This document shows, one piece after another, positions 1 to 64,000 of a stretch of 64,000 bases of DNA (position 1 is its first letter; the number at the start of each line of letters is the position of its first letter). Below the pieces are notes generated by a model. It was not told the origin of the DNA. It did no database searches and worked only from the letters and a program-made list of their open reading frames with translations. The stretch is from Escherichia phage vB_EcoP_PAS59. Location: the sequence record OQ921332.1. The stretch is one strand, 5' to 3'. Made by a program: the position numbers and the translations under genes.

Positions 1-120
1 ATGTATATCTAACCAGTGAATACATACCCGTATTTCTCTTACTCATGTTGAGAAGGGATGAAAGGCTAGACTCTGATGTACTGTACAGGCATACTGATAG
101 TGACTATAATAACTGACATA

Positions 121-201
121 ATAACCTATGATAACTAATGATAACCTATGTAAACTATATCAATCCTCACACTACCCCAAGTTTAATAGTGATAACCTAT
201 G
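121..201. repeat. Direct repeat array ATAACCTATG x3 (121, 141, 192) plus variant ATAACTAATG (131)
   Basis: Exact 10-mers read directly in the non-coding left end; no ORF here. Confidence 0.8.
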
Positions 202-398
202 TTAATGTTTCATGAGTGGATTATTGATGTATGTATCATTAGACTGGTATTAGTTTCTTTTATCATTCTTTTAGGTCTGTTTCTTTTTCAGCGTGTCTTT
301 ATTCTTTTTCTTTTAGTTGTTTGAGTAAATTATTTGACTGGTAATTTACTACCGCATGGTCTGACCTGTTACCTGTAACTAACTTACATTATACCCTA

Positions 399-492
399 CC
401 CGTTTCCCCTTCCCCGTTAGGCTTCTTACCCATTGGCTAACCTATGCGGCACGTCTTACCCATCTATCTATCCCGTTGGTCTGCTACCCGTT
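399..492. repeat. Short-motif array: CCCGTT x4 (399, 413, 472, 487) interleaved with CTTACCCAT x2 (425, 455)
   Basis: Exact motifs read directly; non-coding; candidate protein-binding (packaging/replication) sites. Confidence 0.75.
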
Positions 493-608
493 CTGTAAGT
501 GTTATAAAATTGTAAGCTGTATCTCTGAACAAGAAAGTTTAGTAAATTAAATTCTCTTTATATTCAGTGAGTTAGGATTATAAATCTAGATAGTTTGAAA
601 ATAAGTGG

Positions 609-636
609 TTGACATGTTTTTCCTTTAATGTATAGT
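609..636 (+). promoter_or_regulatory. Promoter: TTGACA-16 nt-TATAGT; also contains the 9-mer TAATGTATA (626-634)
   Basis: Consensus -35 at 609-614, -10 at 631-636, about 135 nt upstream of the first gene. Confidence 0.6.
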
Positions 637-770
637 TGCAATCGTAGTTTGAATTATCGTTAATGAAGCAGTGATGTAAAGTAGTTAGCGGTGATAGTGA
701 GCAGTGAAGGTTGATCAGCCTAAGTAACTACACACGACAAACAATCTTTCATTTATCAGGAGTAGTAATA

Positions 771-1271
771 ATGGCTATCAAAGCAATGCAGGCTATCAAT
801 CTAGCGTCCTATGCACTGGTTGCAGCTATCGGTGTTAGTGCTATCGCTACCAATGTTCAGGCTAAAGATGATAAAGTGTTATCCGCTCCTACAGGTCTGC
901 AATCCTTTGTTAGCACGTTTAAGAATGCTCCTGATATGACTTGTCGTGACGTTGGTAGTGATGGTAATGATGCCTTCTGGCGTGTACACTTCAATGAAGT
1001 CACTACCGCTAATGTGCGTGTCACTCTTACCCCATTGGGCGAGAAATCTGGCACTCAGTCAGTCATTAAATTGAAACGTGCTGATAGTGATCATGACATG
1101 GTTACTTATTCTCTATATCAGAAGGTTGAGAAAGAAAAATTACAGTTTGTAACTAATCTCGTTAGTTATGGTGATGTGAGTGAAACCGTACTCGCTACTA
1201 CTGCATATCATGACGGTGTAGCAGTTTATACAACCTTTATTAACTTTGCTAATTGTGATATTGTTCAATGA
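771..1271 (+). CDS. Exported early protein (signal peptide), unknown function
   Basis: Frame of ORF 711..1271; ATG 771 follows AGGAG (758-762); N-terminus MAIKAMQAINLASYALVAAIGVSAIATNVQA/KD looks like a Sec signal with an AxA site. Confidence 0.75.
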   Translation: MAIKAMQAINLASYALVAAIGVSAIATNVQAKDDKVLSAPTGLQSFVSTFKNAPDMTCRDVGSDGNDAFWRVHFNEVTTANVRVTLTPLGEKSGTQSVIKLKRADSDHDMVTYSLYQKVEKEKLQFVTNLVSYGDVSETVLATTAYHDGVAVYTTFINFANCDIVQ

Positions 1272-1364
1272 ATATGGTTTACCCTTTCTTGTTCTTTCTT
1301 GCAATCTTATTGTATGTTCGTAGTTGTATAGCCCTTGTTTCTCAAGCTATTAAGGATTAAACTA

Positions 1365-1613
1365 ATGAATGAGTCATACGCAACCGTAATAAATGCCTAT
1401 ATGTGCATTCAGCATGGTGATTTGGTTATCAGTGGTAAATATGGCCTTGTACTGATTCCTATCCGTGCTTTGGCTTCCTTGTCTTCAGCACATGCACGCA
1501 TGACTATTGCCCGATTGTCCGGCCTTGATCCGATGACCGCTAGCGAGTATCGCGATTTGCTGGTTAAGTCTGGTTTATCGCTGGAAGAACTGTTAACCGT
1601 CGAGGATAATTAA
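1365..1613 (+). CDS. Hypothetical early protein
   Basis: ORF 1335..1613; internal ATG 1365 after TAAGGA. Confidence 0.55.
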   Translation: MNESYATVINAYMCIQHGDLVISGKYGLVLIPIRALASLSSAHARMTIARLSGLDPMTASEYRDLLVKSGLSLEELLTVEDN

Positions 1614-1615
1614 CG

Positions 1616-1888
1616 ATGGAAACTATTGCCATTATTGAAACACATAATTACGGCGTAGGCATTACACTGAATTATGACGCTATGGCTGACGTTGGTAATT
1701 TGTTATTGATCACCCCTAGCGATATGAAAATTATTGCCTTCACTGGTATTATGCTTATTGGTGCGGATTATCTTGAGCTGGCCCAATTCTTTGCCCGTAA
1801 TGGCCTACTATTGGACGTTGACGAGGTGCAAGCCATTTGTGAAACCTTTGATGACTATCTAGATAAGGTTGTAAGTGGTGATTCATAA
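1616..1888 (+). CDS. Hypothetical early protein
   Basis: ORF abuts the previous stop (coupled). Confidence 0.6.
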   Translation: METIAIIETHNYGVGITLNYDAMADVGNLLLITPSDMKIIAFTGIMLIGADYLELAQFFARNGLLLDVDEVQAICETFDDYLDKVVSGDS

Positions 1889-1980
1889 ATACTTCTTGCA
1901 TTGCCTGTTAGTAATTAGTATCATGTTATTTATCTATGACGTGATTTCTTATGTTGTTCGTTCCTTCTAAGGCTTGAATT

Positions 1981-2307
1981 ATGAAAATTAAATTAGCTGT
2001 ATGTGCTGCCTTGTTCGCTGTTTCTTCCGTGTCACATGCTGCCGTATTCAACGAGGCCAGTTTAGATGGTCTGCAATGCACCTATCTAATGGAAAACTAC
2101 GACACTGGCAAGAAGTCCAGCAAGGCAATATTGATTGACCTGAACGACTACGACAGCAAGATAGTTGATAGTAAGTCTGCAATGCTGGTCAATCAGACAA
2201 CAGGCAAGCAAATCACCATTGATCACATGATGCGATCTAGCATGACGTTGTTCGATGAGTCGATGAATGAAATAGCATCAGGTAACGGCACTTGCACCAA
2301 TCCGTAA
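1981..2307 (+). CDS. Exported early protein (signal peptide), unknown function
   Basis: MKIKLAVCAALFAVSSVSHA/AV signal peptide; followed by a terminator. Confidence 0.75.
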   Translation: MKIKLAVCAALFAVSSVSHAAVFNEASLDGLQCTYLMENYDTGKKSSKAILIDLNDYDSKIVDSKSAMLVNQTTGKQITIDHMMRSSMTLFDESMNEIASGNGTCTNP

Positions 2308-2327
2308 CTAATCCGTAAGACTCTCTA

Positions 2328-2352
2328 AGCGCCCTTTTGAGGCGCTTTTTTC
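2328..2352 (+). terminator. Rho-independent terminator
   Basis: GCGCC-CTTTTGA-GGCGC followed by TTTTTTC. Confidence 0.8.
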
Positions 2353-2513
2353 ATTTCTAAGGTGATTGCACATCTTGCCCCTGTTTAGCTCGTTAGGATG
2401 CTTCCTATGTGCCTAGATTTCGATTATAGGGCTTGTTTTCTTCCTCCCTTGATGTTATTCGTGTGTGCGTTCCTTTATGCCTAAAAGAAAGTGAAATTAT
2501 TTTAGAAAAAGAC

Positions 2514-2541
2514 TTGCAACGGTTTTAGGATAGTGTATATT
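2514..2541 (+). promoter_or_regulatory. Promoter P0: TTGCAA-16 nt-TATATT
   Basis: Sigma70-like hexamers; also TAGTGTATA (2531-2539), one mismatch from the TAATGTATA 9-mer. Confidence 0.5.
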
Positions 2542-2581
2542 GAATCTTGTCAGGACGTGATGCAGTAAGTTACCTCCTGAT

Positions 2582-2612
2582 AGGCTAGATTCTTAGCCTT
2601 GCTCTTTAATAA
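2582..2612 (+). promoter_or_regulatory. Hairpin (AGGCTA/TAGCCT) followed by boxA-like TGCTCTTTAATAA (2600-2612)
   Basis: 12/13 match to E. coli rrn boxA TGCTCTTTAACAA; hairpin-then-boxA order as in rrn leaders. Confidence 0.6.
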
Positions 2613-2666
2613 TTCGATTAGTGTATCTTGATAAACTCCCAACCATGCCATAATGAGGATTTATCA

Positions 2667-2867
2667 ATGAACGTGTATACCTTCTCAAGCAAAGACACGC
2701 AAATCACTTGCACTAGCATTAACGTTACTAACATGATTATGAGAATAGTCGGTAGTACATTACAGCAGGCAAAAGAGATGGTAGCCGATGCCGATAAAGG
2801 CAAAGCTATTGCGGTGTTATCGCTGGTAAGTACGGATAAAGATTTAACCTTTAAACGTATGAACTAA
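2667..2867 (+). CDS. Hypothetical early protein (66 aa)
   Basis: ORF 2628..2867; ATG 2667 after GAGGA. Confidence 0.55.
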   Translation: MNVYTFSSKDTQITCTSINVTNMIMRIVGSTLQQAKEMVADADKGKAIAVLSLVSTDKDLTFKRMN

Positions 2868-2929
2868 GGTAAGGTTAGCGGCCTTAACGGTCGCTAGTTT
2901 ATCAAGATGCATTAATCGAAAAATAGTTG

Positions 2930-2957
2930 TTGACACATCGAATCATTATGATAAGAT
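2930..2957 (+). promoter_or_regulatory. Promoter P1: TTGACA-16 nt-TAAGAT with extended -10 TG; A-tract upstream
   Basis: TTGACA 2930-2935; TGaTAAGAT 2949-2957. Confidence 0.7.
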
Positions 2958-2989
2958 GTTCACACGGTCAGCGATGACATAAAACATCC

Positions 2990-3022
2990 GGCACTTAGTG
3001 CCCCGCTCTTTAACAATTTATC
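2990..3022 (+). promoter_or_regulatory. Hairpin GGCAC-TTA-GTGCC followed by boxA CGCTCTTTAACAA (3004-3016)
   Basis: 12/13 match to rrn boxA; GCTCTTTAACAATTTATC (3005-3022) matches the E. coli rrn leader as I remember it. Confidence 0.7.
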
Positions 3023-3089
3023 GTCTTGCCCTTTCGCAAAGATTCACGCGAGATAAGGGAAGAGAATAAAAAGAAGACGATAAAAAGAG

Positions 3090-3117
3090 TTGACAAGGTG
3101 AAACGTTCTGATAGAAT
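3090..3117 (+). promoter_or_regulatory. Promoter P2: TTGACA-16 nt-TAGAAT with extended -10 TG
   Basis: TTGACA 3090-3095; TGaTAGAAT 3109-3117; A-tract upstream. Confidence 0.7.
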
Positions 3118-3140
3118 GTTCACTAAGCAGTAAGAAACAC

Positions 3141-3153
3141 CGCTCTTTAAAAA
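3141..3153 (+). promoter_or_regulatory. boxA variant CGCTCTTTAAAAA
   Basis: About 17 nt downstream of the predicted P2 start; 11/13 match to rrn boxA. Confidence 0.5.
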
Positions 3154-3256
3154 TATGAATCAGAAAGTTAAGCGCAACCGCTTACAATCTTGTTAATCCA
3201 ATGCGTGATTAACTGGTCATTCGAAAGAATAGACGAGAAAAAGATTAAAAAAGTGG

Positions 3257-3285
3257 TTGACACGCTAAACAGGATGATTCATAAT
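3257..3285 (+). promoter_or_regulatory. Promoter P3: TTGACA-17 nt-CATAAT
   Basis: TTGACA 3257-3262; CATAAT 3280-3285; A-rich upstream. Confidence 0.65.
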
Positions 3286-3338
3286 GAGCACTCACTAGAC
3301 AACTAGTGAAACGCGAAACCACGGCGAACGGTGGCGGG

Positions 3339-3379
3339 AGGTGAGAAAGCACCTCGATAGATTTACCGCTCTTTAACAA
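3339..3379 (+). promoter_or_regulatory. Hairpin AGGTG-AGAAAG-CACCT followed by boxA CGCTCTTTAACAA (3367-3379)
   Basis: 18-mer CCGCTCTTTAACAATTTA is identical to the copy at 3003-3020. Confidence 0.7.
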
Positions 3380-3439
3380 TTTAAACTTCTTCCTATATCG
3401 GTTGAACATGGCGAGCAATAATAACCATTGCAAGCTATG

Positions 3440-4185
3440 CCAGATAAAACGATGTAAGGCGCTCTAAAATATCAGAGGAAACCGCTTTATAATCCCTTAC
3501 TGGAAACGACACCACTGATAAATGAAGTTATTGAGTACATGCAAGGCTTAAGCTAATCGCCTACGGTTAAAGGGTAGCGGCGGCGGTGCTAGTAAAGTGC
3601 TACAATAATAGACGTTTATCGGGGTAGTCAAGTCCGACGAATTAACGCTCAATAGCGAGCGGCGGGAGGGGGTTAAAGAGTAGCAAATTGCTATTTAACA
3701 ATAAGGTTTAAGCGTGAGTATTTACTAAGTGAGTGTTTTGATACACATCAATAGCGATGTGAGTACATAAACATGTAGTGTAGTAAATCGTGAGAGAGAT
3801 AATCAAACGCCAAAGTATCAGGCGGTCAATGACTCTTTACCATATGCTTTCCCTTAGTAGGCGATAAGCAGGTTTAGAGAGTTGATATAAAAGGGTATCA
3901 CGAAGCGAAAGCAAAGTAGATAGTAATGCCATCGGCTAGAAATTTAGCTAATTAGAGATGGACGCGCTTGCCTTATTGTGATGATTGATCATCGCTGGCA
4001 AATCGGCTTTGTTTATAGCGATTAGTTGAATCCACCAGATGAAACATCACGGCAAGTTAGGCGGCAAGGTTAACTCCTGATAAGACCGCCTGATTTACCA
4101 CTGGTTACTAATGGTTAGTGATTAGTGTTAAGTCATAGTGACTTGAATAGCCCATAGAGGGCGGCGCATAGTGCGTTTATAATTG
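3440..4185 (+). ncRNA. Long untranslated leader or non-coding RNA (~750 nt) downstream of the promoter/boxA array
   Basis: No ORF of 60 aa or more on the + strand; internal repeats (3565-3610 vs 3671-3706); 11-nt long-range complement 3817-3827 / 4084-4094. Confidence 0.45.
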
Positions 4186-4198
4186 AAAGGTGAATATC

Positions 4199-5101
4199 AT
4201 GGCTAAAGTTTTTAATCTGGTTAACGAATCCGGCTTTAATGCACTGGCAAACAACATTCGTAGCAATAACGCGGCGATCAAACAAGATGTTTCTAACTTC
4301 CTGTTAGGGCATTTGCAGCACTTCCGCACCAACGGTAAGAAACTGGATGTATTGCAGGCGGCGGTTGATTTCTTGTTAACTGAACGTTATCGTGACTTAG
4401 ATGTGATTGCGGTTGCCATCTCTTTCTTAACTCCTATCAAATATAACACTGACGGGGCGAACGGTAAGAAGAAATGGATTAATCTGGAAGGTGAAGCGAA
4501 AGCTAAAGAAGATGCTAAACCGGAACAGGTTAAATCTAAAATGGAACAAAACCGCGCCCGCTGGTCGAATTCCTTTGAACGCTTTGCTAAAGGTGAAGAC
4601 GTGCAGGTTGATAACCCAGCATTCTACAAAGGTTGCAATGACAACGTTCCGGTAGCAAACCAGATCAACCAGAAGGTTAACGAAAACTTTAATCAGGATA
4701 TTTATGCACTGGTTGACCGTCTGGCTGCAATCCGTATTGAAGCGGCATTACTAGCAGATGAACGCAATGGCGCATCTTCTGATAACACTATCGCATTGAG
4801 TGAAGAAGTCGGCAAAGTTAAGAAAACTTTCGATTCACTCCTTAAGAAAGTGACCGCATCAACTGTATCTATCAGCGATGACTACCTGATTAATGCCTCG
4901 ACTAAAGAGCTTGAATCTCTGGACTCATACGCTGATGAAATGGAAAAAGCGATCAACGAAATGACTGAAAAATTGTCTAACCTTCGTGGTCGCATCTCAA
5001 ATGCTTCAACTATCAAAGCGAACGAGAAAGCTGCGCAGGAAGAAGAAGAAGTGTTGCGCAAAGCTGCCGAAATCATGGCAGCACGCCAACAAGCTGCATA
5101 A
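4199..5101 (+). CDS. Early protein (300 aa), C-terminal coiled-coil, unknown function
   Basis: ORF 4190..5101; ATG 4199 after AAAGGTGA; strong terminator follows. Confidence 0.8.
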   Translation: MAKVFNLVNESGFNALANNIRSNNAAIKQDVSNFLLGHLQHFRTNGKKLDVLQAAVDFLLTERYRDLDVIAVAISFLTPIKYNTDGANGKKKWINLEGEAKAKEDAKPEQVKSKMEQNRARWSNSFERFAKGEDVQVDNPAFYKGCNDNVPVANQINQKVNENFNQDIYALVDRLAAIRIEAALLADERNGASSDNTIALSEEVGKVKKTFDSLLKKVTASTVSISDDYLINASTKELESLDSYADEMEKAINEMTEKLSNLRGRISNASTIKANEKAAQEEEEVLRKAAEIMAARQQAA

Positions 5102-5119
5102 CCTATAATAAAACACATG

Positions 5120-5154
5120 AGGCGCTATTCGAAAGGGTAGCGCCTTTTTCTTTT
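5120..5154 (+). terminator. Rho-independent terminator
   Basis: GGCGCTA-N10-TAGCGCC followed by TTTTTCTTTT. Confidence 0.8.
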
Positions 5155-5208
5155 ACTAGTGCATTGATTCAGTGTGCTAATCAAAGAAACTAAAAAGAGA
5201 TAAACACC

Positions 5209-5433
5209 ATGCCAAAACTGAAAACAGAAGTTAAGATGTATCGTAACATTCTCAACAACATGACCTATCGTAAAACCGATAAATACGGAATCGAATGCAA
5301 ATGCATTCTTACTGGCAAGTGGTATCCGTCGCCGATTCAAGAACAAGCATTGATTGAAAACTCTGTTACTTACACTATCACGCAGGAAACTAAGCTAGGC
5401 CGATTCCTTCGTAAGCTGGGGTTACGCAAATGA
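5209..5433 (+). CDS. Hypothetical protein
   Basis: ORF with ATG; overlaps the next start (ATGA coupling). Confidence 0.6.
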   Translation: MPKLKTEVKMYRNILNNMTYRKTDKYGIECKCILTGKWYPSPIQEQALIENSVTYTITQETKLGRFLRKLGLRK

Positions 5434-5651
5434 TCTTAACTCAATCCCATTTGTGCCCTATCTGTAAGAAAGCACGTGCTAACAATAACCATCGCAAGTG
5501 TAGTAGAATCTTACAGCGTCGTCGTAATGATGCCGAGATGGATAAGATTCGAAAGAATCAGTATGAGCACGAAAGAAAACAAGCGGCGATTAGTGCATCT
5601 TCTGTAATGTATCGTCGTGTAAGAGCACTCCAATATAAAGAGGTTGTTTAA
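5430..5651 (+). CDS. Hypothetical basic protein with a CPICK...C motif
   Basis: ORF, coupled to its neighbours. Confidence 0.6.
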   Translation: MILTQSHLCPICKKARANNNHRKCSRILQRRRNDAEMDKIRKNQYEHERKQAAISASSVMYRRVRALQYKEVV

Positions 5652-5861
5652 ATGACTAGTTTAAGCACGTTAGAGAAGAAAGCGACTCGACTGCTAGGAC
5701 GTCGTGTCCGCTACCACTACCTGAATAAAGGTAAGGCATTAACTGGACGTATTACCACGGTATCAAGTCGCTGCGGTAAACTAATCTCCGTAAGTGTTCT
5801 CTTTGATGGCGAACGTGTAGCAATTACACGTAGTTGGAAATCGTTTAGTTTAATTGATTAA
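5652..5861 (+). CDS. Hypothetical protein
   Basis: ORF starts 1 nt after the previous stop. Confidence 0.6.
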   Translation: MTSLSTLEKKATRLLGRRVRYHYLNKGKALTGRITTVSSRCGKLISVSVLFDGERVAITRSWKSFSLID

Positions 5862-5931
5862 GTTATTTGGTTAAGCCTTGCTATGTGGTAAGGCTTGCAC
5901 GATATAATTTATCAGCGAAAGGAATAAAGCA

Positions 5932-6375
5932 ATGGCTAAATCTAAAATCAGCATGAAAGGCGGACGAGTGTTCTCTATGAGTGAGCTGGAAAAAGAAAAG
6001 CCAGCCGCTGTTAGTCATATTAGCAAACGTAGCCTTAAACGAAGAGCTATGAAACAGGCCGCTCAAGCACATAAAGAATCACCTGTACCAAAGGTGCTAG
6101 GTCGTCGTGTTCATCGTGCTGATGCGCTTCTTCTTGCTGATCACAAGCGTTCCTTGTTAACCAACGGGGCAGCAAAAACAGAACAAGAAAAACGTTTAGA
6201 AATCTTTTGTAATGGTCGCACTAAAGGTAAGCAGAAGAATAAAGGTAGCACTAAGCCACCGAAAGCATTTCCTACTACTAGTCAATGTGCACCGGATGTT
6301 TTCTACGCTGACAGTAAACACAAGTGGGGAGTTGAAAAATATATTGACCCAATCAAAACAGCAAGAGTTAAGTAA
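5932..6375 (+). CDS. Hypothetical highly basic protein
   Basis: ORF; GGAATAAAGCA precedes the ATG; Lys/Arg-rich. Confidence 0.6.
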   Translation: MAKSKISMKGGRVFSMSELEKEKPAAVSHISKRSLKRRAMKQAAQAHKESPVPKVLGRRVHRADALLLADHKRSLLTNGAAKTEQEKRLEIFCNGRTKGKQKNKGSTKPPKAFPTTSQCAPDVFYADSKHKWGVEKYIDPIKTARVK

Positions 6376-6405
6376 GCCCCTTCTGTACCAGTGGTCAACT
6401 ACTAT

Positions 6406-6430
6406 GACGCTCTTCTTGAGCGTCTTTTGT
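6406..6430 (+). terminator. Rho-independent terminator T1
   Basis: GACGCTC-TTCTT-GAGCGTC followed by TTTTGT. Confidence 0.75.
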
Positions 6431-6432
6431 CT

Positions 6433-6453
6433 GCCGCCTCTGTGCGGCTTTTT
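6433..6453 (+). terminator. Rho-independent terminator T2
   Basis: GCCGC-CTCTGT-GCGGC followed by TTTTT. Confidence 0.75.
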
Positions 6454-6532
6454 GCGTAGCTAGTGATGCCTAAAGGGAACTCCCTTTGTGAATCATTGGC
6501 ATGGTTCAATCCCTATTGGATGGTCATTTGAC

Positions 6533-6558
6533 CGGGCCTTTAACGAGGCCGCTTTTTT
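6533..6558 (+). terminator. Rho-independent terminator T4 (short stem)
   Basis: GGCC-TTTAACGA-GGCC-GC followed by TTTTTT. Confidence 0.55.
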
Positions 6559-6612
6559 AAGAGTCTTTGCGAGGATTTTTAAATGAGTGAGGTCATGTTC
6601 ACTTTTCAGGTC

Positions 6613-6638
6613 GCCCCGTCTTCGGATGGGGCTTTTTT
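6613..6638 (+). terminator. Rho-independent terminator T5
   Basis: GCCCCGTC-TTCG-GATGGGGC followed by TTTTTT. Confidence 0.85.
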
Positions 6639-6690
6639 ATGCCCGTAAAACAGGGGGTAGTAAGTTCTGATAACGACAGCACAGCTACTT

Positions 6691-7077
6691 TTGACATTGA
6701 CTATTTATTATGAGGCAGGGAATCAGCCAACCGCTTGCAAAGCATTAGTAGCGGATACCGTAATAAACAGAATGTCACAACGAAAACTGACTGCCGAGCA
6801 GGTTATAAATCAACGAAACCAGTTCGAGTGGATACCCGTCCTATTAAAGAAGGAGAAACCTTTTAAGCGTTATGTAAAGCTGATTCGTGATGATAATCCT
6901 CTGACGAAGAAGTCAATCAGAGAGAGCGAGTGGCTTGCAAGGCGTGCACTGAAGAAAGGTTATGTGCCTTTGTACAGCGGTACATACTTTCAGAGTAAGA
7001 GCGAAGGGGTGCCAAAGTGGTATACCAATCCAATGTATTGTGGTGATTTAGTGTTCAATAATAGTGCCCGTGATTGA
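6691..7077 (+). CDS. SleB-like cell-wall hydrolase domain protein
   Basis: TTG start. TIYYEAGNQPTACKALVADTVINRM...QFEW resembles the Hydrolase_2/SleB signature (a.tiy.Ea....g..AVa.Vi.NR....qF). Confidence 0.5.
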   Translation: MTLTIYYEAGNQPTACKALVADTVINRMSQRKLTAEQVINQRNQFEWIPVLLKKEKPFKRYVKLIRDDNPLTKKSIRESEWLARRALKKGYVPLYSGTYFQSKSEGVPKWYTNPMYCGDLVFNNSARD

Positions 7078-7278
7078 TTCATAGGTGCCAAGATTGACAA
7101 ACTAAATTTCCTTATAAATCACACACTTATGATTTTCTCTGCAAAAAGTGGAAGTGATTTGGGACCAGAGGTAATGACTGTATATAGACCTCTGAAAATT
7201 ATTGATAGAAATTAAGTTTAGAAATAATAAATTCTAAATAACATTTCTTATAATATCTTACTTTAAGAGGATAAAGAT

Positions 7279-7584
7279 ATGACTTTAGAGGTTTATAGAT
7301 TCCTTCTCGTACTCACCGTAACGATTTCTGTTCTAGGATTTATTGCGTTAAGTAATAAGTCAGCAAGCTGGAAGCGTCGTTATGAGTTCCTTCTTAAGCA
7401 AGAGGAAGTCTTTAATGCTGATGTTCGTTCCAAACTGCTCAAGATGCAGGAGCAAATTGAAGCACGTAATGATCGTTTGGCTTCTTTGGGTTGGGAGATT
7501 AAACGTATTCAAGATCTCAACAAGCAACTCGCTGAAGAAATTAAACGCCAGAATGAGGAAACAGAGGATGCGCTCAAAGGTTAA
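7279..7584 (+). CDS. Membrane-anchored coiled-coil protein
   Basis: N-terminal TM segment VYRFLLVLTVTISVLGFIAL, then a heptad-like region; AGAGGA RBS. Confidence 0.65.
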   Translation: MTLEVYRFLLVLTVTISVLGFIALSNKSASWKRRYEFLLKQEEVFNADVRSKLLKMQEQIEARNDRLASLGWEIKRIQDLNKQLAEEIKRQNEETEDALKG

Positions 7585-7744
7585 GTTTACCACTGGTAAC
7601 ACTGTTCGCCTTGTTGGCGGTACTCAAACAGGTGTTATTCGTCGGAGAACAACGATTGATGGTGTTCTCTGTTATCTTGTTCAGTGGAATGGTGAGTCTT
7701 CTCCTTCCTTCGAACGTCGTACTGATTTGGTGCTAGTCAAATGA
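7568..7744 (+). CDS. Small protein (58 aa), SH3/KOW-like pattern
   Basis: Internal ATG of ORF 7382..7744, overlapping the end of the previous gene. Confidence 0.45.
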   Translation: MRSKVKFTTGNTVRLVGGTQTGVIRRRTTIDGVLCYLVQWNGESSPSFERRTDLVLVK

Positions 7745-7974
7745 AGATAAACTTCGAAATCATCCCAAAGGTTAAAGAAAAGCAGCTAATCTTCAGTGAT
7801 CTCTCTAACGGGGATATTTTTAAATTTAAGAATGTTGATGCTGATACTTATCTTTGGATGAAAATTGACAAACGGTCTGCCATGAAGTTAAGTGACACTT
7901 CTGACATCACTGATGTATTTATCCATTCTGAAGTCTCTAAGTACAAATACAAAATTATCATTGAGGGTAAGTGA
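7741..7974 (+). CDS. GDxF-family small protein, paralog a
   Basis: LSNGDIFKF motif shared with 6 other ORFs. Confidence 0.65.
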   Translation: MKINFEIIPKVKEKQLIFSDLSNGDIFKFKNVDADTYLWMKIDKRSAMKLSDTSDITDVFIHSEVSKYKYKIIIEGK

Positions 7975-8204
7975 TGAAAATTAATCTCTTCTCTGTAGTT
8001 GTTACTAAAAAGCTCAGTGAGTTACGTCCGGGCGATGTATTCCGTTTACCGACTAACTCTGAAAATGTCTACCTAAAGACAGACACTAGACTTAACGATA
8101 TGCATCGTGTGGTTGGTCTTAGTCAGGGGACACTGTTCCAATTACAGGAAGACCATGAAGTTATCCCTGTACCTGATGTTCAAGTAACTCATATCAATGG
8201 TTAA
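7974..8204 (+). CDS. GDxF-family small protein, paralog b
   Basis: LRPGDVFRL...GLSQGTLFQL...VIPVP; closest to 13948..14199; TGATG overlap. Confidence 0.7.
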   Translation: MKINLFSVVVTKKLSELRPGDVFRLPTNSENVYLKTDTRLNDMHRVVGLSQGTLFQLQEDHEVIPVPDVQVTHING

Positions 8205-8335
8205 GTAACATCGACTTATAGCCCTTGTGTTTATCAGAGGGCTATGTGAGGGTGTTCCTCAATTAACTATAATCTCAACGCCATATGGCTCACCGCTAGG
8301 GCGAGACTTGTCTCAAACATCCGGTGATAGACTAA
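8205..8335 (+). ncRNA. Conserved structured non-coding element, copy A
   Basis: Aligns with 14197-14335; hairpins at 8218-8245, 8247-8261, 8280-8289 and 8303-8314 show compensatory changes between the copies. Confidence 0.5.
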
Positions 8336-8510
8336 AACCTGTTAATTTTCGAACAGCTTTCCGATATGTAGGGGTATGTATCGGTTTGGGATAGAGAACA
8401 ATCTAGGGGTAGAGAGTTCTCGACAGTTAGTACAAGCGGAAGCCTTAACGTGTAGGGCTTCCCTTTATATTAACTGGCAAACCTGCCTCCACCAACAAAG
8501 AGAGAACGAT

Positions 8511-8651
8511 ATGAAGAAGACAACCAAACGTATGAACCGTCCTGAACGTATGGATGCAGTAGCAAATGGTGCTCTGAAGATTGAGTCTGCCATGCTTCGT
8601 CTGACAACTAACATCCGTAAGCGTCAAGGTGATTGGTTCTACGGTGGATAA
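8511..8651 (+). CDS. Small basic protein (46 aa)
   Basis: Internal ATG of ORF 8376..8651 after AGAGAGAA; terminator follows. Confidence 0.45.
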   Translation: MKKTTKRMNRPERMDAVANGALKIESAMLRLTTNIRKRQGDWFYGG

Positions 8652-8660
8652 TTAATAATG

Positions 8661-8690
8661 GGCTGCCCTTCGGGGTGGCCTTTGTTGTTT
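8661..8690 (+). terminator. Rho-independent terminator
   Basis: GGCTGCCC-TTCG-GGGTGGCC followed by TTTGTTGTTTT. Confidence 0.7.
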
Positions 8691-8734
8691 TAATTAAGGG
8701 ACAACTCTTAATTAAACTAACAAGAGAGGTTGAT

Positions 8735-8986
8735 ATGTTCAATCGTTTATTTGACCGTAAAGGTCGCACTGACATACTGATACCCTCTATCGGTGTGCCA
8801 GCTAAGTTCGGTGAGATACGTGCTGGTGATTTCTTCATGGAATCAGGTCGTCTTCATCTGAAGATTAATCTTGAACACGCTGTAGAAATCCTCAGTGATG
8901 ATAAGCCAATCATTGGCACTTCGGTGTACAGTGCAAACCATACTGTATTTGTTGTCAACGTCCAGATTGAGATTAAAAAGCCATGA
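8735..8986 (+). CDS. GDxF-family small protein, paralog c
   Basis: ATG 8735 after AGAGAGG; IRAGDFFM motif. Confidence 0.6.
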   Translation: MFNRLFDRKGRTDILIPSIGVPAKFGEIRAGDFFMESGRLHLKINLEHAVEILSDDKPIIGTSVYSANHTVFVVNVQIEIKKP

Positions 8987-9291
8987 CAATTTCATCTTCA
9001 ACTCGCTGCAATCCTAATGTAGATATCCGTGCTCAAATGTCTAAGATGCCCGGTGTTACTCATTTAGAGTTCACCTACAGTCACTCGCGGTATGAACCGG
9101 GCTTTACTGTGGTAATAAAATCTCCGTGGTTAACAATGACATTGTTCTCGGATGAAGTTGAGAAGGCGGTGAATGGTATTAAGTCAGGCGGACTTAAACT
9201 TTTATCCACTGAACTGGCTGATGAGTTCATGCCTCTTATCCGTAAAGGTGTGGCTAAAATGAACAAAATGATGGAGGCTGCAAAGCAATGA
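8983..9291 (+). CDS. Hypothetical protein
   Basis: ORF, ATGA-coupled. Confidence 0.6.
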   Translation: MTISSSTRCNPNVDIRAQMSKMPGVTHLEFTYSHSRYEPGFTVVIKSPWLTMTLFSDEVEKAVNGIKSGGLKLLSTELADEFMPLIRKGVAKMNKMMEAAKQ

Positions 9292-9542
9292 CAAACTTCC
9301 GAGCAGCAGTTATTACGAAAGTAATAGCAGTTGGTGATGTAATGATGCAAGTTCCTCTGAACACTCGTTACATTGCCATTGACCGAATGGGTTATGTGTG
9401 GGCTTGGAAGTGGAAGCCTACTTACAATGAACTGTTCGACGAATACCAGTGCGCTGGGCCTTACATGCCAACGTTGGTTGGTGTGTATGAAGACGGTCCT
9501 TGTCGTACTCCTCAGTTAATTGAACTACCGGCGTGTGCTTAG
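9288..9542 (+). CDS. Hypothetical protein
   Basis: ORF, ATGA-coupled. Confidence 0.6.
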   Translation: MTNFRAAVITKVIAVGDVMMQVPLNTRYIAIDRMGYVWAWKWKPTYNELFDEYQCAGPYMPTLVGVYEDGPCRTPQLIELPACA

Positions 9543-9543
9543 T

Positions 9544-9708
9544 ATGATTAAATGGTTCAAGCGTCTTGTGCATCTGCATGATTGGGTAATCCTTGAAAAA
9601 TATACGCTGAAGATTACTGACGATCACGGTGGGACAAAGCACAAAGGTCTTCGCTATATTATGCAGTGTAAAGTGTGTGGTCATGTTACCAAGCGTGACA
9701 TGATCTAA
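9544..9708 (+). CDS. MIKWFKRL/CKVCG small protein, tandem paralog 1
   Basis: Internal ATG of ORF 9520..9708; MIKWFKRLVHLHDW...CKVCGHVTKRDMI. Confidence 0.6.
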   Translation: MIKWFKRLVHLHDWVILEKYTLKITDDHGGTKHKGLRYIMQCKVCGHVTKRDMI

Positions 9709-9717
9709 GGGATCATT

Positions 9718-9882
9718 ATGATTAAATGGTTCAAGCGTCTCTTTCATTTCCATGAGTGGGAAGATCTTTCTACTTATGAATTGACGATCACAAATAAACT
9801 TACTGACAGAGAGCGACAAGGGTTGCGTATCTACTCTCGCTGTAAAGTGTGTGGTCTGCACAAGAAAACAGATTTGATCTAA
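9718..9882 (+). CDS. MIKWFKRL/CKVCG small protein, tandem paralog 2 (54 aa, below the ORF-track cutoff)
   Basis: My translation: MIKWFKRLFHFHEWEDLSTYELTITNKLTDRERQGLRIYSRCKVCGLHKKTDLI. Confidence 0.6.
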   Translation: MIKWFKRLFHFHEWEDLSTYELTITNKLTDRERQGLRIYSRCKVCGLHKKTDLI

Positions 9883-9890
9883 GGGGTGTT

Positions 9891-10100
9891 ATGTTCTTTC
9901 GTAAGAAAAAGCCCGAAGATTCTGGATGTAAACATGAATGGGTGGTCACTGAAAACTTACATATCACTCACGCTAAAGACACTCCAGTAGAGAGAAAAGA
10001 ATCTCGTGTATCTCGCATCTGTAAACACTGTTTGAAAATAGAACAGCATAAAGTTCCCGGTCATATCGGTCATGATGTGGCCTTGCGTATTTTCAGTTAA
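9891..10100 (+). CDS. Related CxxC small protein, tandem paralog 3
   Basis: Internal ATG of ORF 9849..10100; ...CKHEW...ICKHCLK. Confidence 0.55.
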   Translation: MFFRKKKPEDSGCKHEWVVTENLHITHAKDTPVERKESRVSRICKHCLKIEQHKVPGHIGHDVALRIFS

Positions 10101-10109
10101 ACAAATCCA

Positions 10110-10185
10110 GCACCCTTAGCTCAATGGACAGAGCAGCGACCTTCTAAGTCGTTGGTTACAGGTTCGAATCCTGTAGGGTGCACCA
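10110..10185 (+). tRNA. tRNA-Arg (anticodon UCU), CCA encoded
   Basis: Acceptor stem GCACCCT/AGGGTGC, anticodon stem GCGAC/GTCGT, loop CTTCTAA, T-arm GGTTCGAATCC, 3' ACCA. Confidence 0.9.
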
Positions 10186-10203
10186 ATCAACGTAGGAGGG
10201 TTT

Positions 10204-10344
10204 ATGACCCCTGAGTTTAATGAGTGGTTCGATGATATCTTTACTTCTCCTTTGTTCAGCGAAGAAGAAAGAGAAGAACTTAAAACCTACCTATGGATGG
10301 CTTGGCGAGATAGCCGCCGTAAGGCGCTTCAGGAGGGATCATGA
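10204..10344 (+). CDS. Small protein (46 aa) with ELKTY.W.AWRDSRRK motif, paralog 1
   Basis: My translation: MTPEFNEWFDDIFTSPLFSEEEREELKTYLWMAWRDSRRKALQEGS; paralog at 11879. Confidence 0.55.
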   Translation: MTPEFNEWFDDIFTSPLFSEEEREELKTYLWMAWRDSRRKALQEGS

Positions 10345-10667
10345 GCTGGGGTGGTGTAATTACCTTAACCTGTATCTTTATCGCCTGTGTAGCTCTTACA
10401 GGCTGTGTACAGCATCGTCCTGATGGGTGGTGTGCATTATCTGTAGAAGGTGTCTGTGTTTCCCGTTGGCATAGTGGGGAGAAGGTTCCTAGCGGTGAAA
10501 TTGATATGCGTTATGCTGGCGCTTCTTGTTCTAATGGCGGTGCTGTTGACGAGAAAGCTTATGCAAAACGTGACATGGAAACACAAGGTGATTGGTCACG
10601 ATACGACTTCATCTCCCGTGGTGTACAGTGTAGTGGCTCTGTGACAACAACAGGTAAGGAGTGGTGA
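10341..10667 (+). CDS. Predicted lipoprotein
   Basis: Signal peptide with lipobox VALTG/C; ATGA-coupled. Confidence 0.7.
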   Translation: MSWGGVITLTCIFIACVALTGCVQHRPDGWCALSVEGVCVSRWHSGEKVPSGEIDMRYAGASCSNGGAVDEKAYAKRDMETQGDWSRYDFISRGVQCSGSVTTTGKEW

Positions 10668-10668
10668 T

Positions 10669-10923
10669 ATGTCTAGTCATTATTCTGATACGAAAGCTTT
10701 ACTGGAAACAGCGGCTCAGACTTCATGCCAACAGCAAGTAAAAATGTTGTTGGTTGATATTCGTAATCTGCGTTGGCTTATCAAAGAAGGTCATATCGGA
10801 AACGCTGCCTATTACAACGTTAAAGATATCCTTCGCCGCCAGCACTTTCTTATCCACGGAAACGTGGTCACTCGCAACTATCAGTGGAATGGTCAATGGT
10901 TACAGCAGCGTATGTCCTCCTGA
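10669..10923 (+). CDS. Hypothetical protein
   Basis: ORF with GGAG upstream. Confidence 0.55.
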   Translation: MSSHYSDTKALLETAAQTSCQQQVKMLLVDIRNLRWLIKEGHIGNAAYYNVKDILRRQHFLIHGNVVTRNYQWNGQWLQQRMSS

Positions 10924-11150
10924 TTTATGTTATTGGTTGGTGGTTAGCAGCCATCGTAGTTAAGTGGTGCTTCAAAACCAATACATTCTATAACTTCTTC
11001 CACAACCCGTGGAGTGGTAAGCCTGATGAATATTCTATCTGGATAGTAATATTCTTCTGGCCTATTTTGTTATTATTCCTCTTACTCATCCCTTTCATGC
11101 TCCTGTTAGGGTGGGTGTTGGACAAGATGACAATCTTTATTATACATTGA
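10884..11150 (+). CDS. Two-TM membrane protein, paralog 1
   Basis: LLIYVIGWW...IVIFFWPILLLF; similar to 11622..11870; start uncertain. Confidence 0.55.
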   Translation: MEWSMVTAAYVLLIYVIGWWLAAIVVKWCFKTNTFYNFFHNPWSGKPDEYSIWIVIFFWPILLLFLLLIPFMLLLGWVLDKMTIFIIH

Positions 11151-11248
11151 AAGAAAGGATTAATAAAACCCACTTCATCATGTATGGTCGTACTAGAAGT
11201 TATATCAAGTATGACTTTTGGAACTCTTACTACGGTTAGGATGTTATT

Positions 11249-11470
11249 ATGAAACTGAATTCTAAACAGTGCCTTAAAACTGTTGAACTATCCTCCCTCT
11301 CTAATGGGGATGTTTTTGGGCACGATAAACATTTCTGGATTAAAACAGATTTCTTAAATGACGGGTACATCACCTGCGTCAATCTTTGGAATGGTTCGGT
11401 AGATGGTTATCGCCCTAGTGCACAAGTGGTTCCTCAGCCTGATGCAAAGGTTGTAGGTTTAGTCTACTAA
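11249..11470 (+). CDS. GDxF-family small protein, paralog d
   Basis: LSNGDVFG motif. Confidence 0.65.
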   Translation: MKLNSKQCLKTVELSSLSNGDVFGHDKHFWIKTDFLNDGYITCVNLWNGSVDGYRPSAQVVPQPDAKVVGLVY

Positions 11471-11479
11471 GGAATTCAT

Positions 11480-11653
11480 ATGGCTTGCTATGGTGGTGGT
11501 GAAGTGTGTGACGATGATGACATGGAATCCAACGGAGAGTGCCCTGACTGTGGGTGTGAGACGTGGAATGGTGTGTCAGTATATCCTGCCTGTAGTTATT
11601 CACCAGTGATTTGTAAAACATGTGGAGATCAACCTTGTGATCAGTCCTGTTAG
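11480..11653 (+). CDS. Cys-rich small protein (57 aa)
   Basis: My translation: MACYGGGEVCDDDDMESNGECPDCGCETWNGVSVYPACSYSPVICKTCGDQPCDQSC; 12 Cys. Confidence 0.45.
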   Translation: MACYGGGEVCDDDDMESNGECPDCGCETWNGVSVYPACSYSPVICKTCGDQPCDQSC

Positions 11654-11870
11654 TGTGTTAATAGTCTACCTGATAGGTATTGTGTTAACCTCAGCTCTGA
11701 TAAAATTCCTTGATGTAAAAGGTAGTGTCGAGTTCAGAGGATGGGGTAACGAACCAAACCTATCAAAGATAGCAATTATAGTTTTTCTATGGCCCATTGT
11801 TGCTGTGATGTTTATATCCCTTTGCTTGTGGGCAGGGCTGTGGGGTTTCATTCTTCCTAAAAAGGAGTAG
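11622..11870 (+). CDS. Two-TM membrane protein, paralog 2
   Basis: LIVYLIGIV...IIVFLWPIVAVMF; start uncertain (GTG options). Confidence 0.55.
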   Translation: MEINLVISPVSVLIVYLIGIVLTSALIKFLDVKGSVEFRGWGNEPNLSKIAIIVFLWPIVAVMFISLCLWAGLWGFILPKKE

Positions 11871-11878
11871 GGGTATTT

Positions 11879-12010
11879 ATGACTAAAGAATTTTTAGAGT
11901 GGTTTGGAAATACCTTCAAAGAATATCTATTCTCTCCAGAAGACTTTGAAGAGCTGAAAACCTACACTTGGTTGGCTTGGAGAGATAGCCGACGAAAAAT
12001 GAATAAGTAA
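11879..12010 (+). CDS. Small protein (43 aa) with ELKTY.W.AWRDSRRK motif, paralog 2
   Basis: My translation: MTKEFLEWFGNTFKEYLFSPEDFEELKTYTWLAWRDSRRKMNK. Confidence 0.55.
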   Translation: MTKEFLEWFGNTFKEYLFSPEDFEELKTYTWLAWRDSRRKMNK

Positions 12011-12305
12011 TATCGTGAAGGACTCTTACGAGAGTCCTTTGAGATAGGACTTCAGATCTTCTATCAAACTAACTTTCACGTAACTAGCCCATAAGGGCGT
12101 TACCCTTCAATAACCCAGCCCACTAAGGGGGCGGGAGTTTAGTGCTGGAAAAGCATAACGCTTATCCTACAAAGGCAACCGATTGTTAGATCTTACATGC
12201 AATATTAATTAATAGGATATGGGAGGATTCGTCCCCTCCCCCTATTTATGAAAGCATTCTCCCGAGAGTTCTCTCATAAATTGGTCCATAACTAAAGGTG
12301 GTAAA

Positions 12306-12560
12306 ATGAAAGTTAACAAACCAGCCAGTAAGAACGCAATACCACTCAGCGCTCTGCGTCTTGGGGATTGCTTCATGTACCCTAACAGTGAAGATGGTGA
12401 TTTGTATATCTTACTGTCTACAGAGTTCTCCACTCGTTTGTGCATTAAGGGTGCGGACGAGCACAGACTTGTAGCCTGTCTTAACACAGGCCGAGCGACA
12501 GCTCCTCGTAAAGATGTTGCTGTTATTCCTATTAAAGCTGAAGCAACTATTAAGGAGTAA
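12306..12560 (+). CDS. GDxF-family small protein, paralog e
   Basis: LRLGDCFMY motif; AAAGGTGG RBS. Confidence 0.65.
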   Translation: MKVNKPASKNAIPLSALRLGDCFMYPNSEDGDLYILLSTEFSTRLCIKGADEHRLVACLNTGRATAPRKDVAVIPIKAEATIKE

Positions 12561-12563
12561 GCA

Positions 12564-12827
12564 ATGGCTCTGACCATTAACAAAACTCGTATTGCGGATA
12601 TTCCTCTAATGGTGGCAGGTGTTTCTATCGGTTCTTTCTTTACTTTGAAAGAAGATAAAGAACAAACCATTTACATGAAAGTGAACAAAAGCTCTAATGG
12701 TTGTGAATACCACCGAGCTGTGTCTGTGCAGAGTGGATACGTTCGTAATATGGCATCCAATATGCCAGTTGGTGTTGTGTTTGAATCAGCAACTCTGGAT
12801 TTAGTGGAGAAGATCAGTGAAACATAA
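12564..12827 (+). CDS. GDxF-family-like small protein, paralog f (divergent)
   Basis: SIGSFFTLKED...YMKV pattern. Confidence 0.55.
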   Translation: MALTINKTRIADIPLMVAGVSIGSFFTLKEDKEQTIYMKVNKSSNGCEYHRAVSVQSGYVRNMASNMPVGVVFESATLDLVEKISET

Positions 12828-13074
12828 AGACCATCCAAAGTATGTATCGCTATTGGATGCAGCCCTTCTCTGCACGTACTGGCTCCTTATTGTTATTGGG
12901 GTTGTGCTAATGATATGTGGTGTCGTACAGTTCTTTATGTATCTGCAAAGCGTGTTAGATACCACATTAGCTAACACTATAATCCTTGCAATTCTCGGTG
13001 TTATTGCTTTCTGTGTGATTGTCTTCTTCGTTTGGTTATCTATGAACGACGACTCTACACACACCTTCTATTGA
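12817..13074 (+). CDS. Membrane protein (2-3 TM)
   Basis: Hydrophobic segments LLCTYWLLIVIGVVLMICGVV and ILAILGVIAFCVIVFFVWL. Confidence 0.6.
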   Translation: MKHKDHPKYVSLLDAALLCTYWLLIVIGVVLMICGVVQFFMYLQSVLDTTLANTIILAILGVIAFCVIVFFVWLSMNDDSTHTFY

Positions 13075-13273
13075 CAGGAGAAAATCAGTGAGAAAACGTG
13101 CCTACTCTGAAGAAGAAATGGTTAACTTGAAAGGCTTCGGTCAACGACAGCCTGACGGTTCAGTTATCTGGTACATTAACGGACAGAAAAAGGCAAGTAA
13201 ATAAGCCCTCTTCTCTCCTCCTTTTAACTACTATGACGCCTCTCTTTTCGGCGCTGTTTTGGAGCTTCAAAAA

Positions 13274-13687
13274 ATGGCTGGGAAATTCCCCAACGTAAGC
13301 AAGAAATTGGCTTACCTCACGTATAAAGAAAACATTGATCTTCTGGTCAAGCTTTATCCGGCTTCATTCAACAAGCAATTCCCTCTTCCTTTGGAGCTTA
13401 ACATCCATAAGGAAATAGCCCGTAAGACCGGTTGGTCAGCGGAGAAAACAAGCATGGTGCTCAACATCTGGACTACTCGTATGGAGTATGTGATGATGGC
13501 CTGTAGCACTGGTAAACGCTTCAAGCTGCACTCTGTAGCTATGAAGATTCGTAGCCCTATCGACCCTGAGCCGATGGCTGGGTTCAGTAGCCGTTTGAAA
13601 TCTTTCCGTGATCGTGGTCGTGTAGTGAAATTCAAGCATGACTTCTCTTACAAGTTTGGATACGAAGCGTTCCAATTTGTTGTTTAA
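13274..13687 (+). CDS. ProQ/FinO-domain-like RNA-binding protein
   Basis: LVKLYPASFNKQFPLPLELNIHKEIARKTGWSAEKTSMVLNIWTTRMEYVMMACSTGKRFKL aligns by eye with the ProQ N-terminal domain (FP.cF....PLKIGI..dl....s...lr.al..Yt....Y......g..R.dL). Confidence 0.55.
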   Translation: MAGKFPNVSKKLAYLTYKENIDLLVKLYPASFNKQFPLPLELNIHKEIARKTGWSAEKTSMVLNIWTTRMEYVMMACSTGKRFKLHSVAMKIRSPIDPEPMAGFSSRLKSFRDRGRVVKFKHDFSYKFGYEAFQFVV

Positions 13688-13714
13688 TCTCTCTTTAAAA
13701 TAAGGTAATAAAAC

Positions 13715-13948
13715 ATGTCTAAAGTTAGCGCAATTGATGCCATCCGTCAGCCGTTCCAGTTCCAGTCTAAATCAACTCAGACCCACAGCGAACCTAAACA
13801 GATTCGTCTGGGCGGTACAGAGAAGACTGTATTTGATATTGCGAAAAACAAAAGCGTAACCATCGTCGAAGGCGGCGAACTGGTTAATGTTTCCCACCGT
13901 ATTCGCACTGGCAAGACTGCCAAAGATCGTGCTAAGAAAGGTTTGTAA
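13715..13948 (+). CDS. Hypothetical protein
   Basis: ORF; AAGGTAATAAAACATG. Confidence 0.6.
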   Translation: MSKVSAIDAIRQPFQFQSKSTQTHSEPKQIRLGGTEKTVFDIAKNKSVTIVEGGELVNVSHRIRTGKTAKDRAKKGL

Positions 13949-14199
13949 TGCAAATTTCCAATAAAACACCTCCTGAGCCTACTGTTCAAGTAAAAGATAT
14001 GACACCGGGAGATGTGTTTCGTTCGGTTGAATATCCGGGGGAATTCTTTATCCGAACCCCTTCTGCCTCTGTTGATGGTGTCACTAAGCCGGTAACAGCA
14101 GTTCAGTTGAGCACAGGTCATCTCTTCCGTTTAGAGCTTGACATGGCAGCTATTCCTGTTCCGACAGCAATCCTCCGCTTCGACGGAGACACAGAGTAA
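13948..14199 (+). CDS. GDxF-family small protein, paralog g
   Basis: MTPGDVFRS...LSTGHLFRL...AIPVP. Confidence 0.7.
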   Translation: MQISNKTPPEPTVQVKDMTPGDVFRSVEYPGEFFIRTPSASVDGVTKPVTAVQLSTGHLFRLELDMAAIPVPTAILRFDGDTE

Positions 14200-14335
14200 C
14201 ATCTATAGCCCTCGTGAGTATCAGAGGGCTATGTGAGCTATTCTGGCTCAACTAACCTAATCTTAATTTAATCTTACCCGTATGGGGCCGATGCTAGGGA
14301 GAGGAACAATCCTCAAACATCCGTCGGATAGAATA
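14197..14335 (+). ncRNA. Conserved structured non-coding element, copy B
   Basis: Aligns with 8205-8335; hairpins at 14205-14232, 14234-14250, 14277-14286 and 14301-14314. Confidence 0.5.
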
Positions 14336-14395
14336 TTTTAAGAGCAGGTTATCCACAGATATTGGGTGATATCTATTTAATTGGCCTTAAAGCTT

Positions 14396-14420
14396 GGCTC
14401 TCTTAGGAGAGTCCTTTTTT
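14396..14420 (+). terminator. Rho-independent terminator
   Basis: GGCTCTC-TTAG-GAGAGTCC followed by TTTTTT. Confidence 0.7.
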
Positions 14421-14440
14421 AAGTTCAAAGAAGAGGTTGT

Positions 14441-14608
14441 ATGGATAATAAGTTGAAAGCTAAATTCTTATTGGCAGCAATCTTTATTTGCTTAGCCACT
14501 GTAGGGTTTGTCAGGATGTACTCTTTTGCATCTTGTGAATTAAGCAAGAATGATAGAGGGTCTTACAACTGGCTAACCAATCAATGTGACAAACAGGAGA
14601 AGTTATGA
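14441..14608 (+). CDS. Small membrane or exported protein (55 aa)
   Basis: My translation: MDNKLKAKFLLAAIFICLATVGFVRMYSFASCELSKNDRGSYNWLTNQCDKQEKL; ATGA overlap with the next gene. Confidence 0.45.
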   Translation: MDNKLKAKFLLAAIFICLATVGFVRMYSFASCELSKNDRGSYNWLTNQCDKQEKL

Positions 14609-14967
14609 ACCTACGCCCCATTAAAGGCCATGTGAACCTGTCTACGCTTCATAAAGTAGCAAATGATTTAGGTGGTATGGATGAGAATGATTTGGAGCAG
14701 AATTTGCTCTGGATTGCTAATGGCATCAAGGCGGCAAAGGCCAAAATGGCTCGTGCACAAGGTAAACTAAAAGCGAATAAATATCTTATTCGTCGTCGTA
14801 ATGTCTTGCCTCAGGATGTGGTGAGTTTAGCTTTATCGGGATATAAAGCGGCAGAGTTAGAACTTCAGGAAGCTGAATTTGAAAAGATGCGCTTCCAAGA
14901 GAACTATCGAAACTTCCGTAGTATTGACTACATTCGCAAATCTCTGGGCCTTCTGGTATCAGAGTAA
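14605..14967 (+). CDS. Hypothetical coiled-coil protein
   Basis: ORF; GGAGAAG RBS. Confidence 0.65.
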   Translation: MNLRPIKGHVNLSTLHKVANDLGGMDENDLEQNLLWIANGIKAAKAKMARAQGKLKANKYLIRRRNVLPQDVVSLALSGYKAAELELQEAEFEKMRFQENYRNFRSIDYIRKSLGLLVSE

Positions 14968-14977
14968 AGAGGTAAAA

Positions 14978-16195
14978 ATGTTCCCTGTAACACTTCAAAG
15001 CTGGAAAGAATCAGAAGACGTTGTAACTGTTTGGCCTCCTTGTTATGGTTTCCTGAAAGCAGGTTACTATCAGGGTGGTGATTATGATGAAGATGAAGAT
15101 GGTTATCCTGACTACTACAACGCATATGACAGCAATTTTGGCTGGAATATCCGTATTAAGGTGTGGAGTGAGGGTATGATGGTTCGTCAAGGCACTGCTG
15201 AAGAGAATGTTCTCGAAAACATGATGCCTATGTCCGAAATCAAGTACATCTGGAACTCTGGTACACACCTTCCCGCTTATGGTGTAAAACGTTATGGCGA
15301 TAAAGAGCCTATTACCACTCAGTATTTCCGCGAAGGGTTGGAGAATGGAGACCCTCGTCCTCCGTCTCATGTAGAAACATGGGCAGAAGAAAACAACCGT
15401 CCTGATATTACTGATCGCGCTGTAATGGAAACCTTTGAAGCATTCATGGATAAAGACCTCGATTCATGTCTGGTGTGGCATGAAGCAGGATTCATGGGTG
15501 TTTGTACTGATGGTTGTCCTGCTGATCGCGCTCTGTTCTATCTGATGCTGAATCGCACATTCTATACAGATGATGAAAAATCTGCTGTGTATGAAATGTT
15601 GAACAAGATGTATAAGAAGGGCTGGTCTCCTTTAGCCTCTCTTGCATTCAGCCGACTGATCAACTCTTCAGTGGATGTGTTCGGTAACGAACGTGTTGCT
15701 TTAACAGGGAATGATTACGATTCCTGTATCTTCCAAGCATCTCTGTATACAGTGGGTGTTGGCAGTACAATGGTTGAACCTCGCCAGACCAAGTGGCGAC
15801 AGTGTGAATACACCGAAGGTGAAGGGCATCTTCGTGATGAAGACTTCCCCAGTCTGCTCTACCGTAGTGAAGGTGTGCGAGACTGTCGAGTGAATAACTC
15901 AATGTTCTTACCAATCCTTCTTCCTCAGTATTGCAATCTGCCGAATGGTGAACGTCCGGTCATCACAGAGAAGTCACTCTTGGTTGAATTTATCCGAGAA
16001 GTAGCTGAATCTGAAACATCTTTTGATAAAATTGTGTTCGGTTATAACTGGAACAATGAAACAGCTTCAGCTCGAAGCTACAACACGTATAACATTATCA
16101 GTAGTATGTCCAATGGACTGACAGGTAGTAATTATACAGTACGTCCCTCAGAAGAGTGGGAAAACATTTTGGAAAAATTATTCTTCAATAAATAG
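14978..16195 (+). CDS. Conserved protein of the amidoligase operon (405 aa), unknown function
   Basis: Internal ATG of ORF 14879..16195 after AAAGAGG. Confidence 0.75.
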   Translation: MFPVTLQSWKESEDVVTVWPPCYGFLKAGYYQGGDYDEDEDGYPDYYNAYDSNFGWNIRIKVWSEGMMVRQGTAEENVLENMMPMSEIKYIWNSGTHLPAYGVKRYGDKEPITTQYFREGLENGDPRPPSHVETWAEENNRPDITDRAVMETFEAFMDKDLDSCLVWHEAGFMGVCTDGCPADRALFYLMLNRTFYTDDEKSAVYEMLNKMYKKGWSPLASLAFSRLINSSVDVFGNERVALTGNDYDSCIFQASLYTVGVGSTMVEPRQTKWRQCEYTEGEGHLRDEDFPSLLYRSEGVRDCRVNNSMFLPILLPQYCNLPNGERPVITEKSLLVEFIREVAESETSFDKIVFGYNWNNETASARSYNTYNIISSMSNGLTGSNYTVRPSEEWENILEKLFFNK

Positions 16196-16203
16196 AGGCG
16201 AAT

Positions 16204-17154
16204 ATGTCAATCTCCGCATCGATTGCTCCGGTAACACCGGCAGAGGATTTCGGTGAGTCAGTGTTTAAAGGAAGGGCTTGCTTTGGTACTTTTAACTGTA
16301 TGCACATGTACTCTGTTACAGACATTAATGGCGACAGTCTTAGACAAACAAACCTTCGTGATAGAACTTCAGAAATTGAAGTTATTAACTTCTGGCCTCA
16401 CAATTTTTATGGCGTACCGTCTAAAGATATCGAAAGAGCTTTAGTTGAAGCAACAGACATTTTTAACTCAATGTCTTGCTATAAAGATATGTTCTCTGTC
16501 ACTTCGGTGAACTCTATTGCCGTGAACCTTCGAAACCATCCAGCAGACAAGGTGTTTACTGGACTAATGACCATCCGTAGCTATTTGGATGGTGATTTTA
16601 ATGGAATGGAGTTCCTTCAGGAAGGCGTACAAGACAAGGAAGAGTTGCTTAAGCGACAACGAATCGGTTTAGCTCTACGCCTAGCTGGTTTAAGTCGTAA
16701 CTTCTTTGGTCGCTGGTGTTATAGTAATGACGTAGACTCAACTGATGAGTCAGCAGCGACTTATTTTGATGGTGACATGAGTGCAATTGCATTTCTGCCA
16801 CTAATTTGCACCACTGATGAATTTTCTGAAAACGTATGGGTTCAGAATGTGTTCGGTGTTGATGATAACCGAGATGGTTATGTACGAAACCATAATGATG
16901 GAGTTCTCCGTCGTATGGCACGTCGTCGTGACCAAGACCCTGACCATTATGAGAGTATGAGTGAGTGGTTGCGTCTCTGGTCAACTTGTGCAGGTCACAA
17001 GCGAGAAGTATTAGATCAGCGTATGGACAGAATTACTGTTCGCAGTTTTATTGAACGTCTGATGCAAGCAGTACCTTCCTCAATGACACCAGAAGAAGCT
17101 GGTGCCCGTGTTGTTTCCCTTTTTGATGAACTCGTGGAGTATTACAATGACTAA
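16204..17154 (+). CDS. Conserved protein of the amidoligase operon (316 aa), unknown function
   Basis: ORF; overlaps the next start. Confidence 0.75.
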   Translation: MSISASIAPVTPAEDFGESVFKGRACFGTFNCMHMYSVTDINGDSLRQTNLRDRTSEIEVINFWPHNFYGVPSKDIERALVEATDIFNSMSCYKDMFSVTSVNSIAVNLRNHPADKVFTGLMTIRSYLDGDFNGMEFLQEGVQDKEELLKRQRIGLALRLAGLSRNFFGRWCYSNDVDSTDESAATYFDGDMSAIAFLPLICTTDEFSENVWVQNVFGVDDNRDGYVRNHNDGVLRRMARRRDQDPDHYESMSEWLRLWSTCAGHKREVLDQRMDRITVRSFIERLMQAVPSSMTPEEAGARVVSLFDELVEYYND

Positions 17155-17953
17155 GCGCGCTTTCCTTATTGGCTCTGACCCTGAAATGTTTGTTCGTACT
17201 GCTTCCGGTATTATCACCTCTGTGGCTGGTAAGCTGGGCTGTTCTAAAGATAATAAAATTGATCTGGCTCCTGATGTTCGTCTTCAAGAAGACAACGTTC
17301 TGGCTGAATTCGATATTAACCCACAGAAAGGGTTTGAAGCGTTTGATGATAATATTCAGCGTGGTATTGATCTGACTAACAAAGTTCTCAATGAACGTGG
17401 CATGGAGGCAGCACTTGGGATTAGCTCTCATGTGTTCACTTCAGAAGAACTTGAATCATTCCACCCGTCAGCTTTTGTATTTGGCTGTACTCCTGATTTC
17501 AATGCCTTCACTGGACAAAAGAACCCTTCACCAGTCGCAACCGATAAGGGTTTGCGTACTGCTGGGGGTCATGTGCACCTTGGTGTCTCCGGGACTTTAG
17601 AGATTACTCGACAAACTCAAATGATGTTGGGTGTGTTATGTGATTACTTCCTGTCCTTGCCAGCTGTGATCATGGATAAAGACACTCGTCGTAAAGAGTT
17701 GTACGGAAAGGCTTCTGCCATTCGCTACAAAGATTACGGTATTGAATATCGTTCTCTTTCTAACTTCTGGATTGGTGATAAGTCCACTCGCAAGTTTGTT
17801 TACGAGCAAGTGGATAAGGTTGTTCAGGGTTGTGATATGGAAGTGTTGATGTCACTTCACTCTCGCCTTCCAATTGAAAAGCTTCATAACATCATCAACA
17901 GCAACGATGTTAAAGAAGCGGATAAATTCTCCTCTAAACTCCAGATTGTATAA
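17147..17953 (+). CDS. Putative COOH-NH2 ligase (phiEco32-like amidoligase type 2)
   Basis: FLIGSDPEMF...EFDINP...GCTPDFNAFTG...GGHVHLG...EYRSLSNFW pattern, recalled from the phage COOH-NH2 ligase family. Confidence 0.55.
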   Translation: MTKRAFLIGSDPEMFVRTASGIITSVAGKLGCSKDNKIDLAPDVRLQEDNVLAEFDINPQKGFEAFDDNIQRGIDLTNKVLNERGMEAALGISSHVFTSEELESFHPSAFVFGCTPDFNAFTGQKNPSPVATDKGLRTAGGHVHLGVSGTLEITRQTQMMLGVLCDYFLSLPAVIMDKDTRRKELYGKASAIRYKDYGIEYRSLSNFWIGDKSTRKFVYEQVDKVVQGCDMEVLMSLHSRLPIEKLHNIINSNDVKEADKFSSKLQIV

Positions 17954-17962
17954 GGTGATATT

Positions 17963-18589
17963 GTGAGCTTGTTAAGAGATTTTCAACACTATTATTGTGG
18001 AACATGGATTGCTCAGCGATCACCTGATGGTAAAAACCTCCCTCTATATGTGCTTGATGTTCGTCAGCAAGGTAACTTTGATATCGACGACTACTCACAC
18101 GACGCTGAAAGGTCTTTAGTGTTTGAGGCGGAACGCTGGACTAAAAACTCTGAAGGTCAGTTTGAACGTCAGATTGTTAGTAATATCCCAGTGTTTGATC
18201 ACAGCCTCATTCTAGAGTCTCCAGATGTAGGATACCTTCAGCATGGTAATAACATGGTGAGCTGGACCCATATCAACCCTGTTCGTCAGCGAGCTAAAGG
18301 CTTGATGGGGAATAAACTTCGTGGTGCTGCACCTTCTCTCGGACGTTCGATTCCGGGTGATTTGGTGTACAACTTGTTTAATCCAGAGTTTGAAGGGTTG
18401 GTTACTCGTTTCATCTATATCAACCCTGTCGATGGAAAAGTGTATTACAAAGGGGCTTACGTTGGAAACGTGCTTCTTGAAGCTGGCTATGGCGACAACG
18501 GTCGCCAATCTTTAAACCTTCTGGAGAAGTTCAAGCACATTTCTTCAGACCTGTCATCATATAATGTAGAGTTGGTGGAATCACTATGA
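17963..18589 (+). CDS. Conserved protein of the amidoligase operon (208 aa), unknown function
   Basis: GTG start after AAGGTGA; ATGA-coupled to the next gene. Confidence 0.65.
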   Translation: MSLLRDFQHYYCGTWIAQRSPDGKNLPLYVLDVRQQGNFDIDDYSHDAERSLVFEAERWTKNSEGQFERQIVSNIPVFDHSLILESPDVGYLQHGNNMVSWTHINPVRQRAKGLMGNKLRGAAPSLGRSIPGDLVYNLFNPEFEGLVTRFIYINPVDGKVYYKGAYVGNVLLEAGYGDNGRQSLNLLEKFKHISSDLSSYNVELVESL

Positions 18590-19686
18590 CAACCGTAGCA
18601 CAAGTTTTTGGATACCGTAACCCTCGCTTATCTGAACCGCATCCAAGCATTGCTTTTCAGTGTGGTGTTGGTATTGAGTTAGAAGTCGAAGGTACTACTG
18701 ACATTGACGTTGATATGTGGGTTTGTACTGAAGACGGCTCTCTTCGTGATGGTTGTGAGTTAGTGTGTTCACGACCTTACAACGGTGAAGAATTACTTCG
18801 TGCTATTAACAATCTGAGTGAAGCAGTACAGGATTCTGGAGCCGAGGGGACTTGGCGCTGCTCCACTCACGTTCATATGGATATGCGGGACGCTGATAGT
18901 AATATCCTTAAGAAAGTTATTCTTGGGTGGACGTTCTATGAAAAGATGATGTTCAAATGTTCTGGATATCATCGTTACCGTAGTAACTTCTGCCCAGCTT
19001 TTGCTGTTGTTCAAGCTCAAGTTATGAATGCTTCATCAGCGTTCAACCGAGATGGGGAAGATTTCTTCCGTACTCTTGTTAATAGCTGGGACAAGTATAC
19101 CTCCCTTAACCTGTTGCCTCTATCTCAGTTTGGTTCTGTTGAGTTTCGTATTTCAGAGCCGAAGTGGAAAAAGAGTCAGCTGCTAAATCTGGTCAATCGC
19201 TTCTTGGTTCTCAAGAAACTGGCTGTTGAATATGCAGATTTAGATAATGAAGCTTATGTTGAGAAGTTGAATGAGCTGCGCTTCGCTCCTATGATTCAAC
19301 ATCTACCTCTAGACTATACTCCAAGAGATAGCGATCTCACTGAAGGGTATCGTCTTGCCCGTGATATTCTGTTCTGTCGTGAGCAATCTGTAACTTTGGT
19401 TGGTCGTGTTCGTGTGCAACAGACTGGCCCTGATGGTGAAGTCCTTATCAACTTACGTGACATGAATGACTTCTATGGTTTCTTGGGATATGTGCGCGGT
19501 AATGCCAACACTGTCTATGAAGAGATCATGACCTACTACACCCCTCAGATTGAAAGCACTCGAATCGCAACGGTTCGTGAAATTCGTCACATGTTTGCAT
19601 TGATGCGTGAATCAGGTAGCAGTGATAATAACATCACTGATTACATTCCAGACCATCTGGAAATGCAATTAGAACGACTGCTGTAA
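18586..19686 (+). CDS. Putative amidoligase (glutamine-synthetase-like COOH-NH2 ligase fold)
   Basis: GVGIELEVEG...EDGSLRDGCELV...STHVHMD...GSVEFRI motifs typical of the Amidoligase_2 family. Confidence 0.6.
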   Translation: MTTVAQVFGYRNPRLSEPHPSIAFQCGVGIELEVEGTTDIDVDMWVCTEDGSLRDGCELVCSRPYNGEELLRAINNLSEAVQDSGAEGTWRCSTHVHMDMRDADSNILKKVILGWTFYEKMMFKCSGYHRYRSNFCPAFAVVQAQVMNASSAFNRDGEDFFRTLVNSWDKYTSLNLLPLSQFGSVEFRISEPKWKKSQLLNLVNRFLVLKKLAVEYADLDNEAYVEKLNELRFAPMIQHLPLDYTPRDSDLTEGYRLARDILFCREQSVTLVGRVRVQQTGPDGEVLINLRDMNDFYGFLGYVRGNANTVYEEIMTYYTPQIESTRIATVREIRHMFALMRESGSSDNNITDYIPDHLEMQLERLL

Positions 19687-19763
19687 CACAATGGGCGCTC
19701 TGATAAAGGGCGCATTTAAAGGTTAATTAGATGAAAGGGTTTACCCTTCAGGTGGATTAGAAA

Positions 19764-21797
19764 ATTTGTGGTATCGTATTAGCTGGCGGCAACATGACCT
19801 CAACAGATTTGGATATTTTCAACCAACTTCTGTATGCTGGTGTTTTCCGTGGACAGCACTCAACTGGTGTGTTTGGTCAGCGTAAAGGTGAAAAGCAAGT
19901 CTTCTCTTATAAAGAAGCTCTTCCTTCTTATGCTTTTATGCTCCAGACAGAATATACAAATATTACCAAAGGGCTTACGAACTACGTAGTTCCTCCTTCG
20001 TGGATTGTTGGTCACAGCCGACATGCCACTCGTGGGGCTGTCAATGCTCGAAATGCTCACCCATTTACTCACGGGGATATTACTCTGGTTCATAATGGAA
20101 CCCTGTTAGATCAAGATCTCCTTCCTGACAGTAAGCGTTTCGAAGTTGATAGTGAAAACATCTGCCACTCAATTAATACCATTGGAGCAGCAGAGACTAT
20201 CCAAAAACTGGATGGTGCATTCACTTTGATTTGGCATGATGCTAAAGACAACACGCTTCACATTATCCGTAATGATGAGCGTCCTTTCCACCTAGCCCGT
20301 TGTGGTTTAGATTGGTTTGGGGCTTCTGAAGAAGCTATGCTTATGTGGATTTTAGAGCGTTCTAAATCCCACAAGAACCGTATCAATGACCACTTCGAAT
20401 GTAAAGTGGGAACTGAGTATATCTTTGATGTGTCTAACAGTCGTATGACTCTGGTTCAAGAGGTGGAGCACAAGCTTCCGGTTTTTACGATAACGAGTCG
20501 CTGGGGCGGCTATTACTCGAACTCCTCTCTATATCAGAACCGACAGACAAACAAATCAAGCAGCAGCACAAGCGACATTTACGGAAACAAAGACGACAAG
20601 CCCGGCGTGACAAGCGGAGACATTCGTCGTCGTAAAGCGATTGAAGACCAGAACAAACTGGCTGCCGATCGTGGTCTTCCTTATCGTCGTGATGGTCGTG
20701 TGGATATTATTCCTCACGAGTTCCATGCTTATAACAACACAGATCGTGGTAAGATGGTTGGTTACATCTACGACGATAAAGCCCAAGAGTATGTCGAAGG
20801 GGATGTTCACAACGTAGCCAAAGATGAATATCTTAAGGCTCTTGAAAACCCAAAGGTAGTATATCGCGGGACGATTGCTTGTATCTCCGAAGTGGACAGT
20901 ATGATTCGCCTCGTACTAACTTCAGGGCTGTTTGTTGATGCTACAGATAAGGAGCCTCAAAGCACTACTGCTGATTTTGATGATGATATCCCTTTTGATG
21001 CAGAGGACTCCTTCATCACTAAAAATGGTGTAGAAGTCACTCGTAAGTTCTGGGAATCTCACTCTCATGGAGATTGTGGTGGCTGTGATAAGCACATTGA
21101 CTGGAAAGATGCTCGTAAGGCTGTGTTTGCTTACCAAGCGTACTGGCATCCAGAATGCTTCGAAGCGTTGTCTAAAACCTCTGAAGAGGAAGAAGACGTA
21201 CCTTTGGGTGTATGTGCTGTCTGTGGTGAAGTCAAGACTGATTTCGAGTTTGACAACGAAATGAGTAAACTTCGTGGTGAAGATATTTGTTATATCTGCT
21301 CCAAAGAAATCAAAGATAAAGTAAAAAATGTTACTCTGTCTGAAGGTTATATTTGGACTAAAGCAGTAGACACAACTAATCCGCGTCGTCCTGAAGTGGC
21401 TGTTCGTGTTGATGAACGTATGCTTAGCCGTATGATTGTAATGGTCAGCTCAGCAAAACGTTCAGGGGATATTACACTCGCAGATGTTCCTAACTCATAT
21501 TTGGAAAAACGTGGTGGCGATACTTATGCCATTTCCGTTTACGGTCCAAAGAATGCCCCAAAGGAGGTACCCGCTGAGAAAGCGGAGACATTTCCAGAAA
21601 AATCAACCTCTCTCCGAAAAACAGTTGTCAGTTATGACGGACAACGAACAGCTGAGTTCACAAAAGCCCTCTGGACTTCAATTGGGTTTTGTGCAGTCTG
21701 TTATAAACAAATTCCGTGGCGTGATGCAGAAACTTGCTCACTAAACAAAGAAAATAGAGTGATCTGTAATTCAGATTACTGTAAAGGTAAACACTAA
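19764..21797 (+). CDS. Class-II (Ntn) glutamine amidotransferase with a C-terminal multi-Zn-ribbon extension; ATT initiation codon
   Basis: In-frame (ATT)CGIVLAGGN... precedes the ATG at 19794; stop TAG at 19758-60; AGGTGGA lies 7 nt upstream of the ATT; GHSRHATRG, HPF and LVHNG motifs. Confidence 0.7.
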   Translation: MCGIVLAGGNMTSTDLDIFNQLLYAGVFRGQHSTGVFGQRKGEKQVFSYKEALPSYAFMLQTEYTNITKGLTNYVVPPSWIVGHSRHATRGAVNARNAHPFTHGDITLVHNGTLLDQDLLPDSKRFEVDSENICHSINTIGAAETIQKLDGAFTLIWHDAKDNTLHIIRNDERPFHLARCGLDWFGASEEAMLMWILERSKSHKNRINDHFECKVGTEYIFDVSNSRMTLVQEVEHKLPVFTITSRWGGYYSNSSLYQNRQTNKSSSSTSDIYGNKDDKPGVTSGDIRRRKAIEDQNKLAADRGLPYRRDGRVDIIPHEFHAYNNTDRGKMVGYIYDDKAQEYVEGDVHNVAKDEYLKALENPKVVYRGTIACISEVDSMIRLVLTSGLFVDATDKEPQSTTADFDDDIPFDAEDSFITKNGVEVTRKFWESHSHGDCGGCDKHIDWKDARKAVFAYQAYWHPECFEALSKTSEEEEDVPLGVCAVCGEVKTDFEFDNEMSKLRGEDICYICSKEIKDKVKNVTLSEGYIWTKAVDTTNPRRPEVAVRVDERMLSRMIVMVSSAKRSGDITLADVPNSYLEKRGGDTYAISVYGPKNAPKEVPAEKAETFPEKSTSLRKTVVSYDGQRTAEFTKALWTSIGFCAVCYKQIPWRDAETCSLNKENRVICNSDYCKGKH

Positions 21798-21808
21798 GAG
21801 GTATAGTT

Positions 21809-22042
21809 ATGGAAGTTCGTAAACTGATGTTGGATAACGTGGTAACTACCCGTCGTATTCCGATGACAAGCACAGGATGTGATAACCTCCGAGCAATTCA
21901 GAAGTGGATGCAAGAAGGTATTGGGAAGCTGGTTGACTCTCCAGTAGAAATCCCTTTTCCAACCGTTATCAATAACGTGTTGGCTGACTATGTTAAAATG
22001 AAGGGGATTAAAGTTGAGCCTCATGTCAAGCAAGGGAGCTAA
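21809..22042 (+). CDS. Hypothetical protein
   Basis: ORF after AGAGG. Confidence 0.6.
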   Translation: MEVRKLMLDNVVTTRRIPMTSTGCDNLRAIQKWMQEGIGKLVDSPVEIPFPTVINNVLADYVKMKGIKVEPHVKQGS

Positions 22043-22244
22043 GCCTCACCTGACAATGCTGGAGTATCAACAACTCCGACTTCAACAACTGGTAACGGAG
22101 CAGCGAAAGCTGTATCCGTTTGCTTTTAACTTAATCGACTCTCCAAGTGATGCCCAAGAAGACGAAATGTTCGCCGAGTATTGGGCAATCGAAGCTAAAA
22201 TTCAATCCTGTCGTAACGAAATTCTTAAACTAAAAGGTATCTAA
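22014..22244 (+). CDS. Hypothetical protein (start uncertain; ATG 22056 possible)
   Basis: ORF bridging to the ATP-grasp gene. Confidence 0.45.
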   Translation: MSLMSSKGAKPHLTMLEYQQLRLQQLVTEQRKLYPFAFNLIDSPSDAQEDEMFAEYWAIEAKIQSCRNEILKLKGI

Positions 22245-22246
22245 AA

Positions 22247-23494
22247 ATGACTACTCGTATCCGTGTTCTTCCGTATGGCCCGTCTGATTCTGTTAACGCT
22301 CTGGTATCTGCTATCAGTGATACTATCCGTGATGAACGTATCAACGCTAACATAATGGGTCTTCTTTCAGAGAACAGTCGCTGGCGTTCTCGTGAGGATG
22401 ATGTGGTTGTGAACTACGGGAACCGTCGCTATCCTGAATCCTTCTTTGGTTCTGCAACTGTCCTTAACCGTACCGCAGCCTTACATATGGCAGCGAACAA
22501 ACGTCGTGCTTTCAGCGTGATGGACCAAGCAGGTGTTAAAACTGTTGAGTATACAGATGTTCAAGAGATTGCTCAGGAGTGGTCAAACTCTGGCAACATT
22601 GTGTATGAACGTCATGAACTGACTGGTCACTCTGGTTCGGGTATCGTTGTTGTTGAGCCTCGTGATTCAATTGGTCAAGCTGAACTGTACACCAAAGGTA
22701 TTCAAGGTCCACGTCGTGAATGGCGTGTCCATGTGTTCAAAGGTGTTATCACCTATGTTCAGAAGAAGATTCGTCGTAACGGCTATCGTGAAGACCCTAA
22801 CTATCGTGAAGATGTTCGTAACCATCACACTGGTTGGGTTTACTCAAGTTCCTTCACAGACGCTCCAAATGATGCATCTCTGATCAACGCAGTGAAGGCC
22901 GTTGAATCGATGGGTCTGGATTTTGGTGCAGTTGATATCATTACCAAAGGCCGAGAAGCATGGGTACTGGAAGTTAACACAGCACCGGGCCTGACTGGTA
23001 CAACTCTGGATATCTACCGTCACAACATCCTTGAGTTTGTTAAAGCTCAAAATCCTCTCTATACTCCTCAGTATAAAGTGGGTTACCAGACTCCTGTTGA
23101 AGCTCCAATCGAAGACGGAGATGGAGAGTTGGTAGATGACAGCGAAAGCGCTAATGATGAAAACTTTGCACTGGAAGGTCAGGTAGCACAGCCGGTTGAG
23201 TTGGTAGATGTAGTTCCTGAAGAGATGCAACTGGAAGGTCAGATGAATACTCAAACTATTCGTAATGCACCTACTGGTTACACTTTATCTCGTGGTTATT
23301 GGATTGCAGATATCCGTCATGTCCATAACAACCTGCAACCGAATGCAATGTCTTCCAATGTCATTTTGTTCTGTGATGGTCGTAACTTCTACCGTAGTGG
23401 CTGGAACGTTCCGGTCAATCCAGTCCAGATTCATAACCCTCGCAAGTTAGAATCTGTCAATGTTGAAGGTAGCGAAGTAGCAGTAACTCTGTAA
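22247..23494 (+). CDS. ATP-grasp (RimK-like) ligase with a C-terminal extension
   Basis: ELTGHSGSGIVVV...EWRVHVFKG...FGAVDIIT...AWVLEVNTAPGL, typical ATP-grasp motifs. Confidence 0.75.
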   Translation: MTTRIRVLPYGPSDSVNALVSAISDTIRDERINANIMGLLSENSRWRSREDDVVVNYGNRRYPESFFGSATVLNRTAALHMAANKRRAFSVMDQAGVKTVEYTDVQEIAQEWSNSGNIVYERHELTGHSGSGIVVVEPRDSIGQAELYTKGIQGPRREWRVHVFKGVITYVQKKIRRNGYREDPNYREDVRNHHTGWVYSSSFTDAPNDASLINAVKAVESMGLDFGAVDIITKGREAWVLEVNTAPGLTGTTLDIYRHNILEFVKAQNPLYTPQYKVGYQTPVEAPIEDGDGELVDDSESANDENFALEGQVAQPVELVDVVPEEMQLEGQMNTQTIRNAPTGYTLSRGYWIADIRHVHNNLQPNAMSSNVILFCDGRNFYRSGWNVPVNPVQIHNPRKLESVNVEGSEVAVTL

Positions 23495-23520
23495 TTAAAT
23501 TAAACAAAAAGGAATTTGTA

Positions 23521-23763
23521 ATGTTGTCTATCGAAGATTTGATCAGCCGTGGAATGACCGAAGAAAAAGAGCCTCTGATTGTAGGCTCTCGTAAAGCTAT
23601 CAACCAACTCTGTGAAGAGTTCGGTATCACAAATAAGAGAATGATTGGTAATCAGTTCTCTGCAATCATCACCTTCCTCAAACGAGGTGATAAATATTCA
23701 ATGGAAAGTGCTGAGCGTATCATCGCAATTGCACAAGCAGATAAGGGAGTAACAAGTCTGTGA
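23521..23763 (+). CDS. Hypothetical protein
   Basis: ORF after AAAGGAA. Confidence 0.6.
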   Translation: MLSIEDLISRGMTEEKEPLIVGSRKAINQLCEEFGITNKRMIGNQFSAIITFLKRGDKYSMESAERIIAIAQADKGVTSL

Positions 23764-23945
23764 ATAAATATACAATCATGTTTCGTACAGTAACATCAGA
23801 AGGGAATATTCAATCTCTGGATATTCAAGCAGACCGCTTTGAATCACTTGGAACAAATGTCAATTTCTTCCGAGGCGCAGAGCTAGTAGGTACGTTCCAA
23901 TCTGATGTATTAACTGGTGTGATCAAACACTTCGAAGTAGAATAA
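23760..23945 (+). CDS. Hypothetical protein
   Basis: GTG start overlapping the previous stop. Confidence 0.5.
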   Translation: MNKYTIMFRTVTSEGNIQSLDIQADRFESLGTNVNFFRGAELVGTFQSDVLTGVIKHFEVE

Positions 23946-24011
23946 TTTGCTTTAGCCTCTTCGAAAGAGGAGGCTAGTTCGAATTTAACTGAAACACTAA
24001 AAGGTAATATA

Positions 24012-24443
24012 ATGTCTGATAAAGTACTAGTTGCAACTTACGGAAGCTTGAGAAAAGGTCAACACAACCACGCTATCAATGCTCGTGCAGGTGGTGTGTC
24101 TATTGGTGAAGGGTGGACAGTAAACAACTGTAACCTGTATCAGTATTGCACAGCATACTTCCCAAGTGTATCTTTGGAGCATGACAGCAATGGTAAGCCT
24201 GTTCGTGTAGAAGTCTTTGAAACAACCCAAGCTGGTCTGGAAGGTCCGTATGACGGTCTGGAAGGTCATCGTGGTAATGATAACCCATACACCTTTTATA
24301 AGCGTACACTGATTCCAGTATTATTGGACAGCGGTGAAACTGTGGAAGCGTGGATTTATCACATCGACGAAGAACAAGATGTTCTGGTTGAATCGGGTGA
24401 CTGGACAGCATATCTGGCAGGTGAGAAGGATGACAGTAACTGA
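24012..24443 (+). CDS. Gamma-glutamyl cyclotransferase (AIG2/GGACT-like)
   Basis: VATYGSLRKGQHNH...YFPSV...VEVFE...LDGLEGH...YKRTLIPV...AWIY pattern. Confidence 0.7.
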   Translation: MSDKVLVATYGSLRKGQHNHAINARAGGVSIGEGWTVNNCNLYQYCTAYFPSVSLEHDSNGKPVRVEVFETTQAGLEGPYDGLEGHRGNDNPYTFYKRTLIPVLLDSGETVEAWIYHIDEEQDVLVESGDWTAYLAGEKDDSN

Positions 24444-24636
24444 CAGGCAGAAGTTAAGAAAGCTTGAATCTGACTACTTAAAGATGCGGTGGAAGATTAA
24501 TCGCTATGAAAAGTTTGTCAGTATGCTCACACCTGATAAGCACTCTGAAGAGTTTATTCACAGAACAAAGCAAACCTTGCAGGGTTTTCGAAACTTGCAA
24601 GATGACGTGTGGGAAGAAATACGATCGTTTTATTAA
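24430..24636 (+). CDS. Hypothetical protein (68 aa)
   Basis: Internal ATG of ORF 24334..24636 after GAGAAGG. Confidence 0.5.
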   Translation: MTVTDRQKLRKLESDYLKMRWKINRYEKFVSMLTPDKHSEEFIHRTKQTLQGFRNLQDDVWEEIRSFY

Positions 24637-24671
24637 GAAGATTGCTCAAGGAATTCCAAGGAGGATAGAGC

Positions 24672-26462
24672 ATGTCAAAGATCATTTTGGGAGACACAGG
24701 CTGTAAAGAGTGCATCTCTCATGGTCGTGATAAGACCCATAATCACATGATTCTCTTCCGAAATGAAGAGTCCGGTGAGGAGTGGGGTTCATGTAACAGA
24801 TGTGGTGCGTATGAAATCTTCGAGAAAGGAACGACGCCCACTCCTAATGAAAAGAAAGAGCTGTCCCCTGAAGAACTTCGAGAAGTCTTAGACGATTGCT
24901 TAGAGCTTCCTCAGGGAGAGTTGACTCGTCGCTTAATCCCTAAAGCTGTGTCTGAACGCTATGGATGCCGTATTGGTTTAAGTCAAACAGACGGTCAAAC
25001 TCCTGACAGCTACTTCTTCCCTCGTGAACGTGATGGGAATATTGTTGGATATGAAGTAAAACTTCTAGACAGCAAGAAATTCTATTATGTAGGTAATGTG
25101 AAAGAAGCCGACTTATTTGGTATGGCTCAAGCACAACGTGGTGACGTATACAACAAGAAACTCTTCATCTTTGAAGATCCTCTCTCTTGTATGTCTGGGT
25201 TCCACGTACTTACCGCGTTTACAAACGCAACTAACATCAAACCTGCTTGCGTCTCTCTTCCGTTCGGTGCAGGTTCAATCTCTTCTGTCTTATCAAGAAA
25301 CCGTGATTTTATTAATGGTTTCGAGGAGATTGTACTCTGCATGGACAATGATGATGCAGGTGAGATTGCTTTAACTAAGGGTCGTTCTCTGTACCCGCAT
25401 GTTAAGTTTTCAAGGATTCCAAAAGGTACGTTCACTTATAACGGACAAGAAAAGGAAATCAAAGATGCAAACGACATGTTACTGGCAGGGAGAGGTCAAG
25501 AGCTTTTCAATAATCTTAAGTATTCAGCTAAGCGGGAATCTCCTGCTGGAGCTGTTACAGTTTTTGATTGCCTCGAAGATGCTCTGAAGAAAGCGGAATG
25601 GGGTATTCCTTATCCGTGGAAAACTCTTAACGACATGACCTTTGGTATTCGTTGGGGAGAGATGGTTGCAATCGGCGGTGGTGTTGGTTCAGGTAAAACC
25701 TTAATCGCACACGAACTGGTAGCATGGCTTTGCCTTGAGCATGGTTTTAATGGTGGTGGCTTCTTCTTGGAAGAGAAGGTAGGCATGTCTGTTAAGAACA
25801 TTGCTGGTAAGTCTGCATCTGTTCCATTTCACCGACCAGATGTTGAGTATGAAGAAAGCCAGCTACGAGATGAAGCACTTCGATACGCTGATAAGTTTTT
25901 CTTATACGACAACTTTGGACAGAATGAGTGGGAAGACATTAAGCAGTGTATTCGCTTTTGGGTAGTTGAGAATCAATGTAAGTTTATCATCCTTGATAAC
26001 ATCACTGCATTGGTATCTCACTTAACTCCATCCGAAGTGAATACAGAAATCAGTAAGATTGCTTCAGAGCTTGCTGGTATGTGTAAGGAATTAGACTTCA
26101 CTGCTTTTGTGTTATCTCACTTGAATGCTCCGGCGGGCGGTGCCCCTCACGAAGAAGGTGGTCAGGTTAAAGAAGTACAGTTTACTGGCTCACGTTCATT
26201 AATGCGCTGGTGTCAATGTATTATCGGTTTCGAACGTAATAAACAAGCGGATGGGTTAGGTAAAAACTTGTCAATCATACGTCTGCTCAAAGAGCGTAAC
26301 TATGGACAGACGGGGGTTTGCTATACCAAATATATTAACGAAACAGGTCGTCTTGTAGAACGAGAAGATCATGAAGTTGATGAAGATAATCCGTTTACAG
26401 TCACCAACGGAGAAGATGCAGCTTCCTTACTCTCACAAGAAGGGGAGGCGCGTCCGTGGTAA
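24672..26462 (+). CDS. Bifunctional DNA primase/helicase (T7 gp4-like)
   Basis: N-terminal Cys4 Zn finger, TOPRIM (FEDPLS...MDNDDAG), Walker [10 protein letters not shown], Walker B IILDNI. Confidence 0.9.
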
Positions 26463-27004
26463 AGAAACTGTATGCGTTTGATATTGAAGGTGATAACCTC
26501 TATGACGGTATTCAGAATGTCTGGTGTATATGGATATTTGATGTACTGTCTGGAGAACGGTGGGGGTATCGCCCTCACCAAATTGAAGAAGCACTACACA
26601 AACTGAAAGAAGCTGATGTAGTAATAGGTCACAATATTATTGATTTTGACCTTCCTGCTTTGTTTAAATTCTATTCTCATGTGATACCTTTTCGTTTTAA
26701 TGTCTTTGATACTCTGTGCCTGAGTCGATACCTCAAGCCTGACCGTATTGGTGACAGTCCAGAATACCCCAAAGGCGACCCTAGACATGGCCCTCGCGGT
26801 CATGGCCTCAAGCAATGGGGTGAATTTCTGGGAGAGCTGAAGGGTGATTATGGTGAACAGGAAGAAGCATGGGACGCATTCACTGAAGACATGTTCACAT
26901 ATTGTGAGCAAGACGTTAACTTGACAGTTAAGGTTTACATGTGTCTTTGCCAAATGGCAGGATTTGATTATAAGAATCCCCCATCTCTCAACTGGAAAAT
27001 GTAG
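26456..27004 (+). CDS. DNA polymerase 3'-5' exonuclease subunit (T7 gp5 N-terminal-domain-like, separate gene)
   Basis: GTG start after GGGGAGG; ExoI FDIEGDN, Exo[11 protein letters not shown], ExoIII YCEQDV. Confidence 0.85.
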
Positions 27005-27006
27005 AA

Positions 27007-28479
27007 ATGATTAAGATTCCATTATCTGAATTGAACCTTCAAGAAGGAGAAGCCCTCAGTGTAGGGCTTGACCTGATTCGTAATTTGATCAGAGATAACG
27101 TAGTCCCTGATGGCATCTATCCTGTTATTGCAGGTGGTGCTATCCGTGATACGTTCTTTCAAAATAGAACTCCGAATGATGTTGATATCTTCCTAGTTCA
27201 AGGAGGATTACGTTGGAACGCTCGTCAGGAAAATAGCCCTGCTAACGTAGGTAATGCTGCACTTTTCCTTGACAACTTCTTATCTTGGACAGAAAGTAAA
27301 GGGCTTCAGGTTACATCTCGACTAATTCAGCCTGTTAACGGGACAACCTATGCTGAAGCGCTTTTCACTTTCCAAGAGATTCTGGAAATCGAGATTGATC
27401 AAGTTAAAATCCAGATGATGATTAATCTACCTTTGGATATGGATACTTTAAGCCGTCGCTTCCCTATGATCTGTCAAGGGTTTATGACTCTTGGTAATCT
27501 GTATGTGTCAAACGAAGGTTTGTTTGCAATGTCATACACTCGTGACATTCCTGTGGTGTCCAGTCGTGAAATGAAGTATGTTCACAAGAAGTGGCCTGAA
27601 GCAACTGTTGCAGTTTATAGCAGTTCTACCGAATATATGCACCTTGCAATGGGAGCTTTCGGTGAGCCAGAAGTTCACCTGATTAGTGATTTAGTTGGAC
27701 CTATGGCTGGTGTAAATTTATATCAGAATCAGCGTCGTCATTATACCCTGAAGATGATGGAAACTACATTAAACATTCCTCAGGAAAGGGGTCGTAGTTA
27801 TCTGGACGAGGAAGTTAACCTACAGACAGAATGGTCTAGTGGATTAACCACTATAGGTGCTGAAGCAATTACACGACCTTGGACTCCGGGAACTAACAGA
27901 CGAGATCTTCAAGCTTTTAATGAAGAAACTTCTCGAACTGTTCGAGGAGGTGTTGTAGGGTATAACGTACAACCTCATGAAAGACCTCGTGATACTTTCA
28001 CTGGTAGTTTTGGTAGTGCACACTCTTCTGGAATGGATACTCGTACATGGCATGTCCAAGGAGGAACTGCTCGTCCTATTCCCTCTCCGTCAATGGATGA
28101 TTTGCAGCGTTCTCGTCGTTCATGGGAAACAGTAAGCTCTGTTGTTCAGGGTCTACGTGCTAGTGATATTGAACGTGTAGAAGTTGGTGATTTGCCAACC
28201 TCTACAGAAGATCGAGTATCAGCTATAGCGGCTCGTGAAGCTGCTCATATTGGTTTTGCATCATTAGCTAATGACGCTAACGAAGCTCCTCGACCTGTTG
28301 GTCGTCGTAATGGTCTAGCTCACTCTGACACTGCACTTGGTGCAGAACTACGAGCAGCAGCTCGTGAGCTATCTGGTGAGCTTCACAACAACCTGGCAGG
28401 TGTTACACTATCTCGTGAAACAGCTCGTAATATGATTAATAATTTGGCATCATCTGTACAAGGAAACAGAAACTCATGA
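27007..28479 (+). CDS. Pol-beta-superfamily nucleotidyltransferase (CCA-adding / poly(A) polymerase-like head) with a long low-complexity C-terminus
   Basis: AGGAIRDTFFQNRTPNDVDIF matches GG.(V/I)RD-x9-D.D of class II tRNA nucleotidyltransferases. Confidence 0.5.
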   Translation: MIKIPLSELNLQEGEALSVGLDLIRNLIRDNVVPDGIYPVIAGGAIRDTFFQNRTPNDVDIFLVQGGLRWNARQENSPANVGNAALFLDNFLSWTESKGLQVTSRLIQPVNGTTYAEALFTFQEILEIEIDQVKIQMMINLPLDMDTLSRRFPMICQGFMTLGNLYVSNEGLFAMSYTRDIPVVSSREMKYVHKKWPEATVAVYSSSTEYMHLAMGAFGEPEVHLISDLVGPMAGVNLYQNQRRHYTLKMMETTLNIPQERGRSYLDEEVNLQTEWSSGLTTIGAEAITRPWTPGTNRRDLQAFNEETSRTVRGGVVGYNVQPHERPRDTFTGSFGSAHSSGMDTRTWHVQGGTARPIPSPSMDDLQRSRRSWETVSSVVQGLRASDIERVEVGDLPTSTEDRVSAIAAREAAHIGFASLANDANEAPRPVGRRNGLAHSDTALGAELRAAARELSGELHNNLAGVTLSRETARNMINNLASSVQGNRNS

Positions 28480-29009
28480 GTCTTTTAGGTTCTCAAGAAT
28501 TACACAGCGTTATTGATAATGGCTTTTTAGATGCGGAGCATAAATATGTTAACGCTGCTAGTGTGGATATCCGTATTGGTGATACTATCCTTGTTGAAGA
28601 GCAGGCTGATGGTATTGTTGACATTGATGCTAAAGAAAACCTCAAGTGGAAAGAAGTAAAAATCCCTGAAGATGGTATCGTTATCACTCCGGGACAGTTC
28701 TTCTTAGCTCACTCAATGGAAGAGTTTAACCTTCCAGACAATATTTCAAGTCTGTTTGTACTCCGCTCCTCAATGGCTCGTTGTGGTTTAAACCATCTCC
28801 ATGCTGGTTGGGCTGATGCAGGGTTTAATAACAGTAAGCTGACCTTTGAGTTCCATAACGTTACTCACAATCACAGCTTACGAGTTCGTGCTGGGATGCG
28901 TGTCGGTCAAATGGTTATGTTTGAACACTCTCACGCTGGTGATGATTCCTATGCAGTGAAGGGTCGTTATAACAACTCCGATGGGGTTGTTGCTTCTAAA
29001 GGTGTATAA
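28476..29009 (+). CDS. dcd: dCTP deaminase
   Basis: ASVDIRIG...LRSSMARCGL...AGWADAGF...LEF.N motifs. Confidence 0.8.
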   Translation: MSLLGSQELHSVIDNGFLDAEHKYVNAASVDIRIGDTILVEEQADGIVDIDAKENLKWKEVKIPEDGIVITPGQFFLAHSMEEFNLPDNISSLFVLRSSMARCGLNHLHAGWADAGFNNSKLTFEFHNVTHNHSLRVRAGMRVGQMVMFEHSHAGDDSYAVKGRYNNSDGVVASKGV

Positions 29010-29012
29010 CTG

Positions 29013-29225
29013 ATGGAGTTTGGAACAATGAAAAGACGTTGGGTTGTTCGTGTTCACTGGAGCAGTGGTACAGAATCAATGGGTATCAGAAACACTCGTC
29101 AAGAAGCTCGCGCTCATAAGAAGTTCCTATTAAGCTGCGAAAGTACTATTGACAAGATCACTATCCACAAAGCTCAGGACTTTAAATCAGGTCGTTTCTA
29201 TATCAGCGGAAAGGTACATTACTAA
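29013..29225 (+). CDS. Small protein, tandem paralog 1 (W.VRV.W...TRQEAR..KK...KVHY)
   Basis: Similar to 29225..29431; alternative start at 29028. Confidence 0.6.
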   Translation: MEFGTMKRRWVVRVHWSSGTESMGIRNTRQEARAHKKFLLSCESTIDKITIHKAQDFKSGRFYISGKVHY

Positions 29226-29431
29226 TGGCTAAATTATGGGCAGTTCGTGTTAAATGGGCTAACAAAGATCTCGGTGGTGACTGTCTTAAATTATTCGACA
29301 CACGACAAGAAGCTCGTCTTGCTAAGAAAGCTACAAAAGCTTTAGGACTCGCTGAAAAAGTGGATATTCATCGCTGGTTTCAAAATGATAATAACAGTGC
29401 TGGGTCCTTGACTAGCAAGGTCCACTACTAG
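29225..29431 (+). CDS. Small protein, tandem paralog 2
   Basis: MAKLWAVRVKWAN...TRQEARLAKKA...KVHY. Confidence 0.6.
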   Translation: MAKLWAVRVKWANKDLGGDCLKLFDTRQEARLAKKATKALGLAEKVDIHRWFQNDNNSAGSLTSKVHY

Positions 29432-29455
29432 TTGGTAGTAGATATGATAACTCTC

Positions 29456-29464
29456 AAATGTATA
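29456..29464 (+). promoter_or_regulatory. AAATGTATA, one mismatch from the TAATGTATA 9-mer
   Basis: Intergenic, 38 nt upstream of the ATG at 29502. Confidence 0.35.
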
Positions 29465-29501
29465 TACAGTATAAGAATATTGTATGAAACAGGAGAGAGT
29501 T

Positions 29502-29831
29502 ATGTTAGATTTGAGTAAAGTGGCCCCGCCATCTGAAGAGATTAGCAAAGCTAAAGTTATGCAGCAGTTCTATCATCGTGACATGCTTGGTCGTTATATC
29601 AAGAATCGTGATGTTGTTGCATGGTCTATTGGAAACCAAGGCTATCTTCTCAAAGTGTTGCAAGTTACTGGCTCAACAGCCAAGCGAGTCAAAGTCTATG
29701 ACCCTGAGATGGGGCGTTCTAAATCGGTAGACCCACAGAATTGCATTGTTATTACACAGCAGGTCATGGATAACATTGCTCGTAATGTAGCTAATTCAAC
29801 TAACTTAGAAGGGGATGCACCTAATGCATAA
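29502..29831 (+). CDS. Hypothetical protein
   Basis: Internal ATG of ORF 29484..29831 after CAGGAGAGAG. Confidence 0.6.
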   Translation: MLDLSKVAPPSEEISKAKVMQQFYHRDMLGRYIKNRDVVAWSIGNQGYLLKVLQVTGSTAKRVKVYDPEMGRSKSVDPQNCIVITQQVMDNIARNVANSTNLEGDAPNA

Positions 29832-30390
29832 TAATGTCTTCGACTTACCAGAACTAACAAGAGTGGGTTCTAGTAATCCATTCTCTACTACTGATTCTTC
29901 TATCTCTCGTCTTGAGGGAATGAATAAACTGATTAGCAGTAACAGCCTAGAGCACATTCTTTGTGGTGTGCAGGCTAACCTTGAACTTCTACACATCAAA
30001 GCAAAGAACTACCACTGGAACGTCTCTGGAGCTGGTTTCCAAGGTGTTCATGGGATGTTCGATGAGTTAGAAGATTATGCTCGTGAGGCAGGCGACCGAA
30101 TAGCAGAGCGTATGCGCTTCCATTGTGTTAAGGTGGATGCCACTGCTAGTAACTATTTAGGTCACGCTTGGTTCCGAGAAGGTAACGCTGATCTCGACAT
30201 GGACGGTATGCTTTCCGACATGTGCATGACTCTTATGTGTATCATTGAGAAGATGGACGAGTTTGATTCAGACTTGTGCACCTATCCAGTTGATCAGAGT
30301 ATGCTTCAAGAAATTAATGAAGGTCTTGGCAAGTTCTGTTACTTTGTCAAGAGCAACATGTCCCACTCTGGTGGTGATGTGTCTTACTAA
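29815..30390 (+). CDS. Dps-like ferritin-fold protein
   Basis: KNYHWNVSGAGFQGVHGMFDELEDYAREAGDRIAERMR matches the Dps signature (H.W.v.G..F..vH..f.e......D.iAER). Confidence 0.7.
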   Translation: MHLMHNNVFDLPELTRVGSSNPFSTTDSSISRLEGMNKLISSNSLEHILCGVQANLELLHIKAKNYHWNVSGAGFQGVHGMFDELEDYAREAGDRIAERMRFHCVKVDATASNYLGHAWFREGNADLDMDGMLSDMCMTLMCIIEKMDEFDSDLCTYPVDQSMLQEINEGLGKFCYFVKSNMSHSGGDVSY

Positions 30391-30453
30391 TCAAACCTCC
30401 GCCCTGTCTCGTTTGTTCAAGAGGTGGGGCGAACTTTTTATAAGGATGTGAAT

Positions 30454-30633
30454 ATGTTTTCAGCAATCGTATGGTCTGTGTGGGCAATTCTTGTTGGCGG
30501 TATCGTTTATCTGGCTCAGAAGCAGATGCTTAAAGAGAATCCGAATGATGCCAAACCTATTAAACATGGTAGCATTGCTCTGGTAGTTTTCTCTGTTGTC
30601 ATTCCTTTCCTTCTCCACCTGTTGACTGCATAA
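30454..30633 (+). CDS. Two-TM small membrane protein, tandem paralog 1
   Basis: MFSAIVWSVWAILVGGIVYLAQKQMLKENP... Confidence 0.6.
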   Translation: MFSAIVWSVWAILVGGIVYLAQKQMLKENPNDAKPIKHGSIALVVFSVVIPFLLHLLTA

Positions 30634-30642
30634 GGGTTTGAT

Positions 30643-30828
30643 ATGATTTCACTGATTGTGTGGGCCGTGTGGTCGTTAATAGTTGGTACTGTTATATATA
30701 AAGCTCGAAATTTAGCAATTAAAGAAAACCCAGCAGAAGAGGATGTTAAAGCTATCAAGCTAGGTAGTGTTGTTCTGGTACATTTTGCTATAACACTACC
30801 TCTTGTTATTATTCTTTGTATGCTATAA
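30643..30828 (+). CDS. Two-TM small membrane protein, tandem paralog 2
   Basis: MISLIVWAVWSLIVGTVIYKARNLAIKENP... Confidence 0.6.
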   Translation: MISLIVWAVWSLIVGTVIYKARNLAIKENPAEEDVKAIKLGSVVLVHFAITLPLVIILCML

Positions 30829-30840
30829 GGAACCCAAAGA

Positions 30841-31017
30841 GTGAAACTAAACCTACCTGAAGAATTACAAGCACATGCCATTATCGTTAGTGGCTGTGTG
30901 ATGGGTCTTGGTCAGACAAAGAAGATTGCTCATGACTTAGCAAAAGGTCAGTATAAATCTTTTATTGTTGTTCCTGCTACCCAGCGTCATATCAATCTGT
31001 TTATTAACAAGGAATAG
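30841..31017 (+). CDS. Small protein (58 aa)
   Basis: GTG start 9 nt after AAGGA; fills the gap before the thioredoxin gene. Confidence 0.4.
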   Translation: MKLNLPEELQAHAIIVSGCVMGLGQTKKIAHDLAKGQYKSFIVVPATQRHINLFINKE

Positions 31018-31018
31018 A

Positions 31019-31294
31019 ATGAGTAAAGTAATTAAGTTTTATAGTGATCAGTGTGCTCCATGTAAAGCAATGGCTCCTACCTTTGAGAAGGTTGTTAAGG
31101 AGTTTGATGTAGAAGTGGAAGAGATTAACATCCTTGAAGGTGATGGTCGTGAACAAGCTGTTAAGTATGGTGTACGAAGTATCCCTGCTTTCGTTGTGCC
31201 TGACCGTAACAGTGGTGCACACTACAGCCTCTCCGGTATGCAGACTGAAGCAAACCTGAAAGCATTTTTGGATACAGCTCTAGGCAATAAATAA
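31019..31294 (+). CDS. Thioredoxin
   Basis: Internal ATG of ORF 30965..31294; FYSDQCAPCKAMAP (CxxC) ...IPAF. Confidence 0.8.
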   Translation: MSKVIKFYSDQCAPCKAMAPTFEKVVKEFDVEVEEINILEGDGREQAVKYGVRSIPAFVVPDRNSGAHYSLSGMQTEANLKAFLDTALGNK

Positions 31295-31309
31295 TAAGGG
31301 TATTCACGG

Positions 31310-31801
31310 ATGAATAATATTGACCCGTCAATAAAAGAAGCTCTTGATTACGACCCTTTGACTGGAGATTTCCGATGGGTTAAAACTTATGGAAAAGGAC
31401 ACAAAGGGTCTATAGCTGGTTCTGTAAATACCAATGGGTATTTGAGAATCGTTTATAAAGGTGCTAGATACTACGCTCATCGACTTGCTTACTGGTGGGA
31501 CACTGGATTGCTTCCTGAAGAAGTAGATCACATAGACCGCAACAGGATAAACAACAAAAGAGAGAATCTTAGGGGGACTACTAGATCAGGAAATGGCCTA
31601 AACAAAGTAGCTCAGAGTAATAATTTATCAACCGGAGTGATTGGAGTGACTGTCCATAGAAGGAAAAGTGGCTCTATTGCTTACCGGGCGGTATTTAAAT
31701 CTAAGCACATAGGACTCTTCTCAACCATAGAAGAAGCCTCTAGGGAATATAATAAAGTCAAGGAGACTTACATAAATGACAATCAAAGCTTCATTAATTG
31801 A
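31310..31801 (+). mobile_element. Free-standing HNH (HNH_3) + AP2-domain homing endonuclease gene
   Basis: YAHRLAYWW...VDHIDRNRINNKRENLR; C-terminal GVIGVT...YRAVF..KHIGLF.TIEEA; overlaps the thyX start by 26 nt. Confidence 0.8.
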
Positions 31802-32423
31802 TAACTTCGGTTCAGATCTTACAGTAGTCAATGCTGCTCGTGTAACTATGGGGGTAGAAAGGGAAGAATTAAAAGAAAGTGACACTCGTCTAATAAATTT
31901 TCTAGCTCGGGAACGGCACGTAAGTCCTTTTCGTCACCCACAAGCGAGCTTCAGATGCGAAGCTCCTATAGCAATTGCACGACAGTTACAGAAGCATCAA
32001 GTTGGTTTTTCTTGGAACGAGATGAGTCGTAGATATAAAGATGGAGCAGTGGATATTTTCATACCTAAAGAAATCTTCTCCCGTCCAGATGATCTACATT
32101 CTGGTTCTGGAATACTTCTTGAAGGGGAGGAAGAGGCAAAAGCTTTAGCTTTGTTTAACTCTGCGTACGAGGCATCTCTTGCTAGTTATGACGAATTGAT
32201 TAAGTTCGTAGCTCCTGAACAAGCTAGATTTGTTTTACCTCAAGGTATGGTAACTACTTGGTACTGGACTGGTAGCTTGTATGGCTGGTTTGAATTGTGT
32301 CGTCAACGACTATCATCCCATGCTCAATATGAAGTTCGACTATTTGCTCAGTCATTAGATGAAGAGATGGCTAAACTCTATCCAATCTCATGGGCAGCTT
32401 TGAAGAAAACTTTGGAGAGTTAA
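31776..32423 (+). CDS. thyX: FAD-dependent thymidylate synthase ThyX
   Basis: ERHVSPFRHP...IARQLQKHQVGFSWNEMSRRY (ThyX RHR...S motif region). Confidence 0.85.
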   Translation: MTIKASLIDNFGSDLTVVNAARVTMGVEREELKESDTRLINFLARERHVSPFRHPQASFRCEAPIAIARQLQKHQVGFSWNEMSRRYKDGAVDIFIPKEIFSRPDDLHSGSGILLEGEEEAKALALFNSAYEASLASYDELIKFVAPEQARFVLPQGMVTTWYWTGSLYGWFELCRQRLSSHAQYEVRLFAQSLDEEMAKLYPISWAALKKTLES

Positions 32424-32568
32424 TTTTGGAAGAAAACGATGATGATGTTTTCTGTACACGGTGCGGTATGACAGTTGATGATGCTTACGACCCTACAGTA
32501 GAGATTTGTCCTTGCTGCGGAGTTTGTGAGTATTGTTGTAGTCACAATTCAGATGAATAGGTAAAACT

Positions 32569-32754
32569 GTGGACTTATACAAAACATGTAGCTTCTGTCA
32601 AAAGCAGAAGCTTCTTATCAACTTCAAGCTGAACGAGGAAACAGGTTTGGGTCATGCTTTTTGTCATGATTGCAGACACTACCTTGAACAGAAACAATAT
32701 ATAAACTGGTTGCATTATTTCAACCCCAGCATCTACGAGCACAAGGTTATCTAA
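32569..32754 (+). CDS. Small Zn-finger-like protein
   Basis: GTG start; CSFC...CHDC. Confidence 0.45.
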   Translation: MDLYKTCSFCQKQKLLINFKLNEETGLGHAFCHDCRHYLEQKQYINWLHYFNPSIYEHKVI

Positions 32755-33075
32755 ATGATCAACGATAGTACATTTAGGACTGGTAACGGAAATGAAATCA
32801 GTCCTGCTGAAGTGATTAAACGACACAGAACACAGATGCTTATCCACTCCTATTTGTATTATTGGTTGGATGACCCAATCTGGTCTGACGATAAGTGGCA
32901 ACAAGTGGCTGATGACTTAACCACCTTGCAAGAGATGTATCCTGAGCCTATTGGATTCTTCGATTCAGAGTTCAATGGATGGAATGGCTCCACTGGTATG
33001 CATCTTCCTCATGACGAGCGTATAGCTTGTATGGCTACTGAAGTATACCGTTTACATAAGGACAAATCAATCTGA
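32755..33075 (+). CDS. Hypothetical protein; N-terminal half resembles NAD-dependent ligase domain Ia
   Basis: HSYLYYWLDDPIWSDDKWQQVADDLTTLQEMYPE versus the LigA pattern YY..d.P.isD.eyD.l...L..le..yPe (by eye only). Confidence 0.55.
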   Translation: MINDSTFRTGNGNEISPAEVIKRHRTQMLIHSYLYYWLDDPIWSDDKWQQVADDLTTLQEMYPEPIGFFDSEFNGWNGSTGMHLPHDERIACMATEVYRLHKDKSI

Positions 33076-33257
33076 AATGTTTTAAATGTGAATCAACTCT
33101 TCTCCATTTGGACTCGAAAGTAATACGGGAGCTTGCCAAAGGCTCCCCGACTAAAGGGAAGAATAAGAAGTTTGTCGAAATTAAGGTTATAGGTATCCAT
33201 TGCTCAGAGTGTAAATCCTGTAGCTTCTTATATGAAGAACACGGAGGTAGGAAATGA
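33072..33257 (+). CDS. Zn-ribbon ORF with no ATG/GTG/TTG start (CTG candidate)
   Basis: Open frame 33060-33254 encodes KCFKCE...HCSECKSC; AAGGA lies 9 nt upstream of CTG 33072. Confidence 0.3.
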   Translation: MKCFKCESTLLHLDSKVIRELAKGSPTKGKNKKFVEIKVIGIHCSECKSCSFLYEEHGGRK

Positions 33258-33991
33258 GTCGTAGAGAATCTCGGAAAGCATCACGGAGAGAATTACGTCG
33301 TGAAGCTCTCGTCACCAAGAAAGGAAAGCGGGAATTTGAAGAAGTAGTTCTTGCTAAGCCGGTAGTACCTCAGAACCAATTCCAGAGTGAGCTGCTTGAT
33401 GCAATTAAAACCAAACAGGTTGTATTCACAGATGCTCCTGCTGGCTGTGGTAAGACATTCGTAATCACTTCTACAGTGATCGATGCTCTGAAGAGTGGGA
33501 AGATTGAGAAGATTATCCTAAGCCGACCTGCTGTTGGTATGGGTAACAGTCTAGGATTACTTCCCGGTGGGCTTCGTGAGAAATTTGAACCATACCTGAT
33601 GCCAATTGTTGATGTTATCACTCAGCGTTATGGTAAAGGCTTCTATGAGTGTCAAATTGGTAATGGTAACATTGAGTTTGTACCTCTGGAATACCTCCGT
33701 GGCCGTTCATTCAACGATGCTATTGTGATTGTTGATGAGTTCCAGAATACCACTCCTGATGAAGCATATTCAATTATGACTCGTCTTGGTGAAACCTCTC
33801 AGATGTTCTGTATGGGGGACACCAATCAGCACGATATGCGTGGTGAGAGTGGTCTAGATTGGGCTACTGATTTCATATACCGTCACAAATTGTTTGAATT
33901 TGCCGCTCTAGTAGATGGTGAATCGGATGATATTGTTCGTTCAGGTTTCTGTAAAGCTATTGTCAAAGCAATGGAATCTGAAAAATCATAA
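33254..33991 (+). CDS. phoH: PhoH-like ATPase
   Basis: Walker A DAPAGCGKT; VIVDEFQN; typical PhoH C-terminal region. Confidence 0.85.
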   Translation: MSRRESRKASRRELRREALVTKKGKREFEEVVLAKPVVPQNQFQSELLDAIKTKQVVFTDAPAGCGKTFVITSTVIDALKSGKIEKIILSRPAVGMGNSLGLLPGGLREKFEPYLMPIVDVITQRYGKGFYECQIGNGNIEFVPLEYLRGRSFNDAIVIVDEFQNTTPDEAYSIMTRLGETSQMFCMGDTNQHDMRGESGLDWATDFIYRHKLFEFAALVDGESDDIVRSGFCKAIVKAMESEKS

Positions 33992-33994
33992 ACA

Positions 33995-34003
33995 TAATGT
34001 ATA
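33995..34003 (+). promoter_or_regulatory. TAATGTATA 9-mer (candidate phage-sigma promoter element)
   Basis: Perfect copy, intergenic, 33 nt upstream of 34036. Confidence 0.5.
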
Positions 34004-34035
34004 CTCCTTAGTGTACACTGATATATTAAGGAGTT

Positions 34036-34353
34036 ATGATGACCGATAAGGCGAAAAGAGATTATGCACAAGAACGAAGAACTGCAATCAAACGTGGGGA
34101 GACAGGTGTTGGTAGCAAGAGCGGAGATGCTCAGCGCCACCGTGCACGTCGCATCGTTGAAAAACGCGATGGAAAAGCTGCTGTCCGAGGTAAAGATGTT
34201 GGACACAAACGATCAATCAAGTCGGGAGGTTCTAATGCGTCAAGTAACTTACGTGTTGAATCAGTCTCTCGAAATCGCTCGAACGGCGGCAAAAGTGGAG
34301 ATCGTGCTGGAAAATCAGCAGGCGGTCGCAAAGGAGCTTTAAGCTCAAGCTAA
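34036..34353 (+). CDS. Small, very basic protein with a degenerate HNH-like segment
   Basis: GKDVGHKRSIKSGGSNASSNLRVESVSRNRSNGG; own promoter motif and terminator. Confidence 0.55.
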   Translation: MMTDKAKRDYAQERRTAIKRGETGVGSKSGDAQRHRARRIVEKRDGKAAVRGKDVGHKRSIKSGGSNASSNLRVESVSRNRSNGGKSGDRAGKSAGGRKGALSSS

Positions 34354-34357
34354 TATA

Positions 34358-34388
34358 AGGCTACCCATTTCGGGTGGCCTTTTCTTTT
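34358..34388 (+). terminator. Rho-independent terminator
   Basis: AGGCTACCC-ATTTC-GGGTGGCCT followed by TTTCTTTT. Confidence 0.8.
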
Positions 34389-34409
34389 ATGTAACCTAAG
34401 GTAATAAAT

Positions 34410-34661
34410 ATGTCTAAAGTAACTTATATCACTGTAACTGATTTCCTTCCTTCTCTGAACACAACTGAGAGTTATACTTTTCCTGTAGAAAATGTTACAA
34501 GCTCTGTTGAGATGATTCAGTTTAACAAAACAACAGCTCGTACTAATGTAACCCTTCGTGGCCCTGATGGCAAGTTCATCTCCTTCCGTGATAAGGGTGT
34601 TCCTAAGCGTATTGCTAAATCTATTGAAAATCTGAAACCTTTCCCCAACTTTGGTGCATAA
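34410..34661 (+). CDS. Small protein, tandem paralog 1 (TARTNV..RG.DGKF.S.RD...NLKPFP)
   Basis: Similar to 34663..34920. Confidence 0.65.
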   Translation: MSKVTYITVTDFLPSLNTTESYTFPVENVTSSVEMIQFNKTTARTNVTLRGPDGKFISFRDKGVPKRIAKSIENLKPFPNFGA

Positions 34662-34662
34662 T

Positions 34663-34920
34663 ATGAAGATTAGCTTAATCCAAATTCGTGATCATCTCTT
34701 TAATGGTGACGCTCAGACTCATGACTACAAGGTTAATCAAGGACAACACCCTACCAATCACCTGATTGGAGGGATTTCTTTATTGCCTAATAAAACAGCA
34801 CGGACTAATGTAATGATTCGTGGTAAGGATGGTAAATTCCTCTCTTATCGTGACCCTGAAATCTGTGCTATTGTTCGTACAGCCATGAACAACCTAAAAC
34901 CATTCCCGACAGTGGAGTAA
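34663..34920 (+). CDS. Small protein, tandem paralog 2
   Basis: Internal ATG of ORF 34651..34920. Confidence 0.65.
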   Translation: MKISLIQIRDHLFNGDAQTHDYKVNQGQHPTNHLIGGISLLPNKTARTNVMIRGKDGKFLSYRDPEICAIVRTAMNNLKPFPTVE

Positions 34921-34923
34921 GTT

Positions 34924-35274
34924 ATGCCAGTACCTCAACGCCTAGAACGTCACTGCGTTCTCAAATGGGACAATATTCATGACAACCTCTCTAGTCAAGA
35001 GTTTCGTCAGTTTATTGAATTGACAGCGAAGATTAACCGAAACCGACCAGCTCGAAATTATGTGGTGGTTAGTGACAAGTATCCAGAGCTGTATGAGCAG
35101 GTGTGGGGTATGAAACTTGCACAAGTTCAGAGGAACAGTAACGAACGGAGAGAAGCTCGTAGACAGAGAGCAGAAGATATTCCAGCAGTCTTTTATGTGG
35201 ATGAAGCGGAATCCTACGAACAGTTAGATATTGTTGAGGATAACCAAGCGTTCACTGATTTAATATACCGATAA
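34924..35274 (+). CDS. Hypothetical protein
   Basis: ORF. Confidence 0.6.
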   Translation: MPVPQRLERHCVLKWDNIHDNLSSQEFRQFIELTAKINRNRPARNYVVVSDKYPELYEQVWGMKLAQVQRNSNERREARRQRAEDIPAVFYVDEAESYEQLDIVEDNQAFTDLIYR

Positions 35275-35290
35275 CTATAAGGAGTGGGTG

Positions 35291-36982
35291 ATGGATAACC
35301 CTGATAAGTTACCTTTCATAACGGAGATGACAGTCGCTGATATAATCTCAAAACAGGCGAAGCATGGAGTCAACTTCAACAGAAGAAACGCTCGGTGGTT
35401 TGTTCATCTTCTCAAAGAGATTATTGTCAATATTGATAAAGAACTGATTCCTCTCCTCCCCAAAATGCGGGTGGATGGTTCAACTTATTCTAAACCTTTT
35501 AAGAAATCAGGTGCTTTACAGAAGTGGCCTCAGCTCTATTGCGATAGGGTTGGTCTTAAAAGAGAAGATATCGGTGGGGCGTTTACTTGCGTTGAGTATG
35601 TAGATTTTGACCCATCAAAAGATGCACGTATTAAAGAAGCCTTGATGGATGAAGGTTTTATACCTCCAGAGTGGAATTATTCTAAGAAACCTTGGAATAC
35701 TTTTGAAATTCGTAAAGCTATGAAGAAGTATGGTACATACTCTGCATGGTATTCTGCTTGGATTCGAGGTAACGCTAAAGAGAAACAGACAGCAGAGATG
35801 ATAGATGCTGATATCCGAAGGTTTTTGGATAAGCACTTCCGTTATCACACTGTCAATTATATGAAAGCCTATGTCAGCGGTTTAGGTCTTAACCCTAACA
35901 GGAAGAAGCCTGTAACCTTTGATGAAATCAAAAAAGCTTTGGCTACATCAAACAAGTGGCCTACAGCCCCTACAAACCTTGAGGAGACTCTTGAAGAGGG
36001 GCTTGGGGGTGAACTAGGGGGTGTAGGAAGTTTGCTTAAGAGACGCGTTGTAGCGGCTCACAGGCTAGGTTTGATTAGCGGGCTTATCGACAAGGAACGT
36101 AAAGATGGTAAACTGTCCGCCGAAGCTAATAGCTGCGCTACTCCGACATTTCGTTTTAAACATCGCATTGTTGTTAATATTCCTTCTCGCGGTTTGTTTG
36201 GTCACGAGTGCCGCAGTCTTTTTCAATCTGACTATTCCTCAGACGATAGTCATAACCATCCTTTCATCATTACCAACCATATCCCTGATGGGTGTTACGT
36301 ACGAAAGGGTACTAACATTATCTACGAAATGGGAAAACCGGGCAAGAAAGACAAACCAATAGGTGCTTATAAATTTTATGTACCTGCTGGTCGTGAAGTC
36401 TTCTTAGGTTATGATGGCTCTGGTCTTGAGCTGAGGATGCTTGCTCATTACCTTATCAAAGAGTGTCGTGAGATGCTCGCTGAAGCAGAGCGGGAAAACA
36501 ACCCAGCTAAGAAACGGGAAGCTGAACGCGGTCTAGCTTCTGCTGTTATGTACAGAGATATTCTTTTAGAAGGGGATATTCACTCACATAACCAAAAACT
36601 TGCTGGCCTTCCTACTCGTGATAATGCTAAAACGTTTATCTACGCATTCAACTACGGAGCTGGTGACGCTAAGTTAGGAAGCATCGTAGGTGGTGGCTCT
36701 GATGAAGGGGCTGTCATGAGGGCAAGATTCTTAGCAGAGAATCCTTGTATTGCAATTCTTATTGAACGTATGACAGAGAAAGCACAAAGTGGATACATCT
36801 ACGGTGTGGATGGACGTCGTATTACAATGAGGAGGGATGCAACTGGAAAGGTTATGGTTCATAAAGCCTTAAACACCCTCTTACAGAGCGCTGGGGCGAT
36901 TGTTATGAAGTATGCAATGCTATTCCTTAATAAATGGATTGAGCGTGATGGTGTTCGTTGTGCGAAGGTTATTGACATGCAT
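35291..36982 (+). CDS. Family A DNA polymerase, polymerase domain, exon 1
   Basis: T7 gp5-like; motif A region GYDGSGLELR, motif B NAKTFIYAFNYGAG; the frame breaks inside motif C after ...VIDMH. Confidence 0.85.
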
Positions 36983-37589
36983 AAACTTCATTGTGCATGT
37001 AAAAGTTGGTGAACTCGGTGAAACCCGACCATTAAGTTGAGGGCAATACCGAGCTAAGCTATTAGGAGGTGATATGGCTAAGAAAGATCTAGTGTTAGAA
37101 ACTACTGACACAGGATGTATCATCCCTATCTCACACAAACTTAATAAAGATGGTTACTTCAGAAAGGTAATAGATGGCAAATGGGTCATGTATCACCGAT
37201 ACGTCATGGAAGAAAAGTTTGGAAAGATTCCTGATGGGTTTGAAGTAAACCATAAATGCAAGAACAGAGCTTGCTGTAACACAGACCACCTAGAGATTCT
37301 ATGGGGGAGTGCTCATGCAATAGAATCCAATACAGGTAGAAACAGAGAAAGACAGGAAGCTGCTAAAGAATTCTGGCTTAATAATGAATGTACCGGTGTT
37401 GCTCTTGCGGAAAGATTTGGTGTGAGCTTTGGAATCGCTTGTAGATGGATTCGAAAGTGGAAAGTGTAGAGACTATCCTTTGGGAGTAGGGGGTTAACAG
37501 GGAAACCCTCGAAGCGCCAACAACAGCAAATTAGCTATGCTGTTATGATATAGTCCGATACCCGAAGTAATTTGGGAATAACATAAATG
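36983..37589 (+). mobile_element. Group I intron carrying an HNH homing endonuclease, inserted in DNA polymerase motif C
   Basis: Exon 1 ends in U (..CAT); the intron ends in G (37589); R-like TAGAGACTATCC (37468-37479) and S-like ATGATATAGTCC (37545-37556) elements; joining the exons restores MH-DEGQ (HDE motif). Confidence 0.7.
37074..37469 (+). CDS. Intron-encoded HNH homing endonuclease
   Basis: EVNHKCKNRACCNTDHLE His-Me finger; C-terminal HTH-like ALAERFGVSFGIACRWIRKW; GGAGGTGA RBS. Confidence 0.8.
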   Translation: MAKKDLVLETTDTGCIIPISHKLNKDGYFRKVIDGKWVMYHRYVMEEKFGKIPDGFEVNHKCKNRACCNTDHLEILWGSAHAIESNTGRNRERQEAAKEFWLNNECTGVALAERFGVSFGIACRWIRKWKV

Positions 37590-37742
37590 GATGAAGGTCA
37601 GTTCACTGTACATCGTGATGATGTTAACAAACTTCGTACCCTCACTGAAGAGTGTGTTCGTAAAGCAGGAGAGTACCTCAAGATGGAATGTCCTCTGGCA
37701 TCTGATTGCAAAATTGGATTAAACTGGAATCACACCCACTAA
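37590..37742 (+). CDS. Family A DNA polymerase, exon 2 (C-terminus)
   Basis: DEGQFTVHRDD...KIGLNWNHTH* parallels the T7 gp5 C-terminus ...HDEIQV...GPNWAICH*. Confidence 0.75.
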   Translation, partial: DEGQFTVHRDDVNKLRTLTEECVRKAGEYLKMECPLASDCKIGLNWNHTH

Positions 37743-37759
37743 TTTGTAGTGGAGGAATA

Positions 37760-37951
37760 ATGACTAGACATGTACATGAAACATGGGCCATTACGGGAGC
37801 AAAAGATGCAATTGTTTGCTGTAATGGACATTTCTGCATCTATAACACAGAAAGAAAAGCTATTCAAGAAGCGGCTGAGTTAATGGAAGAGTTTCCTGAT
37901 AAAGATTTCTCCATTAAGAATTTAACCATCAATCTCCCGTGGAAGAGCTGA
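37760..37951 (+). CDS. Hypothetical protein
   Basis: Internal ATG of ORF 37706..37951 after GGAGGA. Confidence 0.55.
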   Translation: MTRHVHETWAITGAKDAIVCCNGHFCIYNTERKAIQEAAELMEEFPDKDFSIKNLTINLPWKS

Positions 37952-38008
37952 ATCGTATTACGAAATGAACTAGTCTTATTGATTAGTTCTTTTTAAGGAG
38001 ACAAGGAA

Positions 38009-38143
38009 GTGGAAGAAGTAAAAAGTTCTGAATGGTGCTTGAAGCAACAAAAACTCGCACAGGAAGAAGGACGTTTTGATGATGCCAAAGTGTATGGGGA
38101 GCTTTTCCGTACATGGGTTGAACGAGAGGAGAAAGATCAATGA
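38009..38143 (+). CDS. Small protein (44 aa)
   Basis: GTG start 8 nt after AAGGAG; my translation VEEVKSSEWCLKQQKLAQEEGRFDDAKVYGELFRTWVEREEKDQ. Confidence 0.4.
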   Translation: MEEVKSSEWCLKQQKLAQEEGRFDDAKVYGELFRTWVEREEKDQ

Positions 38144-38307
38144 TGGATTTGATTCGTAAACCTGCTCCAAAATGGAATGTATATTTCCAAGATGCTACAG
38201 GAAAATTTCACAACCAACTGGTTTATTCTGACGAAGAACGCGATGAAGTCGCTGCTCAGATTAAAGCAGGCGGTGGTACAGTTCTCAAAATTTATGAAAG
38301 GGAGTAA
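38140..38307 (+). CDS. Small protein (55 aa)
   Basis: ATGATG overlaps the previous stop; my translation MMDLIRKPAPKWNVYFQDATGKFHNQLVYSDEERDEVAAQIKAGGGTVLKIYERE. Confidence 0.45.
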   Translation: MMDLIRKPAPKWNVYFQDATGKFHNQLVYSDEERDEVAAQIKAGGGTVLKIYERE

Positions 38308-38552
38308 TGATGACTTTAACATCTAAAGAATTAAAAGAGACTTTGGAAACAACTGAAGGTAAGCAATTCTTTGTTGCACAGATTCATTCTATGGGCAAAG
38401 ATTCACTACGTCAGGCTTTGTATGAACTAACTACTGCGGTTCTTCAAACAGAAGCTGACGCTGAAGAAGCTCTAATTAAGCTAGAAGCCGCTCAGGCTGA
38501 AATTAATGGTTTGAAAGTTCGTATCAGTGAACTGGAAACACAGAATAAATAA
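38307..38552 (+). CDS. Coiled-coil protein
   Basis: ORF; terminator follows. Confidence 0.6.
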   Translation: MMTLTSKELKETLETTEGKQFFVAQIHSMGKDSLRQALYELTTAVLQTEADAEEALIKLEAAQAEINGLKVRISELETQNK

Positions 38553-38575
38553 GCTACCTTCGGGTGGCTTTTCTT
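38552..38575 (+). terminator. Rho-independent terminator
   Basis: AGCTACC-TTCG-GGTGGCT followed by TTTCTT. Confidence 0.8.
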
Positions 38576-38590
38576 GTCTAAGAGGCTAGT

Positions 38591-38983
38591 ATGAATATTG
38601 GTTTAGATTATGATGATACTTTTACAGTGGACAAGGAGATGTGGACCCACATTGTAGGTCTTATGAAATCTCGTGGACATGATGTTCGTATCGTCACTTA
38701 TCGTTTTGCTCAGCCCAATGGGTATTCAAATGAAGAGCTTCTAGCAGATGCAGCAAGTCTAGATATTCCTGTTATCTTTTGCAACGGTGTTCAGAAGGAT
38801 TCTGTCACTCAGAGCTTGGGTTTCTTTGTGGATGTTTGGATTGATGACTTCCCTGTCGGTATCCCTAAAATGGACCACCTAGATGGAATGCTAAAGGGTG
38901 TAAGACTTAATGACCTTAAAGCAGCACCTCCGGTAGAAATAGCCTCTCCTGTGTACTCTGAAGAGCCTCTGGTGATACGATGA
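38591..38983 (+). CDS. HAD-superfamily phosphatase / 5'-nucleotidase-like
   Basis: N-terminal GLDYDDT (DxDxT motif I). Confidence 0.5.
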   Translation: MNIGLDYDDTFTVDKEMWTHIVGLMKSRGHDVRIVTYRFAQPNGYSNEELLADAASLDIPVIFCNGVQKDSVTQSLGFFVDVWIDDFPVGIPKMDHLDGMLKGVRLNDLKAAPPVEIASPVYSEEPLVIR

Positions 38984-39159
38984 AGAAGTTTCTAATCTGG
39001 TCTATTGTAATTGCTCTGTTTCTTTGGGTGATGGATGCTCTTGGAGATTATAGCAAAGAAGACTGTGAGACTCGAATCTCTCAAGAGTTTAAATCAGAGA
39101 CCAAGTGGGTTGATGGTCGCTGTTACATCAAGGATTGGGGAAGGGTCTTATCAAGATGA
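38980..39159 (+). CDS. Small membrane or exported protein (59 aa)
   Basis: MKKFLIWSIVIALFLWVMDALG...; ATGA-coupled at both ends. Confidence 0.45.
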   Translation: MKKFLIWSIVIALFLWVMDALGDYSKEDCETRISQEFKSETKWVDGRCYIKDWGRVLSR

Positions 39160-39335
39160 AGAAATACAGCGTGTGGTTCAATGAGGTAGAAGAGGGTTTT
39201 GATGAAGTTGGTGGTTGGGTTAATATCCTAAACACAGACGACATAGAAGAGGCCGAGAAATGCGCCCTAAACTACAACTCTGGATATTATGAAAGAAATT
39301 GGGAGCACGATGAAATACTACAAAGTAGTTTATAA
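39156..39335 (+). CDS. Acidic small protein, paralog 1
   Basis: MKKYSVWFNEVEEGFDEVGGWVNILNTDDIEEAEK...; similar to 39903..40070. Confidence 0.55.
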   Translation: MKKYSVWFNEVEEGFDEVGGWVNILNTDDIEEAEKCALNYNSGYYERNWEHDEILQSSL

Positions 39336-39495
39336 GTTAAATTTATACCTTCGTGGAACAGGCAGTCTTGAAGTGTCAGGGTGTAAAGTTGTAGAAGAAG
39401 AAAACCCTATTAAAGCTGTTGAGAAGGTTAAAGAGACTATTAAGCTTGAAGAAATAGGAAGTTTTGAATTAGTTGATATTGAGGAAGTTAAATGA
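39310..39495 (+). CDS. Hypothetical small protein
   Basis: Internal ATG of ORF 39289..39495 after GGGAG. Confidence 0.45.
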   Translation: MKYYKVVYKLNLYLRGTGSLEVSGCKVVEEENPIKAVEKVKETIKLEEIGSFELVDIEEVK

Positions 39496-39716
39496 TTTGG
39501 GTTCATACTTATAAGATTGGAAAGAAAATAGTTGACCGAATTCACTATGATGAAGCAGAAGCTCAGGCTTCTCTGGCAGTTCTTGGTGGTAAGGTGAGGA
39601 ATTATGTAGAGGCTGGTAAGCCAGTTAACAATCCACCTGTTCTAGAGTATCTCGGAACAAACAATCCAATCACAGCAATGTCAATCATCAACAATAAACA
39701 AAGGGAGTTGTTATAA
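39492..39716 (+). CDS. Hypothetical protein
   Basis: ORF, ATGA-coupled. Confidence 0.55.
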   Translation: MIWVHTYKIGKKIVDRIHYDEAEAQASLAVLGGKVRNYVEAGKPVNNPPVLEYLGTNNPITAMSIINNKQRELL

Positions 39717-39919
39717 TGACTAATGAATATATTATTAAAAATGATGCGACAGGTTTGTTTCAATTCATCACAGATGCGACAGACTATGGACAACTTATCA
39801 ATTTCGTAGAACTTGCAAAGCTCAAGGAAGAAATTGATGCTCTATATGCCGACGAGCAATCTAAACTCCTACAAGAGTCTCTAAGTGGAGATTACATCTG
39901 TGATGGTTGCACAATCTAA
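39716..39919 (+). CDS. Hypothetical acidic protein
   Basis: ORF. Confidence 0.55.
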   Translation: MTNEYIIKNDATGLFQFITDATDYGQLINFVELAKLKEEIDALYADEQSKLLQESLSGDYICDGCTI

Positions 39920-40070
39920 ACGATATAAAGTCTGGCTAGATGAAGGAGCTGAGTATCCTGAAGGTTTTGGCTGGAAAGTTATTCTGGAAACAGATGATAT
40001 GGAGGAGGCTGAAACGAAAGCTGAATCTTTCAACTACTCATATTATGAGGACACATACGAGAATGGCTGA
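39903..40070 (+). CDS. Acidic small protein, paralog 2
   Basis: ...KRYKVWLDEGAEYPEGFGWKVILETDDMEEAETK... Confidence 0.5.
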   Translation: MVAQSKRYKVWLDEGAEYPEGFGWKVILETDDMEEAETKAESFNYSYYEDTYENG

Positions 40071-40569
40071 AGTTTATTTTGCAGGTGATGGTCACCTAGG
40101 CCATCGTAATATTTGTAACTTTAGAAAGAAGTTTAGTAGTATTGAAGAGCATGACAAAGCTATCTTAGCAGCGTTTGATCATGTTACTAAACGTGATAAA
40201 ACTTTCTTTACAGGTGACTGGGTGTTTGAGAAGTATGCACTTGATATTATCGCTGAAGTAAAAGGAGAGAAGCATCTTGTCTTAGGGAACCATGACAGAT
40301 TAGAACTTCTCCCTGATATGATGAAAGTCTTTAGACACATCAGTGGTGATTATAAGTACAAAGAGTTTTGGGTAACTCATATTCCTATTCACTCTGATGA
40401 AATGAGAGGAAAGTATAATATCTATGCTCATACTCATAATCATGTGATTGATGATTGGAGATACTTCTGTACTTCGATGGAACAAATCAACTTTAAAGCT
40501 GTATCTCTGCAAGAGATTAGGAAGACCTTTGATGAAAGAAGAAAAGAACAAAGTATCATCACTATTTAA
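40063..40569 (+). CDS. Calcineurin-like metallophosphoesterase
   Basis: Internal ATG of ORF 39940..40569; GDGHLGH, GDW, GNHD, THIPIH and AHTHN motifs. Confidence 0.75.
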   Translation: MAEVYFAGDGHLGHRNICNFRKKFSSIEEHDKAILAAFDHVTKRDKTFFTGDWVFEKYALDIIAEVKGEKHLVLGNHDRLELLPDMMKVFRHISGDYKYKEFWVTHIPIHSDEMRGKYNIYAHTHNHVIDDWRYFCTSMEQINFKAVSLQEIRKTFDERRKEQSIITI

Positions 40570-40699
40570 ACCACCTGTTGTTTATAAAGATAGTCTCAGA
40601 GATCAATACAGTAAGATGTTAAAAGATCAAGCTGAATCTAACTTACTTTATCAGCGAATAGTAGAAGAATCTAGATTAAAAGGAATGATGGAGTGGTAA
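40532..40699 (+). CDS. Small protein (55 aa)
   Basis: Internal ATG of ORF 40448..40699 after AGGAAG. Confidence 0.4.
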   Translation: MKEEKNKVSSLFKPPVVYKDSLRDQYSKMLKDQAESNLLYQRIVEESRLKGMMEW

Positions 40700-40813
40700 C
40701 TTATGTTCTTTACTTCTTAGCTTTCTTAGGAATAATCTTTTTATCTATTATTATTGAATTTGGTTTAAGTAAGTTAGTTAACTATTTAGGTAGTAAGTAA
40801 TTAATATTCTTTT

Positions 40814-40884
40814 AAATAGAGAATCAAAGTCCCTAGGAGTCCCCACAACCTAAATCAAGGATTCCTTAATTCTCTATTTTTATC
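40814..40884 (+). terminator. Large inverted repeat AAATAGAGAAT...ATTCTCTATTT followed by TTTAT (terminator-like)
   Basis: 11-bp arms at 40814-40824 and 40868-40878. Confidence 0.4.
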
Positions 40885-40974
40885 TCGCAGGTGTCTCCTG
40901 CCCTTCGGTACTTGCAAGGGTTACAATGATTGCCCAATATACAAGCCTGCAATAGCTTTACTAGCTATACCATA

Positions 40975-40983
40975 TATACATTA
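40975..40983 (-). promoter_or_regulatory. TAATGTATA 9-mer on the minus strand (leftward, antisense to the + genes)
   Basis: The plus strand reads TATACATTA. Confidence 0.45.
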
Positions 40984-41045
40984 CTACTTGTCATTATCTA
41001 CTACCAAAAAGGTTATAGTATAATAGAACCTTATCTGTATAGGTG

Positions 41046-41054
41046 TAATGTATA
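41046..41054 (+). promoter_or_regulatory. TAATGTATA 9-mer upstream of the SSB gene
   Basis: Perfect copy 60 nt upstream of the ATG at 41114. Confidence 0.55.
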
Positions 41055-41113
41055 TAGTATACAAACCGCTCAAAGAGAGCAACAATCTTAAATCTATATA
41101 AGGAAATATTAAT

Positions 41114-41854
41114 ATGTCTATGATCCCTGAACTGTCTGTATCCCGTAAATCCAACTACGATGTAATCCCTGATGGTGAGTACGAAGCACGTATTGTTCGT
41201 GTTGTAGGTTTGGGTGTTCACAATCGTGACCCTTGGATTGACCCTAAGACCAAAGCAGTTACCCCTAAGAACCCAGCTTTCCGTATGGACTTAGCTTTTG
41301 AGCTGATTGGCGTAGATGCAACAGGGACTGATAATGAAGGCAAACCTCTGGACCCTCGTCCTGCTTGCCAGTTTAAATCTTTCGATGTAAACCCACGAGC
41401 TAAGAACTCTGGTATTCTAAATCTGATTAAAATGATCGACCCAAGTGTTCAAGCACTGAAAGGTGATTTGGGTTGGTTTAAAGATATGCTGTTAGGTCAG
41501 CCTGTTAACATTCTGGTTAACTCTTACACCAATAAAGCTGGTGAGAAGAAAAACTCCATTAAAAGCATCACTCCAATCCCGACTAAATATCGTGACGCGG
41601 TAGGTGCTCCTCGTAGTGAGTTGATCTTCTTCGAACCGTATGCTGAGACTGACGCTAACTTAGCTGCTTATCAAGCAATCTTCCCATTCCAACGTAACCT
41701 CTTGACTCAAGCTAACGATGCTAAGAATATCCCTCTGGCTGGTCGTGAAGTTACTAAAGCTTCTGATACTGAACAGAAAGATGCTACTCCAAGCATCCCT
41801 ACCATTAATGAAGAGCCGCAATCAACCTTTGAAGAGGATGATTCGCCTTTCTAA
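41114..41854 (+). CDS. Single-stranded DNA-binding protein (T7 gp2.5-like class)
   Basis: Acidic C-terminal tail ...FEEDDSPF, comparable to the SSB/gp2.5 tails; own promoter motif and terminator; replication-gene context. Confidence 0.6.
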   Translation: MSMIPELSVSRKSNYDVIPDGEYEARIVRVVGLGVHNRDPWIDPKTKAVTPKNPAFRMDLAFELIGVDATGTDNEGKPLDPRPACQFKSFDVNPRAKNSGILNLIKMIDPSVQALKGDLGWFKDMLLGQPVNILVNSYTNKAGEKKNSIKSITPIPTKYRDAVGAPRSELIFFEPYAETDANLAAYQAIFPFQRNLLTQANDAKNIPLAGREVTKASDTEQKDATPSIPTINEEPQSTFEEDDSPF

Positions 41855-41877
41855 GAATCTCTCCTTGTAACAGCTTA

Positions 41878-41900
41878 GCCACCTTCGGGTGGCTTTTTTC
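41878..41900 (+). terminator. Rho-independent terminator
   Basis: AGCACC-TTCG-GGTGGCT followed by TTTTTC. Confidence 0.75.
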
Positions 41901-41912
41901 GTTGGAGTTAAA

Positions 41913-42254
41913 ATGGAAAAGCTTCAAAACAATATAGGTTTTTTAATCTTCACAGCTCTGGTTTTCTTTGGTGGTGTCAAGTTTGAGCAATACAGAAGTG
42001 ATAGTAATGCTCTTGACCATGAGAAGAAACAGCAAGAGATTGAGGTTGAGAGAGCTAAGGCTGCTGATGAAGTGGCTCAGAAAGTTCTGACTGGTTTATC
42101 TAACTGGAAGAAGAACACGGAAACTATTTACAAAGAGATGCATTATGAAAAGACTAAGCCAGTTTTTTACAATGTGTGTGCTAGTGATGAGTATGTAGGA
42201 CTTTTCAATGAACGACAGCAACAAGCAGCGGAGGCACTGAAATTAAAGAATTAG
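41913..42254 (+). CDS. N-terminally anchored coiled-coil protein (i-spanin-like)
   Basis: TM segment IGFLIFTALVFFGGV, then a helical Gln/Glu/Lys-rich domain with one Cys near the C-terminus. Confidence 0.4.
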   Translation: MEKLQNNIGFLIFTALVFFGGVKFEQYRSDSNALDHEKKQQEIEVERAKAADEVAQKVLTGLSNWKKNTETIYKEMHYEKTKPVFYNVCASDEYVGLFNERQQQAAEALKLKN

Positions 42255-42736
42255 TTAAATATCTATCTTACAATGAGGTTTCTGGTCTTCTCTGCTGGAA
42301 ACAGTCTGAGGATAAGAGCGCTCAGTGGAATTCAAGATTCGCTGGAAAGGTGGCAGGTTGTAAAGCCACAGATGGCTATACAGTGATTACCTATCAATAT
42401 AAACAGTACAAAGCTCATAGAATTGCTTGGTATATCAAAACTGGAGAGATTCCTGATTTTCAAATAGACCATAAAGATTTAGACAAATCTAATAATTCTT
42501 GGAGCAATCTAAGAAGAGCAACACCTGTCCTTAATAATGCCAACAAAATAGTTCAAAAGAACTCTTTAACTGGAATAAAAGGTGTAGGGTACAGGTCGGA
42601 TATTAACAAATGGAGTGCTCGCATCGGATATCAAAACAAAGTAATTTGGCTTGGTTATCACAGCACTCAAGATGGTGCAGAAAATGCTTACAAAGAAAAA
42701 GCAAAAGAGTTGTTTGGTGATTTTTCTCGCTTCTAG
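42242..42736 (+). mobile_element. HNH (HNH_3) + AP2 homing endonuclease gene, probable ATT start
   Basis: The conserved N-terminus (I)KELVKYLSYNEVSGLLCWK lies upstream of GTG 42350 with no ATG/GTG/TTG; GGAGG lies 7 nt upstream of ATT 42242; AHRIAWY...IDHKDLDKSNNSWSNLR. Confidence 0.65.
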
Positions 42737-42950
42737 TTTGATGGCTTGTTCAACGAGCGACAACAGCAGGCAGCTAATGCCCTTACCAACAAACCTAAAA
42801 GCTGAATGTGATGTAGACCTCCCTTTACTTCAGAGTGGACAGGGAGTAGCACTTGCAACAACACTCGAGTGGTATCAGGACAATTATACAACCTGTGCCG
42901 CTAACCACAACGGTTTGCTTAAAGCTCTCAAGGAGAGAGGAATACAATGA
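42684..42950 (+). CDS. Predicted lipoprotein (o-spanin-like or exclusion lipoprotein)
   Basis: MLTKKKQKSCLVIFLASSLMA/C lipobox. Confidence 0.5.
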   Translation: MLTKKKQKSCLVIFLASSLMACSTSDNSRQLMPLPTNLKAECDVDLPLLQSGQGVALATTLEWYQDNYTTCAANHNGLLKALKERGIQ

Positions 42951-43171
42951 TCAGAGCGGAACTTACAATACCAGAAGGTGTTACTCAGTTTCATGCAGTA
43001 TGGGAACACAATAACCAAATCTTTGGTTGTACCTTCAAGTTCTTTATTAATGAAAATGGGTCTTATTGGGCTTATTATGTCCCTGAAGATGATATATGGT
43101 CTCGGATTGGGCATCCAAGTCAACACATTCCTTGCCCTGAAACAGCAATGTATTTATTCTGCGTAGTTTAA
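42947..43171 (+). CDS. Hypothetical protein
   Basis: ORF, ATGA-coupled. Confidence 0.55.
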   Translation: MIRAELTIPEGVTQFHAVWEHNNQIFGCTFKFFINENGSYWAYYVPEDDIWSRIGHPSQHIPCPETAMYLFCVV

Positions 43172-43195
43172 TATAAAGTAAGTTAAGGATGACTT

Positions 43196-43846
43196 ATGAA
43201 GAAAAAGACAACACCCACACGCTATCGTATTCATGGCATACCTATTAAATACTACCCAACCTTCGATGAATTCTATCGAGAGAATTGGAAAGTTGTGCAT
43301 AAGTATTTTATGTACGACATTAAAGATTATCACGAAGCAGAGGATGTTGCTCAGGAAGTGTTACTGAACTCTTGGCGTTTTGTATTTGCAAAGCAAGAAG
43401 AACTGCTGCTTACCGATGAAAAAGATATTGAACACATGACTTATCGTGTGAAGAATATCATCTGGTCGATTCGTTCTAATCGACAGACAGTTGGAGACAG
43501 ACGTATCTATTCTATTCCAGAGGCTGATATGTTTAGACCTCCCGAGATGAATTCATGGGAAAGTCCTTTAGAGATTGCTATGGATAAGCATGATTCTACT
43601 GGAGACCCATTCTTGGAATCTAGAATCTTTTTCTTCTTCCAAGACCTAAGTGATATTATGGAAAACCGCAAGATGGCAAGTATGTTCTCAATGCTCTTCC
43701 TCGGTATTCCTCATGATCACATCCAACAAGAGCTGGGAATTTCACACGGAACCTTCTATCGCCGTTATTCGGAGAATCGTGATCTGTATGAAGCGGTAGT
43801 AGAGAAGCACTTTGATAAAGAAGATCTTCAAGGGATGATTCAATAA
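43196..43846 (+). CDS. Phage-encoded sigma70-family (ECF-like) sigma factor
   Basis: Region 2-like [18 protein letters not shown]; C-terminal region 4 [23 protein letters not shown]. Confidence 0.6.
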
Positions 43847-44442
43847 TGAGTAAACCTTTAGTAGTAATCCTAAATGGACCTCCGGGTTGTGGTAAAGATA
43901 CAATCGCTAATGCTTGGTTAGAGAAGACAGCTGGTAACACTGAGTTTAGACCGCATGTAAAGGCTTTTAAGGAGCCTATGTATCGGGTGGCTGCTGCTGC
44001 ATTAGGTCTCCCTCTTTATGAGTTCATGGAGCTGTACAACGACCGTGAGTGGAAAGAACTTGTCCGTCCTGAATGGGGAGGTAAGTCAGTTCGAGATTTG
44101 ATGATTGCAACTAGCGAGAATTATCTGAAGCCTATGTTTGGTGAGACCTGCATGGGTAAACTTGCTGTTAGCAGTATCCAACAACATATCCCATCACAGA
44201 ATGATGTTATCGTCTTCTCTGATGGTGGTTTTAGAGCAGAAGTTGAAGAACTAGAGAGACACTTCCATGTTCGAGTAGTTCAGGTTCTCCGCGATGGCTG
44301 CTCCTTTGAAGGAGACTCCCGTTCTTATATTGAAGGAACAAACCTACCAACCTACCTCCTCTTTAATGACCGTTCTGTAGAAGAGGCAGTTGAGGATTTA
44401 GAGTGGATTATTGAAGGGACACGGAGAGATCTCTATGTCTGA
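43846..44442 (+). CDS. dNMP kinase (T4 gp1-like P-loop kinase)
   Basis: GPPGCGKDT P-loop; SVRDLM, FSDGGFRAE and GDSRSYIE resemble T4 gp1 landmarks. Confidence 0.55.
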   Translation: MSKPLVVILNGPPGCGKDTIANAWLEKTAGNTEFRPHVKAFKEPMYRVAAAALGLPLYEFMELYNDREWKELVRPEWGGKSVRDLMIATSENYLKPMFGETCMGKLAVSSIQQHIPSQNDVIVFSDGGFRAEVEELERHFHVRVVQVLRDGCSFEGDSRSYIEGTNLPTYLLFNDRSVEEAVEDLEWIIEGTRRDLYV

Positions 44443-45253
44443 TGTAATCTATCCTGAAGTGGCAATTGTGGATGCAGATGTTCTACGATATGAAGTCGGT
44501 GCTCTTACACAAGAGCATCCTTTTCTAGACACAGGTCGTGTTCCAGTTGATTATGGATTCTTGATTGAACGACTTCAACATAAAATAGATGTAATCATTG
44601 CAAGGTCTGGTTGCGAGAAAACAATCTTTTACTTCAGCGAAGGTGGTAATTTTCGGTTTGATATTGCTAAGCAGCAAGGCTATAAAGCTAATCGACCACC
44701 GGGAGAAAGACCTCACCACTGGCAAAATGTCAGTGATTACATTAAAGAGAATTACGAATACGTAGAAGTTTTTGGGAGAGAGGCGGATGATGCCCTAGCT
44801 GAAAGACAGAGACGTGATAAGAACACTATCATTTGCACCCGTGATAAAGATTTGTTAATCACTCCCGGATGGCATTACCGTTGGGCTTGCGGGGAGAGAC
44901 AGAAAGAAGTACCTCCTCACTATGTATCAGAGGAAGTAGCATGGCAGAACTTCTTCTACCAGATGCTGATCGGGGATAGCACAGATAACATTCCCGGATG
45001 CGGTGAGAAGGTTGAAATGATGTGGGGTGGCAATCTAGTAATGCGTCGTAAAGGCATTGGTAGTAAGGCTGCAATCAAACTTATTGAGAAGGTATTCGAT
45101 AAGTGGACTCTTTATCATATTATACGAATGGAATACTATAAAAGGTTCGAGGAAGAAGCAGAAGCTAAGATGTTAGAAAATGCTCGATTGCTCTTCGTTG
45201 GACAAGCTGAAGGTGACCTCTTTGATTGGTCATGGTTAAACAAGGAATGGTGA
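44435..45253 (+). CDS. 5'-3' exonuclease / flap endonuclease
   Basis: VDADVL..., YKANR, EADDALA, TRDKDL and GDSTDNIPGCG motifs. Confidence 0.8.
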   Translation: MSDVIYPEVAIVDADVLRYEVGALTQEHPFLDTGRVPVDYGFLIERLQHKIDVIIARSGCEKTIFYFSEGGNFRFDIAKQQGYKANRPPGERPHHWQNVSDYIKENYEYVEVFGREADDALAERQRRDKNTIICTRDKDLLITPGWHYRWACGERQKEVPPHYVSEEVAWQNFFYQMLIGDSTDNIPGCGEKVEMMWGGNLVMRRKGIGSKAAIKLIEKVFDKWTLYHIIRMEYYKRFEEEAEAKMLENARLLFVGQAEGDLFDWSWLNKEW

Positions 45254-45741
45254 TCTTGGATAGAGAAGAGTTAAAAAGGCTTCTCAAGTATGATCCAAAT
45301 AGTGGTCAGTTTACTTGGAAAGTTAAGAAAGGTAGGAAGAATGTTGGAGATGCGGCTGGATGCTTTTATGGAAAACATAGATACCGCTGCATCAAGTTAA
45401 ATCAAATATTGTATCAATCTCATAGACTTGCATACCTTTACATGGAAGGTTACATTCCTGATTGTGTAGACCACATAGACGGAGACCCTTCTAATAACAA
45501 GTGGTGCAATCTAAGAGAAGCAACTTTAAGTCAGAATCAGTGGAACAGAAAGATCTCTATAAACTGCACTTCCGGAATCAAGGGAGTCTCTTTCCATAAA
45601 AGAGCTAATAAGTGGAGAGCTATTATTGGAGTGTCTGGGAAATCTATCCATCTAGGGTATTATGCAACTAAAGAAGAGGCTGAAGAAGCCCTGAGACTGA
45701 AAAGAGAAGACCTACACTTAGGCTTTCATCGTCACAAATAA
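45232..45741 (+). mobile_element. HNH (HNH_3) + AP2 homing endonuclease gene
   Basis: SHRLAYLYMEGYIPDCVDHIDGDPSNNKWCNLR; GIKGVSFHKRANKWRAIIG; start uncertain (45232 or 45247). Confidence 0.75.
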
Positions 45742-45764
45742 AACTTGGGAATAAGGATATTATA

Positions 45765-45956
45765 ATGGGTAAATTTGACTATCGTTCGTATGATGAAAAC
45801 TTCTCTACTCGCGAATCTCGTAAAGATCAAAAGATTAAGCACCAAGCATTTGATCGTCGCACAGGTCGTATCCCTCGTGCTGATAAAGAATCACACCGAG
45901 TCAATAAACGCATTTGGGAAGACGCTGATATGGATGTAGGTTATGGCGAAAGCTGA
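45765..45956 (+). CDS. Small basic protein
   Basis: ORF after AAGGA. Confidence 0.55.
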   Translation: MGKFDYRSYDENFSTRESRKDQKIKHQAFDRRTGRIPRADKESHRVNKRIWEDADMDVGYGES

Positions 45957-46347
45957 GAAGACAAGATGCTCTGGTCAGTGGACTGAAGCACGTTATAACT
46001 CCTTCATTAAGTCAGGGATTCGTTCTCTGACTAGGAAATGGAAACCTATGTTTGATTCTCTCAAAGAGGCTCAGACAGAACGTAAAATCAACCCTAAAAC
46101 TGGCAAACTGGCAATGCACTATAAGTGTGCTATGTGTGGTAATGATTCTCCTCTTAAAGACGTAGCAGTAGACCATATAGAGCCTATTGTTCCAGTGGAC
46201 CATGAAGCTACTTGGGATGAAATCATCGAGAGGGCTTTAGTTGAGAAAGATGGTTTTCAAGTCTTATGCAAAGAGCCTTGCCATAAGATAAAAACTAAGG
46301 AAGAGAATGATGCAAGACGTGAATTTAAAAAATCTAGAGACTCCTGA
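45943..46347 (+). CDS. HNH endonuclease (small, Zn-binding)
   Basis: CAMCGN...VDHIEPIVP...VLCKEPCHKIKT. Confidence 0.7.
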   Translation: MAKAEKTRCSGQWTEARYNSFIKSGIRSLTRKWKPMFDSLKEAQTERKINPKTGKLAMHYKCAMCGNDSPLKDVAVDHIEPIVPVDHEATWDEIIERALVEKDGFQVLCKEPCHKIKTKEENDARREFKKSRDS

Positions 46348-46609
46348 AGAAAAGGAAGTCTTTGAATCCATGAACAAGGAAAGCACAAATGATCAAGTAT
46401 CTACGAAACAAGTTCTTCGCTTTAGCTATCGTAATTGGAGAGGCGAGATTGCAGACCGCTCCGTTATTCCTATACGAACCTCAGTTGCTTCTTCCCGTTA
46501 TCATAATGGGGGCAAACCTTGTTGGATAATGACCGCTTGGGACAATGACAAGAATGACATTCGAGAGTTTAAGCTCTCTGATATTATTAAGTATTATGAT
46601 TTAATCTAG
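46307..46609 (+). CDS. Small protein with a WYL-like pattern
   Basis: RFSYRNWRGEIADRSVIPIRT...WIMTAWDNDKNDIREFKLSDI (by eye); start uncertain. Confidence 0.45.
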   Translation: MMQDVNLKNLETPEEKEVFESMNKESTNDQVSTKQVLRFSYRNWRGEIADRSVIPIRTSVASSRYHNGGKPCWIMTAWDNDKNDIREFKLSDIIKYYDLI

Positions 46610-46617
46610 GAGGTCTT

Positions 46618-47121
46618 ATGAATGAAGAGAAGTGGACCCATTTTCTATACTCCTCTGAATCTCCTTCTGGATTTCTCTGGAGGAGTAAACCAGCCCCTTT
46701 TGTAAAAATAGGAAGCGTGGTAGGTACGAAAAACAAGAAAGGTTATTGGGAAATCAACACCAAAAACTCTGGAAGAATTAAAGCTCATCGGTTGGTTTGG
46801 GAGTACCATAATGGACCTATCCCAGAAGGGTTTTTGGTAGACCACATAGATAATAACCTAGACAACAATACAATAGAAAATCTTAGACTTTGTAATGCGA
46901 AGGAAAGTGCTAGGAATACTAGAGGTTGGAGCAGTAAAAGAGATTCTTTACCTAAAGGTATTCATGACAACTCTCATGGAGGAAAGAATCCGGGATACTA
47001 CCAAGCTCGAATTTACATATCAGGTAAATCTTACACGAAATCTTCATACGATATCTTATATTTACACAGATGGCTTAAGAGTAAAAGAGAGGAACATCAT
47101 GGAGAGTTTAAAAAAGATTGA
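46618..47121 (+). mobile_element. HNH (HNH_3) homing endonuclease gene
   Basis: KAHRLVWEYHNGPIPEGFLVDHIDNNLDNNTIENLRL. Confidence 0.75.
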
Positions 47122-47154
47122 TGAATTCGATGGATTCTAACATCTAGAAATAAA

Positions 47155-47190
47155 GAAGCCCCCTTCCTTTTCAGGTTGGGGGCTTTTCTC
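47155..47190. terminator. Bidirectional terminator between the convergent + and - gene blocks
   Basis: AGCCCCC-N14-GGGGGCT with T-runs on both strands. Confidence 0.75.
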
Positions 47191-47193
47191 GTT

Positions 47194-50100
47194 TTACTCC
47201 TTAGCTCGAACTCTAACACGGAGTTTAGCTTGACGCTTACTTCTCTCCAACTTGTCAGACAGAGAACCACGTTTGACTTTCAACTCTCCCTCGTCATTAT
47301 ACTTCTCCAAGAACTGTAAATACTCTTGTCGAGTAGTTGTCTTGTAAGAAGGAATCTTAGCATTAGGATTCGCTTCAATCACACGTCTAATCTTAGCTAC
47401 ATCATCCCTCCCTAAAAGTTTCCCTTTAGCTTGTTCTGCTGTAGAACCAAAGATCTTCTCAAGTGCTCGAGATTTGTTACCACCTGCCGAAGCAGCACCA
47501 AGTTTCGCAATAGCAGAATAATCATCAGCACTAAACCAAGCCACTGGATTATCTCCATAACGTTTCTTGTTCTCAGCAGCAGTCTGTAGAGCACGCACAA
47601 ATCGACGGTTGTTACCAGCCTTATCTGCACCATGAACCCTATCTAGAACCTCTGCAACACTCGCCAACTCCTGCAAGTCTTTCCCTTCAATAAAAGCTTT
47701 CTCTGCTTTGTTAGCAAAGTCGTCTTCCTGCTTCTTAATACTTTCAAGAATATCAGAGTTAGCCTGAGATCTTTCATCCTCAGGTAGAGCCGAACGAATC
47801 TTCTCCATTTCTTTCTCTTCATCTAAAAGTTTCTTAAAGTCAGAATCAACTTTACGAGCATCTTCGATAGCTTTTGATGTTTCTGCATCAAGGTCAGAAG
47901 TTTTCCCATCTGCATCACCAGTTGCCTTAGCAATCTCTCTTTCGATTGGAGTAGCTGTTTCATACTTCTTAACAAACTTCTCTACGTCAGATTCGATACG
48001 AGCACGAGCATTCTGATGTTCCACTGGAGTCATAGGTTTCTCTAACAAAGCATACCGATTGTCCATATAAGAACCAGCATACGCTTCAGCATCCTCCCTA
48101 GAAACCCCCTTCTCTTCCAAAGTGTTGACTAAACGCTTATGAATGTCGTCACGTTGACGTTGAACTGCCATTAGGTCATTCTCTCGTTCCTGAGCTTCTT
48201 TCAGAGCCTTATCTCTCTTCACTCTAGAATCAATATCAAACCTACGGTTCATTTCCTCAGCCTGTTCATACATCCTATTCCACTTAGCCTCACGAGCATC
48301 TTCCTCTGCTTCGGTCAAACGACGTTTGCGATCGAGGTAATCACTCTCAGCGTTGTGAATACGTTCAATAATACTACGGAAACGCTCTGGTGGTACTGGA
48401 GAGTTTTTATCATGGTGAGCAGCAAGCTGCTTCAAAGTACGACCTTCCTGAGCTTCTCTGACACTTTCAGGCAATTCTTTGAACATCTTCTCCATCTCGG
48501 ACTTCTGAGCCGCTATAGCTTCCAAGGACTGCTTTTCAGCTTCCATAGCTGCCTTGGCATCATTACGAGCCTTAGCTCTGTTACGGAGCGTCTCAAGACG
48601 TTCTTGACGTGCTTGCAAGTGTTTAGCCGCTGCTTCGTATTGAGAGTTCTTGTTAGCCTTGTTGAACATGTTAACTTCTCGGTTATATGTATTGATAAAC
48701 CCATCCCACACATCCTTCATTTGACCAACTTCCAAAGCCTCAACCCTTCCAGCTTTCTCTGAAGATTTAAACTTACTCTCCACGAAGTCTTCCATAATCC
48801 TACGCATAGCATCTTTCTGAGCAGGACGTAACGGTTCTGCATCAAGCAGTGTACCAATTTCATCCTGAAGCTCTTTCTTCTGATCTACCAGTTTAGGAGC
48901 ATCTTTCTTGTCAAAAGCTTTATTCTCTTCCAGAGCCTCTCGATAGAGACGGTCAAATTCATCATCTCTCTGTTTCTGATATAAACGCTCAGCTCTTCGT
49001 TTCAGTGAGTCTAGACTTGTGACGTTTCCACCCAAACCCTTCTCTTCAGCACGTAAAGCCTTAGTAGCAATATCAGAAGGCAACCCACGCTCTTTTACCC
49101 AATCAGCAAAAGAAGAACGAACATGTTGAGACTTAGCAGAAGCAATACCTTGCTGTGAAGCTAGCTGGTTTCTAGCCATCTCTTCATGACGCTGTGTGTT
49201 GTTTGCTTGGTCTTCCTGACGGATACGACGCATAAGCTCTTTAGGGTCTCCTTTATAAGAAAGGAAGTTTTCCGCAGTAGCTTTGGCTTTAGCAGCAGCC
49301 GAATACAAAGAACGAGCAAATCGGTCAGCACGATCTTTTGTTGCCTGACGGGCAGCAGTTGACATAGAAGCCAGACGCTCTACACCGAGTGATGGTTTAA
49401 CAGGCTCAGGAGCCTTCTCAGGAGCTTTGGGCGCACGAGCAGGTAATGGCTCAGGTTTCTCTTGAGGTTCCTCTACGGTCTTCTCAGGAGCTTCTTTAGC
49501 ACGTTCTGCTTCCTCTGCTTCTTGACGTTTCTTCGCTTCTGCTACAGCTCTGCGCTGAGCTACTAGTTCTCTTGCTGTCAGTGCTTCTTGCTGTGGTTCA
49601 GGTTCTGGAGTAGTGCTTTCTTGAGCCTGAGCAGCTTCCGCTTCTTGACGTCTAAGTTCTGCTTGTTGTAGAGCACGTCTTTGAGCAACTAAATCTCTTG
49701 CCGTAAGAGGTGTTTCAGTAGGAGCTGGAGAGGAAGGAATTTCTTCCGTCACAGTAGTAGCAGAAGGCTCCTCACGAACCGGTTCGGAAGGGGCATCATT
49801 TTGGGTACGGAATTTGATGTCTTCTGTGGTTGGTTCTTCTTCCATTTTTGCTCTTGCTTCTTCGGCTTGAGTTCTAGCTCGTTGTACTTCTAAATCCGCT
49901 CTAGCCAAAGAACGAATAGCTTCACTATTAGCTGACTGTTGTTTCTCTCGTTGAGCACGAGCACGATCAGAAGTGAAACGATTAAGTACATACTTAGCCG
50001 CACCAAGAGGATTCTTAACCAAGACAGGAGCTGGAGCTTCACGGAAACCATCATCAGTCAGAGAGGTCCAACCGCGATCTTGGTTGCTCATGAACTTAGC

Positions 50101-51639
50101 CGTGTTATTTAAAGTGAAAGCATCTTGAATAGGATTAAACCCTTCAGGCATACCTTTCAGTTTCTTCAACCCACCAATAGCCTTCTTCATCTCTGGAGAA
50201 ACATTATCAGAGAGCTTCTGCAACTGAGTAGCTTTCTCAATGAAGTTATTTAGATCTTCGCCATCACGAGCTTTGAAACGATTTGCTTCGCTGTAGAAGG
50301 TCTTGTAGGCATCAATAAAGTCACGGTCAGCTTGTGTACGGTTCTTAATGTCAATAGCACTACCAGTAAAGTCACCACTCGCTCGGAGAGCTACTAACTC
50401 TCGGTCTAGGTTGTCTAGAACATCAGTAAGAGCCTTGGTGTTGTCTTTAGTGTAGTCAGCCATCGCATCTTTCATTGCTACAGCTTGTTTCTGGTTATAC
50501 TCATTGTCAGCAAAAGCTTTACCTTGAGTCTTCTTAGGAGAAGCTAAAGGATTGAGACCGGGAACGTTAGAACTGTCTTTCTGAACAGTAGCAGCCTTCT
50601 CTGCACGACTTTGGTCTGTATTTAAGATGCGCTGAACAGCAGGAGAATCCATAGCAACTGCATCAGTGATACGGAAACCATTTTCATCTAGAAGATTTAA
50701 AGCAGAAGCAGCATTAGCATTCTCAGCTTTAGAGTAGGCTTCACGAAGTTCATCAGCATTAGCAGCTTTACGAATAGCTTCATCTTCAGCAGCAATATCA
50801 GTTTTAACATGCTCAGGAGTACGGTCAAATACTTGAGGGCTAGAACGACTTATCAATCCATGAACCCCACCAATTGCCCCACCATAAGCAGCACCAAGTG
50901 CACCCTCTTCAATAGCCCCTTCTAAGACATTAGCGAGAGTAGTATCATCCCCATATTTGTTCTGAGCTTCAGCAGCACCTACAATAGCACCACCCTTAGC
51001 ACCCGCAACTGCGTTGGAAGCTACGCTCTGTCCTACACGACCAAGAGTCGTAGAAGCTGTACCAGTCATACCCGGAAGGATTTTCTGAGCAGCGTAGTTA
51101 GCACCACCAACAAGAGCAGCATCCAGAACTGACTTGTCTTCGTCTTCTTTTGGAGTTTGGTCAGCATATGCACGACCTGTTTCACGAGCCGCAATAACAG
51201 CAGCAGCAACAGCAGGGTTTGCAACTGTCAAACCAATATCAGCAGCAACTCCAGCATACTGACCAGCTGTTTTACCAAAACCATCTTCTATTTTAGATAA
51301 GCGCTCTTCTAACAATTGCTTGGAGTTCTCTTGAATACGCTTACCGTAGCTTGTTTCTGAACCAGTTAAGTTTTCACCAATCTCTACCAGCCCACCTATA
51401 CCCCTAGCAGCACTAGCTGCAATGTTAGCACCACCAGATTGAAGAGCGTTAGACACACCTTGAGCAAACTCCCCAATAGCACCTCGTTCTTCTTGTTGTG
51501 GTTGCTCTTGTGGTTGAGTCTCAGGAATAGTGCCCCCTGCTGCCTTGTATTGTTCTCTCATTTGAGCCTGTTGCTCTGGAGAGGCATTCAGATACGCAGG
51601 AGCTTTGGAAGCTTCTTCCCACGATTTTAAATTAGCCAT
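47194..51639 (-). CDS. Very large virion-associated protein (1481 aa), probably an internal/ejection protein
   Basis: Gly/Ala-rich N-terminal third, long coiled-coils, internal repeat LTAR[DE]LVAQRRA x2; late-strand context; AAGGAG RBS. Confidence 0.8.
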   Translation of the reverse strand: MANLKSWEEASKAPAYLNASPEQQAQMREQYKAAGGTIPETQPQEQPQQEERGAIGEFAQGVSNALQSGGANIAASAARGIGGLVEIGENLTGSETSYGKRIQENSKQLLEERLSKIEDGFGKTAGQYAGVAADIGLTVANPAVAAAVIAARETGRAYADQTPKEDEDKSVLDAALVGGANYAAQKILPGMTGTASTTLGRVGQSVASNAVAGAKGGAIVGAAEAQNKYGDDTTLANVLEGAIEEGALGAAYGGAIGGVHGLISRSSPQVFDRTPEHVKTDIAAEDEAIRKAANADELREAYSKAENANAASALNLLDENGFRITDAVAMDSPAVQRILNTDQSRAEKAATVQKDSSNVPGLNPLASPKKTQGKAFADNEYNQKQAVAMKDAMADYTKDNTKALTDVLDNLDRELVALRASGDFTGSAIDIKNRTQADRDFIDAYKTFYSEANRFKARDGEDLNNFIEKATQLQKLSDNVSPEMKKAIGGLKKLKGMPEGFNPIQDAFTLNNTAKFMSNQDRGWTSLTDDGFREAPAPVLVKNPLGAAKYVLNRFTSDRARAQREKQQSANSEAIRSLARADLEVQRARTQAEEARAKMEEEPTTEDIKFRTQNDAPSEPVREEPSATTVTEEIPSSPAPTETPLTARDLVAQRRALQQAELRRQEAEAAQAQESTTPEPEPQQEALTARELVAQRRAVAEAKKRQEAEEAERAKEAPEKTVEEPQEKPEPLPARAPKAPEKAPEPVKPSLGVERLASMSTAARQATKDRADRFARSLYSAAAKAKATAENFLSYKGDPKELMRRIRQEDQANNTQRHEEMARNQLASQQGIASAKSQHVRSSFADWVKERGLPSDIATKALRAEEKGLGGNVTSLDSLKRRAERLYQKQRDDEFDRLYREALEENKAFDKKDAPKLVDQKKELQDEIGTLLDAEPLRPAQKDAMRRIMEDFVESKFKSSEKAGRVEALEVGQMKDVWDGFINTYNREVNMFNKANKNSQYEAAAKHLQARQERLETLRNRAKARNDAKAAMEAEKQSLEAIAAQKSEMEKMFKELPESVREAQEGRTLKQLAAHHDKNSPVPPERFRSIIERIHNAESDYLDRKRRLTEAEEDAREAKWNRMYEQAEEMNRRFDIDSRVKRDKALKEAQERENDLMAVQRQRDDIHKRLVNTLEEKGVSREDAEAYAGSYMDNRYALLEKPMTPVEHQNARARIESDVEKFVKKYETATPIEREIAKATGDADGKTSDLDAETSKAIEDARKVDSDFKKLLDEEKEMEKIRSALPEDERSQANSDILESIKKQEDDFANKAEKAFIEGKDLQELASVAEVLDRVHGADKAGNNRRFVRALQTAAENKKRYGDNPVAWFSADDYSAIAKLGAASAGGNKSRALEKIFGSTAEQAKGKLLGRDDVAKIRRVIEANPNAKIPSYKTTTRQEYLQFLEKYNDEGELKVKRGSLSDKLERSKRQAKLRVRVRAKE

Positions 51640-51675
51640 AACGTCTCCTTATAAATAAAAATGTCCTACCTCCTA

Positions 51676-51684
51676 TATACATTA
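51676..51684 (-). promoter_or_regulatory. TAATGTATA 9-mer on the minus strand upstream of the 1481-aa gene
   Basis: The plus strand reads TATACATTA; 37 nt upstream of the start at 51639. Confidence 0.55.
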
Positions 51685-51709
51685 TAAGAGATAGGACTTA
51701 GGTCTTAGA

Positions 51710-53377
51710 TTACTGTAACATCCAACTTGTGTCCGCTGGAGCAGAAGAAAGAGCACCTGTTAATCGAGGATTTGTAGCATCCCCACCAACAGCTGCTTCA
51801 GCTTCACTCTCAAACGTACCGAATGGGTCATAGAAACCAGCAGAAGGAATAGCACGGTTGACAAGAGCTGTCGCTCGTTTCTTATCCATACCAGAGCCAA
51901 TATACGCTTCGATCGTTGCTTTCTTAGCATCCTTAACACCCTTCTCAGCGGAAGTAGCACCAACAGTTGCCTGCTTACGAGCATATGACAGAGCAGCATC
52001 AGAGGGACGATAACCTGCTTTAAGTGACCATGTATTACCCAACTTAACAAAGATGGACGGGTCTTCTGCAAAGTGGGCTAAGTCATCAGCTTGGAGAGAA
52101 CGGTTAGCACCGATTTCTGCCCTTGCGGAGTTCATAATAGCCTGCATGTAAGCAGAACGAGCAGTTTGGTAATCCTTATCCTTAACAGCTTTGTCTGCCA
52201 AATCCAAGTCCTTATGAGACTGGTTGAACAGACCTGCTTTCTCTGCCCACTGCTTAGCAACTGTACCTTCTGCTGTGTTCTGAGCCAGACGAACTTCTTT
52301 CGGATTGAAAGTAAAGCTCTGAGCAGCTTTCTCTGCACGATCTGCTTTAACTTGATCACGATATCCAATAAGTTCTTTCTGTTTCTCAAACTGAGCATTA
52401 GCACGTTCTTCAGCAGCACGGCGAGTTTCAGCAGCACGCTCCCGCATAGAGTTCTCTTGAATCTGCTGACGTCTATCCCATTCACGGTTAGCACGTTCTT
52501 CATCTTGAGCAGCAAGAGCCATTTTCTCCTGAGGACTAATTTGACGCATTTTAAGAAGAGAAGGATCTCCTGAAGCAATTGCAGCAGCAACCGAGTCTTG
52601 AGAGTAGCCTTGCTCTAACAGAGCGTCACGATTAGCTTCTAACTGTTGTTTAGTTTCATCCTGAGCAGCCAAACCAGAGCCAATCTGGAAAGCTTCAATA
52701 GGGGACTTACCAGACATAATAGAAAGACCAACACCCATCAACCCTGTATAGAAACTAGACTTCTGATAGAAAGGTTGTTTTTGAAGTTCATTCCAAGCTT
52801 GAGCTGGGTCTTTGGCTTTAGCAACTTCCATAATATCATTATTGATACGCTCTTGATCTTTAGCACGGGTAGCACCAGCCATACCTTCAGGAGCAGGATT
52901 ACTATTAGCTAGAGTATTAATAACGTTCTGAGCCTGTTCCACCTGAACTGGAGAAAACTCTTTATCTGTTTCTTCCAGAGGTTTACGAGGGGGGGTAACA
53001 GGAAGAGGATCACTAGGCATTAATCCAGCAGCCTGTAAACCTTCATCAGAGGAAAGATCTGGATTAGCCACAGCAGGAGCTGGTTCACCGATATCAATAC
53101 CCTGAAGGCTCGTAGGGGTTCCTTGATTCTCTGATTCCAGAAGTCTCTGTCTGAATCCTGGGTTTAACATAGCCTCTTGATCTTCCTGAGCAGTAGCAAC
53201 AAGAGAAGATAAACCTACAGGAGAGGCAGGAGGTCTCTGACTATACATTGAAACATCAGCAGCTGGGTAAGCAGGTCTTGCCATGTATGGAGAGGCCGAA
53301 GCGGCCCCTTGTTTAACACCATAAATCTGATTTCTTGGGTCTTGACTGCGAAGATACGCATAAGAAGTTTGTTGCAT
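51710..53377 (-). CDS. Virion-associated protein (555 aa)
   Basis: ORF with AGGAG RBS; late cluster. Confidence 0.75.
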   Translation of the reverse strand: MQQTSYAYLRSQDPRNQIYGVKQGAASASPYMARPAYPAADVSMYSQRPPASPVGLSSLVATAQEDQEAMLNPGFRQRLLESENQGTPTSLQGIDIGEPAPAVANPDLSSDEGLQAAGLMPSDPLPVTPPRKPLEETDKEFSPVQVEQAQNVINTLANSNPAPEGMAGATRAKDQERINNDIMEVAKAKDPAQAWNELQKQPFYQKSSFYTGLMGVGLSIMSGKSPIEAFQIGSGLAAQDETKQQLEANRDALLEQGYSQDSVAAAIASGDPSLLKMRQISPQEKMALAAQDEERANREWDRRQQIQENSMRERAAETRRAAEERANAQFEKQKELIGYRDQVKADRAEKAAQSFTFNPKEVRLAQNTAEGTVAKQWAEKAGLFNQSHKDLDLADKAVKDKDYQTARSAYMQAIMNSARAEIGANRSLQADDLAHFAEDPSIFVKLGNTWSLKAGYRPSDAALSYARKQATVGATSAEKGVKDAKKATIEAYIGSGMDKKRATALVNRAIPSAGFYDPFGTFESEAEAAVGGDATNPRLTGALSSAPADTSWMLQ

Positions 53378-53391
53378 AATTATTCTCCTAA

Positions 53392-54363
53392 TTAAGAGCT
53401 AGCTAAGCCACCGATAACACCGCCAGCTAAAGCACCCCAAGGGCCAAAAGCTGAACCAGCAGCAGCACCACTCGCAGCACCGCCTAGGAAGCCTCCACTA
53501 CCACCAGATGTTTTAGTAGTTGTGGTTGTTCCCAAAGCCCCGTTAAGAACCCCGGCAGCACCTAGTTGATTGTTAATATCCTGCCAACCCCAATTAGCAG
53601 CATTCTGAGCATTCTCATAAGCATTGTTCAAATCAGACTGCTGTTGTTGCTGCTGTTGCAGTCCTGCATTCCACTGATTCATCATTTGCTGTTGTGATAG
53701 CTGACCAGCTTGGTTTCCTAGATTAGCAAGGTTGGAGCCAATGTTAGATAAACCACCTAAAGCAGATGCTTGTGTTTGTCTATTACCAGAAAGAATGTTC
53801 TGTGCTTGAGTTAGAGCAGAGTCATAGGCACTATTAGTAATATTAGTTGCTGTGTTCTGCATCTGGTTCAGAGCATCACCCTGAGCAAAAGATTTAGCCA
53901 TACGTGCACCAGAACCTTGCTGACCAGCAAACTGCTGAGAGATTTGAGGAAGTGCATTCCTAGCCAAACTCTGTTGGGTTTGTTCATTATTCGCTGCAAT
54001 AGCTGCTTGCACAGCCTCGTCGTCATAGAGCTGGCCTGCAAGAGCCCCAATCTGTTCTCCAGTGATTTGACCAGAGTTTGCAAGGTTGTTATATCCAGAG
54101 TATGTGTTATCTAGATACCCTAAACCAGATTGAGCAGCATCCATGTATTGAGAAGAAAGTGCACCTAATGCACCAGATTGTGATAGGTTGTTCAGAGCCT
54201 CTTGCTGGTTTTGATTAAGTCCAACATTTTCTCGATACACATAATCGCCTGAACTAGTGTTATTAACCTGATTGACCAGCTGATCAATATAGGATTGAAT
54301 GTAGTCAGGTCTTGTCATTTTAGAAGTAGTCTTGCTACTCCCACCACCAAATAAACCTGCCAT
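53392..54363 (-). CDS. Gln/Asn/Gly-rich protein with a C-terminal glycine-zipper, paralog 1 (putative ejection protein)
   Basis: MAGLFGGG..SKTT N-terminus, QQQQQQQ tract, C-terminus GALAGGVIGGLASS; homologous to 54822..55874. Confidence 0.75.
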   Translation of the reverse strand: MAGLFGGGSSKTTSKMTRPDYIQSYIDQLVNQVNNTSSGDYVYRENVGLNQNQQEALNNLSQSGALGALSSQYMDAAQSGLGYLDNTYSGYNNLANSGQITGEQIGALAGQLYDDEAVQAAIAANNEQTQQSLARNALPQISQQFAGQQGSGARMAKSFAQGDALNQMQNTATNITNSAYDSALTQAQNILSGNRQTQASALGGLSNIGSNLANLGNQAGQLSQQQMMNQWNAGLQQQQQQQSDLNNAYENAQNAANWGWQDINNQLGAAGVLNGALGTTTTTKTSGGSGGFLGGAASGAAAGSAFGPWGALAGGVIGGLASS

Positions 54364-54812
54364 TATTTACCTCCTCGCAGATATTTAATTGCATTTTCTA
54401 GGTTTTCTGGTGAATCTTTAAAAAGACCTAAACCAGTGTTACAACTAGAACACAGCAAACCTCTAATGTGAAGACCTTCATGACAATGATCGACAGCAAG
54501 TCTCTTAACAACCCCTTTCAGGGTTGCTGTCTCTGGTTGACCACAGATTGCACAAAGTCCTTCTTGCTTTTCAAACAGTGCATCATATTCTGCAAGAGTT
54601 ATTCCATAAAGTCTTCTCAGGTTTCGGTCTGTTATATTCTCAACAGGTTCACCATAGAGTTTTTTATAGTATGACGGACTGGTTGTTTCTAAACCAGAGC
54701 TTTTGAGTTTTCTTTTTTCTTTCTCTCTCTGGCGGCTAGCCAGATATTTAGATACATCCCTATAACCTTTCTTACGAGCAGCAGCTATAGTGGATTCTGA
54801 GTATTCTTCCAT
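54363..54812 (-). CDS. Endonuclease VII-family nuclease
   Basis: CAICG...LAVDHCHEGLHIRGLLCSSCNTGLGLF matches the Endonuclease_7 signature. Confidence 0.75.
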   Translation of the reverse strand: MEEYSESTIAAARKKGYRDVSKYLASRQREKEKRKLKSSGLETTSPSYYKKLYGEPVENITDRNLRRLYGITLAEYDALFEKQEGLCAICGQPETATLKGVVKRLAVDHCHEGLHIRGLLCSSCNTGLGLFKDSPENLENAIKYLRGGK

Positions 54813-54821
54813 AGCTCCTCC

Positions 54822-55874
54822 TTAATTTGCTCCAAAGGCTCCTAGAACACCACCTAAGATATTACTCCCTGCGGTAGATAGCCAGTTGCTCTGACCGTTC
54901 TGTTGAGACAGGTTTGAGCCACCAATCATAGGACCAGCCATCCCAGCTTGACCTCCAGAAGCATTGTACGAATTCCAAGCATTAGTAGTTTGCTGGTTAG
55001 GGGTAAAAGCACCTAGACGACCAGCAATACCAAGACCAGTAATCCCAGCACCAAGGATTTGTTGTGAAGCATTAGGGGCAGCACCTCTATTAGTAATAGT
55101 GTACCCAGCCATTGGACTTACTGAGTTTAATACATTAAGCTGATTGTTAAGCTGATTCCAACCATACTGCTGACTACCAATAGCATTCTCCCAATTGTTG
55201 TTAGCTTGGAGTTGATCTTGCTGCTGTTGAAGGTTTCCAGCAATGAGCTGATTCTGTATTGCCTGTTGACCAGCTTGTACTCCAGCAGCACCTAGATTCA
55301 AGTTCTGACCTGCTAAACCAGATTGAGCATTTAGCAAACCTTGCTGATAAGAGTTGTTATTCAGAAGATTACTAACACCCATATTTTTACCCTGAATAGA
55401 GCGAGAGAGGTTAGTATTCGCTGAAGAAAGAGCAGCACCTTGGGCAGCAGCACGTCTCAGAGAACCTGAGTCAGATCCATTGCCAAGGGATACATTAGCA
55501 GCAGCTTTACCTGTAGACTTAGCTAGTGCAGAATTATTCAATCCAGAACTAAAGTTATTAACATCCTGAGCAGAGATACCACCTTTATTAACTAGGTTTT
55601 GGTATTTCTGAGCCAACTCATTCATCTGGTCTAGCCCTTGTTGAGTTCGAGGAGTATACATCTGACTAAGTTGGTTAAGTGTATTAGAGTTTGCTAAATT
55701 AGAAAGAGCTGCCGTTTGGCCTTCATTAAAGCCCGCTATATTACGACTGATGAACCCTTGGTCATTTTGATTCATAGCTTGGGCATTGGCTACAATCTGT
55801 TTCAGAAGAGCATCAACCTGAGAAGACGGAGCTACCGTAGTCTTAGATTTAGGAGCAGAACCGAAAAGAGACAT
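54822..55874 (-). CDS. Gln/Asn/Gly-rich protein with a C-terminal glycine-zipper, paralog 2
   Basis: MSLFGSAPKSKTT..., QQQQDQ, C-terminus GGVLGAFGAN. Confidence 0.75.
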   Translation of the reverse strand: MSLFGSAPKSKTTVAPSSQVDALLKQIVANAQAMNQNDQGFISRNIAGFNEGQTAALSNLANSNTLNQLSQMYTPRTQQGLDQMNELAQKYQNLVNKGGISAQDVNNFSSGLNNSALAKSTGKAAANVSLGNGSDSGSLRRAAAQGAALSSANTNLSRSIQGKNMGVSNLLNNNSYQQGLLNAQSGLAGQNLNLGAAGVQAGQQAIQNQLIAGNLQQQQDQLQANNNWENAIGSQQYGWNQLNNQLNVLNSVSPMAGYTITNRGAAPNASQQILGAGITGLGIAGRLGAFTPNQQTTNAWNSYNASGGQAGMAGPMIGGSNLSQQNGQSNWLSTAGSNILGGVLGAFGAN

Positions 55875-55883
55875 ATGTCCTCC

Positions 55884-56681
55884 TTATCTGTAAATGTCAG
55901 TGCCTATGCTAGACAGACGTCTAAGCACGGCTTGTGTTTGTGGACTATATCGAGAACCTGCCTGAGTGGGAGCATGTGCTCTTTGCACAGTTTGAGAGTT
56001 AGGTTGCTTTCCTGCAAGCATAGAGGCAGCTGCCAATACAGCATTACCAAAATTCTGTTGAGGTTTTTGATCCTCTCCGGAAGATTGTTCGTCAGAGTAA
56101 AACTCTACAGGACTACCACCTAAAGCTCCAGCCTTACTTGCAGCTATCTCTGCCTGAGTTGGAGCATTAGCAGCTCCTTCTTTAGTAAGTGTGTTAGAGC
56201 CGAATTGGTCTACAGGTTGTGCTGCTTTCAAAGCACCGACAGGGTTAGCCACTTGAGATGCTGCTGTATTCTTATCAAAGAATGGTAGGAACAGTTTGTT
56301 ATTCATCGAATCCAAAGCCTGAGGCGTAAACCCCTTCTTACCAGAGAACATCTGTTTAGCACCGCCAGTCCCTTCTGAATATCCCACCAAAGCCTTCCTC
56401 ACATCGCCATCAAAAGCTTTTAGATTATCTCTTAAATATCTAGCACCCATGTCAATATTCTTTGCAGGGTCTAGCCTATCTTCAAGTTTGTACCCATAAT
56501 CTTTAGCCAACCCCTTACTAATTTGCATTAAACCTACTGGCCCTGTACCTGATGCAACAGAGGGTCTACCACTAGACTCCCTCTGGATAACTGCATGGAT
56601 AAGAGCAGCAGGAATGCCGTACTTCTTAGAAGCTTGCTGGACCATAGGATCTAGCTCAGACACTCCCATTCTTATTGTCAT
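55884..56681 (-). CDS. Virion lytic transglycosylase (SLT domain)
   Basis: IQRESSGRPSVASGTGPVGLMQI...YG (catalytic E-S ... GLMQ). Confidence 0.8.
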   Translation of the reverse strand: MTIRMGVSELDPMVQQASKKYGIPAALIHAVIQRESSGRPSVASGTGPVGLMQISKGLAKDYGYKLEDRLDPAKNIDMGARYLRDNLKAFDGDVRKALVGYSEGTGGAKQMFSGKKGFTPQALDSMNNKLFLPFFDKNTAASQVANPVGALKAAQPVDQFGSNTLTKEGAANAPTQAEIAASKAGALGGSPVEFYSDEQSSGEDQKPQQNFGNAVLAAASMLAGKQPNSQTVQRAHAPTQAGSRYSPQTQAVLRRLSSIGTDIYR

Positions 56682-56693
56682 ACGTCCTCCTTG

Positions 56694-57728
56694 TTATATA
56701 CTTGCAAAAACTTTAGTTGCATCTAATACAGGAACGGAGATCCCTATAGTTGAGTTAGAGCCTAGGTCGTAGGAGTTATCCCACTGGAACATATACCTCC
56801 CATACCCTGTACCAAAAGAAGAACCATTCATAGTGTGTGACCTAGCATGTTGGAAATACCAACCACTACCACTACCTCGGATAGCACCTACACCAGAAGA
56901 TAAAGGTATCATTGGGTATGAGATTCCTGTATTCCCACCACTATAAGGCATGAAATTGTGAATCATCATTGGTGTTCTGTAAGTAGAGAATACACACTGA
57001 GAGCCGTTAGGAGAATAAATGTTTAGTCCTCCATTGTGAGTAGGGACACTACCACCATCACAGAATACTGCAACCCTAACTGTTCCAATGTTACCACCTG
57101 CGTTGTTGTTTCCGTTATTGTAAGATCTGTTCTGATACACACGGATAGTTCTATCACCAGCTGTGTAGAGAAGACCTGCACCACTATTTGACCAGTTAGC
57201 AAATACCATGTATCTATTTGAGTCAAACCCGCTAATTGCTGGTATTTGCATAGAGCCGTTGATTGTTCCCTCCCAAGCATAGATACACTGACCAACTGTA
57301 CCACTATCAGAGATGGAGAAATAGTCAGCTGTGTTTGAAAAAGTAATACCGTAATTTCTATTAGCTCTAGGCCAAATCTGATATACGTTAAACCCACAAT
57401 CAAACAAAGGGTTGCTTCCGGGGTTTTGATTGATACTGACCCTAAAGGTAGAATTGTTAACCACAGATATTCCGGTGACACAATAAACATCAGGAACCAA
57501 GTTAGGAGGGACTTCCCATTGCCAACACAAACTACCAATCGGAGCAATAACAATCTGACCTGAACCATCCCAGCCAGATATAGGAAAATCTCTACTCCCA
57601 CCATTGAAGTTGTAATTACCACTTACTCTGTTCTTAAACTGAGGGAATGTTGAATCGCTATCAATATATAAGTCAGCTGGAGAAGCTGGTCCCGGACCTA
57701 CCGGAGTTGTCCAAATCCCATATGCCAT
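56694..57728 (-). CDS. Tail/virion protein (344 aa)
   Basis: ORF in the late cluster. Confidence 0.7.
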   Translation of the reverse strand: MAYGIWTTPVGPGPASPADLYIDSDSTFPQFKNRVSGNYNFNGGSRDFPISGWDGSGQIVIAPIGSLCWQWEVPPNLVPDVYCVTGISVVNNSTFRVSINQNPGSNPLFDCGFNVYQIWPRANRNYGITFSNTADYFSISDSGTVGQCIYAWEGTINGSMQIPAISGFDSNRYMVFANWSNSGAGLLYTAGDRTIRVYQNRSYNNGNNNAGGNIGTVRVAVFCDGGSVPTHNGGLNIYSPNGSQCVFSTYRTPMMIHNFMPYSGGNTGISYPMIPLSSGVGAIRGSGSGWYFQHARSHTMNGSSFGTGYGRYMFQWDNSYDLGSNSTIGISVPVLDATKVFASI

Positions 57729-57729
57729 A

Positions 57730-58743
57730 TTACCATGTCCCTATTCTGATTCTCAAAACACCATTACCGTCATAGAAATCTATACGGCTTCCATTCATCC
57801 ACAGCCTGTTACCACCAGAGCTTGGACCTAGTTGGAAATCTCCACCAACTGTAAGTCTCCAGTTAGTTCCGCTCATTGCACCAGCAGTGATTTTATTAGC
57901 TGCCAAGTTTTGAATCTGAGCATTACTAACAGACACATTATCAATTTGTGCCCATTGGATTCTAGCATTTGCTATCATTGCTGTCGTTATATTGACATTC
58001 TTGATGTCCGCAAATTCCATCCTAGCTCGACCGTTCTCAAAAACAAAAGGAGTGTTACCTGTTGTTCCGTTACCAACTATAAACTTGTTAGCAGTAACTT
58101 GAAATTGGCTATTAGTTCCGTTGTTGGTCAGCTTAACACCAGCATACTGACCGTTGACAGAAGAGTTGACACCCCAAGTAGCCTCATATGAAGAAAGTTT
58201 CATATATTGAGATAAAGAGTTCTGAACTGTAGTAACTTTACCATCTACCGTTGCTATCTGTTGACCTTGAGCGGTAAGCTCTGTTTGAACTAAAGCAATC
58301 TCTTGACCTTGGTCATTTACAATACCTTCTACCGTTTGAATCTTAAGATTAGCCCCTTCAATAGAGGTCTTGAAGCCTGCTACCGTCCCATCTAGTTTGG
58401 TAGGAGGAACAGTTGAGTTATCCCAAATATCTTCAGTGGACAGATTACCCATTTGTGTCTGGATATCAGCAATAGCTGTTTCAATCTCTGTAGTAATTCT
58501 ATTCTCAAGTTCGTCAAATTGAAGATTCATTGCATTAAGAGCTTTGATTCGAACATCAATCTCATCATGTATCTCATCAATTGCTTGGAACATTTGGTTT
58601 GTAGCGGTGCTGACTTTCTGGAGTTCATCATAAACCGCAACGTTGTATTTATCCGTATCCTCTACATTGTTGAGAAAGCCAACGTTGTAGGGAAGCGTGG
58701 TGTTGTTTCTTCCAGTATTCTTACGAAAACCTCCAGCACCCAT
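57730..58743 (-). CDS. Tail fibre / host-specificity-like protein
   Basis: N-terminal coiled-coil; C-terminal I..A.I repeats (ITTAMIANARIQWAQIDNVSVSNAQIQNLAANKITAG) as in J-type tip proteins. Confidence 0.6.
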   Translation of the reverse strand: MGAGGFRKNTGRNNTTLPYNVGFLNNVEDTDKYNVAVYDELQKVSTATNQMFQAIDEIHDEIDVRIKALNAMNLQFDELENRITTEIETAIADIQTQMGNLSTEDIWDNSTVPPTKLDGTVAGFKTSIEGANLKIQTVEGIVNDQGQEIALVQTELTAQGQQIATVDGKVTTVQNSLSQYMKLSSYEATWGVNSSVNGQYAGVKLTNNGTNSQFQVTANKFIVGNGTTGNTPFVFENGRARMEFADIKNVNITTAMIANARIQWAQIDNVSVSNAQIQNLAANKITAGAMSGTNWRLTVGGDFQLGPSSGGNRLWMNGSRIDFYDGNGVLRIRIGTW

Positions 58744-58764
58744 AAGTACCTCCCATTATAAACA

Positions 58765-58786
58765 ATAAAAGGGGCCGAAGCCCCTT
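58765..58786 (-). terminator. Rho-independent terminator/attenuator within the late operon
   Basis: Minus strand reads AGGGGC-TTCG-GCCCCT followed by TTTATT. Confidence 0.7.
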
Positions 58787-58790
58787 GTCG

Positions 58791-61790
58791 TTACCTTCGA
58801 CCGCCAACAGCAAACTCTATAGTGAGTCCATTCATAGAGGCATTACTATTAACATCATTATCTATAACATTATAGAATAGGTATGGATGGTTCAATCTGA
58901 CCGATACGTGACGATCTACACCAACCCTAAACTCTTTAGTTGAGTGATTATGTCCATACTCATTAGAGAATTGACTTCCACCTGCTTCGAACACATAAGT
59001 ACCTGTTCCAGTTACTTGTGGTCTAAACTTGTTGATGTGTTTTTGATTCCATTCATTAGTGACATTATCAAAGTCAATACCAGTCCTCTCTAGCCTCATT
59101 TCTAAAGGCCTTTCTATAACTGTATCATTTGATCTGTCATAAAAATAATCTAAAGCACCAACATCTACTTGATAGAACCCTCTCAAGAAAGAACCTACTA
59201 TTGTAACCCTCTGACGGAAGTTTGTTGCATCCTTTCTCCAGACAAGTTTGTCAATAGATGGATCATCCCAAGTGACTTCTTGAAAGTCTGCCCAAATAGG
59301 ACCACGCTCAAGAACAGGAGGATCAACCAAACCAATACAGTAAGAGTATGGAATAGTACGGAAAGACCAAGTATCAAATTCGTAGTTCCAAACAGCAGCT
59401 TTGGTACAAGCGAAACTCTCTTTTGGCTCTCCCGGTCCTACATATAGAATCCAAACTTCTTTCTTATCTTGATGTAGATGGACTTTGGTAGCTATAGGAT
59501 TTACTAGGCATATTTCATTGATTAGCATATTCTTAACACGGTTAGAAGCAATAGACTTCTTAGATGCCCCATTATGAAGAATAACATCGTTCTGAGTAAC
59601 TACAAAATGACCACCCTCTACTTCCACAACACATTCGGGAGCAAGAATTCCTGAATCGTTAAACAACTTCTTAAACATCAGAGGTTGATATGTGTTATTA
59701 GTGGGTGACCCAATGTATGTCTCAAATTCAGTGTAAACAAACAAATAGTCCTTCAGAGGTAACACTTCTATAAGACTACCGTTCGAATCTGCAAGATCAA
59801 TATACCCTGCATACCCATTCTCAAGAGCTTCAGTCTGTCCGACAATATTAGCAGCAAGATCAGAGCTGACAGCCCTATCATATGCATAATCATCCCACAG
59901 CTCTGGAGCCTTGTTCTCTTCTGCAAAATTAGACCAACGAAGACGCAACGGGTAATGTGTTGTAACGCCAGAAGCATTAGATTCTCTCATATTCAGAGCA
60001 AACAATCTGTTGTTAAATGCACGAATGCGCTCACACTTCCAGTTATACTTCTTAACAGAAGGGTTCCCTGATGCATCTACTACTGTCTGTTCACCCCATC
60101 CCGGCAAGTCAACAAAGTATTCAGAATCAAACTCTTTAACTTGAGGAGTTTCATAATGGGTGGTTGCAACTGCACAGTTAGAGATGATAGTATGATACCA
60201 CGGGTAATCTTCAAAAGCATCGTAGTCTTTTTGAACCATCTGACTTACAGTGCAGGTAACTTTCACTTCACCCTTACGGAGAGCTGTGAGCTTGAGAGTA
60301 GGACTACTGGTGTTGGTAGTAGACACATAACCACTCTTATCTACGGTCCATTTATAGGAATAGTTACCAGTCGGAGAAGCTGTTGCTGTCAATACAATCT
60401 CTTCACCAACATCCAGAGAGGCATCTATAATATCCAAAGTCACGCCACTTAAAGGAGGATCATTAGCTAGAAGAGCAGCTCTGCCAAAACCTTCAAGGTC
60501 CATTACGTTAGAGTAGTCATAGAAATTGTTACCTTCTGCCATACCTGTTGTATCAATTCCAGTGTTCTCTGATGCAAAATATACCACATCTTCTTTCTCA
60601 ATCACAGGCTCTTCTACCGGAGCTTCAGGAGTAATAGAGTAAGACAAAGAACGAGCCATTCTAGAAGCCAAACCAACTTGAACTTCACAAGTAGCGGTAC
60701 GATTACCTTCTACAGTTGTTGCTGTAATTTGAGTATACCCCGCTACTAAACCAGTAATAGTTGCTTCTGTACTAGAACCACTAACAGTAGCAATGTTGGG
60801 GTTAGAACTTGTCCAAGTGATTGCTTTGTTAGGGGCATTGGCTGGATTAACCGTAGCTGTTAGTATGTACTGAGTCCCTCTATTCATTGTTACATTCTCT
60901 TGACTTAGAGAGATGCTATCAATCTGAGGAATTGCAGAAACTACACAAGATGCAGTTTTTGTCCCATTATCAGCTGTAATGGTTACGTTACCTTCTCCTG
61001 AAGCCCTCAATACTGCGGTTAAAGAGTTTGAGTTAGGTGTGACTGACACAATACTTGGGTTAGAGCTTGTCCAAGTGACGCTTGGTTTTCCTGTAATAGC
61101 AGTAAGTGTTGAAGTTCCTCCTTTTCTCACTGTCAATGTATCCTGACTTAAGAAGATTCCAGAATCTCCATCAATAATGTTAACAGCAATCTGAGTGGAC
61201 ACAGATTCATCTGCTGTTCGAACTGTAACTACTAGATTTCCTTCAACAGCTTTAGAAGTAAGTGTTGCTTTTTTGGAATCTGTAGGGTCAACAACAATGC
61301 TACCATATGCTGAATTACTTACTGACCAAACTAGATTAGTATTCTGTGCATCTTCCGGGGTTATACTGACTTCTAAAACCTTTGTCTTGTTGAAAGTCAT
61401 TGAGACAGAAGACTCTTTAGGGGTAATAGAAGATACAACCGGATAGATCTTGAGTGTCGCTGTTGCTTTCTTAGTTGCCGTAGCAACCTTGCGGCTGATA
61501 TCAGTAAGCCCTTCATCAGTTAATTTGTACAACTTCTTGTCTGTACCAACTACAAGGAAACTATTGCCAGCACTGTAATAATCAAAAGGCATAGAGATAA
61601 AAGAAAGAGGGGTTAGGTCTTTATCTTCATCAACGTAAGAAAGAGGGGCATTGCCCCCCGTCTTAAATACCCTCTGCTCTACAAAGCGAGCATTAATAGC
61701 GTTAGTGAAAGCATTTGGTGCTAAGTCAGTAGGTGCTTGGTCAGCGATAACCCCAACTGCCCCTAATGATTTTATTGGATATAAAGCCAT
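58791..61790 (-). CDS. Large tail structural protein with 3-4 tandem Ig-like (Big_2) domains
   Basis: Repeated ...L.atV.P.nA.nk.itWtSSNp.iAtV...G.vT....G...ITA.. segments in aa ~105-530. Confidence 0.75.
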   Translation of the reverse strand: MALYPIKSLGAVGVIADQAPTDLAPNAFTNAINARFVEQRVFKTGGNAPLSYVDEDKDLTPLSFISMPFDYYSAGNSFLVVGTDKKLYKLTDEGLTDISRKVATATKKATATLKIYPVVSSITPKESSVSMTFNKTKVLEVSITPEDAQNTNLVWSVSNSAYGSIVVDPTDSKKATLTSKAVEGNLVVTVRTADESVSTQIAVNIIDGDSGIFLSQDTLTVRKGGTSTLTAITGKPSVTWTSSNPSIVSVTPNSNSLTAVLRASGEGNVTITADNGTKTASCVVSAIPQIDSISLSQENVTMNRGTQYILTATVNPANAPNKAITWTSSNPNIATVSGSSTEATITGLVAGYTQITATTVEGNRTATCEVQVGLASRMARSLSYSITPEAPVEEPVIEKEDVVYFASENTGIDTTGMAEGNNFYDYSNVMDLEGFGRAALLANDPPLSGVTLDIIDASLDVGEEIVLTATASPTGNYSYKWTVDKSGYVSTTNTSSPTLKLTALRKGEVKVTCTVSQMVQKDYDAFEDYPWYHTIISNCAVATTHYETPQVKEFDSEYFVDLPGWGEQTVVDASGNPSVKKYNWKCERIRAFNNRLFALNMRESNASGVTTHYPLRLRWSNFAEENKAPELWDDYAYDRAVSSDLAANIVGQTEALENGYAGYIDLADSNGSLIEVLPLKDYLFVYTEFETYIGSPTNNTYQPLMFKKLFNDSGILAPECVVEVEGGHFVVTQNDVILHNGASKKSIASNRVKNMLINEICLVNPIATKVHLHQDKKEVWILYVGPGEPKESFACTKAAVWNYEFDTWSFRTIPYSYCIGLVDPPVLERGPIWADFQEVTWDDPSIDKLVWRKDATNFRQRVTIVGSFLRGFYQVDVGALDYFYDRSNDTVIERPLEMRLERTGIDFDNVTNEWNQKHINKFRPQVTGTGTYVFEAGGSQFSNEYGHNHSTKEFRVGVDRHVSVRLNHPYLFYNVIDNDVNSNASMNGLTIEFAVGGRR

Positions 61791-61801
61791 TATAGCCCTC
61801 C

Positions 61802-62605
61802 TTAGCTAATACGTCTCCAAATGTGTGCTGCTCGGAACGGCGGCAATGTGTTAATAGGTTGGCGAGATGTATCATCACGACCAAAACTAACAGAACCTGT
61901 GATTGTGTGTGAGTGAGTATTAGTGTCAGTCACCTGAGTGTAACCACTACCCGGACTATACCAGTTAGGGCTGCTGTTATGACCACTTGCATCACCTCGT
62001 CCCATTCTGATATTGTGTGAGTGGGAATAAGAACTAACTTGGAAGCTAGAGCCATTGATTGTGGTTAGAGGTATGTTATCAGCACGAATCGTATTGAATA
62101 CGCGACCACCTGTACCACCTGCTTGAAATTCTACACGTTGGGCGTTAGGAACAGACCCATCAGGGTTAACAACACCAGTACCCATAATAACACCTGTTAC
62201 TTTAGCCCAAGAGCCAAAACCAAGAGATGCAGAATCACCGGGGTTAATATCTTCTTCAGTGATGTAATAAGAACCAATACGGTACAACTTATTCTGCATC
62301 CAGTTCAACATGAAAGCTTCCATCTGACCTTTTGTTACAGCATCCCTATCCCCGGTTCCCGGAGTAAGGTTCTTAATCATGAGATTACCAACATCCATAG
62401 CATCACCAGTAAAAGTGATCTTCTCTGATAGAGCTTTAAAAGATTCAGAAGAAAGGTTTACTGGTTCTGTAATATTTGGGAATGTGTTAATCAAAACCTG
62501 CTTAATAAGGCGGAGTTGAGCCGCCCCTTCATAAATGTAATCTCTGTCTCTAGGGTACAGAGGGTTTAAATCGGTAGTCACTACCGCAGTTGTTTCGATA
62601 GCCAA
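61802..62605 (-). CDS. Tail fibre-like protein
   Basis: TTG start 5 nt after GGAGGTG; late cluster. Confidence 0.65.
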   Translation of the reverse strand: MAIETTAVVTTDLNPLYPRDRDYIYEGAAQLRLIKQVLINTFPNITEPVNLSSESFKALSEKITFTGDAMDVGNLMIKNLTPGTGDRDAVTKGQMEAFMLNWMQNKLYRIGSYYITEEDINPGDSASLGFGSWAKVTGVIMGTGVVNPDGSVPNAQRVEFQAGGTGGRVFNTIRADNIPLTTINGSSFQVSSYSHSHNIRMGRGDASGHNSSPNWYSPGSGYTQVTDTNTHSHTITGSVSFGRDDTSRQPINTLPPFRAAHIWRRIS

Positions 62606-62617
62606 AAGGCACCTCCA

Positions 62618-63109
62618 TTAATATTTTCCTGTGGTGTATAGGTCTGCTTCTGCAACCCTACGATTGTGAAGTCCCGGACTCTGTTGTTTTACACCCTTAA
62701 CAGTTATCTTATCCCAACGCAAGAATTCTGAATAAACATCACCCTTTACGTCCCCGTTAATCACTTTCCTAAGTTTTGAGGTTGATAGAGCACCACCACC
62801 AACATTAAAGTTGAACGAGGTGACAGCATCAAACTCATGAGCTAACATAGGAACTCTTATGTTTTTCTGAGTAGCACGAACAGAGTCTTGTGTGTCTCTA
62901 TCTAGCAGAGCTAGACAATCCTCTATAGAATACGTTAATCCTTGTCTTACTGGATACCCATTCATATCGCGCGTAGCCCCTACACATATTGTCCAGATTC
63001 CAGCGGAGTCTTTATAGGCTTTAGTTCTCATGCCTTCATGTTTCATGATAAACTCCATACCGTCCGGACTCAGGCTCATTTGTACAGGTGGCAATGCGAT
63101 AGCGTCCAT
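62618..63109 (-). CDS. Endolysin, GH24 (T4/P22-type) lysozyme
   Basis: MKHEGMRTKAYKDSAGIWTICVG; start at MDAIAL (AAGGAGG RBS), inside ORF 62618..63142. Confidence 0.85.
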   Translation of the reverse strand: MDAIALPPVQMSLSPDGMEFIMKHEGMRTKAYKDSAGIWTICVGATRDMNGYPVRQGLTYSIEDCLALLDRDTQDSVRATQKNIRVPMLAHEFDAVTSFNFNVGGGALSTSKLRKVINGDVKGDVYSEFLRWDKITVKGVKQQSPGLHNRRVAEADLYTTGKY

Positions 63110-63142
63110 CTTGACCTCCTTTTTGTTATTATGATAGGTCAA

Positions 63143-63361
63143 TTAAGGAAGAATTTTTCTCAGAGCTGAAGATTGAGCATCTGGGCAAATAACAACCAAA
63201 TTATTTTGAATGGTCCTTTGTTTACATTGAGAACTAAGCTTCTCTACGGGAGCTTCTATAACAGAATGAGAGCTTACCGCATTTACAGGCACTGCCGTAG
63301 AAATCACAAAACCAGTCCCTAAGCAAGCAAGACCATAAGTTACTTGTTTCATCATTTTCAT
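63143..63361 (-). CDS. Small single-TM / signal-anchored protein next to the endolysin (holin candidate)
   Basis: MKMMKQVTYGLACLGTGFVISTAVPV...; AAGGAG RBS. Confidence 0.45.
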   Translation of the reverse strand: MKMMKQVTYGLACLGTGFVISTAVPVNAVSSHSVIEAPVEKLSSQCKQRTIQNNLVVICPDAQSSALRKILP

Positions 63362-63426
63362 TTTCTTCTCCTTTTCGTTTTCCTTTTGGATATAATAGTT
63401 TCATTACTTATTCATCAGTTTCACTC

Positions 63427-63448
63427 CTAAAAGCCCCCGAAGGGGCTG
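63427..63448 (-). terminator. Rho-independent terminator
   Basis: Minus strand reads AGCCCC-TTCG-GGGGCT followed by TTTT. Confidence 0.75.
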
Positions 63449-63452
63449 TTAA

Positions 63453-64000
63453 TCATTTAGCAGCTTTCAGCGTAGCAACCTCCTTCTTCAACTCATCAAC
63501 CTGCTTCATCAACTCTAAAATAGCTTCATGATGAAGTGCCGCAGCAACACCATAAGTGTCTACAGACTTTGTATCTTTAACAATCGAACCATCTTGAAGC
63601 TCTGTATCCCCGGTAACTTTGACAGCATCAGGGAAGATTTTTTCCACATCTTGTGCAATAAACCCATAACCCACTTTATCACCGGATGTTTTAAGTTTCC
63701 AAGAAACACCTTTTATCTCTTTCATCTTGTCCAAAGGTTTTTCTATTCTAGAAATATCATCTTTTATTCTTTCATCAGAATCAGTGCTCCAACCACCCGG
63801 GCAAACAGCTCTTCCATCCTTGAGAAATTGAAAATGTTTTAGATTAGTTCCGGCTGTAGATGTTGATATGGTAACGTCACCATCACGCTCTGTGTAAAGT
63901 CTTCCATATATAGCAGTGTTAGCGCTGTTTTTAAATTCAATGAAAGATTGATTATTGTTGTTACCTACAAAAGTTGCTTTACCTTCACGAGAAATTAACT
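63453..64000 (-). CDS. Tail fibre/spike C-terminus with a peptidase S74 intramolecular chaperone domain (partial; continues past the window)
   Basis: The frame stays open to 64000 upstream of the track's TTG; ...GGWSTDSDERIKDDISRIEKPLDKMKEIKGVSWKLK...GFIAQDVEKIFPDAV... (SDxRxK autocleavage motif). Confidence 0.75.
   Translation of the reverse strand, partial: LISREGKATFVGNNNNQSFIEFKNSANTAIYGRLYTERDGDVTISTSTAGTNLKHFQFLKDGRAVCPGGWSTDSDERIKDDISRIEKPLDKMKEIKGVSWKLKTSGDKVGYGFIAQDVEKIFPDAVKVTGDTELQDGSIVKDTKSVDTYGVAAALHHEAILELMKQVDELKKEVATLKAAK

Follow-up and report, generated by a model that had tools for sequence, protein, structure and literature searches.

The gap in front of the SSB-like gene of Escherichia phage vB_EcoP_PAS59 holds, beside the published promoter P40, a second site that points the other way and is apparently a conserved and undescribed promoter of the P68 subtype for gp36, the phage's own sigma factor. 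For this site, which we call P_L, earlier testing with an inactive outcome is possible. We lean, on balance, towards P_L being a middle promoter that produces a structured non-coding RNA of about 155 nt, and such an RNA would most likely act in cis or in trans, in a regulatory or antisense role, at middle times. The promoter motif and P40 are already in the literature; what appears to be new is the gene-less leftward promoter of the P68 type, the covarying hairpin at the predicted 5' end of its transcript and a 104-bp block of conserved sequence further along. A leftward non-coding RNA is the likeliest reading of these features, and its main rivals are a replication origin and a role of the site as a terminator or through transcription only.

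Results

The phage and the extent of the gap

We analysed a window of 64,000 nt (OQ921332.1; all positions are those of the window). Judged from its sequence, the window is a phiEco32-like coliphage (Gordonclarkvirinae: Kuravirus, Suseptimavirus); over the 2 kb around the gap, identity is 97.5% with Escherichia phage IME267 and 84-95% with about 100 phiEco32-like coliphages. In the orientation used here the + strand encodes the early and middle genes, which extend to about 47.1 kb, and the late genes are read from the minus strand. The gap corresponds to the phi32_41/phi32_40 intergenic region, and the 246-aa gene on its right is the phi32_40 homologue.

An earlier note on this DNA, drawn from the letters alone, had described a non-coding gap of 414 bp. 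The actual gap measures 313 bp (40801-41113) and is 33% G+C as a whole, the stretch to its left being the coding sequence of a 35-aa protein. As had been claimed, this is the largest gap within the middle/replication block, and it is free of ORFs; across the + strand half, however, the early-region stretch 2868-4189 is bigger. That 1.3-kb stretch, of 41% G+C, lacks + strand ORFs of at least 40 aa and has a single minus-strand ORF of 62 aa, and blastn shows no internal repeats in it.

The hydrophobic 35-aa ORF lies outside the non-coding element. It is annotated in phages SU7, MN05, SR02 and EP335 and closes the upstream operon in most relatives, and it is absent from Paul, XT32, TH43, EK010 and LAMP-type phages, where P_L and the conserved block are intact. 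More generally, a small hydrophobic ORF of about 26-35 aa is the final reading frame ahead of the gap in most relatives, and uncalled analogues of unrelated sequence are present in two metagenome phages (about 1128-1207 in L037 and 361-455 in L039).

P40 and its operon

The sequence tAATGTAtA is the published consensus of the promoters used by E. coli RNAP carrying the phage sigma gp36, six of which (P6, P13, P26, P40, P58 and P68) have been mapped in phiEco32 (PMC4331800, PMC8948821). In these promoters AATGTA occupies positions -14 to -9 (PMC12276001) and transcription starts 6-8 nt beyond the 9-mer (PMC8948821). A gap of such composition is expected to contain about 0.016 exact copies of TAATGTATA; both of the divergent exact copies reported earlier are there, with 62 bp between them. 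The rightward copy had been assigned to the SSB gene, and this holds: it is the -10-type element of the known promoter P40, with a predicted +1 near 41061, and it lies ahead of the SSB-like gene. The operon that it heads also includes the sigma gene itself (43196-43846; PHROG 1740).

The SSB-like protein gave no Pfam, PHROG-function or PDB sequence match. Its AlphaFold model (pLDDT 83) is matched by Foldseek to SSBs with E-values from 7e-4, and it ends in the tail EEDDSPF, in which P245 and F246 are invariant across 39 homologues. The modelled OB fold and the acidic C-terminal tail with its terminal aromatic residue are those expected of an SSB, and binding of ssDNA is predicted. The next gene (41889-42254) matches an 'Rz-like spanin' PHROG (E 4.7e-33) despite its location in a middle replication/transcription operon. 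HNH homing-endonuclease genes also sit beside the SSB-like gene in the P40 operon, at variable positions (42350-42736 in the window; 2282-2707 in L034, 2270-2692 in L037 and 788-1153 in L026).

One more exact TAATGTATA (626-634), ahead of the gene at 711-1271, is overlapped by TTGACA-N16-TATAGT (608-640), a strong promoter of the sigma-70 type. Because it has no G-37/A-34 box, we take this site to be probably a host-type promoter used early rather than one for gp36.

P_L, a candidate leftward gp36 promoter

For the leftward copy of the motif the earlier note had seen no minus-strand gene. We found none either, and by its -10 and -35 determinants the site has all the parts of a gp36-type promoter, in the bipartite arrangement GGTAGTAGAT-N12-TAATGTATA. 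The 64 kb contain exactly two copies of the 10-mer GGTAGTAGAT, here on the minus strand and at 29434-29443, and both stand 12 nt upstream of (T/A)AATGTATA in the same orientation; at the second location the downstream element is AAATGTATA and the site is the homologue of P68. A pattern scan of viral contigs recovered the same pair of P_L and P68 sites in phiEco32, NJ01, KBNP1711 and ECBP2.

P68 is the promoter in the cryo-EM structure of the gp79-gp36-RNAP open complex, in which the N-terminal domain of gp36 reads A-14, A-13, T-12 and G-11 and its sigma-4-like C-terminal domain reads G-37 and A-34; mutating the contacted bases abolished transcription (PMC12276001). P_L carries all six of these bases, each at the matching position. 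The two promoters thus share the box at -37 to -28, its 12-nt spacing and the AATGTATA core, and the pairing is kept in the same phages; they differ at -15, which is T in P_L and A in P68, and in that P68 precedes a protein-coding operon and fires in vitro, whereas P_L is gene-less and a predicted promoter.

Box and motif are kept in 25 of 25 clade I sequences and in all seven of clade II (metagenome phages whose gp40 is 67-74% identical), and the 11-12 nt between them vary freely. A fixed box and motif with a free spacer is the usual signature of a two-element promoter. In clade II the -10 motif is near-exact (TAATGAATA or TAATGTATT), and clade II's own sigma would have to accept TAATGAATA; one metagenome contig has TAATATATA, with G-11 changed to A. 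Both deviations count against P_L. The pair also survives a change of the distance between P_L and P40 from 61 to 192 bp. Conservation, the P68-type box and the contact bases together argue that the leftward TAATGTATA is not there by chance.

Two local peculiarities were seen in the interval between P_L and P40. In ES17-type phages (L014 at about 930-1100, and seven further sequences) an insertion of about 120 bp encodes a 47-aa ORF; direct copies of CTACTACC, itself a piece of the -35 box sequence, border the insertion. Six clade II phages have one more conserved sequence that resembles a leftward motif, (A/G)CATGTATATA, located between P40 and the -35 box at about 30 bp to the left of P40.

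The published promoter tables list six gp36 promoters, none of them leftward in the phi32_41/phi32_40 gap. No paper linking phiEco32 with antisense transcription of the gap region was found in our search, which covered literature other than the two primary phiEco32 papers. A scan of the gap for sigma-70 promoters gave sites no more numerous than in shuffled sequences.

Table 1. Features in and around the gap, in window positions; the strand is left empty where a feature is given for both.
Feature	Position	Strand	Remarks
35-aa hydrophobic ORF (GVTYVLYFLAFLGIIFLSIIIEFGLSKLVNYLGSK from GVG/GTG start), phi32_41 homologue	40693-40800	+	PHROG 24970, E 1.5e-23
Ultra-conserved non-coding block, with long hairpin and GCAGG hairpin	40803-40906		104 bp, 93-99% identity
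Predicted leftward non-coding RNA	40809-40968	-	about 155-160 nt if ending at the long hairpin; predicted from promoter position and folds
Long hairpin, perfect 11-bp arms 40814-40824 / 40869-40879	40814-40879		followed by T5 (40877-40881) on +
GCAGG-N5-CCTGC hairpin	40887-40901		stem invariant; loop TGTCT or TGGCT
Variable middle segment	40907-40947		replaced by at least 3 unrelated modules among relatives
5'-terminal hairpin AUAGC-N7-GCUAU	40952-40968	-	covariation; first base 40968 is the predicted +1
P_L predicted +1	40968	-	predicted from published geometry (PMC8948821, PMC12276001) applied to the motif position
P_L -10-type element TAATGTATA (A-14 A-13 T-12 G-11)	40975-40983	-	exact in 25/25 clade I sequences
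P_L -35-type box GGTAGTAGAT, -37 to -28	40996-41005	-	sequence and spacing identical to box of P68 homologue
P40 -10-type element TAATGTATA	41046-41054	+	published gp36-dependent middle promoter (Table S3 of PMC8948821)
phi32_40 homologue, OB-fold SSB-like protein with DDxPF-type tail	41114-41854	+	first gene of P40 operon

The conserved block and its hairpins

Downstream of P_L lies a block of 104 bp that is 93-99% identical to phiEco32, KBNP1711, MN05 and three clade II metagenome phages; for the same phages, identity is 74-82% in the gp40 CDS and 65-78% in the CDS after it. What few substitutions and indels the block has sit in predicted loops or bulges. The block extends 25 nt past the T-run of the + strand, which makes selection on a leftward RNA or on the DNA itself the easier explanation. 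Those 25 nt would be missing from a + strand RNA terminated at the T-run, and their conservation thus favours the reading as a leftward RNA. One relative, L039, retains P_L without the block.

The most prominent structure in the block is the long hairpin. Of the inverted repeat described before, the left arm (AAATAGAGAAT) is where it had been placed and the right arm (ATTCTCTATTT) starts one base to the right of the 40868-40878 given for it; the T-run that was said to follow is present on the + strand as five T. In the + strand RNA the hairpin has an A+U-rich stem of 11 bp, a structured loop of 44 nt and U5. In the minus-strand RNA the stem lengthens through G-U pairs to 16 pairs (40814-40829 / 40864-40879), and only U3 and then A4 follow. 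Folding of all seven sequence variants gave -20.4 to -24.5 kcal/mol for the minus strand and -14.6 to -19.0 kcal/mol for the plus strand, the minus strand being more stable by 4.5-8.5 kcal/mol in every variant. The long hairpin is plausibly a terminator of rightward transcripts, since T5 follows it and the last upstream gene directly precedes it; a terminator scan with standard criteria gave no site on either strand of the gap. Where the leftward RNA ends is uncertain, because only U3 follows the long hairpin on the minus strand.

The block varies too little to show covariation. Both of its strands fold, and its single substitutions cut both ways, a pair of the minus strand being weakened in L064 and a pair of the plus strand in L069. 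The GCAGG/CCTGC hairpin that had been noticed before is present (40887-40891 / 40897-40901). Its likeness to a CRISPR repeat was considered and discarded as superficial: the stem polarity is opposite to that of the E. coli I-F repeat, and the Rfam E-value is 3. The CCCTT/AAGGG hairpin of the earlier note also exists (40901-40905 / 40916-40920), but it is not conserved and lies partly inside the segment that is swapped among relatives. Among the modules found in this variable middle segment and at the homologous positions of six relatives, one has a 6-bp hairpin of its own, CTCTCA/TGAGAG.

A covarying hairpin at the predicted 5' end

The ATAGC/GCTAT hairpin, likewise reported before, is present (40952-40956 / 40964-40968), and its first base on the minus strand coincides with the predicted +1 of P_L. 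In an alignment of 19 distinct sequences its pairs change between the types UA/GC, GC/GU and CG/UA/AU. Two pairs show double changes and nine cells are changed on both sides, a result reached in none of 500 shuffles. Eight sequences, that of phiEco32 among them, have a G-U pair in this hairpin, in place of which the + strand would have an A-C mismatch, and the phiEco32-type hairpin folds on the minus strand only (-4.8 versus 0.0 kcal/mol). Clade II has a different hairpin, ACAUC/GAUGU, at an equal distance from the motif and followed by the same UGCA. A covarying hairpin that needs G-U pairs of the minus strand therefore suggests selection on the leftward RNA itself.

Compensatory changes together with strand-specific G-U pairs were found at the 5' hairpin only. 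The other 27 predicted pairs are invariant or have changed on one side only, which speaks neither for nor against structure. The idea that a 5' hairpin is a general feature of gp36 promoters was dropped, the 5' folds at the other promoters being no better than shuffles except at P40. Hairpins at the 5' terminus commonly shield bacterial RNAs from decay that depends on the 5' end.

Coding potential, homologues and targets

No reading frame in the gap withstands comparison, as indels of 1 nt among relatives break every one. An ORF of 53 aa on the + strand, ORFs of 56 and 75 aa on the minus strand and a 65-aa CDS annotated in phage 4E8 were all rejected, being lost to such indels and to module swaps in relatives. 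With Rfam, the whole window at the gathering threshold gave only a tRNA-Arg at 10110, and the gap searched at E <= 10 gave nothing that reached the gathering score (best E-values 3-9). Scans for tRNA and tmRNA found none in the gap, and no match to E. coli was obtained in 5,426 genomes at E <= 10. As to targets in trans, complementarity to sense transcripts of the window never exceeded 11 nt, which is chance level.

The block has no second copy elsewhere in the window. In Grimontviridae (7-11, GAP52, and Proteus, Cronobacter, Aeromonas and Vibrio phages) the corresponding gap measures 75-240 bp and contains no block, and metagenome phages with a gp40 that is 61-65% identical have an unrelated gap of 146 bp. 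From these comparisons the element of P_L and block appears confined to phiEco32-like phages.

Discussion

We propose that the gap holds two back-to-back gp36 promoters. P40 transcribes rightwards, first the SSB-like gene and later the sigma gene. From P_L, RNAP with gp36, probably aided by gp79 as at P68, would start at about 40968 and head leftwards. The product would be an untranslated RNA with the 5'-terminal hairpin, a middle that varies between phages and a near-invariant 3' domain made up of the GCAGG hairpin, an A-rich linker and the long hairpin. It would converge head-on with the upstream operon, the long hairpin being common to both transcripts and serving the leftward RNA as a weak terminator at best, or as a stabiliser of the 3' end. 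The leftward structured RNA of about 100-170 nt that had been suggested for this place thus gains support from the promoter determinants, the conservation and the covarying minus-strand hairpin at the predicted +1. The motifs, their fit to the gp36 contacts, their conservation, the covariation and the strand asymmetry are observed; that transcription starts at the predicted base, where the RNA ends and that the RNA itself is the functional product we infer.

Convergent cis-antisense RNAs are known from phages and plasmids, among them lambda oop, P22 sar and RNA II of the pAD1 par system. Like the predicted RNA these are short, untranslated, made from a promoter of their own and directed head-on into the 3' end of a neighbouring unit, with which they share a hairpin. 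They differ from it in having defined targets and clear terminators, whereas the leftward RNA would have no U-tract on its own strand, and in the P_L system the invariant 104-nt block persists even where the overlapped gene is missing. This last point bears on a closer parallel with par, in which the leftward RNA would be the antisense antidote of the 35-aa peptide in a type I toxin-antitoxin-like pair, convergent and with a shared bidirectional terminator like Fst and RNA II. The hydrophobic ORF does end 13 nt ahead of the long hairpin, its DNA is unusually conserved within clade I (94-99% identical, above the neighbouring genes), and in L037 and L039 comparable hydrophobic ORFs, likewise uncalled, stand ahead of the gap. 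Co-occurrence fails, however, in Paul and the other phages that have P_L and the block without the ORF, and the ORF is the tail of a long operon and not a separate toxin transcript, so that we hold such a pair to be very improbable.

Among the main rivals to a functional leftward RNA is a transcription-primed origin, the other option of the earlier note, in which the P_L transcript, alone or with that of P40, opens the DNA or forms an R-loop in the block and primes the leftward leading strand. The primary origin of T7 consists of promoters 1.1A and 1.1B with an AT-rich region, and oriF and oriG of T4 consist of a middle promoter with an unwinding element. The resemblance to P_L is that of a phage-specific middle promoter in the replication region of a phage with a T7-like replisome: P_L is conserved and gene-less, lies within the replication module next to the SSB-like gene, and the phage encodes a family A polymerase and a 5'-3' exonuclease. 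The spacer between the divergent promoters is AT-rich, the block has G-runs (GGGG, GGG) on a G-rich RNA strand and a C-rich template opposite, and its conservation at every position is easier to reconcile with a DNA or an RNA-DNA hybrid that is recognised than with an RNA fold by itself. Against this, what follows P_L is a structured sequence of about 40% G+C, unlike the AT-rich unwinding elements of the T7 and T4 origins. The GC skew, which the earlier note had named as a check, gave no sign of an origin: it is positive throughout the site, with no switch or step at 40.9 kb, and instead of rising on the right it goes from 0.15-0.21 on the left to 0.03-0.17 on the right, whereas a bidirectional origin should give the reverse. 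Skew in phages mainly tracks transcription, which makes this evidence weak. Further, no iterons or DnaA boxes were seen and no repeats of the block occur elsewhere in the window, the selected 5'-terminal hairpin fits RNA stability better than priming, L039 has P_L without the block, and more distant relatives are without the whole element. We regard a transcription-primed origin as unlikely, and would also give only a low probability to its specific form, in which P_L and the block are the phiEco32-like origin and a gp36-dependent RNA hybrid over the G-rich/C-rich block primes the T7-like polymerase. If it were true, the phage's own sigma would license DNA replication besides middle transcription.

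It is also conceivable that the RNA has no function, the block being the + strand terminator or 3' structure of the upstream operon and P_L working only through the act of transcription, either by insulating the SSB/sigma operon from read-through by head-on interference or by boosting P40 through negative supercoiling. T5 follows the long hairpin on the + strand only, the hairpin comes immediately after the last upstream gene in all relatives, and P_L and P40 are always adjacent and divergent. However, the loops of terminators are normally not invariant and the 44-nt loop here is, conservation reaches well beyond the T-run, the covarying hairpin at the leftward +1 requires pairs that form on the minus strand, and a distance between P_L and P40 that ranges so widely is a poor fit to a tuned supercoiling couple; we consider a functionless RNA rather improbable. 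Finally, the block and promoters could be a shared 'linker' at a mosaic boundary, homogenised by exchange of the flanking modules. Gene content shifts right at the left edge of the block, unrelated modules are swapped right at its right edge, and a small ORF has been inserted between P_L and P40 in ES17-type phages. Recombination could coexist with the leftward RNA that we favour; as a substitute for function it does not explain why P_L matches the bases contacted by gp36, why the spacer is free between fixed elements or why the hairpin has compensatory changes, and we give it hardly any weight.

phiEco32 is a model for phages that re-program the host RNAP with a sigma factor of their own and the co-factor gp79, and Kuraviruses are widely isolated for phage therapy. 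The phiEco32 promoter set has been described as six, all ahead of genes; P_L would be a seventh and gene-less one. If real, it adds a non-coding RNA to the gp36 programme, beside the operon that encodes the sigma itself, and would supply a natural second example of the -35 contacts seen by cryo-EM. No other sequence in this part of the genome is as conserved as the 104-bp block, which marks the place where a missing control element should be sought, be it an RNA domain, a protein-binding site or an origin.

The 20-mer pattern also brought up four metagenome contigs unrelated to the phage (L061, L063, L067 and L071), in which it is matched by chance in tandem units of about 80 bp that contain CACTGCAG(G/A)T(G/A)TCTCCTG(C/T)CCTTCAGCC.
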